A stretch of DNA of 52,065 nucleotides, taken from contig JAFGJV010000036.1 of NCBI GenBank assembly GCA_016928955.1, positions 1 through 52,065 on the forward strand. Reading direction: 5' to 3'. This document shows, piece by piece, positions 1 to 52,065 of the stretch. Each line of letters opens with the position of its first letter. Within the stretch, counting starts at the first letter, position 1. Both the position numbers and the translations under genes were made by a program. Below the pieces are notes generated by a model that was not told the origin of the DNA, made no database searches, and worked only from the letters and a program-made list of their open reading frames with translations. Source of the DNA: Spirochaetales bacterium (lineage in GTDB: Bacteria; Spirochaetota; Spirochaetia; Treponematales; UBA12059).

Positions 1-46
1 CGAACTCATGACCTTCTATGAATCACGAGTTAAGCCTTATCTGTAA
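1..46 (+). CDS. 3' end of a CDS entering the window (ELMTFYESRVKPYL*), product unknown
   Basis: Open frame from base 2 to TAA at 44-46 in lower-GC sequence; too short to identify. Confidence 0.35.
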   Translation, partial: ELMTFYESRVKPYL

Positions 47-226
47 GATGGGCATAACGGGTTTACACAAAATACTTGACATGACCCGTGATCTTCGGAG
101 ATTAAATTCTTTGAGGGGGTATAATCATTGACATGGATCGGTCACGGCTGTCGTCTCGAATGCCAACACAAATGGTAACTTGACCATTAACGTGTGCAGC
201 GAGGGCAGCGCGTGGTAGGGCTTTCC

Positions 227-721
227 TCAAGCGAGCCTTGAGAGCGCCCGCCGTATGTAAAACAGCCTGCACTTGATGGTCCCTTCCGGCTGGCCAAGCG
301 TTTTGGCCAGCTCGGATATGGGACGGCGCTCGCGGTAGAACAGGCGGTACAGCTCGCGGTCAGCCGGGCTCAAACCCTCAAGCATCAGGTCCACGCACAG
401 CCGCCGCCACTCCCCGTCCGGGCGGCCGTGCAGGGCCCGGTCGCTGGCGCAGTCGGCGGGCAGGGAGTCGCACAGCGCGTCCGCCTTCCGCACGCGCGAA
501 CGCGCCAGGTTCCTGGCTATGCCGTGCATCCAGGTGGACAGGCTGGAAGCGCCCCTGAACGAGCGCCTGGACAGCCAGGCCTCGGCCAGGGTGTCCTGGG
601 CAAGCTCCTCGGCCGCCTGCTCGTCGAGCAGCTCCTTCTTGAGCCACGCACACAGGCGGTCCACGCAGGACAGGGCGTCGGCCAGGAAGCGGCCGTCGTC
701 CGGCTCAGGCCCGGCCGGCAA
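227..721 (-). CDS. ECF-type RNA polymerase sigma-70 factor
   Basis: Region 2 (AEELAQDTLAEAW..F.G.SSLSTWMHGIARN) and region 4 HTH (ISELAKTLGQPEGTIKCRLF); TTG start overlaps the upstream gene. Confidence 0.85.
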   Translation of the reverse strand: MPAGPEPDDGRFLADALSCVDRLCAWLKKELLDEQAAEELAQDTLAEAWLSRRSFRGASSLSTWMHGIARNLARSRVRKADALCDSLPADCASDRALHGRPDGEWRRLCVDLMLEGLSPADRELYRLFYRERRPISELAKTLGQPEGTIKCRLFYIRRALSRLA

Positions 722-1331
722 GGTCCAGCACCTTCTCCGCGGTCAGGCCGGGCCGGTCGTGGCTGAGAACGCTGTCAAAGCCCTCCAGCGCCAGGTCCAG
801 GCGGCGTTCCTCGTCGGCCAGCATGGCGGCCTTCAGCTTTTCCAGCCTGATACGCGCCTGGAGGGGATCCGTCTGGTCCGCCACCAGGCGCAGGCCCAGG
901 CGGGTAAATGCGTCCGGGCAGGAATCGGACAAGGCCTGGATGTCGTCGTAGCGATCGCCGTCGACCATGCGGGCCAGATGGATAAAATTGGCCGCCTGCT
1001 CAAAGAGGCTAGACGGCCGGCTCAGGTACTCGGGCGTTGGCGGCTGGGCGGAGCCTTCCATGCGGTCAAAACGCTTAAGGAGGCGTTTGAACGTGGATAC
1101 GGCGCCGGCAATGGCCTGCGGGCCCAGGGTGCCCGCGTCCGACTCCATGTCTTGTTGCACGGCCTCGTACGCGCGCTTGGATATGTTCCGGTACAGGGCC
1201 TGGCGGGACTCGTCGTCCAGACCGACCAGGCAGGCAATGAAATCCCGGGTATCCACCTGCCGTATGGCCAGCTGGATGACGATGTTGTTGCGCTGGGTAT
1301 CTTCCAGGAACCGGCCAAGATTTTCTGACAT
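705..1331 (-). CDS. FliG C-terminal-domain protein with a C-terminal MotA-cytoplasmic-like segment
   Basis: N-half IQLAIRQVDTRD...YRNISKRA...QDME resembles FliG_C; C-half DAFTRLGLRLVADQTDP...LEGFDSV..DRP..EKV resembles MotA cytoplasmic motifs; AGGAGG RBS. Confidence 0.6.
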   Translation of the reverse strand: MSENLGRFLEDTQRNNIVIQLAIRQVDTRDFIACLVGLDDESRQALYRNISKRAYEAVQQDMESDAGTLGPQAIAGAVSTFKRLLKRFDRMEGSAQPPTPEYLSRPSSLFEQAANFIHLARMVDGDRYDDIQALSDSCPDAFTRLGLRLVADQTDPLQARIRLEKLKAAMLADEERRLDLALEGFDSVLSHDRPGLTAEKVLDLAGRA

Positions 1332-1380
1332 GTCAACCTCCTTAGGTCTTGTCCCCGGCCGGGACCGACCTCAATCTATT

Positions 1381-1419
1381 GGGAACCCTCTAAAAACCCC
1401 ATGGTTATTAGAGGCTCCC
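1381..1419. repeat. Intergenic palindromic (REP-like) element, copy A
   Basis: GGGAACCCTCTAAAAACC-ccat-GGTTATTAGAGGCTCCC; related to copies at 35.2, 41.6, 51.9 and 12.4 kb. Confidence 0.75.
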
Positions 1420-1450
1420 TATTGTTTAGTGCCCGTGGCCAGCCGGCAGG

Positions 1451-1479
1451 TTGAGAAAAAAACGCCGCGCTGGTATCGT
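1451..1479 (+). promoter_or_regulatory. Putative sigma70 promoter of the tldD operon
   Basis: TTGAGA-17 bp-TATCGT with TGn extension; GGAGG RBS follows. Confidence 0.5.
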
Positions 1480-1496
1480 TATGCGCCGGAGGCTTC

Positions 1497-2879
1497 ATGA
1501 AACACAGCGGCTTGGCCGATAGCGCCCGTCCCTTTGCCGAGTACACGGAAGTGCGGAGCCAGGAGAACCGGTCGTCACAAATCAGTTTATTGAACGGCGA
1601 CGTGGTGTCCAATGGCTCGGGTACGCAGTCCGGGGTGTCGGCCCGCGTGCACAAAAACGGCGTGTGGGGTTTCGCGTCGTCCCCCGAGAAGGACCGGGCC
1701 GCCCTGCGCTCGTGCGTGGAGCGGGCCACGGCCAATGCCCTGTTCCTGGCTTCCAAGGAGGGGCGCGACGCGGGGCTCCTGCCGTCCAGGCCCGGGACCG
1801 GGGACCACGACCTGGCCTCAGGCTCGCCTGGGCGGTCCAAGTCCGAGCTGGTTGAATTCATGCGCGACCTGGACGCGCACTGCGCCAAGAGCCTGCCGGG
1901 CCTGGCGTCCCGTTCGTTGGGCTTGAGCCGCCTGGACATGGAGAAAACCCTGGCCACGTCGGACGGGGCCGACTCCTGGTCGCTCATACCGCGTACCTTG
2001 ATTTTTGTGTCCCTGACCCTGGCCGCCAGGGGAGAGCCCATAGAGCTGTATGATGTGTTCGGCGGTCTGGGCAGCTTTGAGGACGTTTTTTCCGAGCCAT
2101 CAGCCCTGTACGGCCGCCTAGACCTGCTAGCCGAACGGCTCAGGCAAAAGGCCCGGGGCGTGTACGCCAAACCAGGTACCCATGACGTGATCCTGGACGC
2201 TGACCTGGCCGGCATCCTGGCCCATGAGGCCATAGGCCACACGGTGGAGGCCGACCTGGTGCTGGGCGGGTCTGTGGCGGCCGACTACCTGGGCCAGCCC
2301 GTGGCCAGTCCCCTCATCAGTCTTACGGATTTTGCGAACGACGCCCTAGGACGGCGCTGCCCGGTGCCCGTGTGGGTTGACGACGAGGGAATAGAGGCGC
2401 GGGACGCCGTGATCATAGACCGGGGGGTGCTTTCGTCGTACATGCACAACAAGGAGAGCGCCGCCCACTTCGGCGCCGAGCCCACGGGCAACGCGCGCGC
2501 GTACGGCTTTTCCGACGAGCCGATAATACGCATGCGGAACACGGCCATTCTGCCAGGGCAGAGCAGTCTGGAGGACATGATAGCCGGAGTGGACCGCGGC
2601 TACTACTTCCTGCGCCCGTCCAACGGCCAGGCGGATTCCACCAGCGAGTTCATGTTCGGCGTGACCATGGGCTACGAAATACGGGGCGGCAAGCTCGGCC
2701 CAGCGGTCAGGGACTGCACCGTATCCGGCGTGGCCTTTGACGTGCTCAAGACCGTGAGCGCCGTGTCGCGGGACATGAGCTGGACCGCCGCCGGCATGTG
2801 CGGCAAGAAGCAGTCCATACCGGTGGGCATGGGCGGCCCCGCCATACGCTGCAGGATGAACGTGGGAGGCCGGGCATGA
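1497..2879 (+). CDS. tldD: TldD family metalloprotease
   Basis: HEAIGH zinc motif, DDEG, GNARA, RMRNT, C-terminal CGK..Q..PV..GGP. Confidence 0.92.
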   Translation: MKHSGLADSARPFAEYTEVRSQENRSSQISLLNGDVVSNGSGTQSGVSARVHKNGVWGFASSPEKDRAALRSCVERATANALFLASKEGRDAGLLPSRPGTGDHDLASGSPGRSKSELVEFMRDLDAHCAKSLPGLASRSLGLSRLDMEKTLATSDGADSWSLIPRTLIFVSLTLAARGEPIELYDVFGGLGSFEDVFSEPSALYGRLDLLAERLRQKARGVYAKPGTHDVILDADLAGILAHEAIGHTVEADLVLGGSVAADYLGQPVASPLISLTDFANDALGRRCPVPVWVDDEGIEARDAVIIDRGVLSSYMHNKESAAHFGAEPTGNARAYGFSDEPIIRMRNTAILPGQSSLEDMIAGVDRGYYFLRPSNGQADSTSEFMFGVTMGYEIRGGKLGPAVRDCTVSGVAFDVLKTVSAVSRDMSWTAAGMCGKKQSIPVGMGGPAIRCRMNVGGRA

Positions 2880-4201
2880 CGGATCGCGCAGACGGAATGG
2901 ACGTGGTACGGGCCGCGCTCAAGGAACTGAAGGACGCCGGCGCCGACCAGGCCGTGGCGTCGCTGACCCGGGGCGAGAAGAGCGAACTGAACGTGGACTC
3001 TGGCCGCATGAGCCTGTACCGGACCACGGCCAACGTGTCCATAGGCGTGATGGCCCTGGTCGGTTCGCGCAAGGGCTCGGTGTCCGTCAACGACGCGTCG
3101 CCGGAGGCCATACGCACGGCGGCCAAGGAAGCCGTGGCCACGGCCCGCGCCGGGCGGCCCGATCCGGCCAACGGGATATCCCCGGCCCGTGAGCTGGAGC
3201 GCTTCAGCCGCGGGCAGGACAAGCCGGATTCGGAGGCCATGTACGCTCGTCTGCGCGAATTCGTGGACTACGCCGGCCGAGAGTACCCGGACACCATGCT
3301 GGAGCAGTGCGTGCTGGACTTTGTGGCCGTGGATACGTTTTACGCCAACTCAAACGGCGCCGAATTCGCCGAGCGCGACGGCGCATACGACTTTTCCGCT
3401 ATGTTCACCACCAAGAAGGGCGGCCGCGCGTCCAGCTTCAACAGCTCGGGCGCCAGCCACCTGTCCCTGGACACTCCGCTTGCCCAATGGGGCACCCTGG
3501 ACAGGCTCATGCGCGAGTCGGCGGCCAGCCTGGACGCCCGGCCGGTGGACCGCGCCTTCAAGGGAGATCTCATACTGACGCCCGACTGCCTTGGGGATTT
3601 TCTGTCCTTCCTGGACGACGCGTATCTGGGCGACTACGCGCTGATCACCGGCAACTCGCCCTGGAAAAAGAAACTGGGCCGGCGCGTGCTGTCGCCCCTG
3701 GTTACCGTGCGCTCCGAACCTAACGGGCCGCGCGTCGAGCTGGGCTACGGCTACACGGGAGACGGTTTCCGGGCCGAGAACTGCTCCATCATAGAGGCCG
3801 GCCGCCTGGAAAGCTTCACCCTGGGCCTGTACGGATCCAACAAGACGGGCCTGCCGCGCTGTCCGTCGGGCGGCGGCGCCGTAATCATGGAGCCGGGCGG
3901 GACCCCGTATACCGACATGGTGGCGTCCGTTAAGCGCGGCATCGTCATGTCCCGCTTTTCCGGGGGCTCACCCTCTAAAAACGGGGACTTCTCCGGCGTG
4001 GCCAAGAACTCCTTCCTGGTGGAGGACGGCAGGATAATCCGCCCGCTGGCGGAGACCATGGTGGCCGGCAACCTGGCGCGCCTGTTCAACGACGTGCGGG
4101 CTGTGTCGAAGGAAACCGTGTCCTTTGGCTCAAGCATCCTGCCCTGGGTGCTCTGCGGCGGGGTGCACATATCCGGGGCGGTCAAGGGGAGGGGAGCGTG
4201 A
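2876..4201 (+). CDS. pmbA: TldE/PmbA family protein
   Basis: ATGA overlap with tldD; GDFSG, F.VEDG.I..P..ETMVAGN motifs; no HExxxH. Confidence 0.85.
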   Translation: MTDRADGMDVVRAALKELKDAGADQAVASLTRGEKSELNVDSGRMSLYRTTANVSIGVMALVGSRKGSVSVNDASPEAIRTAAKEAVATARAGRPDPANGISPARELERFSRGQDKPDSEAMYARLREFVDYAGREYPDTMLEQCVLDFVAVDTFYANSNGAEFAERDGAYDFSAMFTTKKGGRASSFNSSGASHLSLDTPLAQWGTLDRLMRESAASLDARPVDRAFKGDLILTPDCLGDFLSFLDDAYLGDYALITGNSPWKKKLGRRVLSPLVTVRSEPNGPRVELGYGYTGDGFRAENCSIIEAGRLESFTLGLYGSNKTGLPRCPSGGGAVIMEPGGTPYTDMVASVKRGIVMSRFSGGSPSKNGDFSGVAKNSFLVEDGRIIRPLAETMVAGNLARLFNDVRAVSKETVSFGSSILPWVLCGGVHISGAVKGRGA

Positions 4202-5334
4202 CCATGTTCCAGCCATTCGAGCTAGAGCGCTTCTTTGCCAAACACGAGTTCAGCGCCAAGTGGCTCCTCTGCTCGTCAGATTGCGAGACCTTCCCGGTCC
4301 GCGAGCTACTGGCCATGGACCCGGACGCCCTGGACCGGCTCCTGGACCTGCGCCTGGGCTACACGGAGACGCGGGGCGCGCCCAGCCTCCGGGCGTCCAT
4401 AGCGGACTTGTATGCCGGCCTGGGCGCCGACCAGGTGTTCGTGCACGCCGGCGCCGAGGAAGCCATCCTGAACCTGTTCATGGCCGAGCTTTCCCCGGGC
4501 GACACGGTGGTGGTCAACGCGCCGTGCTACCAGTCCCTGGGGGAGATACCGCGGGCCCTCGGTTGCCGGGTGGTGGACTGGAACCTGCGCGTGGACGGCC
4601 AGGGCGACGCGGCGCGCTGGACCCTGGATCCGGACGAACTGCCCGGCCTGTCGGGCGGCACGGCCAAGATCATCGTCCTCAACCTGCCGCACAATCCCAC
4701 GGGCGCCTTGCTCACGCGTGACGAGTTCGAGGCGGTGGTGACCTACGCCAGGCGCACCGGGGCCCTGCTTCTGGTGGACGAGGTGTACCGGCGCCTGGAG
4801 CGCGAGCAGGCGCGGCGCCTTCCGTCCGTGTGCGAGGTGTACGAGAACGGCGTGGCCCTGGACGTGCTGTCCAAGCACTCCGGCCTGGCCGGCCTCCGCG
4901 TGGGCTGGCTGGCGTCCAGGCGCGCCGACGTGCTGGACCGGGTGGCCGTGGTCAAGGACTACAACTCGATATGCTCGTCCGGACCCAGCGAGGTCCTGGC
5001 CGAAATAGCCCTCCGGAGCCTGGACCGCATCGTGGGCAGGAACCGCGCCCTGGTCGCCCGGAACCTGCTCGTGTTCGAGCGCTTTCTGGCCGAGCGGCCG
5101 GATTTTGCCGCCTGGGTCCGGCCCGAGGGAGGGTCCATAGGCTTTCCGCGCCTGGCCGACGGCTCGGACGCCGAAAGCCTGGCCGAGCGCCTGGTGGCTG
5201 AGGCGGGCGTCCTCATCCTGCCCGGCCGCTTTTACCGGTACGACCAGGCGCACTTCCGCGTTGGCTACGGCCGCGCCAATTTTCCTGACGCCCTGGAGCG
5301 CCTGGGCGACTGGCTGGACGGACGGAAGGACTGA
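4198..5334 (+). CDS. PLP-dependent aminotransferase class I/II
   Basis: NLPHNPTG, DEVY, SKHSGLAGLRVGW (PLP lysine); GTGA overlap with pmbA. Confidence 0.9.
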   Translation: MTMFQPFELERFFAKHEFSAKWLLCSSDCETFPVRELLAMDPDALDRLLDLRLGYTETRGAPSLRASIADLYAGLGADQVFVHAGAEEAILNLFMAELSPGDTVVVNAPCYQSLGEIPRALGCRVVDWNLRVDGQGDAARWTLDPDELPGLSGGTAKIIVLNLPHNPTGALLTRDEFEAVVTYARRTGALLLVDEVYRRLEREQARRLPSVCEVYENGVALDVLSKHSGLAGLRVGWLASRRADVLDRVAVVKDYNSICSSGPSEVLAEIALRSLDRIVGRNRALVARNLLVFERFLAERPDFAAWVRPEGGSIGFPRLADGSDAESLAERLVAEAGVLILPGRFYRYDQAHFRVGYGRANFPDALERLGDWLDGRKD

Positions 5335-5346
5335 ACGCCGGTTTTC

Positions 5347-6270
5347 TCAGGCCAGCATGCCCTTGATTTCAGCTTCCGTGAAGCTGTACACGGAGCCGCA
5401 GTTGTGGCAGGCAAGCTCGACGGGAAAGGGGCCGTTGGCCGCAAGGTCGTCCCGCTCGTCCTTGGGCAGGGCCCTGAGGAAGCCGGCCATGCGCTCCCTG
5501 TCGCACGGGCAGGAAAAGGCCAGGGGCCGCTCCTCAAGCAGGTTGAGGTCAAAGAAGGTGAAGAACCTGAAGGCCAGGTCCCGCCGGGAAACGCCTTCCG
5601 CAAAGGCGCTTCCCAGGCATGGCAGGCTGTACACCAGCCGCTCCACGCGCTCCAGCGCCTCGTCCGAGGCAAAGGGCAGGGCCTGGAGGTACAGACCGCC
5701 CGCTCCTATGACGCGCCCCTGCTTGTCCAGCCGAACGCCCAGGGTAAAGCTGGTTTTTATCTGCTCGGACGCGTGGAAGTACCAGGCCAGGTCCCGGGCC
5801 AGGTCGCCGGTTTTTGCCGCGGCGCTGCCCGTGAAGGGTTCGGTCCTGCCGGCCATGAAGCGGGTGACGGACAGGGTGCCCGGACCAACCAGCCCGGAGG
5901 TATCCAGGCTCTCCGGCGGGGCGTCCAGCTGGAAGGGCGACAAAAAAAGGCGGCCGCGCACCCCGCCGGCCGCCGTGCATTCAACCGCGTAGCCCTGGGC
6001 CTGACCCGAGCCGTCCGCGCGCACGGCCAGCCTGTCGTCGCCCTTGATCGTGACGGACAGAAGCCCGGCGGCCAGGTAGGCCTTGCCCAGCACCAGCGTT
6101 TCCAGCACGCCCAGACCGTGTGCGCGCCGCATGAGGGACAGCATCCTCGTGCCCGACGCCAGCGCGCCGCGGACGGAGTCGCCCTCAAGGGTGAATATGG
6201 TGATGCCGTCCGGGGGCAGCGATGCCAGGTGGCCCGCCTCGACGGGGTCGTCTATGACAGGTTCTATCAT
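5347..6270 (-). CDS. hslO: Hsp33 redox-regulated chaperone
   Basis: YF..SEQI, AGGLYLQALP, C-terminal CPC...CHNC zinc centre. Confidence 0.9.
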   Translation of the reverse strand: MIEPVIDDPVEAGHLASLPPDGITIFTLEGDSVRGALASGTRMLSLMRRAHGLGVLETLVLGKAYLAAGLLSVTIKGDDRLAVRADGSGQAQGYAVECTAAGGVRGRLFLSPFQLDAPPESLDTSGLVGPGTLSVTRFMAGRTEPFTGSAAAKTGDLARDLAWYFHASEQIKTSFTLGVRLDKQGRVIGAGGLYLQALPFASDEALERVERLVYSLPCLGSAFAEGVSRRDLAFRFFTFFDLNLLEERPLAFSCPCDRERMAGFLRALPKDERDDLAANGPFPVELACHNCGSVYSFTEAEIKGMLA

Positions 6271-6467
6271 GGCGGTATCCTAGCCGGAACGCGTCGTGCG
6301 GGGAAAGCCCGCCAGGCCGGGTCCGTTCCGTCCGTGACATATCCTGGCCACAAAAATGGCGGCCGCGCTGTGATTTTGACCGGGTTCGGCGTATACTTTT
6401 CTGTGTGCCGGAACGCTTGTTTTGACGGCCGCAAGGCCGACCCTGCGCGCTCCGGGAAGGTGGAACA

Positions 6468-7268
6468 ATGTATAAGAAACGTATCGTTGCGTTCCTGGCT
6501 GCCCTCTTGCTGTTCGCGGCCGCGGTGGCCGCCCTGCCCGTGACCGTGGCCTTTGTGGACGGAACGGTTGAAGTCCAGAGCAAGGGAGCCTGGAAGGCCC
6601 TGGATTTTGGCGACAGCTTTGATTCCAGCCAGACCGTGCGCCTTGGGTCCAAGGCCGTGCTCGAGCTGTCCATACAGGGTGGCGACACCCTGGTGCTCGG
6701 GAATGCCGGCGTCTACGTGATAGACACCCTGATCAAGAAGAAGGCGCCAGCGGGCGTGGTGGCCACGGTCGCAGCCAAGCTCGAGAAGATAGCCAAGGGC
6801 GCCGGACAGGAAAGCACCGCCGGCGGCGTGCGGGCCGAGGACGTGAGCGACCTTGGCGCCGAGCTCCTGTGGGCTGGCGCCGGCAACGAGGCCGAGGCCA
6901 TGTACAACGCGGGCATCAACGCCTACGACGAGATGGATTATCCCCGGGCCTGGGAGCTGTGCCTGGAGGCCATCCGCATGTACAAGGAAGCGGCCGATCC
7001 GGCAGGCGCTGCCAGGGCGGCCTGGTACGCGTCCCTGTCCGGCCTTGCCTCAGGTTCGGGCGCCAAGGCCCTGTCCGCCCTCAGGCAAGCGTCTCCTGAT
7101 GACGCGGCCGCCCTGCGCGGATCCTACGTGCTTGCCCTGGCCACCCTGAACGCCCAGTACGGCAGTCCGGAGGAGGCCAAGACCCTGCTCAAGCATGCCC
7201 TGGACGAACACTGGTTTGACGATCCGTCCATGGAGCACGACGCCAGGAGTCTTCTGGCCGACCTGTAG
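6468..7268 (+). CDS. Exported protein, FecR-like N-terminal domain plus TPR-like helices
   Basis: Signal peptide; V.G.VEV...W..L..GD, TAGGVRA motif; Ala-rich helical C-half. Confidence 0.55.
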   Translation: MYKKRIVAFLAALLLFAAAVAALPVTVAFVDGTVEVQSKGAWKALDFGDSFDSSQTVRLGSKAVLELSIQGGDTLVLGNAGVYVIDTLIKKKAPAGVVATVAAKLEKIAKGAGQESTAGGVRAEDVSDLGAELLWAGAGNEAEAMYNAGINAYDEMDYPRAWELCLEAIRMYKEAADPAGAARAAWYASLSGLASGSGAKALSALRQASPDDAAALRGSYVLALATLNAQYGSPEEAKTLLKHALDEHWFDDPSMEHDARSLLADL

Positions 7269-7283
7269 TTTCCGGCGACCATC

Positions 7284-8078
7284 GTGCTGACGGACGCCCA
7301 CTTCCACGCCAACGACCTGGCCGCCGTCCAGCCGGACCTGGCCGGGTCGTACCGTTCCCTCGGCGTCCTGGGCGTGGCGTCCGTCCATGATCCGGCAGGG
7401 CTTCAAAGCTCCCGCCGCGCCATGGATGGCGCGGGAGCCTGGCTGGTGTCCGCCGGGGTGCATCCCCAGGCGCCCGATCCGGAATTGCTGCCGTTCGTGG
7501 AGGGGCTCGCCGAGTCCGGAGCCCTGGCGGCCGTGGGCGAATGCGGTTTTGACTTCTTTGGCGACCGTCCCGAACGCGTCCGCACCCCCGCCAACGAGGC
7601 TACCCAGCGTTGCGTGTTCGAGGCCCAGCTGGACCTGGCCACGCGCCACAGCCTGCCGGTCATCCTGCACCTGCGGCGCGCCAACGACATTGTGTTCGAG
7701 TACGCGCGGCGCCTGTCGGCCCTGCCCGCCGTGGTCTTTCATTCCTGGCCCGGTCCCCTCAACGAGGCCCGCGCGCTCCTGGAGCGCTGCCCGCGCTCGT
7801 TTTTCTCCTTCGGCGCATCCGTGCTCAACGGCAAGCGTTCGGCGGCGGAGTGCGCCGCGCTCCTGCCTGTGGGCCGCGTCCTTACGGAAAGCGACGCCCC
7901 GTTCCAGCCTCCGCGCGTTTCACCCCAGCCCCACGCCCCCCTGGCCAGGCAATACTCGACCTTTGCCGACATCCCCGCTATCATCGCGCGGATGGCCGGC
8001 TTGAGAGATATGGAGCCGGCCGAGTTGGAGAACAGGCTGTACGCCAATTTCACGGAGGCCTTTGGGCATGCCCTTTGA
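7284..8078 (+). CDS. tatD: TatD family hydrolase/DNase
   Basis: DAHFH, GVHP, VGECGFD, LPVILH.R, FHSW, LTESDAP. Confidence 0.88.
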   Translation: MLTDAHFHANDLAAVQPDLAGSYRSLGVLGVASVHDPAGLQSSRRAMDGAGAWLVSAGVHPQAPDPELLPFVEGLAESGALAAVGECGFDFFGDRPERVRTPANEATQRCVFEAQLDLATRHSLPVILHLRRANDIVFEYARRLSALPAVVFHSWPGPLNEARALLERCPRSFFSFGASVLNGKRSAAECAALLPVGRVLTESDAPFQPPRVSPQPHAPLARQYSTFADIPAIIARMAGLRDMEPAELENRLYANFTEAFGHAL

Positions 8079-8907
8079 CGACAGAAGCAGGATACTCTTT
8101 GGCGAACAGGGGGCGCGCATTCTTGCATCGGCGCGGGTATGCGTGTGGGGTCTGGGCGGCGTTGGGGCCGCGGCCGCCATGGACCTGGTGCGCTCTGGCG
8201 TTGGCGGCATTGTGGCCGTGGACTTTGACCGGGTTGCCGAATCCAACCTCAACCGGCTGTACTTTGGCTACCGCGACACCGTGGACCTTCCCAAAACCGA
8301 CGCTTTTGCCTCTGCCGCAAGGCGCGTGAACCCGGACGTGGACATACGCCTGGTCGGGTCCCTGGTCCGCGGCGCCGCGGCCGCGGACAGCATACCCGCC
8401 GACTGCGACTTTCACCTGGACTGCATAGACAGCCTCAACCCCAAGGTCAACGTCTTGTCGGCTTTGCTTGAGCGGGACCTGCCCTTTGCCACCTGCATGG
8501 GCACCGCTGGCCGACTGGCGCCGGAACGCCTGCGCGTGGGCTCCCTGTGGGACAGTTCGGGCTGTCCCCTGGCCCAACGGGTGCGGCAGAGGCTCAGGCG
8601 CTTTGGCTGGGTTCGCCCGCCTTCGCGCCAGGAAAAGAGGGCCGCGTGGCTGGAACGCGCGCGCGCCCTGGAACAGGGCCTGGAACCGGAGGCCGGTCCG
8701 GGCACGCCGGCCCGTATCCTGGCCGTGTGGACGGACGAGCCTCCCGCTCCGCCGGCCCCGCCGCCTGACGGGCTCAGGGCAGGCCAGGTGGTGGACGGGG
8801 TGCGTATCCGTGTCGTCCAGGGGTCGGCACCTTTTGTGCCCCAGGCCGCCGGCCATATCATGGCCAGTCTGGCCGTACGGAGCCTTCTGGGCAAACCAGA
8901 CTGGTAA
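8068..8907 (+). CDS. tcdA: ThiF-family tRNA threonylcarbamoyladenosine dehydratase
   Basis: GLGGVG, DFD.V..SNLNR, DCID, MGTAGR, CPLA..VR..LR, GS..FVP; ATG at 8068. Confidence 0.8.
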   Translation: MPFDDRSRILFGEQGARILASARVCVWGLGGVGAAAAMDLVRSGVGGIVAVDFDRVAESNLNRLYFGYRDTVDLPKTDAFASAARRVNPDVDIRLVGSLVRGAAAADSIPADCDFHLDCIDSLNPKVNVLSALLERDLPFATCMGTAGRLAPERLRVGSLWDSSGCPLAQRVRQRLRRFGWVRPPSRQEKRAAWLERARALEQGLEPEAGPGTPARILAVWTDEPPAPPAPPPDGLRAGQVVDGVRIRVVQGSAPFVPQAAGHIMASLAVRSLLGKPDW

Positions 8908-8951
8908 AGAAGCCCAGAGGAATACGGCGGCCGGAACGGCGGGGGCCTCCG

Positions 8952-9602
8952 CTATTTCTTGCGTTTGGAATTCACAAAGCGGATAAAGTCGTTGATGTTC
9001 TTGACCACGATGCGGTCCTGGTACAGCTCCACGCGGCGCTGGTTGGAGAAATGGCCCAGGATGGTCTGCACGTCGTTCAGGTTCATGCCGGCCCAGTGCG
9101 CCACGTCGTCCACGGTTACCTTGAACTCGCGCTTGTCGCCGTCCAGCTCGGCCGCGCCCTGGTTCATGGGCGCGCGCGTCTCGTCCAGCATGAGGAACAC
9201 GTCCGCTATCTTGGCCTGGGGATCCTCCAGGGTCAGGATCATGAAGCGGCGCTTCTGGTCGTATATGCGCTTGGCAAACAGCCTGAGGAGCCTGAGGGCT
9301 ATCTGGGGATTGCCCATCATGAGTATCTCAAAGTTGGCGCGGTTGAATTCCAGGACCTTGACCGTGTCCAGGGCAATGGCGTTGGCTGAGCGCGGAGCGC
9401 CCTCCAGAATGGCCATCTCGCCAAAGATCTCAGGCGGCTGGAGTATGTCTATGTTTTTCTCTATGTCCCCGACGATTTTGGTTATGCGTACCCTGCCGGC
9501 CTGGATCAGGTAAAAACTGTCGCCGGGCTCGTACTCGGCAAAGATCAGCTCCCCGGGTTGGTAGGTTCTGGCAAAGCGGCTGAAACCGGACAGGTCGGAC
9601 AT
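8952..9602 (-). CDS. Crp/Fnr-family cNMP-binding regulator
   Basis: cNMP domain (FGEMAILEGAPRSANAIA) plus C-terminal HTH-like region. Confidence 0.88.
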   Translation of the reverse strand: MSDLSGFSRFARTYQPGELIFAEYEPGDSFYLIQAGRVRITKIVGDIEKNIDILQPPEIFGEMAILEGAPRSANAIALDTVKVLEFNRANFEILMMGNPQIALRLLRLFAKRIYDQKRRFMILTLEDPQAKIADVFLMLDETRAPMNQGAAELDGDKREFKVTVDDVAHWAGMNLNDVQTILGHFSNQRRVELYQDRIVVKNINDFIRFVNSKRKK

Positions 9603-10636
9603 CAGGCGCCTCCCATGGCGTTCATGGCCTTACGGGCCTTGATCCTGGCGCTTGAATCCTCGTCGCCCGGCATGGACAGGACCTTTTTGTAGAAGCCGGC
9701 CGCGCGCTCGTTGTCGCCCTTCTTCTCCCAGGCCTGGCCCATCATGAACAGGATGTCAGCCATGTCCGGGTGCCTGGGCGTTGACTGTATGATGCCCGTG
9801 AAGTGCCGTATGGTGGCGTCCCACTGGGACAGGGCGTACAAGCAGCGGCCCAGGTCAAAGGCGGCCTTGGGGCCGTACTCGCCGTCGTCACCGGATGCGT
9901 CCATGATGCGCTTGAACTCTTTCAGGGCGTCCTGGTGTTTGCCCTGGCTGAATAGGCTGACCGCGTTGTAGTAATCCTTGGCAACGTCAGTGAGCGCCGC
10001 CTGGGCCTGGGGCCTGGGCGCGGTGGCGGCCTGGGGCTCGGTGTCCGGCCTGCCCGCCTGGGACCCGGCCAAAGGAGCCGGACCCTTGCCGTCGCCATAC
10101 CGCGTCAGCGCGGTTTCTGCGGCCTCAAGGAAGCGCCCCGCCTGCTCGGCCATGCGCCCGGCCGGGTAGTAGGTCAGGTAGCGCCCGAACACGTAGCGGG
10201 CCTGGGAATACAGCCGGTTGCGGAGGTAGTACTCGCCGGCGCGGAACAGGCCGTTCTCCGGGTTGACGGACGTCTGGTTTTCCATGAGGTTCTCCACCTG
10301 GCCATGGATGCGCCTGAGCTGGTTGGAGAACACCTTGAGCATTTTCAGTATGATGCGGGTGTTGGACGACGCGAACTGCTCGAATTCCGGCACTGTGAAG
10401 GCCAGCACGGACGCGTCCTGGAGCACCACGGCGTTTTCCTCGCGCGGGTAGTGGCCCAACGAGCTTTTTACCCCGAAGAACTCGCCCCGCTCTATGACCT
10501 CGTGGATGTCCTTGCCGTTTTCTATGTCCGTGTAATTGAGGCTGACGCGGCCGCTCTGGAGGACGTAGACCTTGTCGGCCACATCCCCGTTGAAGTATAT
10601 GACCGAATTGGACCTGAACGCAGCGAGCTTGGGCAT
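9602..10636 (-). CDS. cNMP-binding domain plus TPR protein
   Basis: N-terminal cNMP domain (GEFFG...PREENA); C-terminal TPR repeats. Confidence 0.85.
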   Translation of the reverse strand: MPKLAAFRSNSVIYFNGDVADKVYVLQSGRVSLNYTDIENGKDIHEVIERGEFFGVKSSLGHYPREENAVVLQDASVLAFTVPEFEQFASSNTRIILKMLKVFSNQLRRIHGQVENLMENQTSVNPENGLFRAGEYYLRNRLYSQARYVFGRYLTYYPAGRMAEQAGRFLEAAETALTRYGDGKGPAPLAGSQAGRPDTEPQAATAPRPQAQAALTDVAKDYYNAVSLFSQGKHQDALKEFKRIMDASGDDGEYGPKAAFDLGRCLYALSQWDATIRHFTGIIQSTPRHPDMADILFMMGQAWEKKGDNERAAGFYKKVLSMPGDEDSSARIKARKAMNAMGGA

Positions 10637-10774
10637 CGTCTCCCCTCGTGTTACGCGGCGCGGCGCTTGCGGCGCCCGCGCGGGTCTTCAGTATAGTACA
10701 AGTTGCCGTCCTCGGCCATCCTTGGGCCCGTGAGCGGGTTGCCAAAAAGCCGACGGCGGCTTTTCATCGTCCTG

Positions 10775-11995
10775 TTAGCACTCAAAGGGCAGGTAGCCCA
10801 GCTTTTTCTTGAAGCCCACCGCCTCGCGCACGGCGCGGTACAGGCTGAGGGGCGTGCCTTTCACGCTCATGGCCCTGCCGCCAACGGTCACTGTTTCGTG
10901 CGGGCCCTCCGGCATGAGCTCGGCAAAGCGCTCGTCCGCGTATACCGGTTCGCCGTCCACGGACAGGAACTCAACGTCGTCCATGTCCGCTCGAGCCAGG
11001 TTCTCGTAGGGATCGTCGTGGCGGGCGCGGAGCACCAGGATGTCGGCTTTTTTGCCCTCGTCCAGGGTGCCTACCCTGTCCTGCATGCGGAAGGCCCGCG
11101 CCGGGTTGATGGTGACCATGCGGAACAGGGTTTCGGCCGGAAGGTCCTCGCCGTACAGCCTACGGTAGGTTTCCCGCGCGAATTTCACCTCAGCCATCAG
11201 GTTGATGGATCCGGTGTGCGTGGAGTCCGTGCCTATGGCCACGTTGACCCCGGCCTTGAGCAGTTTCCGGATCTTGCAGGTGACGTTGAACATGAACATG
11301 TTGGACGCCGGGCACCAGGACACGGACGCGCCGGCCTTGGCCGTTTTGGCCACGTCTTCGTCGGAAAAGCCTATGCAGTGGATGAACAGGTCGCGGTTGT
11401 CCAGGCAGCCCAGCCGCTCCAGGATGCTGATGCCGTCCTGCGACTCGGGATCAAAGCCCTCTTCCAGGTGCGTGATGAAGGGCCAGTCCTTCTCTTGCGC
11501 CATCTTGTGCTCTATCTCTATGCCCTTGCCCCATTTCAGGTCGTAGGACGAGCACTCGTGGGCCAGGGTGTATTCCTTGATGACGCGTATGGGCAGGCGG
11601 GGAATGAAGGGGTCGTTGATCTCGTGGGGGAAATGGTCGTTGACGGTGGCCACGCCGGAGAACAGGTTCTTGTACGCCGACAGGAAATACATGGTTTCCA
11701 CGTTCAGGTTGGCCCGTTCCTCGTACACGGGCGACGATTTGAGGTCGGCGTCCCAATACGACCAGTTCAGGTAGAAGCGGTCGCCTTTGGGGCCCACGCG
11801 GGGCACGTAATTGCCCCGCATGTGGTCGTGCACGTTGATCAGGGCCGGGTATACAAAGGACGAGCCGCCCAGGTCCAGGGCCGGGCCACCGTTGCGCTTG
11901 GCCGCGATGACGGAGCCGGCGACCGACACGGAGCCTTTTTTCCGTACAGCTGCCCCGGTGACGATATCGGCGTTTGTCAGTGTGTAGTGAGTCAC
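10775..11995 (-). CDS. Metal-dependent amidohydrolase (deaminase-like)
   Basis: PALINVHDH, THLEEG, IHC, WCPASN, IGTDS, GTLDEGKKADI. Confidence 0.88.
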   Translation of the reverse strand: MTHYTLTNADIVTGAAVRKKGSVSVAGSVIAAKRNGGPALDLGGSSFVYPALINVHDHMRGNYVPRVGPKGDRFYLNWSYWDADLKSSPVYEERANLNVETMYFLSAYKNLFSGVATVNDHFPHEINDPFIPRLPIRVIKEYTLAHECSSYDLKWGKGIEIEHKMAQEKDWPFITHLEEGFDPESQDGISILERLGCLDNRDLFIHCIGFSDEDVAKTAKAGASVSWCPASNMFMFNVTCKIRKLLKAGVNVAIGTDSTHTGSINLMAEVKFARETYRRLYGEDLPAETLFRMVTINPARAFRMQDRVGTLDEGKKADILVLRARHDDPYENLARADMDDVEFLSVDGEPVYADERFAELMPEGPHETVTVGGRAMSVKGTPLSLYRAVREAVGFKKKLGYLPFEC

Positions 11996-12248
11996 TTCCG
12001 TCCATCCTTATGCCGGCCCGCGGCGCACGGTGGCCTCTCAAAAGAACCCAAGGGTCCTTTAAGGAGGCTCGCTTTTTCAATGTCCCCGTAGGGCCCGCGG
12101 TCCTGAACGTTCATGCGTCCGGCCGTACCGTCCGGTCCGCCTCTTTACTTTTTCGGCGTTTTTGCCCCCAAGGTTGACATCCGCTCAGCATCGCGGAACG
12201 CCGCCTGTAAAACCGCCTGTAACCGGGCACGGGCGTCACCGTTGTAGC

Positions 12249-12277
12249 GTAAAGCACGCGTAAAGCCCGTGTAAAGC
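12249..12277. promoter_or_regulatory. Three GTAAAGC direct repeats at 11-bp period; putative operator
   Basis: GTAAAGC at 12249, 12260 and 12271 in the divergent intergenic region. Confidence 0.5.
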
Positions 12278-12434
12278 TCTGGCGCAAAAAGCTTATATAC
12301 CGTAGTATAGCGGATATACGCTTCTGGTTCCGGTTTGCCGCTTCTTAAAGGCCCAAACGGCCATCCGGAAGCCGTGATGAAAAAGTACTATGCGGCTTCC
12401 CGCAGGCCAAGGCAGGCGCGGGGGCAAAAAAAAT

Positions 12435-12495
12435 CGCGTTTTCAGCCGAAGACGCGGGGAAGCCTGAAAGGACCCTGAGGGCGTGGAGCTTCCCC
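12435..12495 (-). repeat. Degenerate two-hairpin REP-like element, copy E
   Basis: Minus strand GGGAAGCTCCA...GGCTTCCC-CGCGTCTTCGGCTGAAAACGCG matches the architecture of copy C. Confidence 0.55.
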
Positions 12496-12510
12496 CAAGG
12501 AAATGTGAGC

Positions 12511-13071
12511 ATGATAAATATTCGTGAATATGAGCTTCTGACGCTCGAGACGGGCGCGTACAGGGACATCGAGCTGGACATCCTCAAGGAAACGCTGGCC
12601 GCCTGGAAACAGAGCCCGGGCAGCCCCTATGAACTCATAGAGCTCAGGGACGGCCGCGTGCTGGCGGGATTCTGCCTGTATTACCATTCGCCGAACACCG
12701 AACATACCTATGACATACACACCTTTGTGGTGGGCAGGGATTACAGGAACAAGGCCGTGGGCCCCCGCCTTTTGGAGCTTCTCCTGGACGCGGTCCTGGA
12801 CAAGGTGGATTACGCGGTCATCAGGGTGGAAACGTCCCGTCTCAAGGAGGACGCCGTGGGCGACTCCTTCTACTCGGACAACGGGTTCCAGGCCATAGGC
12901 CATATACCGGGTTTTTACGACAACGAGAACGACTACTACATCTACGTTAAATCCGTGAGCGCGGAAAACGACGAGGATACCCTGGACGACGAAACGAACG
13001 ACGAAACGGGCGGGGATACGGACGCCGCGTCCCCGGACGGAGACGTGCGGTCGTCGGAAAAGACCGTGTAG
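12511..13071 (+). CDS. GNAT family N-acetyltransferase with acidic tail
   Basis: VGRDYRNKAVG acetyl-CoA motif, FY..NGF...G.IP.FY; alternative GTG start at 12505. Confidence 0.8.
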   Translation: MINIREYELLTLETGAYRDIELDILKETLAAWKQSPGSPYELIELRDGRVLAGFCLYYHSPNTEHTYDIHTFVVGRDYRNKAVGPRLLELLLDAVLDKVDYAVIRVETSRLKEDAVGDSFYSDNGFQAIGHIPGFYDNENDYYIYVKSVSAENDEDTLDDETNDETGGDTDAASPDGDVRSSEKTV

Positions 13072-13152
13072 ATTCCACGGGCATGACCGGGCGTCCCGCT
13101 ACCGGCCCCCAACGGGAGCCGGGTAGTATCCGGGCGCCCCTCTGGAGACCGT

Positions 13153-14178
13153 ATGGACACAAGCGCAAAAGCGGCGCCGGCCGCCGACATCGAACGGGCC
13201 AGGGAAGCGGCCGGACGCCTCCGGAACGCCATGGCCAAGCGGCTGGTGGGCAAGCGGGACCTGGTTGACGGCATCCTGACGGCGGTCATGTCGGAGGGGC
13301 ACGTGCTTCTTGAGGGCGTGCCAGGCCTGGCCAAAACCCTGGCCGTGCGCAGTTTTGCCGCGGCCGCCGGCCTTGAGTACCGCCGCATCCAGTTCACTCC
13401 CGACCTTCTGCCCGGCGACATCACGGGCACCCTGTTCTACGACGCCGGCAGCGGCCGCTTTGTGCCCCGGGAAGGTCCCGTGTTCGCCAACATCGTGCTG
13501 GCGGACGAGATCAACCGGGCGCCGGCCAAGGTCCAGTCGGCCCTGCTTGAGGCCATGGAGGAGCGCCAGGTGACCATGGGCGACCGCAGCCTGGCCCTGC
13601 CGTCGCCGTTCTTCGTGCTGGCCACGCAGAACCCCATAGAACACGAAGGTACCTTCCGTCTGCCCGAGGCCCAGCTGGACCGCTTCATGCTGAAACTGCT
13701 GGCCGACTACCCGGACGAGGGCGAGGAGCTGGACATCGTTGTCCAGAACGCCGACCGCACGGGAGCCGCGGGCCAGGATTTTGGGCCGGCGGGCAAGGTG
13801 GTGGACGCCGCGGACCTGGTCGCCATGCGGAACGCCGCCCGGTCCGTGCGCGTGGAGCGCGAGGTGGCCGAGTACGCCGTGTCGCTGGTGCGCGCCACCC
13901 GTCCGGGCAAGGACGGGCGCAAGGACCTGCCCGCCCAGCGCGAGATCAACAGGTATATTGAATTTGGGGCCAGTCCCCGCGCATCCCTTGCCCTGTACCG
14001 GGCTGCCAGGGGCGGAGCCCTCTTGGACGGTCGCGACTATGTCCTTCCCGACGACGTCAAGAACGCCGCGCCCGCCGTGCTCAGGCATCGCATCGTCCCT
14101 TCCTACGAGGCTGAGGCAGAGCGCGTGGACGTTGAGGCCATCGTGAGAGCGGTGCTGGCGGCCGTGGCCGTGCCCTGA
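13153..14178 (+). CDS. moxR: MoxR family AAA+ ATPase
   Basis: GVPGLAKT, RIQFTPDLLP.D, LADEINRAPAKVQSALLEAM.E, ATQNP.E.EGT..LPEAQLDRF. Confidence 0.95.
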   Translation: MDTSAKAAPAADIERAREAAGRLRNAMAKRLVGKRDLVDGILTAVMSEGHVLLEGVPGLAKTLAVRSFAAAAGLEYRRIQFTPDLLPGDITGTLFYDAGSGRFVPREGPVFANIVLADEINRAPAKVQSALLEAMEERQVTMGDRSLALPSPFFVLATQNPIEHEGTFRLPEAQLDRFMLKLLADYPDEGEELDIVVQNADRTGAAGQDFGPAGKVVDAADLVAMRNAARSVRVEREVAEYAVSLVRATRPGKDGRKDLPAQREINRYIEFGASPRASLALYRAARGGALLDGRDYVLPDDVKNAAPAVLRHRIVPSYEAEAERVDVEAIVRAVLAAVAVP

Positions 14179-15050
14179 TGGACGACGAGGAGCGAAAGCG
14201 CCGGATCAGGCGGCTGGTATTCGCCTCTCCGGCGCTGGCCCGGGCCCTCCTGGCCGGGGACTACCGATCGGCGTTCAAGGGCCGCGGCATGGATTTTGAC
14301 GGCCTGAGAGAGTACGGCACGGACGACGACGCCCTGCGCATGGACTGGAACGCAACCGCCCGCCTTGGAAAACCCTATGTCAAAACCTGGCGCGACGACC
14401 GCAGCCTGTCCGTCTATCTGGTGGTGGACGAATCAGAATCCATGGACCGGGGCGACAGGCGGGCAGACACGGCCCGCACGGCAGCCTCGCTGGTTGCCTA
14501 CGCGTGTTCGGCCAACGGCGTCCGCGTTGGCGGTCTCTTTTTTGGGGGCGACGCCCTTGAGCACGTGGAGCCGGACACCGGTCCGAGGCGGGCCCTGGCC
14601 CTGATCGAGCGCGTCATGGAAGGGCGCCGCGGCCCCGGCCACGGTTCCAGGCTCCCGGAAGCGCTGGAAGCCGCCGCGTCCTGGCTCAAACGCAGGAGCC
14701 TGGTCCTGATTGTCAGCGATTTCCAGGCGGCCGCCTACGCGGTGCCCCTGGCCTTGCTGGCCAGGCGCCACGACGTGGCCATGATCCATATACGGGACGG
14801 CTCGGACCTGCCTCTGGTACCTGACGGATGGACCCTGCGCGCCGTGGACGCCGAGTCGGGCCGCGCCCGGCTGGTGCCCGGCCGGTCCCGCGTCTGGAAA
14901 GGCGCCGTACGGCGCGCTTCGGCCGGCGCCAAGCTCGAGTTGCTGTCGGCGGCGGCCGCCGCCCGCGTGTCTGTCCTGCCACTGGGCCCGTCCGACGACC
15001 CTGTGCTGGCCCTGACGCAGTTTTTTGGCCGCCGCGGGAGACGTCCGTGA
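14178..15050 (+). CDS. DUF58 family protein (MoxR-associated)
   Basis: G.GMDF..LREY...DD...MDWNATAR, VD.S.SM, SDF. Confidence 0.9.
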   Translation: MDDEERKRRIRRLVFASPALARALLAGDYRSAFKGRGMDFDGLREYGTDDDALRMDWNATARLGKPYVKTWRDDRSLSVYLVVDESESMDRGDRRADTARTAASLVAYACSANGVRVGGLFFGGDALEHVEPDTGPRRALALIERVMEGRRGPGHGSRLPEALEAAASWLKRRSLVLIVSDFQAAAYAVPLALLARRHDVAMIHIRDGSDLPLVPDGWTLRAVDAESGRARLVPGRSRVWKGAVRRASAGAKLELLSAAAAARVSVLPLGPSDDPVLALTQFFGRRGRRP

Positions 15051-15925
15051 GCCGCCGTACGCTTGCCCTGGTATTGGCCCTGGGCGGAAGCCTTGCCTGG
15101 GCGGATGTAGCCGTGCTGTCCCTGGAATTCGAGCCGCCCGAGTTTACGCCAGGCCAGATTGTGCTGGCCAGAGCCGTGTGGGACCCGGCGGGCACCCGCT
15201 GGACGGCCGAGCGCGTGTCCACGGGTTTTCCCGAACCCGGTGAGGACGGTCCGAGCGTCCTGTACGCAGAGACCCTGCAGCGCGGCGGCCGGACGGAACT
15301 GGTCGTCGCCTTCATAGCATGGAAACCCGGCCAGGGCGCCCTGCCTCCCCTGTACGTGGGCGGCGCAGCCTTTCCGCCCCTGGAATTCCAGGCAGGCTCC
15401 ATCCTGCCGGCGGCCGGCCGCCACGATCCCGGGATGTTACCCCAGTTGGAACCCAAAGGCCTTCGTACCAACGTATATGTGGCCGCTGGTGCCCTTTTGG
15501 CGGCCGGCATGGCCGCAGCCCTGATAGCGTACAAACTGCTGCCCTGGCTCAAAATCCTGGCCGCGCGCTGGGCGTTCCAGAAGGCCAGGAGGGATTTTGA
15601 GGCCGTGCTCGACTTCCTGCGGGGCGGTGCCGAGGGCCCGGCGGCCTGGGCCGCCCTGGCGTCGGCCCTGCGGCGGTACCTGAACGCCCGGTCCGAGCTG
15701 GATTTTTTTCCCCTGACCGCCCGTGAGGTGGCAGCCCTGCCCGATGGCGTCCTCCCCGGCCAGGTGACCGGCGACGCCGCGGTCATACTGTCGGCCAGCG
15801 ATTACGTTCGTTTTGGCTCGGCTGGAGCCGGGGACTTACCCGCCGCGGTCGAGCTTGCGGCGGCCGTGGTAACGCGGGTGGAGGAAGCTCTGGCGGACAC
15901 GGAAGCCGGGAGGAAACCCGCATGA
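15047..15925 (+). CDS. Membrane-anchored hypothetical protein of the MoxR/Bat operon
   Basis: GTGA overlap; signal peptide, one TM, LRRYL...LTARE...D.VRF tail typical of this operon position. Confidence 0.65.
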   Translation: MSRRTLALVLALGGSLAWADVAVLSLEFEPPEFTPGQIVLARAVWDPAGTRWTAERVSTGFPEPGEDGPSVLYAETLQRGGRTELVVAFIAWKPGQGALPPLYVGGAAFPPLEFQAGSILPAAGRHDPGMLPQLEPKGLRTNVYVAAGALLAAGMAAALIAYKLLPWLKILAARWAFQKARRDFEAVLDFLRGGAEGPAAWAALASALRRYLNARSELDFFPLTAREVAALPDGVLPGQVTGDAAVILSASDYVRFGSAGAGDLPAAVELAAAVVTRVEEALADTEAGRKPA

Positions 15926-16935
15926 TCGTGTTCGAGCGCCCGTGGTTCCTGGCCCTGGTTCTGCCCGCCCTGGCTCTGTGGCTGTGGCTCGGCCGCAGAG
16001 GCTCGCGCCGGGGGATGCCCCTGCCCCTGGACGACTGGGGTGGCGCCCCGGGTCCGGAGGCGCCCTGGGTGTGGCGGCTTGTCCTGATGGCGTCGACCAC
16101 GCTAGGCCTGGCTGCCTGGCTGGCCACCATGCTGGCTGCCTCGGCACCCGTGCGCGTGGAACGCATACCGGCGCGCTACCGAAGCGAGCTGGACCTGATG
16201 TTCGTGCTGGACGTGTCGCCGAGCATGGCGGCCATGGATCTTGAGCCGACCCGGCTGGACGCCGCCCGGCAGTTCGTGCGCGCCTTTCTCAGGTCCGGGG
16301 ACGGGGCGTCCGGAGCTTCCGTGGGGGTGGCCGCCTTTGGTGCTGAGGCGTCCCTGCTGTGCCCGCCCACCGTTGATTACGGCACCGCCGATCAGCTGCT
16401 GGATCTCATGATGCCCGGGGCCCTTGGCGACGGCACGGCCGTGGGCCAGGGCCTGGCCCTGGCCTTGCGCCACCTGTTGGCCGGCTCGGGCAGCAGGAAG
16501 GCAGCCGTGCTTCTGACCGACGGCGAGGACAACGCTGGCCGCATTCATCCCCTGGACGCAGCGGCCACGTACCGGCGCTATGGCGTGGGCCTTATCGTGG
16601 TGGGCCTCGGTTCCCAGGGCGACGCGCCCATAGAGTACGTGGATCCGGACAGCGGCGAGACCCTGAAGGGTTCATACAGGAGCGCCTTCAGCGACGCGGC
16701 CCTTGCGGCCATAGCGGAAGCCGGGGGCGGCCGGTACCAGGCGGCACGTGACGTGCGGGCCCTGGAAGCGGCCATAGAGGACGTGGGAGCGCTGGCCGGC
16801 GTGGACCCCGGCTCGGCGTCGGCCCTGCCCCTGGCCCGGAGAACCAGCCTGGCCCGGCCCGTAATGGTCCTGGCCCTGATCCTGGCCGCCGGATCCTGGC
16901 TTTTACGGCGTTTGGTGCTGGGAGGCGTGGCATGA
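15922..16935 (+). CDS. batA: BatA-like vWA domain protein
   Basis: FERPWFL N-terminus, MIDAS DVSPSM, GTAVGQGL, LLTDGEDNAG. Confidence 0.85.
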   Translation: MIVFERPWFLALVLPALALWLWLGRRGSRRGMPLPLDDWGGAPGPEAPWVWRLVLMASTTLGLAAWLATMLAASAPVRVERIPARYRSELDLMFVLDVSPSMAAMDLEPTRLDAARQFVRAFLRSGDGASGASVGVAAFGAEASLLCPPTVDYGTADQLLDLMMPGALGDGTAVGQGLALALRHLLAGSGSRKAAVLLTDGEDNAGRIHPLDAAATYRRYGVGLIVVGLGSQGDAPIEYVDPDSGETLKGSYRSAFSDAALAAIAEAGGGRYQAARDVRALEAAIEDVGALAGVDPGSASALPLARRTSLARPVMVLALILAAGSWLLRRLVLGGVA

Positions 16936-17897
16936 CGCCCGACTACGCCTGGCTGTGGTTGCTTTTTGCCCTGGCCCCCTATATTGCCCTGAGCCTGCGC
17001 TGGCAGGGCACGCTCGCGTCATTCCGGCCAGGCGACCGGGAATGGGCATCCATGGTGGCACGGCGCCGCCGGTCCATGGCCGCAGGCGCGGCTTTCTGGG
17101 CATGCGGCGTGCTGGCAGTGTCCGGGATAAGCGGTTCCGTGCGCCAAGTGCCCGAGCGGGTGGGCGACGCGGTGGTCACCGTGGTGCTTGACGCGTCCAA
17201 CTCGATGCTGTCCCGGGCGACCGGGGGCGGAAGCCGCCTGGACGAGTCCCTGCGCTTGGTCCGCGCGCTGACGGCCTCCGTGCCGCCGGTGCGCTGGCGC
17301 CTGGTCGCCTTTGAGGGCAGGGCCATGACCCTCTGCCCGGCCACCTATGACCTGGCCGCCTTTGACGAAAGCCTGGCCTGGGTGGGGCCAGCCTTGAGCG
17401 ACGCCCCCGGCTCGGATCTGGGAGCGGCGCTTGCCGAGGTGCGGACGCGGGAAGACGGAAGCTCGTCCAGCGTGGTCCTGGTTTTGTCAGACGGCAACGA
17501 CACGGGCGGCAACGCGCGGCTCGAGGCAGGCCGCCTGGGAGCGTCCGGCGCGCGGCTGGTGTTCGTGGGAGCCGGAGGGCAGCCCGAACCTGTGGCCAAC
17601 GAGGCTGGCCTGCCCGTTCTGGACCACGAAGGCCGCCAGTTCAGCCTGGGCCTGGCCGAGGCGGCCATGAACGACTGGGCCAGGGCTTCCCGAGGAAGCT
17701 TTGTCCGCCTGGACGACCCCGCGGCCTTCCAGACCTTGGCGGACGTCATAGAGGAGGCTGCCCGGGGAGCGGGTAGCTGGCGGAACGTGCCCAGAAAAAC
17801 GGACGGGGCGCCGACCATGGCGGTTCTGGCGGCGCTTGCCCTGGCCCTTGCGGCTTTTTTTGACCTGCCCCAGCGCAGGGCGGGGAGGCGTAGATGA
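16932..17897 (+). CDS. batB: BatB-like vWA domain protein
   Basis: DASNSM MIDAS, CP.T.D, GSDLGAAL, LSDG. Confidence 0.75.
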   Translation: MTPDYAWLWLLFALAPYIALSLRWQGTLASFRPGDREWASMVARRRRSMAAGAAFWACGVLAVSGISGSVRQVPERVGDAVVTVVLDASNSMLSRATGGGSRLDESLRLVRALTASVPPVRWRLVAFEGRAMTLCPATYDLAAFDESLAWVGPALSDAPGSDLGAALAEVRTREDGSSSSVVLVLSDGNDTGGNARLEAGRLGASGARLVFVGAGGQPEPVANEAGLPVLDHEGRQFSLGLAEAAMNDWARASRGSFVRLDDPAAFQTLADVIEEAARGAGSWRNVPRKTDGAPTMAVLAALALALAAFFDLPQRRAGRRR

Positions 17898-18475
17898 GCG
17901 CGGTACGCGGGCGGATACTGTTTCTTGCCCTGTCGGTCTCAGGCATCTTGGCCTCGTGCGGGCGCACCGCCGACGGCATGGCCGTGCTCAAGGCCAACGC
18001 CGACTACGAAGCCGGCCGTATCCATGACGCCATAGCCTCGTATATGGACGTGGGCACGGCCGCGTTTGACGGCGCCGTGGCCTGCAACCTGGCCAACGCC
18101 TTCTCAGCCCTGGGCGAACTGCGCGCGGCCGAACCTCTCTACCAGGAGGCCGGACGCTCGCCCGACGCCCTGGTCGCCGCCGCCGCCTTCCACAATCTCG
18201 GGGTGGCTTTATATGGACTGGAGCGCTATCCGGAAGCTGCCCGAGCATTCAAATCCAGCCTCCTTGCCCGCCCCGGTTCCCTTGAGACCATGAGGGCCTA
18301 CGAGCTTGCCCTGGACGCGGCCCGCCCTGATTCCACGGCCGGAGCCGTGGAGCGGGGCGAGGCTGACCTGTCCGGCACGGGCGGGGAGCCTTCGTTTTTC
18401 AGCATGGCGCGCAAGCAGGACCAGGCAACATACACGGTTGGCGAGTCCGCGGCCTTGGAAGGAGCCGACCATTGA
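17894..18475 (+). CDS. BatC-like TPR (lipo)protein
   Basis: LASC lipobox-like; HNLGVALY...Y.EA...FK TPR; position in operon. Confidence 0.7.
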   Translation: MSAVRGRILFLALSVSGILASCGRTADGMAVLKANADYEAGRIHDAIASYMDVGTAAFDGAVACNLANAFSALGELRAAEPLYQEAGRSPDALVAAAAFHNLGVALYGLERYPEAARAFKSSLLARPGSLETMRAYELALDAARPDSTAGAVERGEADLSGTGGEPSFFSMARKQDQATYTVGESAALEGADH

Positions 18476-20109
18476 AAAAAGCGCTTGCCCTCGGGATGGC
18501 CCTGGCCGGAGCCTGGCTGTGGGCCCAGGACGCGGCGAACGGTTTCAGCATGCATCCTTCGGAGCCCGTGGCCGGCGACGTGGTTGTCATAGTCGTGGAC
18601 CTGCCCGGCATGGATCCCACCCGAATATCCTTTAAGGAGCCGGAGCTTGAGGGACCTGCAGGCTACCTGGCGTCCTCCATAGGCCCGCGCTCCGGCGGAG
18701 GCAGCAGGCTGGAGTTCAGGTTCCAGACCTCTGGACCGGGCACGGTCACTGTCAGGGAGCTGCGCGTGGCCGCCGGGAGCCAGGCCGTGGTCGTGGGTCC
18801 CTGGTCGTTCGTTGTTGGGCAGAAGGAAGGCGCCCTGCTTCCACGCCCGGGCGAATGGCTTGCTCCCAGGTCCGTGTACCGTTTCCAGCCCTTTGCCGTC
18901 AGCGCCCGGGGTACGGGAGGAGAAGCGTTACGGGCGGAGCGCCTGGCCGCCGAGGGCGTGCTCTTTGAGCCCGCCAGTGACGGTCTGTCCTGGCTGGTCC
19001 TGGCTACCGCCACCGGACAGGTTCGGCTTCCGGCTTTGGAACTGGACGGGGAGACGGGCAAGGTAGCCGTGGCAGGTACCACGGTCCAGGTCAAGGCCAT
19101 ACCGCCGCGCTCAGCCGCAAACCGTGCCGTGGGACGCTGGTCGCTTAGGCTGAGTCTTCTATCCGGCGAACGGAGGGTCCAGCTGGGCTCAGTGGTACCC
19201 GTCCAGGCCAGCGCGGTCGGCTCGGGTTCGGTAGGCGTGGCCAGCCCGCCAATCGTGCGCGTAACCGGCCCGGACGGCGGCGCCGTGGCTTTTGATCACG
19301 CCGGCGGGGTGTTCGGGGCGGCTCGGGTGCTAGGCGACACGTTTGAGGGCGAGCGCTCCATCAGAGGATCGTTTAAGGCCGAGCGTCCCGGCAGGTATCT
19401 GGTCAGTGTGGAGCCGTACGCGTGGTTTGACCCCGTGAACGGCAAGGAACACCTGGCCACGGTCCCGGACTTGGTAGTGGACGTATATCGCCCGGAAACG
19501 GCAGCGGTCGAGCTGGACACGTCCACGCTGGAGCTTGCTGAGAAGCTCGCGACCCTGTCCGGCACGGGCGGGCGGCCTGCCGCGCGGGACCTGCGCGCAG
19601 CAGCGGACGCGCTTCTTGGCGGAGAACCGGCCGTGGCCCTGCACAGGGCCTCAAAGGCGGAACGCGCGCCGTTCCCGCCTGCCGGCGCCGCTGTCCTGGC
19701 CGACGCGGCCGCCCGGTCCTTGGGTTTTTCCGACAGGCTCAGGGACGTGTTGCCCGCTCCCGGGCCTCTGTTCGCGGCGGCCCTGGCCTTGGCGGCGCCG
19801 GCCGCCGCCTTGTTCGCCTTCAGGAAAACCAGGCGACGGGGCGCGGGGGGCGCCGTGCTGTCCCTCGTGGCGCTGGCCCTGGCCTGCGCCGTGCTGGGCG
19901 GGGCGGCCGTGGTTGAGCGTCGCCAGGACATGCTCGTGTCCTTTGGGGCGCCTGTCCGCTCGGTGCCCGATGCCGCCGCCGCCTCGGGTTTCATAGCGTC
20001 GCCCGGGCTCCAGGGCAGGGTGCTTCGCGACGCCGGCGACTGGGTGTTCGCGGACTTTGGTTCGGGCCGATCGGGCTGGGTGCTTGCGGCCGACGTCGGC
20101 AGGTACTGA
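18472..20109 (+). CDS. BatD/BatE-like exported protein with C-terminal SH3b-like domain
   Basis: Signal peptide, AVG.W.L, WFDP motif, two TMs, W.......GWV SH3-like end. Confidence 0.65.
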   Translation: MKKALALGMALAGAWLWAQDAANGFSMHPSEPVAGDVVVIVVDLPGMDPTRISFKEPELEGPAGYLASSIGPRSGGGSRLEFRFQTSGPGTVTVRELRVAAGSQAVVVGPWSFVVGQKEGALLPRPGEWLAPRSVYRFQPFAVSARGTGGEALRAERLAAEGVLFEPASDGLSWLVLATATGQVRLPALELDGETGKVAVAGTTVQVKAIPPRSAANRAVGRWSLRLSLLSGERRVQLGSVVPVQASAVGSGSVGVASPPIVRVTGPDGGAVAFDHAGGVFGAARVLGDTFEGERSIRGSFKAERPGRYLVSVEPYAWFDPVNGKEHLATVPDLVVDVYRPETAAVELDTSTLELAEKLATLSGTGGRPAARDLRAAADALLGGEPAVALHRASKAERAPFPPAGAAVLADAAARSLGFSDRLRDVLPAPGPLFAAALALAAPAAALFAFRKTRRRGAGGAVLSLVALALACAVLGGAAVVERRQDMLVSFGAPVRSVPDAAAASGFIASPGLQGRVLRDAGDWVFADFGSGRSGWVLAADVGRY

Positions 20110-20116
20110 GGCTGCT

Positions 20117-20599
20117 ATGGATTTTGGCGAGGTGATGCGGGAGTGGGAAAAAATCTCGGAAAAGGCCAAGGCGAACGGCAAGCTGCCCGGAAGCCAGGGT
20201 TTCCAGGAAGCGTGGATGGACACCGAGGCCGCCAGGTCCGCCGATCCCCATGAGGGCAGAAGCGGCCATGACCGAGGCCCCGGCGCCTACCTGAGCCGCA
20301 GGGACATAGACCGGCTCCCGGTGGACGCGACGCTGGACCTGCACGGCATGACGGGAACCGAGGCCGAGGCGGCACTGGGCGCCTTCTTTGAGCGCGCCGA
20401 GGCCGACGGCCTACGCAAGGTACTCATCGTGCACGGCAAGGGCCTGCACTCGCGCGGTCAGCCGGTGCTCGGCACGGTGGTAGCGCGCTGGCTTGAAGCG
20501 CGGCCGTCCGCCGGCCGCACGGGTACGGCAGGCAGAAGCCAAGGCGGCTCCGGGGCTGTATGGGTTCTGTTGAAGGAAGGGGATCAGCGCTCGCGGTAA
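20117..20599 (+). CDS. Smr/MutS2 C-terminal domain endonuclease
   Basis: LDLHG, IVHGKG.HS, GGSGA; overlaps convergent infA by 16 bp. Confidence 0.88.
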
Positions 20600-20805
20600 A
20601 TGATGCGGCCCCTGGACAGGTCGTACGGGGAAAGGGCCACCTTGACCGTGTCTCCGGGGACGATGCGTATGTAATGCTTGCGCATTTTGCCTGACAGGTG
20701 GGCCAGGATCAGATGGCCGCCGTTTTTCAGTTCGACGCGGAACATGGTATTGGGGAGGGCCTCTCTGACGATCCCCTCTACCTCTATGGCTTCTTCTTTT
20801 GCCAC
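20584..20805 (-). CDS. infA: Translation initiation factor IF-1
   Basis: [54 protein letters not shown]. Confidence 0.98.
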
Positions 20806-20864
20806 GATGCCTCCAAGCGATAATTCGGCCTTGTCGTGTTGATGACGGCGGCCAGAGCGCTATA

Positions 20865-20939
20865 ATAGTACGGGCCTGAGGTGCCAGTGTCAACACGGAA
20901 CGGCCGCAGGTTGACAAGGTTGCCCGATCTGTGAATAGT
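20865..20939. promoter_or_regulatory. Back-to-back sigma70 promoters for infA (-) and dksA (+)
   Basis: Minus: TTGACA (20893-20888)-17-TACTAT (20870-20865); plus: TTGACA (20911-20916)-17-AATAGT (20934-20939). Confidence 0.65.
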
Positions 20940-21007
20940 GAGGCGCCCACCGCTTTTGGGTAGCTTCCCGGCGGTCGGAACATGCACAGCTTTGAGGAGG
21001 GGATCCT

Positions 21008-21364
21008 ATGGACAAAGAATTCACCGAAGCGATGCGACAGTCGCTCACCACGATGAAACAGGAGATCCTCGACAAGCTGGTTGCCGCAAACGCGGACTTC
21101 CGCGCCATTGTCGAAGAGATGGACCCCAAGGACTTTGCGGACGTGGCGTCCGACGACGTTGACCGCAAGATGCTGGAAGCCCTGGGCGCCCAGGACGTCA
21201 AGCGCCTGCGCTCTATAGAGGCCGCGCTGGTCCGCATACAGCAGGGACGCTACGGCCTGTGCGTGAAATGTAACAAGCGCATACCCCACGAGCGTCTGGA
21301 GGCCCTGCCCTACGCGGTCATGTGCATCGAATGCCAGAAGAGCGAGGAGCGACGCAACCGCTAG
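21008..21364 (+). CDS. dksA: DksA/TraR C4 zinc-finger protein
   Basis: DFADVAS coiled-coil tip, YG.C..C...I...RL.A.P....CI.CQ; GAGGAGG RBS. Confidence 0.88.
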   Translation: MDKEFTEAMRQSLTTMKQEILDKLVAANADFRAIVEEMDPKDFADVASDDVDRKMLEALGAQDVKRLRSIEAALVRIQQGRYGLCVKCNKRIPHERLEALPYAVMCIECQKSEERRNR

Positions 21365-21386
21365 CCGGTCGTACGCGCGAATATGC

Positions 21387-21420
21387 CCGGCCGCGGCCCT
21401 TCGTGCCGCGGCCGGTTTTT
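21387..21420 (+). terminator. Rho-independent terminator after dksA
   Basis: CCGGCCGCGGC / GCCGCGGCCGG stem followed by TTTTT. Confidence 0.75.
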
Positions 21421-22273
21421 ATGCGTCCAGCGGCACCGTTTCCCGGCGCCCGCGCCTGACTATGGTGAGTTCCCGGTATCCGGCCGCCCTGGCCGTCCCA
21501 ACGCCGGCCTCCCTGAACGCCGACAGGTGGGCCGTGTCGTGGGCGTCGCTGTTAACGCACACGGGCACGTCCATGGCCCGGAGTTCCCGTAGTATCCACT
21601 GCTCGGGGTAGGGAGAGCGCGTTTTGCCTCGGGCCATGCCGCCCGTGTTGATCTCGACTATGACGCCCGTGCCGCGCAGGGTCTCTGCGGCCTCCATGGC
21701 GGCGTCCCGGTAACGCCGGTGGTCTTCCCGGAAACGGCTCTGCGCTGGGTTGTTCTTGCGTACCAGGTCGAAGTGCCCAAGGATGTCAAAACCGCCGGCC
21801 TTGACGCATAGGCCTACGGCCCGGTAGTAATCCTCGGCCAGGGCCAGGGCGTCGCCGCCGTAACCCTGGGCTATCAGGGCGTCAAAGCCCTCCTGCGCCC
21901 CGTCCACCGTTGCCAGGGGATCGTCGCCAAGGGCGGGCGGACGCACGTGGTGGACAGAGCCTATGGAGAAATCCAGGCCCAGGGACGCAAAGCGCCCGTC
22001 CGCCGGGCCGCACAAACCGTCGATATAATCGATTTCCAGGCCCAGGAGCACGTCCATGTCCTTGGGCGCGTACTCGGCGGCCAGGGACCGGACGGTTGCC
22101 GCGTAGGCGTCCAGGTTGGCCCAGTCCATGGTCCACTCGGTGCGGAAGGGCAGGGGCGCGTGGGACGAGAACCCGAGCACCTTCATGCCCAGGCGGCTTG
22201 CTTCCGCGGCCATGGCCGCCGCGCTGGCCTTGCCGTCGCAGTATTCGGTATGCGTGTGGTGGTTGGCGTACAT
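21419..22273 (-). CDS. PHP-family histidinol-phosphatase (HisJ type)
   Basis: HTHT..CDG, GFSSH, GLEIDY, IGSVH, GHFD, EINT, NSDAH. Confidence 0.85.
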   Translation of the reverse strand: MYANHHTHTEYCDGKASAAAMAAEASRLGMKVLGFSSHAPLPFRTEWTMDWANLDAYAATVRSLAAEYAPKDMDVLLGLEIDYIDGLCGPADGRFASLGLDFSIGSVHHVRPPALGDDPLATVDGAQEGFDALIAQGYGGDALALAEDYYRAVGLCVKAGGFDILGHFDLVRKNNPAQSRFREDHRRYRDAAMEAAETLRGTGVIVEINTGGMARGKTRSPYPEQWILRELRAMDVPVCVNSDAHDTAHLSAFREAGVGTARAAGYRELTIVRRGRRETVPLDA

Positions 22274-22307
22274 GCCCGGACGCGCCCCCGCCTGGTGCCT
22301 TAAAACC

Positions 22308-23249
22308 TTACGCCGCCGTGCCCGGGCGCCTGATGTTCAGGACCGGGACCTTGGCAGCCGTTGCCAGGTTCTTGATGATCTGCCAGGAGCCCAGGCCGGC
22401 GAAGAGGACACCCAAGGCCAGGTTGCCAAGGATTTCTTTCATGACGCCTTCCTGCTGGAGGATGATCGGGAGAAACTGGATGGCTTCTTTCAAGGTCAGG
22501 CTCAAGCCCTCGTCCTTGAAAACCTTCATGACCTCTATGGCCAGGCTGGCGCCTTCAGCGACAACGACGGACAGAAGGACGGCCAGGCCCAACAGCCAGG
22601 GCGTGGCCTTGTTTACCTTGCCCCGGGCCAGGGTATAGCCCTTGAAAGCCGCCCAGGCTATGGCAAGTCCGGCTATCGACGCGTAGAAGCCGGCCAACTT
22701 GATCAGGATCCAGACAATGGAACCTACCAGGCCGCCCAGAAGGGCTCCTCCAAAGGCCAGCGCCAGGGGACCCGGTTTCATCCGCTTGGACGAGTCCAGT
22801 TCCCTGCTGGCTTGTTCAAGGCTGTTATAGCACGCGCCGCACAAGCCAAGGGCTTCTCCCTCAACGATGGCGGGCGGTGCGTCCACGGCCGCGCGGCATT
22901 TCCAGCACGCCGGCCTCAAGCCCAGCTCGGCGGCCCTGGCCGAGAACGCGGCCGCAAAACCCGGCAGGTCTGGAGCCGCCAGCGCCGCGTTGGGGAAACG
23001 GACCACGATGGCGCCCTGGTCGTCCGACCAGTCGGCCAGGGTGCCGGCGCTCTTTTGCTCGGCCAGCCAGGAATCCAGGGCCAGGCGGCCGGACTCGCTG
23101 CCGCTCTCAACGGCGGCGCGCATGCTCATCTCGCCGCCCGCGTTCAAGCCAAGCCCGAACCACCGGCCGGACAACGTGCCCCAGGCCGTTCGGCCTTCTG
23201 TTGAAAAACCCATGCTCTGGGCGGTTTTGATAAAGTCCAGAAGATCCAT
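22308..23249 (-). CDS. Hypothetical membrane protein with CxxC..CxxC motif
   Basis: AAGGAG RBS; CWKC...CGAC followed by about four hydrophobic segments. Confidence 0.7.
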   Translation of the reverse strand: MDLLDFIKTAQSMGFSTEGRTAWGTLSGRWFGLGLNAGGEMSMRAAVESGSESGRLALDSWLAEQKSAGTLADWSDDQGAIVVRFPNAALAAPDLPGFAAAFSARAAELGLRPACWKCRAAVDAPPAIVEGEALGLCGACYNSLEQASRELDSSKRMKPGPLALAFGGALLGGLVGSIVWILIKLAGFYASIAGLAIAWAAFKGYTLARGKVNKATPWLLGLAVLLSVVVAEGASLAIEVMKVFKDEGLSLTLKEAIQFLPIILQQEGVMKEILGNLALGVLFAGLGSWQIIKNLATAAKVPVLNIRRPGTAA

Positions 23250-23352
23250 GATAGCTCCTTGCTGGGGAAGCCGGAACGATAGGCGTTCAAGGCTGTCCCG
23301 TTTTTATGCTTTTTCCCCCGGCCGGGCGCTGCGCCGAAACGCGAAACGCGAC

Positions 23353-24513
23353 TTACGCTTTCTGGTACGGCATGCCCTTCCAGCGAGGGTTCTTGGACGA
23401 CATGTCCTCCACGTACAACGGAGGCTTAACGATCAGGGTCTTGGAGCCTATTATGGTGCCCAGATAGTGCGCTATCCAGCGAGACAGCCGGAGCACGACC
23501 ATTTTCTTGCGCAGACGGCCCTGCATGTCGCGGTTGAGTATCTGGGGTATGGTGTTGCTGACCACGATTTCGTCTATCACGGGGTTGTTCAGTTTTTCCC
23601 GGCCTTCCTGGCTGGTGTAAAAATGGGTGACCAGGAAGACGATCCTGCGCGGGGCGCCGGTCTTGATGAGCGAGCATGCCTTGACGATGGTGCTGCCTGT
23701 GCGGACCATGTCGTCGATTACCACCACGTCCTTGCCGGCCAGGTCGGACAGCCCTATGTCAGATTCCGGGTTGATTTCCATGGACACCGAGCGTTCGCCC
23801 GAGCGCTCCTTGTCGATCACCAGAATGGGCACGGACGGCCGCTTAAGCTCGGCGTGAACCTCCCTGACAAAGGGCAGGGCGCCCTTGTCCGGGGCGCACA
23901 GCACCAGGTTGCCCTCGTCCACTATGTCCGAGTCCGAAAGGTACTGGGCGTACACGTCCGCCGGCTGGAGGTTGTGGAAAGCGCCCTGGAAGGTCCTGCC
24001 GAACATTTCCTTGACGGCGTTCGAATGGTTGTGGACGGTGATCACCTCGTCCACGCCGGAGGATTTGAGCAGGTCGGCGTACAGCCGCGCCGAGAAGGGC
24101 TGCCCGTCGAATTTTTTGTAGTCGGCGGCGTCGCGCTCAAAGGCGGTGACCCCGTGCTCCGGACGGGGTCCGCGGTCCTGGGCGCTGAAGAACAGGTCGG
24201 GCTCAAGGAGGGTGACGCGCTCGACGCCGTTGTCCTTGGCCGCCCGTGCTATGAGGCAGTTGCGGAAGGCCAGGTCGTTGCGCGACAGGTCGGGCTGGGA
24301 CGTGCTCACCAGGAGTATCTGCCGGCCCTTGAGCTTGTTGCCCACGTTGTCCCAGCTGTCCTCGTCCAGGATGAAGCGCGGGCAGAATTCCGAATTCAGG
24401 AAGGTTTTCAGCGATATAAGGTCGGAGTAGTCGATGCGCTGGGTCATGTGGTGCGCGATGTCCTCGACGAAGGGGTTGTCGGCCACGGTTCCGACGATTA
24501 CGACGTCCTTCAT
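23353..24513 (-). CDS. prs: Ribose-phosphate pyrophosphokinase (divergent)
   Basis: F.NSE, SAQDR, APDKGA, K.R, VVVIDDMVRTGSTI PRPP loop, SNTIP; ATG at 24513. Confidence 0.88.
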   Translation of the reverse strand: MKDVVIVGTVADNPFVEDIAHHMTQRIDYSDLISLKTFLNSEFCPRFILDEDSWDNVGNKLKGRQILLVSTSQPDLSRNDLAFRNCLIARAAKDNGVERVTLLEPDLFFSAQDRGPRPEHGVTAFERDAADYKKFDGQPFSARLYADLLKSSGVDEVITVHNHSNAVKEMFGRTFQGAFHNLQPADVYAQYLSDSDIVDEGNLVLCAPDKGALPFVREVHAELKRPSVPILVIDKERSGERSVSMEINPESDIGLSDLAGKDVVVIDDMVRTGSTIVKACSLIKTGAPRRIVFLVTHFYTSQEGREKLNNPVIDEIVVSNTIPQILNRDMQGRLRKKMVVLRLSRWIAHYLGTIIGSKTLIVKPPLYVEDMSSKNPRWKGMPYQKA

Positions 24514-24679
24514 GGTGGGAAAGCCTCCTTTGCCGGGAACGAGGCGACTATACCGGAAAGCGGGCCGCCGTGGATAGCCCGGCCGGGAACAAACGCGTCC
24601 GGGCGCTGGCGTCGTCCCCTGTATCCATTGTATAGTAGCCCAGAAGCGCCACCCGACGGCGCCGACGCAAGGAGAGACC

Positions 24680-25141
24680 GTGAAACGCTTCCTGCTCGCA
24701 ATCCTTTTGGCCTGCGCCGCCGGAGTCCCGGCGCTCGCCGATCCTGGCGCCGTAGGCCTGGGGGTTTTCCTGGGCCAGCCCACGGGCCTTACCCTGGGCA
24801 TAGACATGAACAGGTCCAACTGGCTGGACTTCAAGGCCGCCTGGAATTTTGCCGCTCCCCAGGGCGGTTTCAATATCATCCTGCAGGGCGACTACCAGCT
24901 GGCCTTTCCAGGCTCCCTGGTGATAGAGGGCGAGGATTTTGTGCCCTACGTGGGCATCGGGGCGGAGGCGGCCATAGGCGACAGCTCCCTGGACCTGGGC
25001 GTGCACCTGCCCTTTGGCCTGGCTTACCGCTTCCGCAAGGCCCCGATCGAGCTGTTCCTGGAACTCGGGCTTGGCTTGTATCTGTTCCCCGCCACCAGTT
25101 TTGGAGTGTCCGGCGGCCTGGGCATACGCTACCGCTTCTGA
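24680..25141 (+). CDS. Small outer-membrane beta-barrel (DUF3996-like)
   Basis: Signal peptide, G.G..LG.PTGL, P.ELFLE, terminal GGLGIRYRF. Confidence 0.7.
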   Translation: MKRFLLAILLACAAGVPALADPGAVGLGVFLGQPTGLTLGIDMNRSNWLDFKAAWNFAAPQGGFNIILQGDYQLAFPGSLVIEGEDFVPYVGIGAEAAIGDSSLDLGVHLPFGLAYRFRKAPIELFLELGLGLYLFPATSFGVSGGLGIRYRF

Positions 25142-25160
25142 GCGCTTGGCCGCGCGCTGA

Positions 25161-25199
25161 GCTGGCTGTTGAGATACTCGACGCCGTTCAACAGCCAGC
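25161..25199. terminator. Hairpin between convergent genes
   Basis: Perfect 12-bp inverted repeat GCTGGCTGTTGA / TCAACAGCCAGC. Confidence 0.55.
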
Positions 25200-25222
25200 C
25201 TGAAGAGCCGCTCCTGCCCCGC

Positions 25223-25990
25223 TCATATCACCTTCAGGATCATCAGCGCCAGGACGATCAGTGCAGAAGCGCCGCACAGGGCGGCCACGGCCATGAGCGC
25301 GCCCTGGCCCCGCTTGGCCGAGCGCAGGAGCTCCTCCTCGCTCTTGGTGGTAATGAGAAAGCGGCCGCCCTTGCCTGACGGCTTCTGGATCAGGAGCCTG
25401 CCGCCCTCGTCGCGCGCCTCTCCAAGCACGTACACGCGCCTGCCTATGGTCAGCGCCTCTTCCCGTATGCGGTAGCCCAGCGTCCCGAAGCCGCCAGGCC
25501 CAGGGCCTCCGAATTCCGGAGGCAGGCTGCCCTCAAAGCGGTCCATGACCTTCTCGCCCTCGAGCTTGGCGCCCTCCGGGTCCACTTCAACCGTGCCGCT
25601 CTGGTCGCGTACCAGGAAGGGCATGGACCGTTCCACGGACGACACGGTTTCCGTGTGGCGCTTGGTCACGCTGCGCCGGTGGCCGTCCGAGTCGCGCTCC
25701 CATTCGGTGGTCTCGTATTCCCGGGTGATGGACGAGCGGTACCACACGCAGGCCAGCCTGGCGTACTCGGACTGAAGCGGCGACGGGCTTTCAACCACGC
25801 CCTTGACCTCGGCCGCGCTGGCGAACGAACTGGCTCCCAGTTCGGCCGCCACCTCCCTGGACAGGGACTCCAGTTCCGCCGCGTCGGACGTTTCCGTTAC
25901 GGCTATGTCGTAGGCCTTGCGTCCCTGGCCCCTTCCCAGAAAAAAGAACAGAATGGTCAGGGCTCCCAGCCCTATGGGTATGAACAGCAT
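25223..25990 (-). CDS. GIDE-domain membrane protein (no RING finger)
   Basis: N-terminal TM, EVKG, L.S......CV.Y, PF.V.D.SG.V.VDP.GA, REE.L..G..VYVLG, FLI...SEE.L, C-terminal TM. Confidence 0.7.
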   Translation of the reverse strand: MLFIPIGLGALTILFFFLGRGQGRKAYDIAVTETSDAAELESLSREVAAELGASSFASAAEVKGVVESPSPLQSEYARLACVWYRSSITREYETTEWERDSDGHRRSVTKRHTETVSSVERSMPFLVRDQSGTVEVDPEGAKLEGEKVMDRFEGSLPPEFGGPGPGGFGTLGYRIREEALTIGRRVYVLGEARDEGGRLLIQKPSGKGGRFLITTKSEEELLRSAKRGQGALMAVAALCGASALIVLALMILKVI

Positions 25991-26133
25991 GCTCGCCTCC
26001 GCTCCCGCGGGCGCTCGGGGCGCCCCGCGTCTGTAACTGTCGCTCGCACGGGCGCGGGACGCAAGTTCCAAGGAGTCCTTTGTTCGGCGGCCAGCTTGAC
26101 AGGGCGGCCGCCCGGGCCAATACTCGCCTGTCC

Positions 26134-26895
26134 ATGTCGCAGAGATCCTTGTCGTATGAAGCCGTCATCCTCAGGGCGCGGGAAAGCCCGTCCGGCGACC
26201 GCATAGTCAGCCTGCTGTCTGGCGACGAGGGCGTTGTCGACGCCTTTGTGTTCGGCGGCCCCAAGAGCAAGCTGCGCTCGCTGGTGTCTCCCTGGCATTC
26301 GGGCCGCGCGTGGCTGTACCGCGACCCGGGCAGGAATTTCACCACGCTGCGCGACTTTGACGCCGCCGAGGACTTTCCCGGCATCCGGGCCAGCCTTGCG
26401 ACCATAGGCGCGGCGTCCCTTGCGGCCGAGCTGGTCATGGCCACGTCCGCCTTTGGCGGCGACGGTCCAGAGGCGCGCTCGCTCACGCTGGACCTGCTCC
26501 GTTGCCTTGACGGCAGCGACGACGACAGGGCCGCCCGGGCCCTGACCCTGTTCTGCCTGAGGGCCGTTGAGCTCATGGGGCTCATTCCGGATCCCTCAGA
26601 ATGCTCGGCCTGCGCTGGCCAAATCCCTTTCGATACGGTACACTCGTATTCCCGTTATTCGGGCGCCTTCCTGTGCCCGCCGTGCGCCTGCCAGGACGTC
26701 CATCCGGACGCCGTGCTGGACGTGCCGCCCGGCGCCCTGGCCTGGTGGAGGAATTCGGAAGGTTTGGATTTTGCCCAGGCGGCTTCCGCGGGACTTGCCA
26801 GCCAGTCTTTGGCGGCCATCAAGGCCGTGGCCCTGGACCTGGCCGGGAAGGCGGCCCACGGACGCCTGCGCACGTTGGAGAGCGGAGTGCTATGA
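26134..26895 (+). CDS. recO: DNA repair protein RecO
   Basis: AVILR....DRIV.LLS...G; C..C...C..C zinc finger; ATG at 26134. Confidence 0.88.
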   Translation: MSQRSLSYEAVILRARESPSGDRIVSLLSGDEGVVDAFVFGGPKSKLRSLVSPWHSGRAWLYRDPGRNFTTLRDFDAAEDFPGIRASLATIGAASLAAELVMATSAFGGDGPEARSLTLDLLRCLDGSDDDRAARALTLFCLRAVELMGLIPDPSECSACAGQIPFDTVHSYSRYSGAFLCPPCACQDVHPDAVLDVPPGALAWWRNSEGLDFAQAASAGLASQSLAAIKAVALDLAGKAAHGRLRTLESGVL

Positions 26896-27470
26896 GGTGC
26901 TTCATCGCCCTGGTGCCGCCGGACAACTTCATAGGGGCGGCCGCCGCCTATCTCGAAACGGCCGGCACGGACGGCAACTGGCGCTGGGTACGCCCCGAGG
27001 GCGTCCATATAACGCTGGCCTTCCTCGGCGACGTGGACGCGGCCACCGTGGATGTGGCCCGTTCGGCCGTGGCGTCCATGGACGGCCGGATGCGGGCCCC
27101 CGCACTGCGCTTTGGCCAGGCGGAGGCTTTTCCCAATCCTCGCCGGCCGCGGGCCCTGGTCCTGCGTCCCACGGAAGGACACGTGGACGCCGAGGACGTG
27201 TGGAACGCCCTGAACGACGAGCTGGCCGCGCGGGCCGGGAACGCCGGTCTTCCTCCGCCCAATCCCGACTGGATTGACGGAAGGATATGGCATCCTCATC
27301 TGACCCTGGCCCGGCCCAAGAAGCCGGACGCCGAGGTGCCGGATCTTGCGGAGACGCCGGCGGAACTGCGCGCCCTGGTCAGGTTTGACCGGGTGGTTTT
27401 GTTTGAATCCCTGCTGGGCCAGGGCGGCTCCCGGTACCGGGCCGTGGAAACGGCCATGCTGGAGCGCTGA
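26892..27470 (+). CDS. thpR: RNA 2',3'-cyclic phosphodiesterase (2H family)
   Basis: MRCFIAL, HITLAFLG and PHLTLAR HxT motifs; ATGA overlap with recO. Confidence 0.88.
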   Translation: MRCFIALVPPDNFIGAAAAYLETAGTDGNWRWVRPEGVHITLAFLGDVDAATVDVARSAVASMDGRMRAPALRFGQAEAFPNPRRPRALVLRPTEGHVDAEDVWNALNDELAARAGNAGLPPPNPDWIDGRIWHPHLTLARPKKPDAEVPDLAETPAELRALVRFDRVVLFESLLGQGGSRYRAVETAMLER

Positions 27471-27605
27471 ATCCCCCGTATTTTCATGCGCCGCCCGTCC
27501 GCGGCGCGTATAGAGCATCTGAAGAATTGACGGCCGGGCGGCGCCGTTCGCGAACGATCCGCCGGGAGAAGCCGGCCGGAAGACCAGGCAAACCAGGAGC
27601 ACAGC

Positions 27606-28916
27606 ATGAGAGCAGTAGACATCATTATGGCCAAGCGCGACGGCCGCGAACTATCCCGGCAGGAAATAGAGTTCATGATCAGCGGCTACGTGTCCGGCGA
27701 CATACCCGAGTACCAGGTATCCAGCTGGCTCATGGCCGTGTTTTTCCGCGGCATGAGCTTCCGGGAAACGGCCGACCTCACCGACCTGATGCTCCGCTCC
27801 GGCTCAGTCATGAACCTGGCCGGCGTCCAGGGACCCTTTGTGGACAAGCATTCCACCGGCGGCGTGGGCGACAAGGTGTCGCTGGTGCTGGCCCCCATGG
27901 TGGCCGCCTGCGGCGTGCGCGTGCCCATGATGTCCGGCCGCGCCCTCGGGCACACGGGCGGTACCCTGGACAAGCTGGAAAGCATACCCGGCTACACCAC
28001 CCGCCTGGACGAAAAGAGCTTCCGCAACTACATAGCAGCCGACGGCTTTGCCATGACGGGCCAGACTGACGCCATCGTGCCGGCGGACAAAAAACTCTAT
28101 TCCCTGCGCGACGTCACGGCCACCGTGGAGTCCGTGCCGCTCATAACCGCGTCCATCCTGTCCAAAAAGGTGGCCGAGGGCGCCCAGGCCCTGGTGTTCG
28201 ACGTCAAGAGCGGCCCGGGCGCCTTCATGAAGACTGTGGACGACGCCGAGCGCCTGGCCAACAGCCTGGTGCGCACGGGCCAGGCCATGGGCAAACGCAT
28301 CGTCGGCGTGATCACCGACATGACCGAGCCCCTGGGTAACATGGTGGGCAACTTCCTTGAGGTTGAGGAAACCATAGACTGCCTCAAAGGCGGCGGCCCC
28401 GCGGACCTGATGGACGTGACCTACCGTCTGGGCGCGTGGATGCTGGTGGCCGGAGGCAAGGCCGCTGATGTGGCCGAGGGCGAGAGCCTGTGCCGCAAGG
28501 CCATAGCGTCCGGGGCGGCCTGGGACCTGTTCGTGGCCAACGTCAGGCGCCAGGGCGGCGACGCAGAGCGCATGGAGTCGCTCAAGGGAAATTACCGCTC
28601 GGCTCACCGCCGGGAACTGCGCGCGCCCGCGGCTGGCTTCATACAGGGCATAGACGCCTTCAAGATAGGCCTGGCCGGCGTGTACCTGGGCGTGGGACGC
28701 AACAAGACCACGGACGCCGTCCACCCGGACGTGGGCTTCCGCTTTGAGCGGAAGAAGGGCTACAGTGTGGCCGCCGGCGACCTGGTGGCAGAGGTATGGG
28801 GCAAGGACGCCGCGTCGCTGGATTCGGCGTGGCCCCTGATAGCGGAAGCCCTCAGCGTGGGCCCCGGCAAGCCCGCGGACACGCCCCTCGTCATCAAAGA
28901 AATCACTGCCCTATGA
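27606..28916 (+). CDS. pdp: Pyrimidine-nucleoside/thymidine phosphorylase
   Basis: DKHSTGGVGDK, MSGRALGHTGGTLDKLESIPG, PADKKLY.LRDVTATV.S.PLI.ASI.SKK. Confidence 0.95.
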   Translation: MRAVDIIMAKRDGRELSRQEIEFMISGYVSGDIPEYQVSSWLMAVFFRGMSFRETADLTDLMLRSGSVMNLAGVQGPFVDKHSTGGVGDKVSLVLAPMVAACGVRVPMMSGRALGHTGGTLDKLESIPGYTTRLDEKSFRNYIAADGFAMTGQTDAIVPADKKLYSLRDVTATVESVPLITASILSKKVAEGAQALVFDVKSGPGAFMKTVDDAERLANSLVRTGQAMGKRIVGVITDMTEPLGNMVGNFLEVEETIDCLKGGGPADLMDVTYRLGAWMLVAGGKAADVAEGESLCRKAIASGAAWDLFVANVRRQGGDAERMESLKGNYRSAHRRELRAPAAGFIQGIDAFKIGLAGVYLGVGRNKTTDAVHPDVGFRFERKKGYSVAAGDLVAEVWGKDAASLDSAWPLIAEALSVGPGKPADTPLVIKEITAL

Positions 28917-31033
28917 GATGGCGCAAGCGCGACGTTGCCCCCCAGGCCATCCGCGACCTGGCTGAACGCTACGGCCTTCCGTTGCTGGACACGTCCATCC
29001 TGGCAAGGCGCGGCGTCACCGATCCGGCCGATATCCTCTATTTTCTGGAGGACGACCTCCGCTTCCTCCACAATCCCTTCCTGTTCGGCGGCATGGAGGA
29101 CGCGGTGGACCGCGTGCTCTTGGCCGTGGACGAGGAGGAAAAGGTCCTGGTGTTCGGCGACCGCGATACCGACGGCGTCACGTCAACGGCCTTGCTGGTG
29201 GAGGCCCTGCGCGGGCTGGGGCTGGACACGCGCTATCGCCTGCCCTCGGAAGAGGAGAAATACGGGCTGTCCAGGGCGGCCGTGGACGAGTTCGTCGCCG
29301 ACTACGGCAGTCTCATCATTACGGTGGACTGCGGCATATCCAACCACGCGGAGGTGGCCTACGCGGCGGAGCGCGGCGTTGACGTCATCATCCTTGACCA
29401 CCATGTGCTTCAGGCGGCAGAACCTCCGGCGGCCCTAGCCGTCATCGACCCAAAAATAGAAGGCTGCGGCTACCCGTTCCGCGACCTGTCCGGCTGCGGC
29501 GTGGCCTACAAGCTGGCCTGGGCCCTGCGTTTTGCCCGGACGGCCCTGTACAAGCAGGAGCTTGCCCTGCTCAACGTGCGCCCGGTCAATGAAGCATACG
29601 TCATAGAAGCCGTGCGCCTGTCCAACCTGGCGGAGACGGGGCGCCTTTCGGAGACCATAGTACCGGGCATGGTTGACCTGGCGTCCACCCGGCTGGTGCC
29701 CTTCCTCCAGGGCAGGCAGATATTCGTGTGGGACGGCGAGCTCCAGAAGCGCATGCTGGCCAAGGCCCTGGGCTCCGCGGCCGAGGTCAACTGCTACGAC
29801 GTGCGCCCAGACGTGGCCCGCCTGATACCCCAGGCCGCGGGAGCCAGCCTCCTGCGCCTGTCCGAGCTGTCCAAGCTCAAGAAATACGGCGCCCAGGCCC
29901 CGTCCGAGCTGGACACCTTTGTGAGCGTGTTCACGTCCTTTGCCCTCCGGAGCGCCGGCCTGTACGGAGATACGGACAACAGTGTCCTCCAGCTGGTCGC
30001 CCTGTCCACCATCGCAGACCTTATGCCCCTGCGCGACGAGAACCGCATTCTGGTCCGCCTGGGCCTGGAATCGCTCAACCGTAAGCCGCGGCCGGGCCTG
30101 GCCGAACTGGTGGCCAGGCAGAACGCCGCCGGCAAGCGCCTGTCGGCCATAGACGTGGCCTGGCAGCTTTCGCCCGTGGTCAACGCGGCAGGCCGCATGG
30201 GCCAGCCCGAGGTGGCCGTCAAACTGCTGTTGGCCGACCAGCCGGCCGAGCGCGCCGCCCTGGCGGACAGGCTCCTGGAACTCAACCAGGAACGCCGCGG
30301 CCTGGGAGCCCAATGCTGGGACGCCGTCCTGCCCCTGGCCCGGAAGGCCGCGGACGAGGCGGGCGGCAAGTACGTCATCGTGGGAGACGGCGGCATCCAC
30401 CGCGGCATCACCGGCATACTGGCCAGCCGCCTGGCCGAAACCTTCCGCGCGCCTGCGGTCACGGCCACCTTCATGGACGACGGCACGGCCGTAGGCTCCG
30501 TGCGGAGCGCTCGCGGACTCAACGTGAAGGGCCTTTTGGAGTACTGCGAGGAGCTGTTCAACGACTATGGCGGGCACGACGCGGCCGCCGGCTTCAGCAT
30601 GCCGGCCGAGCGCTGGCCGCGCTTTGTGGAAATGGCTGGGACCTACCTGGCCGCCGTGGACCTGGACGACGGCGAGGAATTGATAGACGTGGACGCCGAG
30701 CTCCCGCACGAGTACGTGCGGCCCGACCTTTTGGACCTGTCCGAGCGCTTTGAGCCCTACGGCGAGGGCAACCCCCCGCTGGTGTTCATGGCCAAGGGCG
30801 TGCCCATAGCGGCCGCGGATATCGTGGGCAAGTCCGAGAAGTCACACCTCAAGCTGACCCTGAATTTCGGCAAGAACCTCTGGCCCGCCATGTGGTGGGG
30901 CGAGGCTGAACGCTTCCAGCGCGATTTTGGCCTGTCGGACCGTCTGGATTTGGTGTTCAAAGTGGGAAAAAACCACTGGAACGGCACGGAAACGCCCCAG
31001 CTGGTCATCCTGGACGCGCGCAAGGCCGAGTAA
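28913..31033 (+). CDS. recJ: ssDNA-specific exonuclease RecJ with an internal insertion
   Basis: GDRDTDG, TVDCGI, LDHH, TIADL.PL..ENR, NAAGR, GS.RS, GGH..AAG, EP.G.GN. Confidence 0.93.
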   Translation: MRWRKRDVAPQAIRDLAERYGLPLLDTSILARRGVTDPADILYFLEDDLRFLHNPFLFGGMEDAVDRVLLAVDEEEKVLVFGDRDTDGVTSTALLVEALRGLGLDTRYRLPSEEEKYGLSRAAVDEFVADYGSLIITVDCGISNHAEVAYAAERGVDVIILDHHVLQAAEPPAALAVIDPKIEGCGYPFRDLSGCGVAYKLAWALRFARTALYKQELALLNVRPVNEAYVIEAVRLSNLAETGRLSETIVPGMVDLASTRLVPFLQGRQIFVWDGELQKRMLAKALGSAAEVNCYDVRPDVARLIPQAAGASLLRLSELSKLKKYGAQAPSELDTFVSVFTSFALRSAGLYGDTDNSVLQLVALSTIADLMPLRDENRILVRLGLESLNRKPRPGLAELVARQNAAGKRLSAIDVAWQLSPVVNAAGRMGQPEVAVKLLLADQPAERAALADRLLELNQERRGLGAQCWDAVLPLARKAADEAGGKYVIVGDGGIHRGITGILASRLAETFRAPAVTATFMDDGTAVGSVRSARGLNVKGLLEYCEELFNDYGGHDAAAGFSMPAERWPRFVEMAGTYLAAVDLDDGEELIDVDAELPHEYVRPDLLDLSERFEPYGEGNPPLVFMAKGVPIAAADIVGKSEKSHLKLTLNFGKNLWPAMWWGEAERFQRDFGLSDRLDLVFKVGKNHWNGTETPQLVILDARKAE

Positions 31034-31047
31034 ACGCCCGGGCGCCC

Positions 31048-31076
31048 GTGACAGGGGGGCCGGCTCCTGCTATACT
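31048..31076 (+). promoter_or_regulatory. Putative sigma70 promoter of pduL-upp
   Basis: GTGACA-17 bp-TATACT with TGn extension. Confidence 0.6.
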
Positions 31077-31152
31077 GGCTCGTGGCGCCATCCGTAGGGC
31101 GCCCACGACCTTTTTTGCGGCCGCGGCGGCACCGCGGCTACCAGGAGCCCGC

Positions 31153-31734
31153 ATGTCAGAGAATCGCGTTCTCATCAACCTCTCCAACCGGCATATCCAC
31201 GTATCCAAGGAGGACCTGGCCGTCCTCTTTGGGCCCGGCCATGCCCTAACCAAGACCAAGGACCTTCTCCAGCCCGGCCAGTTCGCCTGCGAGGAAACCG
31301 TCACCATACGCGGTCCGAAAGGCGCCATCGGCAACGTGCGCATTCTCGGGCCGGAGCGCAAGGAAACCCAGTGCGAGATCCTGGCCAGCGACATTTTCAA
31401 GCTGGGCGCCCTCGGCTGCCCCACCCGCGAGTCGGGCAAGCTGGACGGGTCCATGGGCATCACCATAGAGGGGCCGGCCGGCTCCGTGACCAAGTCACAG
31501 GGCCTGATCGTCGCCAAGCGGCACATCCACTTTGACCCGGCAAGCGCCCAGGCTTTTGGCGTCACGGACAACGAGATCGTGGACCTCAAGGTGGGCGGCG
31601 AGCGCGGAGCCATCTTCCTCAACGTTCTATGCAGGGTGAATCCCAGCTACGCGCTGGAATGCCACCTGGACTTTGACGAAGGCAACGCCGTGGGCATAGG
31701 CTCGGGCGCTTATGGCGAGGTGATCAAGCGGTAG
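31153..31734 (+). CDS. pduL: PduL-type phosphate acyltransferase
   Basis: SNRHIH, L.QPGQFA..E.V, VRILGP.R..TQ.E, RESG, A.RHIH, H.D.DE.NA. Confidence 0.93.
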   Translation: MSENRVLINLSNRHIHVSKEDLAVLFGPGHALTKTKDLLQPGQFACEETVTIRGPKGAIGNVRILGPERKETQCEILASDIFKLGALGCPTRESGKLDGSMGITIEGPAGSVTKSQGLIVAKRHIHFDPASAQAFGVTDNEIVDLKVGGERGAIFLNVLCRVNPSYALECHLDFDEGNAVGIGSGAYGEVIKR

Positions 31735-31803
31735 TAACGGCGGATACGCCGGGGCCGCCCGCCGCGGAGCCCCGGTTCGCCAGAGCGACGATCGGGAGGA
31801 CGC

Positions 31804-32868
31804 ATGAACAAGGTGGTCTTGAAGGCCCAGGATCTGGACGGGTACCTGAACGATGGCGACCGGGCCATGCTTGAACGCATGGACGGCCTGTACCGCAAGG
31901 CCATGCTGTCGTTCAGCCTCCTGTCCGCCGCCAAGCGCGACGCCGAACGCGTCAAGGAGGAGGGCGCCCTCATCGAGCTGTACAACGAGATGGGCGGCCT
32001 GATGCAGGAACTCTGTCACTCGGAGAGCCGCATCAAGGTGTACTCCTTCGAGACGCCCAGCGAGAGCCACGGCGAGGCGTCCCGCCTGATAGCCAAGCTG
32101 CGCGACGTGGCCACGCCCCGGCACGAGTTTACCTACTACACCCAGCGCGCCTACGAGCTCCTGTTCAACCTGGCCTACGGCGGGGCCAAGAGCGACAACA
32201 AGAACTACCTGATCGTCCAGACACCGGTCACCCAGCCCGTGCAGAACTACGCCGTGCACAAAATACCCAACGTGGACGACAAGATAGAGAACACGGTCAT
32301 GTGCGTCATGCTCAGGGGCGCCCTTCTGCCGTCCATCATCATGTCCAAAGAGATCCAGGAGTTCTCGTCGCACGGCTACGTGACGCCCTTCGCGCTGTTC
32401 AAGATCAAGCGCGACGACACCAAGGACGAGACGGGCATGGAATACATCCTGGACCTGGACCGATCCTATTTCCGGCCCGAGGACCTGGACGGCAAGGACC
32501 TGATCTTTGCCGACCCCATGAACGCCACAGGCGGCTCCCTGGTGACCGTGGTCAAGTACATCCTGGACCAGGGCGTTAAGCCCAGGTCCATCAGCTGCTT
32601 CAACATCATAAGCGCCCTCAAGGGAGCGCTCCGGGCGGTGCGCGCCATAGACAACATGACCGTGTACACGCTGTGGATGGATCCCGTGCTCAACGAGATG
32701 GCATACATCATGCCTGGCCTCGGGGACGCCGGCGACCGCATCAACGGGCGCGACGAGGACGACTCCCCGCGCGACATGATCCGGCTGATAGCAGACTACG
32801 GATCCAACATAAGCAGTCTGTACCGCTCGCAGATACGGACCATAGAGGACACGGTGCTCGGCCGATGA
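31804..32868 (+). CDS. upp: Uracil phosphoribosyltransferase with N-terminal extension
   Basis: [30 protein letters not shown]. Confidence 0.88.
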
Positions 32869-33809
32869 AAGCGACCACCAAGCTGGCTGCCCTGGCAGCC
32901 GCCGCCCTGGCCCTGTCGTCGTGCGGAACCACGGACGCCGCGCGCCTGGCGTCGTCATGGACCGAGCTTGGCAACACCTGGGCCGACCTTGGCTACTGGG
33001 ACAAGGCCGGCCTGGCCTGGTCCGAGGCGCTCAGGCTGGATCCCACGCAGGCTGTGGCCGGTTACAACCTGGCCCGCGCGCTCGCTGAAGCCGGCAAGTA
33101 CGACGAGGCGGTCCAGGCGGCCGATGCCGTGCTGGCCAAGGACCCGGAGAACGCCAGCGTCCTGGCAGTCAAGGCTTATGCCCTGCACAAGGCCGGCCGA
33201 AACGCCGAGGCGGCGGCCGTGTACAGCCGCGTGGTGGAGCTGAACGCGGAGGACACTGCCAGCTCGTTCAACCTGGCGGTGCTTTTGGAGGAAGGCGGCC
33301 AGCTGGACGAGGCCCTGGCCCGTTACCTGGCCATCCTGGATGCCAAGCCCGACGACGCGGCCGCGTCCTTGCGGGCCGGCGTGGTGCTGGACGCTTTGGG
33401 CCGTCCGGAGGAAGCGGTACCCTATCTGGAGCGCTACACGGTGGCGACGCCCGCGTCCCTTGAGGCCAAGCGCGTCCTGGCCGACGTGTGCGAGCGCGCC
33501 GGCCTGTATATGAAGTCCATGGAAGCCCTGCTGGCCGTGCTGGCAGGCGCCAAGGACGACGCCGACGCCTGGTTCCAGCTCGGGCGCCTACGCCTGACCG
33601 TGGCGGACGACGCTGAGGGCGGGTTGGACGCCCTGGCCAAGGCGGCGGCCGCAGGTTTTGACGACGAGGACGCGGCCTGGGCCCTCCTGGACACTACCGG
33701 CCTGCCCGAGCGACAGCGCGTGGAAGCCGCCCTGGCGCCAGTTTTTGATAAGCCCGACGACCAAACCGATCCGGATGACGATACCCCCGCCGAGGAAGGC
33801 GAACTATGA
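32865..33809 (+). CDS. TPR-repeat lipoprotein
   Basis: LSSC lipobox; multiple TPRs ([19 protein letters not shown]....G..DEA). Confidence 0.8.
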
Positions 33810-35077
33810 ACTTCCGCCGGTACACCGTGCTCTGCGCCCTGGCCTGCCTGGCCTTCGCCGCCGCCGCCCAGGACCTTTTTGACGTTGCCTTCAAGACCGG
33901 GCCTGCCGACGCCATCCTGGTGTCCGGCGACGCGGCCCTGAACATCCGCCGCGGCGACAACGGCTCGCGCGTGGCCAGACTGCCTGCCGGCACCCATGAG
34001 GTGCATATCCTGGCCGGCGGCTACATCACCAAGACCGTAACCGTGGACGTGAGCGGTCCGGGGCTCCTGGTGGAGGACAAGCTGGAGCGCGCATCATCGC
34101 GCCTCAGGCTGGCCGCCGTCATGCCGACGGACCGACGGCCCAAGAGCGTCGAGTACACCCCGGACGGTAAATACCTGGTGGTGGCTCCCCTGTCAGGGAG
34201 CGCCGTCAACATACTGGACGCGGCCACGGGCGCCCTGGTGGCGTCGCCAGCGCCCCCGGATAAATGGGCAAAGGCCCAGGGCTTTGTGGAGAGCGCTTTT
34301 CCCGCCGGCCGAAACGAGCTGTGGGTCAGCCAGATGTACACCGACTGCATCCACGTGTTCTCCCTGAGCGATTTTTCCTACCTGCGCACCCTGAAATGCG
34401 GCGGCGTCTTTCCCAAGGTGATCCTGGCCCATCCCGACGGCCGGGTGTTCGTGTCCAACTGGCTGTCCGAGACCGTGAGCGTCTTGGACGGCGAGGGCAC
34501 GCGGCTGGCGTCCCTGAAGGCACGCAGCATACCCCGGGGGCTGGCCCTGTCGGCAGACGGCTCGATCCTGTACGTGGCCAACTTTGGGGACGGGACCATA
34601 GAGGTGTTCGACGCGGCCGGCTACGAGCGCCTGGACGTGTGGTACGACGGCTCGGACGGAGAGCCACGGGGCGGTGCCAAGCGCCACCTGGTCCTGGACA
34701 AGGCGGCCGGGAGGCTGTACGCGTCGGACATGGCCCGGGGCAGCGTGTTCGTCCTTGACCTGGAGTCCGGCAAGCATGTGGCCGAGATAGCCGTGGGGCC
34801 CAAGGTGAACACCATTGCCCTGAGCCCGGACGGAACGCGGCTGTACGTGTCCACGCGCGGGCCGAACAATCCCGTAAATTACGAGATCAAAGGCCCGGTG
34901 TTCGGAGAGCTTGCGACCATAGACACCGCCACCCTGAAGGTCCTGGACAGGCAGTGGGGCGGCAACCAGCCAACCGGCCTGGCCGTATCGCCGGACGGCA
35001 CGCGGGTGGTCATCACGGATTTCCTTGACCACCGCGTGGAGCTGTACGACGTGTTCGCGGGGGGCAGTTCGCATTAA
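33806..35077 (+). CDS. Exported YncE/YVTN-like beta-propeller protein with PEGA-like N-domain
   Basis: Signal peptide; repeated SPDG..LYV blades (PRGLALSADG, PTGLAVSPDG). Confidence 0.8.
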   Translation: MNFRRYTVLCALACLAFAAAAQDLFDVAFKTGPADAILVSGDAALNIRRGDNGSRVARLPAGTHEVHILAGGYITKTVTVDVSGPGLLVEDKLERASSRLRLAAVMPTDRRPKSVEYTPDGKYLVVAPLSGSAVNILDAATGALVASPAPPDKWAKAQGFVESAFPAGRNELWVSQMYTDCIHVFSLSDFSYLRTLKCGGVFPKVILAHPDGRVFVSNWLSETVSVLDGEGTRLASLKARSIPRGLALSADGSILYVANFGDGTIEVFDAAGYERLDVWYDGSDGEPRGGAKRHLVLDKAAGRLYASDMARGSVFVLDLESGKHVAEIAVGPKVNTIALSPDGTRLYVSTRGPNNPVNYEIKGPVFGELATIDTATLKVLDRQWGGNQPTGLAVSPDGTRVVITDFLDHRVELYDVFAGGSSH

Positions 35078-35150
35078 AGAGCTGCTGACAAAGCCGATTG
35101 CCTTGCCAGCAGCCTATCGTTCGAGCGAATTCAAACGGGCAGGATACTCT

Positions 35151-35232
35151 TTAGAGCTTCCCTAGTGTTTTCGCCCGAAAACACTAGGTTTTCAAGGGAG
35201 ACCTCTAAAAACTTCAGTTTTTAGAGGTCCCC
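35151..35232. repeat. REP-like cluster, copy B (hairpin 2 plus palindrome 1)
   Basis: CCTAGTGTTTTCG-CC-CGAAAACACTAGG (35161-35188) and GGGAGACCTCTAAAAAC-ttca-GTTTTTAGAGGTCCCC (35196-35232). Confidence 0.8.
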
Positions 35233-35273
35233 TTTAAGGTTCCTTTGCCGGAAGGCCGGGCATCCTAATAGTA

Positions 35274-35669
35274 TCAAGGCGCCAACATCATCTTGATGAC
35301 AATCGTTTCATCACGCTTGACGACTACATACAGTTGCGAACCTACCATCCCTAGAACCGCCCAGAAACCTGTGGCCACCTGCCCATTGCTTCCCTGTATG
35401 GTGACATTTAAATACTGCGTATAGTCGCCACTTTGGACCGGTTCCGAAAGATAGATGTATTCGACCGATCCGTTATTATAGCGGACAGCAAGCTGGAATT
35501 GATCGGAATACTGATACACGGAAACTCTGCTGATCGTGTTTGCGATATCCTGGCCACTGCCGGTAATGCAGCTGGTACAGATTACGTCTTGGGATTGCTG
35601 AATCTGCGCGAAAGCGAAGTTGCCCAGCCACAATGCAAGCAAAAGAATGGTTGTAAGCGTCCGTTTCAA
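35274..35669 (-). CDS. Small exported hypothetical protein (lower GC)
   Basis: GGAGGA RBS before TTG at 35669; signal peptide ending AFA; promoter TTGACA (35752-35747)-17-TATAAC. Confidence 0.65.
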   Translation of the reverse strand: MKRTLTTILLLALWLGNFAFAQIQQSQDVICTSCITGSGQDIANTISRVSVYQYSDQFQLAVRYNNGSVEYIYLSEPVQSGDYTQYLNVTIQGSNGQVATGFWAVLGMVGSQLYVVVKRDETIVIKMMLAP

Positions 35670-35826
35670 GATTATATCCTCCATCAGGTAATTGCGAAGA
35701 AACTGAGTGTTCGACTCGAGCCTGTTATAGTATGCCGCCTCGGCCGTGTCAATCGTTCTGGGCGGCGGGGGTAAAACATCCAATGGCCTTTACCCGGCTG
35801 GACTAGGGTAAAAAGCCAACCCAGGC

Positions 35827-35880
35827 TTGACAAAGATCAAAACACGAAATAAAATGAAAAAAGAAGCAATAAAGCGAAGT
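35827..35880 (+). promoter_or_regulatory. Sigma70 promoter overlapped by 10-bp phased direct repeats
   Basis: TTGACA (35827)-17-TAAAAT (35850); AACACGAAAT / AAAATGAAAA / AAGAAGCAAT / AAAGCGAAGT. Confidence 0.6.
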
Positions 35881-35899
35881 TGGTGAGAGGATAATCCGT

Positions 35900-36328
35900 A
35901 TGTTTACTCTTAAAGACCTTGCCACAATGACCCAGCTGACGACGCGTACCTTGCAGAACCATTTGAAGGAAGGCTTATTAAAAGGCAGTAAAATCGGGCG
36001 GTCCTGGCGTTTTACGGATGAGGATATAAAACGCTACCTTGATCAGAGCATGACCCAGGGCTTCCTAAGAGAGACCTTGGACAGACAAATAAGCTCATTC
36101 ATGAATAAGGACCAAGAAGGCGTGCTAACCGTCCTCAAGCTCGGCCAAAAAAGCGGTTCAAGGCTCATAGCAGACGTTGCCGGTTTTATTTCCCAGCATG
36201 TCCCCGATGGGCTCGTGACATACAAAGCTTTTTTTGACCCATCCAAGGAATTGGCTGAGATCACCGTCATTGCATCGCTTGAAAGGACGCTTCAGATCAC
36301 CCGGTTCATTGCATCAAAAACAGGATGA
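35900..36328 (+). CDS. Excisionase/MerR-like HTH (HTH_17) DNA-binding protein with a C-terminal domain
   Basis: FTLKDLA....LT.RTL...LKEG.LKG.KIGRSWRF...DI..YL. Confidence 0.8.
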   Translation: MFTLKDLATMTQLTTRTLQNHLKEGLLKGSKIGRSWRFTDEDIKRYLDQSMTQGFLRETLDRQISSFMNKDQEGVLTVLKLGQKSGSRLIADVAGFISQHVPDGLVTYKAFFDPSKELAEITVIASLERTLQITRFIASKTG

Positions 36329-36529
36329 CAGAAAGCAAAAAGATAGCAATGGACGCGCAGAGCCATTCATCCCATCGCCAAGCAACGTGGCATGGCCGTG
36401 GAGCTCGCGCGCCGCGTTGAAGGATCGATCATGCGGGGGAGAAGAGGACGTTCCAGACAGCTGATATCCGAAGGGGAGTACCGACAATTTTGCTGCCCGT
36501 TATGGGCATGAACGCCAGTAGGAGTGAAT

Positions 36530-37702
36530 ATGAATACAGCTACTGCCTATGAAATCGCCAGAGGTGCCCTGGAACATCCTATCTCGACGTGGCTGGATTA
36601 CTCGCCTAAAAACACGCCCCTTGTGCTGTTTGACGACAAGGATTTTATTTTCATGAATCATCCCGACCCGCCTGCAAAGAGACCGGACATCCTGAACGAT
36701 CGAGTTGGAACAGCCGCGGAAATCAATGGTGTCTTAACGGCGACCATCCCCGCGGAAATGTGTGGCGACGAGAAAACGCTGGTTCCCCTGCTGTATCATG
36801 AATGCTTTCACGTGTACCAAAACCGGCGTTTCAAGTTTGAGGGGAACTATGATTTTTTTGAGGTTCTGTCTTTTTATCCAGAGCTGGATGCCGCATACCG
36901 CGCCTTATGTTCGGCTGAAACAGAGATTCTAAGCGACCAGGGCTTGCCGGCTGCGGATAAAGCGAGGCGGCTGTCCGCCGTTGTGAAAAGAAGGCGGCAA
37001 ATCCTTGCATTGCATGATGGGCTCTTGGACTTCGAGGATAGACTCGAGAGGCTTGAAGGAACAGCGTCGTATGTGGATCAGAAAGTCTCACTGCGGCTTT
37101 TTGGCAAGTCGCCCGACAATTCATCGTGTTGTTATGGTTTTTCCCGGCAGTATTTTGTAGGCGCGGACCTGTGCTGGCTCTTTGAGCGGATGTTTCCTGC
37201 CGGGGAATGGCAAGGGAAAATAGAAGGCGGCCTTTCCCTCTCTGAATTGCTGCTAGAAATGGCTTTGCCTGAATATGACGTATCATCCTTGGGTCTGGAA
37301 GCCAAAGAAAGACGAGAGAATCAAGAGGTGGCCGAGGTACTTTCTGGCGTACGCGAGAAAATAGAGTGCCTCCGCAAAAACGGCGCGCTGACGATACAGT
37401 TGCCGTCAAAAATCGACGTTTTCAGATCCTTCAACCCGGGTGCCATCGTGTCGTTTGGCGATGGGCGGCTCGTTCATCTTGAATTTGTGACCATCCAAAT
37501 TCCCAATGGCAGTATTTCTATCAAAGGCGGAATAGCGCTGGAGGATTATACCAATAAGACCGTAACGCTCCCGTCAACAGCCTGCGACATCAAAAACAAC
37601 AGGCTGGATATTTGCACTGAGAACGTAAAGGTTTCATTGGCAAACGTGGCTCGGCGAACAGATGGAACTATTGAAGTTCTCCAGGACCATGAAGCGATCT
37701 GA
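36530..37702 (+). CDS. Putative zinc metallopeptidase-like protein (lower GC)
   Basis: HECFH (HExxH) plus downstream EGTASY; AGGAG RBS. Confidence 0.6.
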   Translation: MNTATAYEIARGALEHPISTWLDYSPKNTPLVLFDDKDFIFMNHPDPPAKRPDILNDRVGTAAEINGVLTATIPAEMCGDEKTLVPLLYHECFHVYQNRRFKFEGNYDFFEVLSFYPELDAAYRALCSAETEILSDQGLPAADKARRLSAVVKRRRQILALHDGLLDFEDRLERLEGTASYVDQKVSLRLFGKSPDNSSCCYGFSRQYFVGADLCWLFERMFPAGEWQGKIEGGLSLSELLLEMALPEYDVSSLGLEAKERRENQEVAEVLSGVREKIECLRKNGALTIQLPSKIDVFRSFNPGAIVSFGDGRLVHLEFVTIQIPNGSISIKGGIALEDYTNKTVTLPSTACDIKNNRLDICTENVKVSLANVARRTDGTIEVLQDHEAI

Positions 37703-37745
37703 CATAACGACGCATAACGGTTCCTCACAAGGTCCGGCGGCAAAA

Positions 37746-37775
37746 GGCGGGCCTGGATTTTCCTCAAGGCCCGCC
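37746..37775 (-). terminator. Rho-independent terminator of the coiled-coil gene
   Basis: GGCGGGCCT / AGGCCCGCC stem followed by TTTT on the minus strand. Confidence 0.6.
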
Positions 37776-37789
37776 CTCCGTATTTCCGC

Positions 37790-40700
37790 TCAGTCCTCGT
37801 GGCCAAGTTCCAGGATCAACTCCACCTCCCCTCGCGACAGTTTGACGGCGCGGGCTATCTCATCCACCTTCCAGCCCTGGTGGGCCAGCTTGCGCACGGC
37901 TTCCTGAACCGACAGGGACGGGGCGCCCTTGTCGCGCTTGCCCGCCTTGGGTTCGTCCTTCAGAAGCTCGTTGAGCAGTTTCAGGTGGTCCTGGGTCTTC
38001 TTGTTCAGTTCCTCAAAGCGCGTTTCCGCGCGGGCCAGCCACTCGCGGGCCTGGTTCACCTCCGCGGCGCGCTTCTCCGTTTCGTCCAGGGCGCTGCCTA
38101 TGCCGTCCAGGCGCTTGACGGCCTCGTCCAGGGCCGGCTTGGCGTTCATCACCTCGTCCAGGGAGCGCTTGAGGTCTATGATGCGGTCGGGCACCTCGCG
38201 CAGGCCCTCGTCTATGGTGCGGATGTTGCGCTCGAGCTCGGATATGGACTGGAAATTCTTGTCCACGGCGTCCGCGGTGGCGTCCAGGAGATTGGCCTTC
38301 TTTTCCAGCCGCTCGTACTTGTCCGCGGCCTGGTCGGCTTCCTCCGACAGGCGGCGCATCTCGGCCTGGATCTGGGTCAGCTGGTCGTTGCTGGCCGTCA
38401 CCTGCGACAGTTTCTGGTCCACGTTTTGGGACAGGGCCACCAGGCGCTTGAAATCGTCCTCCATGGTGTCCAGGCGACGCTTCTCGGCCAGGAATCTGGC
38501 TATCTTCTGCCCAAGCTCGTCTTCCAGGCGCTTGACGCGCAGGTACTGGGTTTCCAGCTCGGCCATCTCGGCGCGGCGGCCTTCTATCTTGGACAGGTCG
38601 GACTTCATGGCGTCTATGGACTCCGACAGGCGTTGCTTGAGCTCGTCCGCCCGCTCGAAGAGGCGGGTCTGCGACTGGAAATTCTTGATGCTCTTGTCCA
38701 TGTCGGCAAAGACCTTCTCACGGGTCTTGCGCTCATCGTCCATGCTTGACGACAGGGCCGACCTGGCGGTCTCAAAGGCATCCTTGACGGCCTTGGCTTC
38801 CTTCTTGAAGTCGGCCACGGCGGCGTCCATGCCGGCGGCGGCCTCCTTGGCGCGGCGGGCGGCGTCCGAGCTCATGGCGTCGTAGGAACGCTTGAACTCG
38901 TCCATGGCGCCGGCCGTCCTGCCTGCCAGGCCGGAGCTCAGGGCGTCCACTTCCTCCGACAGGGTCTTCACGCTTTGGGCCAGGGCGTCGCGCTCGGCCT
39001 TGGCCTGCTCGATCACCTTCTTGCGTTCCTTGTCCCAGTCGGCCACCAGGGCGCCAACATTGGCGCGGAAGGAGTCGCCCAGGGCGTTCAGGGCCGCGGC
39101 GCGCTGGGCTTCCGCGCCCTTCTCCGCTTCCAGAACCTTCTTCTTTTCCTTGTCCCAGTCCGACGCCAGGGCGGCCGCGCTGGTCTTGAACGACTCGGAG
39201 AGCGAGGACAGGGCGGCGTTGCGCTGGGTCTCTGCGGCCTTGTACGCGGTCTCGAACTTGGCTTTCCAAGCGGCGGCATCGGCCAGCAAGGCTTTTTCCG
39301 CCTTCTCAAAGGAAGCGCGGGCCTGGGTTGCGGCGGTTTCCAGGGCGGCTATCTCGGACGCGCGGGAACGGCCGCTTTCGTCCACGCGCTCGGCCATGGC
39401 GTTCTTCCAGCGCTCAAGCTCGGCTTCCACAAAGGCGTTGGCGGCCTTGGTTGCGTCGGCCATGCTGGTCTTCATTGACGCTTTCAGCGTGTCCAAGGCC
39501 GAGTCTGCCTCTGCCAGGCGGGCGGACACGGACGCGCGGTGGGCTTCTATCTGCTGGGCCAGCTTGTCGGTCTGGTCCTGGACCTGGGCCTGGCTGGCCG
39601 CCAGCTTTGCCTTTATGTCCTGGGCCCAGGCCTTCTCACGCTCGGCCTGGACGGCCATGGCGTCGCGCTGGGCGTCTGCCAGGCGGCCGTCCAACTGGTC
39701 CTTCCAGGCGACGAGCTTGGCGTCGGTGTCCTCGCTCCGTCTGCGCAGGTCGGCAAAGAACTCGTCCTCGAACACCTTGAGCTTCTCCGACACGTCGGCG
39801 TAGGCCTTGGACTTGAGCGCGGTTATGTCGTTTTCCAGGTCGACCACGCTGGCCTTGAGCCTGGACGCGTCGGCGCGCAGCTCGTCCTCGAACTGCTTCT
39901 GGCGGGCGCCCAGGTCCTTGCCGAACAGGGCAAAATCCTCTTCCACCCGGCGCTCCACGCCGGCCAGGGCCTCGCGCAGGGCCTTCTCCATGCGGTCGGC
40001 GTCCAGCCTGAGGTTGGAAAGGCGCTCAAGCCCGGCTTCCACCACGGCGCGCACTTCGTCGCTCCGTTCGCGGAAGGAATCGCTTATGCCGCGCTCCAGC
40101 TCGGCGCCCTTGCCCGCAAAGTGGGACTGAAGGGCGGCCAGGGTGGCCGCGGATTTTTTTTCAGCCTCTAGGAGACGCTCGGATATGCGGGCCTGGAAGG
40201 AGGCGATGGCGTCCGATGTCTTCTTTTCTGCCGCGCCCAGCCCCGAGTCCAGGGCCGCCAGGCGCTTGGCCTGGTCCTGGGCCACCTCGTCGGCCGTGGC
40301 CTTGAAGGCGGCGCGCGACGAGTCCAGGGCGGCCACGGCCCTGTCAGCCTCTGCCTTGGTGGCTGCCAGGGTTTCCTTGATGGTGTTTTTAAGGACGGTC
40401 TGCTTGCTTCCGACATCGTCCTGGTAGGCCTTGAGCATGTCCTTGACCTTGGCCTGGTAGGCGTGGGCCAGCTCGGCCGCCTTGGCCTCTATCCGGGTAA
40501 AGCGGTCCTCGTACACGCCTTCTGCCTTGCGCACGAGCTCGTCAACGGCCTGCACGCGGCCGGCAAGTTCCTTGGCCTGGGCCTCAGCGTCGGCCTTGGC
40601 CTGGGCCATGACGGCGTCGGCGTCCTTGCGCCAGTCTGTCTTGAAGGCCTTGAGCAGGCCCTGGGTTTCTGCCACCTTCTCCCTGGCCTGGTCGCGCAGG

Positions 40701-41494
40701 GTGGTGAACTTGGCCTCTATGGCGTCTGACAGCTTGGCGCTGCGGGCTTCGATCTTGTCCTCAATGGCCTTGTACTCGGCGTCCTCGAGCTTCTGGCCCT
40801 CTTCCCGCGCCCGCCGGAAGGCGTCGGCCAGGTGCTTCTCTATGGTCTTGTAGCGCTCCTCGGCGGAGTCGACAGCGGCCGCGTGCATGGCGCCCACGGC
40901 GGTGACGCTCTCCTCGGCCGCCCTGCGCAGGATCTCTATCTGGTTCTGGGCGTCGTCCATGGCGGAGCGCAGTTCCAGGGAGAAGCTCTCCCTGAGCTCG
41001 GCGGCCATGGCCTTGAGGTCGTCGTCCAGGGTGTCCCGCATGGCCGGCACCGAGCCTTTGAGGCGCTCGATCTCGTCCTTGCTGGCCTTCAGGGTGCGGG
41101 CCACCTGGTCCACAAAGGCGCTCTCGTCGTGGATGACGCGAAGGTTCTCGTCCACCCGCGTGCTCATGTCCTTGAGCTCGAACAGGGCCTGGTCGTACTC
41201 GGCTATGCGCGTGGCCATGGCCCCTATGCTGTCGGCCTTCTCGTTCAGGGCCTCTTCCGTGCCCTGCACGCGGCGGAGCACTTCCTTGGCGGCCTTCTGG
41301 TACACGTCCAGCTCAACGGCGTAGGACTTGAGGTCCTCGGCGCGCTGGTCCGCGTAGGCGGCCATGTCTTCCCTGAGCTTGTCCGCGTACCTTTTGACCT
41401 TCTCCAGGGAGCGATTGTCCCTGTCCATGAGCCGGTACACGGCAAGCATGATGACGACGATGATGATGGTCGCTATGGTGCCCGCATCGAACAT
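37790..41494 (-). CDS. Spirochaete coiled-coil protein (SpiroCoCo-like)
   Basis: N-terminal TM then DR.NRSLEKVKRY; about 1150 aa coiled coil; C-terminal V.KLA.QGW..DEIA....LS.GEVELILE HTH. Confidence 0.8.
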   Translation of the reverse strand: MFDAGTIATIIIVVIMLAVYRLMDRDNRSLEKVKRYADKLREDMAAYADQRAEDLKSYAVELDVYQKAAKEVLRRVQGTEEALNEKADSIGAMATRIAEYDQALFELKDMSTRVDENLRVIHDESAFVDQVARTLKASKDEIERLKGSVPAMRDTLDDDLKAMAAELRESFSLELRSAMDDAQNQIEILRRAAEESVTAVGAMHAAAVDSAEERYKTIEKHLADAFRRAREEGQKLEDAEYKAIEDKIEARSAKLSDAIEAKFTTLRDQAREKVAETQGLLKAFKTDWRKDADAVMAQAKADAEAQAKELAGRVQAVDELVRKAEGVYEDRFTRIEAKAAELAHAYQAKVKDMLKAYQDDVGSKQTVLKNTIKETLAATKAEADRAVAALDSSRAAFKATADEVAQDQAKRLAALDSGLGAAEKKTSDAIASFQARISERLLEAEKKSAATLAALQSHFAGKGAELERGISDSFRERSDEVRAVVEAGLERLSNLRLDADRMEKALREALAGVERRVEEDFALFGKDLGARQKQFEDELRADASRLKASVVDLENDITALKSKAYADVSEKLKVFEDEFFADLRRRSEDTDAKLVAWKDQLDGRLADAQRDAMAVQAEREKAWAQDIKAKLAASQAQVQDQTDKLAQQIEAHRASVSARLAEADSALDTLKASMKTSMADATKAANAFVEAELERWKNAMAERVDESGRSRASEIAALETAATQARASFEKAEKALLADAAAWKAKFETAYKAAETQRNAALSSLSESFKTSAAALASDWDKEKKKVLEAEKGAEAQRAAALNALGDSFRANVGALVADWDKERKKVIEQAKAERDALAQSVKTLSEEVDALSSGLAGRTAGAMDEFKRSYDAMSSDAARRAKEAAAGMDAAVADFKKEAKAVKDAFETARSALSSSMDDERKTREKVFADMDKSIKNFQSQTRLFERADELKQRLSESIDAMKSDLSKIEGRRAEMAELETQYLRVKRLEDELGQKIARFLAEKRRLDTMEDDFKRLVALSQNVDQKLSQVTASNDQLTQIQAEMRRLSEEADQAADKYERLEKKANLLDATADAVDKNFQSISELERNIRTIDEGLREVPDRIIDLKRSLDEVMNAKPALDEAVKRLDGIGSALDETEKRAAEVNQAREWLARAETRFEELNKKTQDHLKLLNELLKDEPKAGKRDKGAPSLSVQEAVRKLAHQGWKVDEIARAVKLSRGEVELILELGHED

Positions 41495-41620
41495 GGTGAA
41501 CGCTCCCCGTTGAAACGTTTCTGGCTGGGAAATCCCGGCAGGGATCTACAGAAGCCTCGCGACCGCCCGGTCAGTGGGCTCCCGCGCGCGTACGCCTTGA
41601 AACCGGCCGCTTGCGCCGCC

Positions 41621-41645
41621 CCCAAAACTGAAGTTTTAGAGGGAA
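41621..41645 (-). repeat. Partial REP-like palindrome, copy D
   Basis: Minus strand TTCCCTCTAAAACTTCAGTTTTGGG matches the core of copy B. Confidence 0.6.
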
Positions 41646-41704
41646 GCTTTCGGCAATTATATCGCGGATCGGCCGAATGATAAAGGAAGGGCACGCGCCG
41701 CCCG

Positions 41705-42505
41705 TCAGGAGTTCAATTCCCTGCTGCGCCTGGCCGCGGCGTCTATGGCGTCCATCACGATGGCCCTGAACGCCTTCCGTTCCAGGCTGTGGATGCCCGC
41801 CATGGTGGTGCCTGCCGGGCTGGCCACAATGTCCTTGAGCTCGCCCGGGTGCTTGCCGGCCTGCAATATGACGGTGGCGGCGCCCAGAACGGTCTGGGCG
41901 GCCAGCTCGTAGGCCATCTGGCGGTCCATGCCGTTGAGCACGGCCCCGTCGGCCATGGACTCGATGAACAGGAAGGCAAACGCCGGACCGGAGCCGGACA
42001 GGGCGGTCACCGTGTCAAAAAGACGCTCCTCCACGATTCTAGCCCTGCCGGCCGATGAGAAGAGGTCCAGAAGGGCCTGGCCCTGGGCCTCCGGCACGCC
42101 CTGGTCCAGGCACACGGCTGTCATGCCGGCGCCCACGCCCAGGGGCAGGTTCGGCATGATGCGCGCCAGGAAGGGGCTGGCCGAAAAGTGCGAGCGCAGG
42201 GCGTCAAGGCTCACGCCCGCGGCCATGGATATGACCAGGGAGCCCTCGCGTATGTGCAGGGCCGCTTCAGACAGCACCTTGGCCACGGCGTGGGGCTTTA
42301 CCGCTATGAAAATCCAGTCCGAGCGCTCAGCAAGTTCTGCAATGGACGACGCTAGCCGCACCGGGTGCCTCAGCGCCAGGTCCTCAGCCCGGGAGGCTGT
42401 GCGGTTCCACACCAGCACCTCGTCGCCCGCAAGCCTGGGGGCCAGGGCCGTCAGGATGATGTCCACGATCTTGCCTGCGCCTATGAATCCTATGACCCTG
42501 CTCAC
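41705..42505 (-). CDS. proC: Pyrroline-5-carboxylate reductase
   Basis: IGFIGAG, AVKP, SMAAG, RIMPN, TALSGSGPA, V.SPAGTT; GTG start overlaps the upstream stop. Confidence 0.93.
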   Translation of the reverse strand: MSRVIGFIGAGKIVDIILTALAPRLAGDEVLVWNRTASRAEDLALRHPVRLASSIAELAERSDWIFIAVKPHAVAKVLSEAALHIREGSLVISMAAGVSLDALRSHFSASPFLARIMPNLPLGVGAGMTAVCLDQGVPEAQGQALLDLFSSAGRARIVEERLFDTVTALSGSGPAFAFLFIESMADGAVLNGMDRQMAYELAAQTVLGAATVILQAGKHPGELKDIVASPAGTTMAGIHSLERKAFRAIVMDAIDAAARRSRELNS

Positions 42506-44772
42506 AAGGCTCCTCCTTTGTGCCTGGCCGAGCGCCGGCGCTCGCCCCGGGCCCCCTCTATGGCGCACGCGGCCAGGAGCATGCGGAAACCGTCGTGGGC
42601 GGACAGCTCAGGATCCAGGGCCGCTTCCTCAAGCACGGCCGCCGCTCCCGGTTCCAGCCAGGGATGGGCGGCGAGGGCGCGGGCTATGGCCGGCCCGCCC
42701 TGCCCCCGGAGCACGAAATTTTCCGCCGCCAGGTGGAGCTCGTTGGACGCGTCGCGCTCGGCCGGCAGGCTGTCCAGCAGTTCGGCCAGGGCGTCGGCCG
42801 GATCCCTGGCGCGCGACGAGTATATGCGGTAGAAATCGCCCAGGCCGCCGAGCAGGCCGGCCAGGGCCAGCACGATCTCGTCAAAGGCAAAGGGCGGAGG
42901 GTTGCTGCGCTTGAGTGCGGCGACGAGGGACGGCACGGATCCGGGCGCCCGGTATATTTCCAGGGCGGCCGCCGCGCTGATAAGCAGGCGGGGATTGGTC
43001 GTTTCCTCGGCCATGCGCTCGATGGTATCCAGGCTGTCCGGGTCGCCCAGCCTGGCCAGGGCTATGACAGCCGCGCCTTTGAGCATGTAGTCTGCCGAGT
43101 CCAGGGCGGCCCGCAGTTCCGGTACGGCCGGAGCGTAGCCGCGTTTGCCAAGGACGCGGGCCGCCAGGTAGGCGGTGGACCATTCCCGCTCCCGAGCCTC
43201 CATGCGGAGGGCTTCCAGGGCCTTTGGGCTCAGGCGCTGCAGGTTCTCAAGGGCCAGGAGGGCCTCCACGCGCACGTCAAAGCGCGGGCTCGCCAGGTAG
43301 GGAAGGAGCTCCCGCTCGGCCAGGGGCGATCCCCGGGTCCCTATCTCCCTGATGACGCGGGTCTCCTCGTTCGGCGAATGGCTCCTGCCCAGCCGCTCCA
43401 GGAGGCCCACGGACCGAAAGTCGCGCACGCTGAACAGCACGCCCACCGATTCCAGGATGCCGGCCGAGCCGAGCGACTGCAGGGCACCAATGGCAAGGGT
43501 GGCCAGCGTGACGATGACGATCAGGGTTCCGTACAGGACGCGGTAGCTGATGGCCAGGGGAACGCCGGCGCAGGCCATGGCGTCCAGCGCCACGCCGCCC
43601 AGAGTCGAGCCCAGGGCCCCGCCCAGGCCAAAGATCAGGTAGTAGACCACGGCCAGGTCGACCATGTGCTGCGGTTTGACCATGGAGAAGAAGTACACCT
43701 GGGCGGCGTTTTCCTGCCCGGCCAGGCCAAAGCCCGCCAGGAAATTGACGGCCGCCAGGAAGACAAAGAGCCGGCTGCCCTGGTCCAAGGCGGGACTCAG
43801 GGCCACAGGCACCAGGGCAAGCGCCGACACCGCCGAGAAGGCGGCGTACATGGGCTTGGCGCCCAGGCGGTCCATCATCCGTTTGGACAGAAAGCCCATG
43901 CCGACCGATCCCAGGCTGGTGGCCACGGAAAACAGGAGTACCTGGCCGTCGTTCTGTAGGTAGAGGTCGCGGGCGTGGGTCAGGATGAAGGTACGGGCGG
44001 TGCCAGACGCGAAGGATAGCGCGGCCAGGACCCACATGAAGCGCTTGAAGCCTTGGTCGGCCAGGGCTTCCTTCATGGACGCCCCCAACGAGGAGCCCGA
44101 GGGCGGCTGGAAGGCTTCGGGCTCGGGCATGCGCAGGAGCATGACCGACGCGGTCACGCCAGTGACAACGCCCAGGGCCAAAAGCGGCCAGTACGCCATG
44201 CCGCCGTCAACATGGGCCATGATAAAGGCTGTGGCCACTCCCGTGGCTATGGACGTAAGGCTGCTGGATATCTGGACCGTGGACAGGAAGGCTCCCCTGC
44301 GGCCCGAGCCAGCCATGAAGGCCAGCACGGGATTGTTTCCTATGAGCCCCACGCCCTTGCACACGTTGAAGACCGCGCTGCCCGCCATAAGGATGCCAAG
44401 ACCGGCCAACGGTTGGCCCGCCCTGGCCAGGAAGGGCGCGGCCACGGCCGGCAGCATGCCCAGATACCGGCCCATCCACGCCCAGCCGAACACGGATACT
44501 ATCCTGAAGCGGCGTATGGCGTAGCGTCCCAGGGGCATAAGGAAGAACGTTACAAAATTGAGCGACCCCAGCACGCCTATGTAGGTTCCGGACGCGCCCA
44601 TGGACAGGGCCAGAAGGGCCGGTATGCTCCCGGACAGGAGCATGAACGAGAAGGAGTTGAGAACGTTGAAAACGTGGTAGGCGGGGCGGTAGCGGGCCGG
44701 CCGCAGCGCCCGGCCGCCAGTTGCGGTCGCGCTCACCAGAGCAGTATACGGTTTGTGGCCGTTGTGCGCCAT
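42502..44772 (-). CDS. MFS transporter fused to C-terminal HEAT repeats
   Basis: About 12 hydrophobic segments (DRLGAKP loop) then HEAT-like AARVLG....AVP.L..AL...D......A..ALARLG. Confidence 0.8.
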   Translation of the reverse strand: MAHNGHKPYTALVSATATGGRALRPARYRPAYHVFNVLNSFSFMLLSGSIPALLALSMGASGTYIGVLGSLNFVTFFLMPLGRYAIRRFRIVSVFGWAWMGRYLGMLPAVAAPFLARAGQPLAGLGILMAGSAVFNVCKGVGLIGNNPVLAFMAGSGRRGAFLSTVQISSSLTSIATGVATAFIMAHVDGGMAYWPLLALGVVTGVTASVMLLRMPEPEAFQPPSGSSLGASMKEALADQGFKRFMWVLAALSFASGTARTFILTHARDLYLQNDGQVLLFSVATSLGSVGMGFLSKRMMDRLGAKPMYAAFSAVSALALVPVALSPALDQGSRLFVFLAAVNFLAGFGLAGQENAAQVYFFSMVKPQHMVDLAVVYYLIFGLGGALGSTLGGVALDAMACAGVPLAISYRVLYGTLIVIVTLATLAIGALQSLGSAGILESVGVLFSVRDFRSVGLLERLGRSHSPNEETRVIREIGTRGSPLAERELLPYLASPRFDVRVEALLALENLQRLSPKALEALRMEAREREWSTAYLAARVLGKRGYAPAVPELRAALDSADYMLKGAAVIALARLGDPDSLDTIERMAEETTNPRLLISAAAALEIYRAPGSVPSLVAALKRSNPPPFAFDEIVLALAGLLGGLGDFYRIYSSRARDPADALAELLDSLPAERDASNELHLAAENFVLRGQGGPAIARALAAHPWLEPGAAAVLEEAALDPELSAHDGFRMLLAACAIEGARGERRRSARHKGGAL

Positions 44773-44847
44773 CCGTCCAGAACGGAGGCCGGGACGGCTA
44801 TCCGCGGCGTGTCGGGTGACCGGCGGGGGCTTGGCCTTCCGCTGGCT

Positions 44848-46209
44848 CTACTCGTCCAGCGCGGCCGCGGGAACGGGTTGCCGTACCACGGCCTTGCGCT
44901 TCCAGCGGCCGGTCAGGTAGTACCAGGTCGAGAAGAGGGCTCCGACCAACCAACCCGCGGGCATGCTCCACCACAGGCCGTCCGTTCCCAGGATGCCGGA
45001 CAGGATGGTCGCCATGGGTATGCGCACAACCCACAGGGCCAGAATCGTGCTGATCATCGGTATGAAGGCGTCGCCCGCCCCGCGCATGACGCCGTTGTTG
45101 ATGAACATGGTGGAGAACAGCACGTAGGTGGCACCCACGATGAAGAGGTAGCGGGCCCCCAGTTCCACCACCTCGGCGTCCTGCGTGAACATGCCCATGA
45201 GCGGCTTGCCGAACAGCATGACCACGGCGCCCACCGCGAGGGATATGCCGGTGCCTATGGCTATGGCTGACAGGTGGCCGTGCTTGACGCGCTCCGTCTT
45301 GCCGGCTCCCATGTTCTGTCCCGTGAAGGCTGACACGGCCTGGCTCAGGTTCATGGCCGGCATGGACGCAAAGCTGTCCAGGCGCGACGCTGCTGAGAAG
45401 GCCGCGATGACGGGGGTGCCAAAGCCGTTGACGATGCGCGTCATGGCCAGCATGCCCAGGGATACCATGGTCTGCTGTATGCCCGTGGGCAGGCCAATGC
45501 GCACGCTCTGCTTGAAGATATCGCGGTCAAAACGGAGGGATTTGAGGTCCAGCCGCACGTATTCGTTCCGGGTGTTGATGTACACAAGGCCCCCGGCGAA
45601 CGACAGGCCCTGGGCAATGACCGTGGCCCACGCGGCCCCGGCCACGCCCCAGCCGAACACGGCCACAAAGAGCAGGTCCAGGCCAACGTTTATGAGACTG
45701 GCGACGATGAGGAGGTACAGCGGCGTTTTAGAGTCGCCCAGGCCGCGCAAAATGGCCGATATGGCGTTGTAGCCGAACAAGGCCAGGAGCCCGGCAAAGA
45801 TGGCCCTGAGATAGGAGGACGCGCCGGGGAACACGTCCGCCGGCACCTTGAGGAGGCGAAGGATGGTATCCGTGGCCAGCACGCCGATCACCGACATGGC
45901 CAGCCCCGTCCAGAACAGAGTGATGTAGCCGGTGTCCACGGCGGCGCGCACCTTGTCCTTGTCCTTGGCCCCAAAGTACTGGGCAATGACCACGGTGCTG
46001 CCCATGGTCAGGCCCATGACCAGGGACACCATGAGAAAGATCACGGGAAAGGCCGTGCCCACGGCCGCCAGGGCCTGGGTGCCGACGAAATTGCCTACAA
46101 TGATGCTGTCAACGGTGTTGTACAGCTGCTGGAACACGTTGCCCGCGAGCATGGGTAAGGCAAAGGAGACAAGGACGGACGCCTCTTTGCCGGTAGTCAG
46201 GTCTTTCAT
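44848..46209 (-). CDS. MATE family efflux transporter
   Basis: LP...GN.FQQLYN.VD..IVG..VG..ALAAVG, LRG.GDSKTP, NV.LD, GVAGAAWAT. Confidence 0.95.
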   Translation of the reverse strand: MKDLTTGKEASVLVSFALPMLAGNVFQQLYNTVDSIIVGNFVGTQALAAVGTAFPVIFLMVSLVMGLTMGSTVVIAQYFGAKDKDKVRAAVDTGYITLFWTGLAMSVIGVLATDTILRLLKVPADVFPGASSYLRAIFAGLLALFGYNAISAILRGLGDSKTPLYLLIVASLINVGLDLLFVAVFGWGVAGAAWATVIAQGLSFAGGLVYINTRNEYVRLDLKSLRFDRDIFKQSVRIGLPTGIQQTMVSLGMLAMTRIVNGFGTPVIAAFSAASRLDSFASMPAMNLSQAVSAFTGQNMGAGKTERVKHGHLSAIAIGTGISLAVGAVVMLFGKPLMGMFTQDAEVVELGARYLFIVGATYVLFSTMFINNGVMRGAGDAFIPMISTILALWVVRIPMATILSGILGTDGLWWSMPAGWLVGALFSTWYYLTGRWKRKAVVRQPVPAAALDE

Positions 46210-46388
46210 GGAACCGCCGCTGGAAGGGATGGCCGGTCGGCTGATCTGGTGCGATCGCGACGATGTGCCACGTGCCGGATCCGGTCATACCAATATACCC
46301 GGCCGACACCGGGCTCGGCAAGGCGCCGCGCGCCCGCTTTCGGACACGCGCTTCCCGCGTTTCCGCCTGGAACGTATACTGCTGTGCC

Positions 46389-47090
46389 ATGGACACCAGA
46401 ACGGCTATAGACGGCGAGTTTTTCCGGGACCTGCGGCGCCCGGTGGACTTTTGGATACTCAGGCACGGCGAGAGCCAGGGCAACGCCCAAGGCCGCATCC
46501 AGGGTTTGGCCGACTACGAGTTGTCGGACGTGGGCAGGGCCCAGGCACGGGAAGCGGGGCGCTGGTTCGCTACCCGGGGCGTGGCCGCCGTGCTGTCGTC
46601 CCCGCTCAAACGGGCCGCCGAGACGGCAGCCATCGTCGCCCAAGAAGCCGGCCTGCCCGCCCCCAGGCAGGAACCCATCCTGTCCGAGCTGGACGCCGGG
46701 CCTTTCTCCGGCCTCAACTGGAAGGAAATCAAGGAGCGGCATCCGGCAGACTATGAGCGTTTCGGTTACCTGAGCTGGGACGGCGTGGAGGGGGCCGAGC
46801 ATTCGGACAGCATGCTCCGGCGGGCCAAGGACGCATGGAAAACCCTCAGGGCGGAGGCCATGGCCCGTCCGGGCGGCGTTCTGGCCGTTACCCACGGAGG
46901 CGTGATGCAGTGGCTGGTGCGCTGTACTTTTGGATGGTCGTCCTGGTTGCCCATCCTGCCCACGGGCAACTGCTGCGTGTACCGATTGTCCGTCAAGCCG
47001 AACGGCAACGGGCTTCCGCCGTACATGGAATGGGCTGACCTCAATCGTTCCACCAGCGTGGGCATGCCGGCCGTACCGCCCATGTTCTGA
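46389..47090 (+). CDS. Histidine phosphatase (phosphoglycerate mutase family)
   Basis: RHGES..N, SSPLKRA.ETA, VTHGG. Confidence 0.9.
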   Translation: MDTRTAIDGEFFRDLRRPVDFWILRHGESQGNAQGRIQGLADYELSDVGRAQAREAGRWFATRGVAAVLSSPLKRAAETAAIVAQEAGLPAPRQEPILSELDAGPFSGLNWKEIKERHPADYERFGYLSWDGVEGAEHSDSMLRRAKDAWKTLRAEAMARPGGVLAVTHGGVMQWLVRCTFGWSSWLPILPTGNCCVYRLSVKPNGNGLPPYMEWADLNRSTSVGMPAVPPMF

Positions 47091-47126
47091 CATGGCCGGC
47101 CGGTGCTGCCTGCGCGGCCGCGTTCC

Positions 47127-47801
47127 TCAGTTGTTCAGCGCGTCCTCAAAGCTGCCCCACAGCGGCTCGTCAGGCGGCGGTTCGGCCGTTACCTCGATAT
47201 GCCGCTTGTCGGGCAGTTCCAGATCCAGTTTCCTGGCGTGGAGCATGATGAGGCCGTTTTGGGTGGAGCGGCGGGCGCCGTATTTGAGGTCGCCGCGCAC
47301 GGGCATGCCCGCGGCCGACAACTGGGCGCGTATCTGGTGCGTCCTGCCGGTCAGGGGCCGGACCTCAAGCAGGAAGTAGCGCTCGCTCCGGCCCACCAGG
47401 CTCCAGGACAGCTCGGACACGCTCGCGTCGGCGTCGCTGTCCGCCGGCAGGGCCTTGGACACGTTCCGGCGCTTGTCATGGATAAGCCGGTGGCGCAGGG
47501 TGCCGGACGTGCCATCCGGCTGGCGTTCTATCACCGCCCAGTAGGTTTTCTTCACCTTGCGCTCGCGGAAAGCCTCTGACAGGGCGGCCAGGCAGTGCCT
47601 GGTCTTGGCAAAAGCCACAGCGCCGCTTGTGCGCCTGTCCAGCCTGTGGGCGGGCTCGACGAATTTCCCCGGCCGGAGCTCGGACACGAATTGCTTGAGC
47701 GACTCGTCCCCGCTCCTGTCCGGCAGGACGGGGACCGCGGCGAGCTTGTTTACGATAACCAGTTCGCCGTCCTCATAGATGACGTCAAAAATGCCGGGCA
47801 T
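47127..47801 (-). CDS. RluA-family pseudouridine synthase
   Basis: HRLDRRTSG, TGRTHQIR, GD.KYG, LHA. Confidence 0.92.
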   Translation of the reverse strand: MPGIFDVIYEDGELVIVNKLAAVPVLPDRSGDESLKQFVSELRPGKFVEPAHRLDRRTSGAVAFAKTRHCLAALSEAFRERKVKKTYWAVIERQPDGTSGTLRHRLIHDKRRNVSKALPADSDADASVSELSWSLVGRSERYFLLEVRPLTGRTHQIRAQLSAAGMPVRGDLKYGARRSTQNGLIMLHARKLDLELPDKRHIEVTAEPPPDEPLWGSFEDALNN

Positions 47802-47841
47802 GGGCGGGATGATAGCACAAAAGGGGGCTGAAGGAAAAGAG

Positions 47842-47882
47842 CGGCGGCGGCCCTTCCCCGGTATGGGGAAGGGCCGCCGCCG
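47842..47882 (-). terminator. Terminator of the TAXI-TRAP operon
   Basis: 18-bp stem CGGCGGCGGCCCTTCCCC / GGGGAAGGGCCGCCGCCG followed by CTCTTTT on the minus strand. Confidence 0.75.
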
Positions 47883-47908
47883 AGGTGGCCGAAGGGAAGG
47901 AACTCAGG

Positions 47909-50080
47909 TCAGGCGGCCGCTTTGTCGGCCCGCTTCCTAATGATTTGGACGACGACAGCCGCCGCTATGATGCCGATGCCCACCAGGTCGGTGAAGGCGC
48001 CCGGATCGATCATGAGGATGCCGCCCAGCACGAACATGATGCGTTCCCACCAGTCAAGTTTCCTCATGAAATAGCCCATGACGCCAGCAGACACGCCGAT
48101 GATGCCGGTCAGGGACGTTATGATCATCCACACGGCGGGCAGGAATTCGACGTCGAACATGAGCATGGCGGGATTCATGACGAAGATGTACGGCACCAGG
48201 AAGGCGGCTATGGCCAGCTTGGACGCCTGGAAGCCGGTCTTCATGGGATTGGCCTTGGCTATGCCCGCGCCGGCAAAGGCCGCCAGGGCCACCGGCGGCG
48301 TTACGTCGGCTATGATGCCGAAGTAGAAGGCGAACATGTGGGCGGGCAGGATAATGGCCGCAGCGTCCGGGGCAAGCTCCGGCCTGATCTGGCGGAGTAT
48401 CATGACGATGGCCGGAGCAGCGATTGACGAGGTGATGATGTAGTTGGCCGTGGTCGGTATGCCCATGCCCAAGATGATGCTGGTCACCATGGTAAAGGCC
48501 AGGGTTAGGAGTAGGTTGCCGTTGGCGAGATCCACCAGGACCTTGCCCAGCTTGAGCCCCAGCCCGGTCTTGGTCACCACGCCTATGATGATGCCCGCGC
48601 ACGCCGTGGCCGCGAGCACGCCTATCGCCCCGCGCGCGCCCGATTCCAGGCCTTTGACCAGTTCCTTGGGGGCTATCTTGAGGGGTTTGTTGCGCAGGAC
48701 CATGGCGAACAGCACCGCCCCAAGAACCACAAGGGCGCCCAGGGGCGTCATTTCCGTGAAGTACTTGAGTACGCCGTCCGCGCCGTAGGGACCCACGTTG
48801 AAGATGGGCCGGGCCGCCGCGAAGAACAGCACCATGGCGCCTATGGGCAGGGGAGCCCACCAGCCCATGATGGCCGAGGCTATGGACAGGATGATGGCGT
48901 AGAAGGCGGCCAGCATGGGCGTATACCCTGATACCAGGAGCCACACGATGCCGACCAGGGGGATCATGAGGTAGCCGCGCTTGAAGAAGATTTCCTTCAA
49001 GTTGGGCAGCTCGTCCTTGCGAAGGCCGCGCAGTCCGGTTTTTTTGGCTTCAAAGTGAACGCCGGCCCACACGCCAAAGTAGTAGAGCAGGGCCGGCATG
49101 ACAGCGGCGCCTATGATGCGCACGTAGGGTATGCTGGTCATCTCGGACATCAGGAAGGCCGCCGCGCCCATGATGGGCGGCATCAGCTGGCCGCCGGTGC
49201 TGGCCGTGGCCTCAACCGCGCCGGCGAATTCCGGCCTGTAGCCCAGGCGCTTCATCATGGGTATGGTAAAGCTGCCCGTGCCGACCACGTTGGCCACCGA
49301 CGATCCGGACACCGTACCCATGAGGCCGCTGGACAGGACAGCGACCTTGGCCGGGCCTCCCGCGGCCCGCCCTGCCACCGAATTGGCCAGGTCTATGAAG
49401 TACTGGCCCAGGCCGGTTTTCTCAAGGTACGCGCCGAACAGGATGAACAGGAAGATGAAGGTGCTGGACACGCCCAGGGGTATGCCGAACACGCCCTCCG
49501 TGGTGAAGAACAGGTGCTGGACCAGGTCGTCCACGTCCACGCCCTTATGGGCCAGGGGACCCGGTATATAGGGGCCTGCGAAGGCGTAGACTATGAACAG
49601 CGACGCTATGATGACGATGGGCAGGCCCACGATGCGGCGGGCCGCTTCAAGAACCAGCAGCACGCCCAGGACGCCCACGACCATGTCCAAGGCCGTGGCC
49701 GTGCCGGCCCTGAGCACCAATTCCTGGTAGTTGGCGATGATGTACATGGGCGTGAGCGCGCCCAGCACCGCAAGACCCAGGTCCAGCGGGTGGAGCTTGT
49801 CGCGGGCCCACTTCCTGCTTGTTGGATACAGTAGGTAGATCAGCGTCAGGCCAAAAGCCAGGTGGACGGAACGCTGGAGCATGGCGTCCAGCACGCCGAA
49901 GACCGCCGTGTACACCTGGAAACACGAGAAGACAATGGCTATGGCTGTCACGGCCTTGGCCATGAATCCTGTATACACCCGGTAGTCGGCTTCTTTGTCG
50001 TACTTTCTGAGGATGTCGTCGGCGCTGCCCGTGTCCGGCAGGGCCTCGGGCGCGGCGGGGCCTTCCTTGCGTGCGCTCAT
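47909..50080 (-). CDS. TRAP transporter fused (4TM/12TM) permease, TAXI type
   Basis: GGPAKVAV, SGSSVANV..TG.FTIP.MK, ASTGGQ.MPP.MGAAAF, GMG.PTTA.Y, ADVTPPVALAA. Confidence 0.95.
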   Translation of the reverse strand: MSARKEGPAAPEALPDTGSADDILRKYDKEADYRVYTGFMAKAVTAIAIVFSCFQVYTAVFGVLDAMLQRSVHLAFGLTLIYLLYPTSRKWARDKLHPLDLGLAVLGALTPMYIIANYQELVLRAGTATALDMVVGVLGVLLVLEAARRIVGLPIVIIASLFIVYAFAGPYIPGPLAHKGVDVDDLVQHLFFTTEGVFGIPLGVSSTFIFLFILFGAYLEKTGLGQYFIDLANSVAGRAAGGPAKVAVLSSGLMGTVSGSSVANVVGTGSFTIPMMKRLGYRPEFAGAVEATASTGGQLMPPIMGAAAFLMSEMTSIPYVRIIGAAVMPALLYYFGVWAGVHFEAKKTGLRGLRKDELPNLKEIFFKRGYLMIPLVGIVWLLVSGYTPMLAAFYAIILSIASAIMGWWAPLPIGAMVLFFAAARPIFNVGPYGADGVLKYFTEMTPLGALVVLGAVLFAMVLRNKPLKIAPKELVKGLESGARGAIGVLAATACAGIIIGVVTKTGLGLKLGKVLVDLANGNLLLTLAFTMVTSIILGMGIPTTANYIITSSIAAPAIVMILRQIRPELAPDAAAIILPAHMFAFYFGIIADVTPPVALAAFAGAGIAKANPMKTGFQASKLAIAAFLVPYIFVMNPAMLMFDVEFLPAVWMIITSLTGIIGVSAGVMGYFMRKLDWWERIMFVLGGILMIDPGAFTDLVGIGIIAAAVVVQIIRKRADKAAA

Positions 50081-50153
50081 CGTGTACCTCTTCCTTTGCT
50101 GAGTGTCGGAAAACCCCGGGGCTTTCCAACAGGGAGCACCAAAACTTGTTGGT

Positions 50154-50609
50154 TCAGGGACTCCCTACAGTCTGGTTCATTTTATCGTGTGCCGCCAATG
50201 TCGCGGCCGAGAAACTCAAAAGCCCACCAACGGGGGCCCAGCGCGTCAGGAGCCAGGTTCCGTAGCCGGTGCTCAGCCTGTGTCCGGGCACCGGGGATAC
50301 GGCAGCCTGCACGACCCTGAAGCGACGCCCGGGTCTCGTTACAAAGCGCCCGTTCTCCACGGCAAAGCCGTCGTCGTCGCCGGACGGCATGCCCGTCCCG
50401 AATTGGTCAAAGCGAAGCTCGCGGAGGGTCAGGAGGCCGTCCGCGTCCACCGTGAAGTATTCGTCCACGGGGCTCAAATTTATGGAATGGATGTAGCCCA
50501 GCCAGAAGCCGCCCTCAACGCGGAGGGTGGCCAGGGGGCGGCCATCGGCGCCGCCCAACCTCAGCCAGGGACCGGGCAGGCGGTAGAGCAGGGCCGCCGC
50601 CAGGGCCAA
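50154..50609 (-). CDS. DUF1850 family protein (TAXI-TRAP associated)
   Basis: F.L.YIHS....PV.E, FG.GMP motif; true start may lie further upstream because the frame stays open with a TM-like stretch. Confidence 0.75.
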   Translation of the reverse strand: MALAAALLYRLPGPWLRLGGADGRPLATLRVEGGFWLGYIHSINLSPVDEYFTVDADGLLTLRELRFDQFGTGMPSGDDDGFAVENGRFVTRPGRRFRVVQAAVSPVPGHRLSTGYGTWLLTRWAPVGGLLSFSAATLAAHDKMNQTVGSP

Positions 50610-50691
50610 ACCCAGGCGGACGGCCGTCCACGCCGCTCCGGCTAGCAGGCGCGCACCCCGTCTGGGAGGCGCGCCCGTGTCAGGAACCTTG

Positions 50692-51636
50692 TTATTTAGC
50701 CGAGCCGTAGTATTTTTCGGCGCCCGGGTGAAGGGTCAGGGACATGCCGTCAGTGGCGGTGTCCAAGGTGACCATGGCGCCCATTTTGTGGGCGGCGGTC
50801 AGGCGGTCGTTGTTGCCGTAAAGGCTCTCGAGCATCTTCTCAATGGTGGCCGCGTCCAGCTTGCTGGATACGGCAAGCATGGCCTTGACGGACACGGTGG
50901 CCACGTCGCTGTCCATGCCCGGATAGATCCCGGCCGGGATGACGGTGGTGGTGTAGAAGGGGTAGTTGCTCATGAGCCGGGCGGCCAGGTCGCTGGTCAC
51001 GGGCACAACGCGGATCTTCTTGGACGCGGCTATGTCCTGGACGGCGGCGGTGGGGTAGCCGGCGGTCAGGAAGGCGGCGTCTATGTTGCCGTCTTTCAGG
51101 TTGCTGGCCGCCTCGTTGAAGGACAGGTACTGCGGGTTGATGTCTGCGTAGGTGATGCTGGCGGCTTCCATGATCTGGCGGGCGTTGGCCTCCACGCCGG
51201 AACCGGCGGCGCCTACGGCAACTTTTTTGCCGCGCAGGTCTGACACGCTCATGATGCCGGAATCGGCCAGTACGATCAGCTGGCAGGTTTCCGGATACAG
51301 GGTGGCCATGCCGCGGAGGTCGGCCATCTGGTTGTCCTTGAACATTTCCACGCCGTTGACAGCGTAGTAGGCTATGTCGTTCTGCACAAAGATGATGTCG
51401 GCATTGCCTTCCCTGAGCAGGTTGACGTTGGCCACGGACGCGCCAGTGGTCTGGGCGGCTGCGTTCATACCCTTGATGTTGTCGTTCCAGATGTTGGCCA
51501 TCGCTCCGGCCAGCGGGTAGTAGGTGCCGCCGGTACCGCCCGAGGCGATGTTGACAAAGGTCTGCTTGGGCGCGCCGCACGAGACGGCTAGAATGAGGGC
51601 GACGAAGGCGACCCCGATGAGGGCGAGCTTCTTCAT
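50692..51636 (-). CDS. TAXI family TRAP solute-binding lipoprotein
   Basis: AVSC lipobox; ASGGTGGTYYP, TGASVAN, LYPE, GAAGSG, LHPGA.KYY. Confidence 0.95.
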   Translation of the reverse strand: MKKLALIGVAFVALILAVSCGAPKQTFVNIASGGTGGTYYPLAGAMANIWNDNIKGMNAAAQTTGASVANVNLLREGNADIIFVQNDIAYYAVNGVEMFKDNQMADLRGMATLYPETCQLIVLADSGIMSVSDLRGKKVAVGAAGSGVEANARQIMEAASITYADINPQYLSFNEAASNLKDGNIDAAFLTAGYPTAAVQDIAASKKIRVVPVTSDLAARLMSNYPFYTTTVIPAGIYPGMDSDVATVSVKAMLAVSSKLDAATIEKMLESLYGNNDRLTAAHKMGAMVTLDTATDGMSLTLHPGAEKYYGSAK

Positions 51637-51914
51637 GGTGAATCCTCCTTGAGGATGGGCAAAATGGGCGCAACGGCCCAGGATATGACACCTATCAGTC
51701 TAGCCACCAGTCGGCGAATCCCGCAAGTAAAAAACGACGCGGTTCAAGCAGAAGCCTTATTCAGTAAGCAATTATTACTAACAGCTTGAAGCCTTTCAAA
51801 GGTCGGACGAATTTTGAAAGAGCTTCAAATTGAAACGCGATGTGCGTAGCGGTTACGAAATATGTAAACAACCATGAGCAATCGCAAGGCCCAGTTCAGA
51901 AGTAACAGACTTTT

Positions 51915-51977
51915 GGGAACCTCCAAAACCCCCTTGGTTATTGGAGGTTCCCTGCGTTTTCGGCCGAAAACGCAGGG
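51915..51977. repeat. Complete two-hairpin REP-like element, copy C
   Basis: GGGAACCTCCAAAACC..GGTTATTGGAGGTTCCC followed by CCCTGCGTTTTCG-GC-CGAAAACGCAGGG. Confidence 0.8.
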
Positions 51978-52065
51978 TTTCCATAGTGCCGCGAACCTTG
52001 TTGAAAATCGCGCAGAAGCAAGCGCGGCGCGTCCGCTTGGCGTAGCAGGGGCATCTCCGCTACTC

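Follow-up and report, generated by a model that had tools for sequence, protein, structure and literature searches.

Near the start of the window (the whole stretch of 52,065 nucleotides that was analysed, contig JAFGJV010000036.1 of a Spirochaetales bacterium) lies a two-gene operon, in which a gene for a soluble FliG_C/MotA fusion protein comes first and a gene for an ECF sigma factor second. The initial annotation had described a 208-aa open reading frame without a transmembrane segment that overlaps the ECF gene by 17 bp, and this description was confirmed (705-1331 versus 227-721). The features of the locus are as follows.

227..721, minus strand: ECF sigma factor, 164 aa, regions 2 and 4 only (PF04542, PF08281); TTG start, 17-bp overlap with the end of the fusion gene
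705..1331, minus strand: fusion gene, 208-aa soluble FliG_C/MotA-cytoplasmic protein, stop included; homologues found
1053..1319, minus strand: FliG C-terminal domain (ARM-C and torque helix), residues 5-93; R53, Q60 and D61 align with FliG R281, D288 and D289
1008..1052, minus strand: Pro-rich linker, residues 94-108, without secondary structure; lowest model confidence (pLDDT 67 for residues 91-100)
810..1007, minus strand: MotA cytoplasmic segment TM2-TM3 (torque-generating interface helices), residues 109-174, corresponding to MotA 74-139 by profile alignment
711..809, minus strand: MotA C-terminal cytoplasmic segment after TM4, residues 175-207, corresponding to MotA 214-247; joined directly to the first MotA segment
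1337..1343, minus strand: ribosome-binding site AAGGAGG of the fusion gene, read from the sequence
1381..1420, no strand assigned: REP-like palindromic repeat of 40 nt in the 5' leader; about 40 further BLAST matches in the genome among those listed
1426..1431, minus strand: predicted -10 element CACTAA, 17 nt from the -35 element, part of a shared upstream motif
1449..1462, minus strand: predicted -35 element CAACC (1453-1449) with upstream T tract, part of the same motif

Architecture of the fusion and its genomic setting

The assignment of the N-terminal half to the FliG C-terminal domain was borne out by a Pfam search, in which PF01706 matched residues 5-93, and the same domain was matched in 11 of 11 members of the fusion family. 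Neither FliG_N nor FliG_M gave a match in the fusion, and TIGR00207 scored 20.8 bits against a cut-off of 226.7 for full-length fliG. The C-terminal half had been read as the cytoplasmic parts of MotA with the transmembrane helices deleted, and a comparison of sequence profiles agrees: both MotA cytoplasmic segments are present in MotA order, and the 74-residue TM3-TM4 hairpin is missing between them (HHalign, 99.4%). No hydrophobic (TM) segment was found in the 208 residues, nor a motB among the neighbouring genes. In the structure model, one continuous helix (residues 156-189) spans the junction of the two MotA segments. The pTM was 0.56 for the whole fusion and 0.79 for the C-terminal half alone, both from shallow alignments, and the two halves have no fixed mutual arrangement.

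Both genes of the operon score as coding under a codon model trained on the genome, and a long open reading frame on the opposite strand is a shadow. In six pairs of relatives the fusion gave dN/dS values of 0.10-0.31, with 0.25-0.29 for the ECF, and the sequence comparison indicates that the fusion is under purifying selection. The closest named homologues are from Spirochaetales, Rectinemataceae and Treponema, which marks the genome as that of a spirochaete, and the only database name for the fusion is 'FliG C-terminal domain-containing protein'.

A scan of 40 window genes gave none of flagellar type, in line with the initial annotation; a different contig of the genome carries fliG, motA and motB in a full motor cluster. 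In all nine fusion-carrying relatives that were checked for FliG, a canonical FliG is present besides the fusion. Outside the flagellar cluster, G000 (C8:42777-43955) contains a second FliG-like gene, divergent and 393 aa in length, which is a candidate partner for the fusion. Elsewhere in the window are a divergent tldD-pmbA/tldE-aminotransferase operon (1497-5334), which is the same neighbour in G002, G013, G012, G026 and G011 and represents lineage-specific synteny; tandem cyclic-nucleotide-binding genes, CRP-like and TPR-bearing (8955-10636); and, in 13153-20106 and 37793-41494, a MoxR/DUF58/vWA (Bat-like) cluster and a 1234-aa open reading frame without Pfam match at E 1e-8.

Pairing with the ECF sigma factor and the predicted promoter

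Of 151 relatives, 12 have a full-length fusion, as do 6 of 300 phylum genomes, 14 of 400 held-out class genomes and 7 metagenome contigs. An ECF gene follows directly on the same strand in 12/12 relatives, in 2/6 phylum-level loci and in 7/7 metagenome loci, two of which duplicate genome loci; in the held-out class set this was the case for 9 of 14 loci, which are 9 of the 11 group members. Linkage to an ECF was thus conserved in the gene-neighbourhood survey: among the 30 distinct loci that carry the promoter described below, the ECF is adjacent in 28 (some of them partial or damaged), 34 kb away in one (G689) and not found in one, although the genomes are related and these counts are not independent. 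The sigma factor itself scored 60.1 bits with TIGR02937 (cut-off 42.9). A reverse search with a profile of the ECF (E<=1e-27), in which scoring was limited to the 24 or 9 top candidates of each genome, returned the same 12 of 151 relatives that carry the fusion and 10 of 401 class genomes; nine of the latter have the fusion and the tenth ECF falls outside the clade.

The paired ECFs form one clade (tree of 23 rows, support 97/94), and its sister ECFs, judged by eye, adjoin a long FecR-like gene instead. The genes flanking the operon vary, with at least eight arrangements, and downstream of the ECF the next gene differs between loci or is missing. The fusion is therefore the only constant neighbour, and there is no conserved membrane anti-sigma. 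The trees of fusion and ECF match (Mantel rho 0.81, n 16), which shows shared descent only. Individual members of the group have features of their own. The 5' end of the ECF gene in L003 (2054-2165, G012) contains a 15-nt tandem repeat encoding repeated Cys-containing pentapeptides, the ECF-linked member in L033 (1492-2427, G315) has a duplicated FliG_C before the MotA part, and in L081, L082, L080 and L054 the operon stands beside GGDEF, HD-GYP or chemoreceptor genes, an arrangement that is not conserved across the group.

Upstream of the fusion, the loci share a motif that consists of a T tract and CAACC-N16/17-(C/T)AC(T/C)AA (window positions 1426-1453). It was present in 16/16 ECF-linked upstream regions (shuffled sequences: mean 0.04, maximum 1/16) and absent from 4/4 ECF-less fusion members and from a truncated ECF-less copy. 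Because the motif was derived from these 16 regions, the fair tests are the left-out window site and the held-out loci. A matrix trained without the window's site ranked that site first in the genome, at 31.2 bits with the next at 22.7, and the promoter was found in 11/11 held-out members (6 with the strict motif, 5 by matrix at 15.2-22.8 bits) and in none of 3 held-out non-members. In G689, the 5' end of the operon has been duplicated and the operon split: the fusion survives in one copy, and the ECF, preceded by a remnant of 40 residues, in the other. Each has retained the promoter (20.9 and 22.7 bits). According to PMC7826278, autoregulation is usual for ECFs, as is a regulator encoded alongside them, so CAACC-N16/17-YACYAA is most likely the ECF's own promoter, as predicted from the sequence. 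It lies 92 nt from the start codon in the window copy and mostly 9-58 nt in relatives, the longer distance being due to insertion of the palindromic repeat in the leader. This repeat is not part of the conserved module. It also occurs in other contigs of sludge runs, and other palindromes occupy the same leader in L007 and L008.

A second conserved target of the promoter matrix was not found: the genome gave 67 matches at 13 bits versus 57-65 after shuffling, searches for the pattern in 10 genomes gave counts close to those of the reversed control or lower, and no downstream gene except the fusion recurred, although weaker targets could hide at background level. No ECF promoter was found before flagellar genes. 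The initial annotation had offered two functions, an anti-sigma/sensor or a motor clutch/decoy. The coupling to the ECF on which it built proved conserved and specific, which favours the anti-sigma/sensor branch.

At loci in which the clade ECF was not found, the fusion is damaged: it is cut to 91 aa with a decayed -10 element in G011, lacks its start in G739 and is reduced to its FliG half in G016; damaged copies occur in G003, G009 and G647 as well. In G016 (L011, 1498-2589), the FliG_C half extends a multi-pass membrane protein at its C-terminus, and neither a MotA half nor the clade ECF was found; the membrane partner looks TspO-like by eye and has no Pfam match. Five full fusions that have neither ECF nor promoter form a separate, weakly supported group (84/70), and both are likewise missing from several forms in which the module is split or repeated. 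Among the more distant forms, L048 (1-3330, G401) has two adjacent genes of ~550 aa each, with N-terminal soluble MotA-cytoplasmic-like repeats followed by FliG_M/FliG_C, and no ECF at that locus. A Pfam-unnamed N-terminal helical domain precedes two MotA-cytoplasmic units in P0007, and FliG_C plus one MotA unit in L154 (1495-2430, G563), in both cases without promoter or ECF. In L155 (558-1466, G527), FliG_C and the MotA-cytoplasmic part are encoded by two separate, paired genes, and P0027 is a 726-aa protein of FliG_C and leucine-rich repeats. The ESM Atlas gave leads to related unnamed clusters in Myxococcota, Spirochaetota, Thermodesulfobacteriota and Bacillota.

Torque-interface residues and candidate roles

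In the E. coli motor, the torque pairs given in PMC12505986 are MotA R90 with FliG D288-D289 and MotA E98 with FliG R281. The docking site of FliG lies between two MotA subunits, and R90 and E98 occupy opposite faces (10.1101/2020.05.12.089201). Residue numbers were transferred through alignments to 8umd_B and 6ysl_G. The initial annotation had noted loss of the MotA charges, and for the window copy this is correct, since D124 stands at the position of R90 and Q132 at that of E98. This loss is specific to the lineage: in the 21 promoter-bearing members the E98 position is acidic in 19, the R90 position is eroded and basic in only 12, R281 is kept in 18 and D289 is acidic in 16, whereas true MotA has R90 and E98 in 19/19. 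The position of MotA L226 is D, E, N or K in 17/21 of these members. Over the FliG charge positions of alignment A6, R281 is R in 29/30, D288 is D/E in 17/30 and D289 is D/E in 28/30. Because R90 and E98 lie on opposite faces and FliG sits between two MotA subunits, a 1:1 fusion would be able to use one face only. The one kept face, E98/R281, would fit a 1:1 contact; R281 and E98 could instead be kept for folding.

We propose that the fusion may be the dedicated cytoplasmic, anti-sigma-like regulator of its ECF, a role for and against which we see the chances as evenly balanced. The proposal follows from three points: the ECF clade lacks a membrane anti-sigma and has no constant partner but the fusion, the fusion is coupled to the ECF, and it decays when the ECF is missing. 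The ECF would transcribe its own operon from CAACC-N16/17-YACYAA, and translational coupling would yield about one fusion per sigma, which the fusion would bind and hold inactive. The E98/R281 face, taken over from the former rotor-stator contact, would hold the two halves of the fusion together until a signal opens this contact or competes for it. The sigma would then be freed, and the result would be a positive feedback loop that the fusion dampens. Should the first two steps apply, the signal might tentatively be sought, at somewhat under an even chance, in motor parts that are unassembled or have become disengaged, namely free C-domains of FliG or the cytoplasmic surfaces of stators; alternatively it may be unrelated to the motor. 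The suggested link to motor state derives from homology only. Further soluble anti-sigmas of unknown type are expected, according to PMC7826278. A known anti-sigma domain was not matched in 11 members by Pfam or NCBIfam at E<=1. Several observations speak against a regulator: the empty regulon, the lost MotA charges of the window copy and the absence of a fixed arrangement of the halves in the model. Forms without ECF or promoter exist, and the module must therefore do something for which a sigma is not required. The strongest objection is that no conserved output beyond the operon itself was found, which fits an effector better.

Such an effector, which we consider somewhat improbable, would make the fusion the output of the ECF, a soluble decoy that binds C-ring FliG or the cytoplasmic face of the stator and brakes or disengages the motor; self-activation would then yield on and off subpopulations. 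Several findings would suit a decoy. No conserved target other than the fusion gene was found, and this gene is first in the operon and retains its promoter although 34 kb from the ECF in G689. Across the group, the positions of E98 and R281 are conserved; carriers have a canonical FliG besides the fusion, and the window genome has a full motor cluster. A decoy is harder to reconcile with a window copy that has neither R90 nor E98, with a basic R90 position in 12/21 members against 19/19 in true MotA, and with a single MotA cytoplasmic domain that amounts to half of a FliG site, and it leaves the ECF without a regulator. Regulator and decoy can be combined: in what would be a new class of sigma-factor control, a soluble copy of the rotor-stator contact would act as an anti-sigma that senses motor state through free or disengaged FliG/MotA surfaces. 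It would release the ECF, which would make more of the motor-braking mimic, a self-contained motor-surveillance switch that we rate as unlikely. The pairing might also reflect a positive partner, a co-activator or chaperone for folding of the ECF or its loading onto RNA polymerase, or combined roles in which the fusion binds ECF and motor in turn as a motor-assembly checkpoint. This is distinctly doubtful. The clade ECF is never found without the fusion, the fusion decays once the ECF is gone, and its upstream position and coupling suit a helper that is made first; such a helper meets the same gaps as a regulator, and co-occurrence gives no sign of regulation. Finally, a stray soluble FliG/MotA member might have come under the promoter of the ECF and been co-inherited without interaction or circuit function, as the patchy distribution (12/151, 11/401 and 2/300 genomes), the several damaged copies and the vertical-looking trees would allow. 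We hold this to be very improbable, since the dN/dS of the fusion is lower than or equal to that of the ECF, the pair is intact across many families despite changing flanks, and both genes were kept with promoters after the split in G689.

Comparison with known systems

Soluble motor brakes and clutches such as YcgR, EpsE and MotI bind FliG or MotA, and the FlgM/FliA assembly checkpoint ties flagellar state to a sigma factor. To our knowledge, none of these is built from FliG or MotA domains, and in contrast to FlgM/FliA the sigma factor of the fusion operon is an ECF and not FliA. No match to a PilZ or glycosyltransferase family was found in the fusion members.

Residues 5-93 resemble FliG_C (PF01706; PDB 1qc7, 1lkv, 3hjl, 8ucs_H) in sequence and predicted fold, with R281 and D289 mostly kept. 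Unlike FliG, the fusion has no N or middle domain, so that it would make no FliF or FliM contact, and it is located outside the flagellar cluster. With the A subunit of the MotA/PomA stator (PDB 8ucs_C, 6ysf, 6ysl, 9lu9; PMC12505986) it has the cytoplasmic segments in common, but it lacks all four TM helices and an adjacent MotB, cannot conduct ions, and has an eroded R90 position. Closer PDB matches suggest that its MotA part may be a four-helix, TGI4-like torque-generating interface. As a natural soluble 1:1 chimera of FliG_C and MotA, the fusion would be a convenient model of the rotor-stator contact.

In the openly available literature searched, judged by listings and the openings of abstracts, neither a soluble FliG_C-MotA fusion nor an ECF neighbour of this kind turned up. 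FliG, MotA and PF01706 do not occur in the main text of PMC7826278 or the earlier part of its supplement, and the accessible part of PMC12505986 has no passage with 'soluble' or 'fusion'. Within that literature, the two-gene operon, the paired ECF clade and the conserved promoter are undescribed. They define an ECF group with a candidate regulator type that is unprecedented there, and for which sigma, partner and predicted promoter are all identified; they also give a first concrete functional handle on a large unnamed family of soluble FliG/MotA proteins. If the link to the motor is true, the operon would provide a route from the torque interface to transcription and would bear on how bacteria sense motor load or assembly. 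The operon is like those of ECFs with soluble anti-sigmas (PMC7826278) in its minimal sigma2-sigma4 ECF, its group-specific, predicted autoregulatory promoter and its one constant neighbour; unlike in those operons, the neighbour lies upstream, consists of motor parts and contains none of the known anti-sigma domains.
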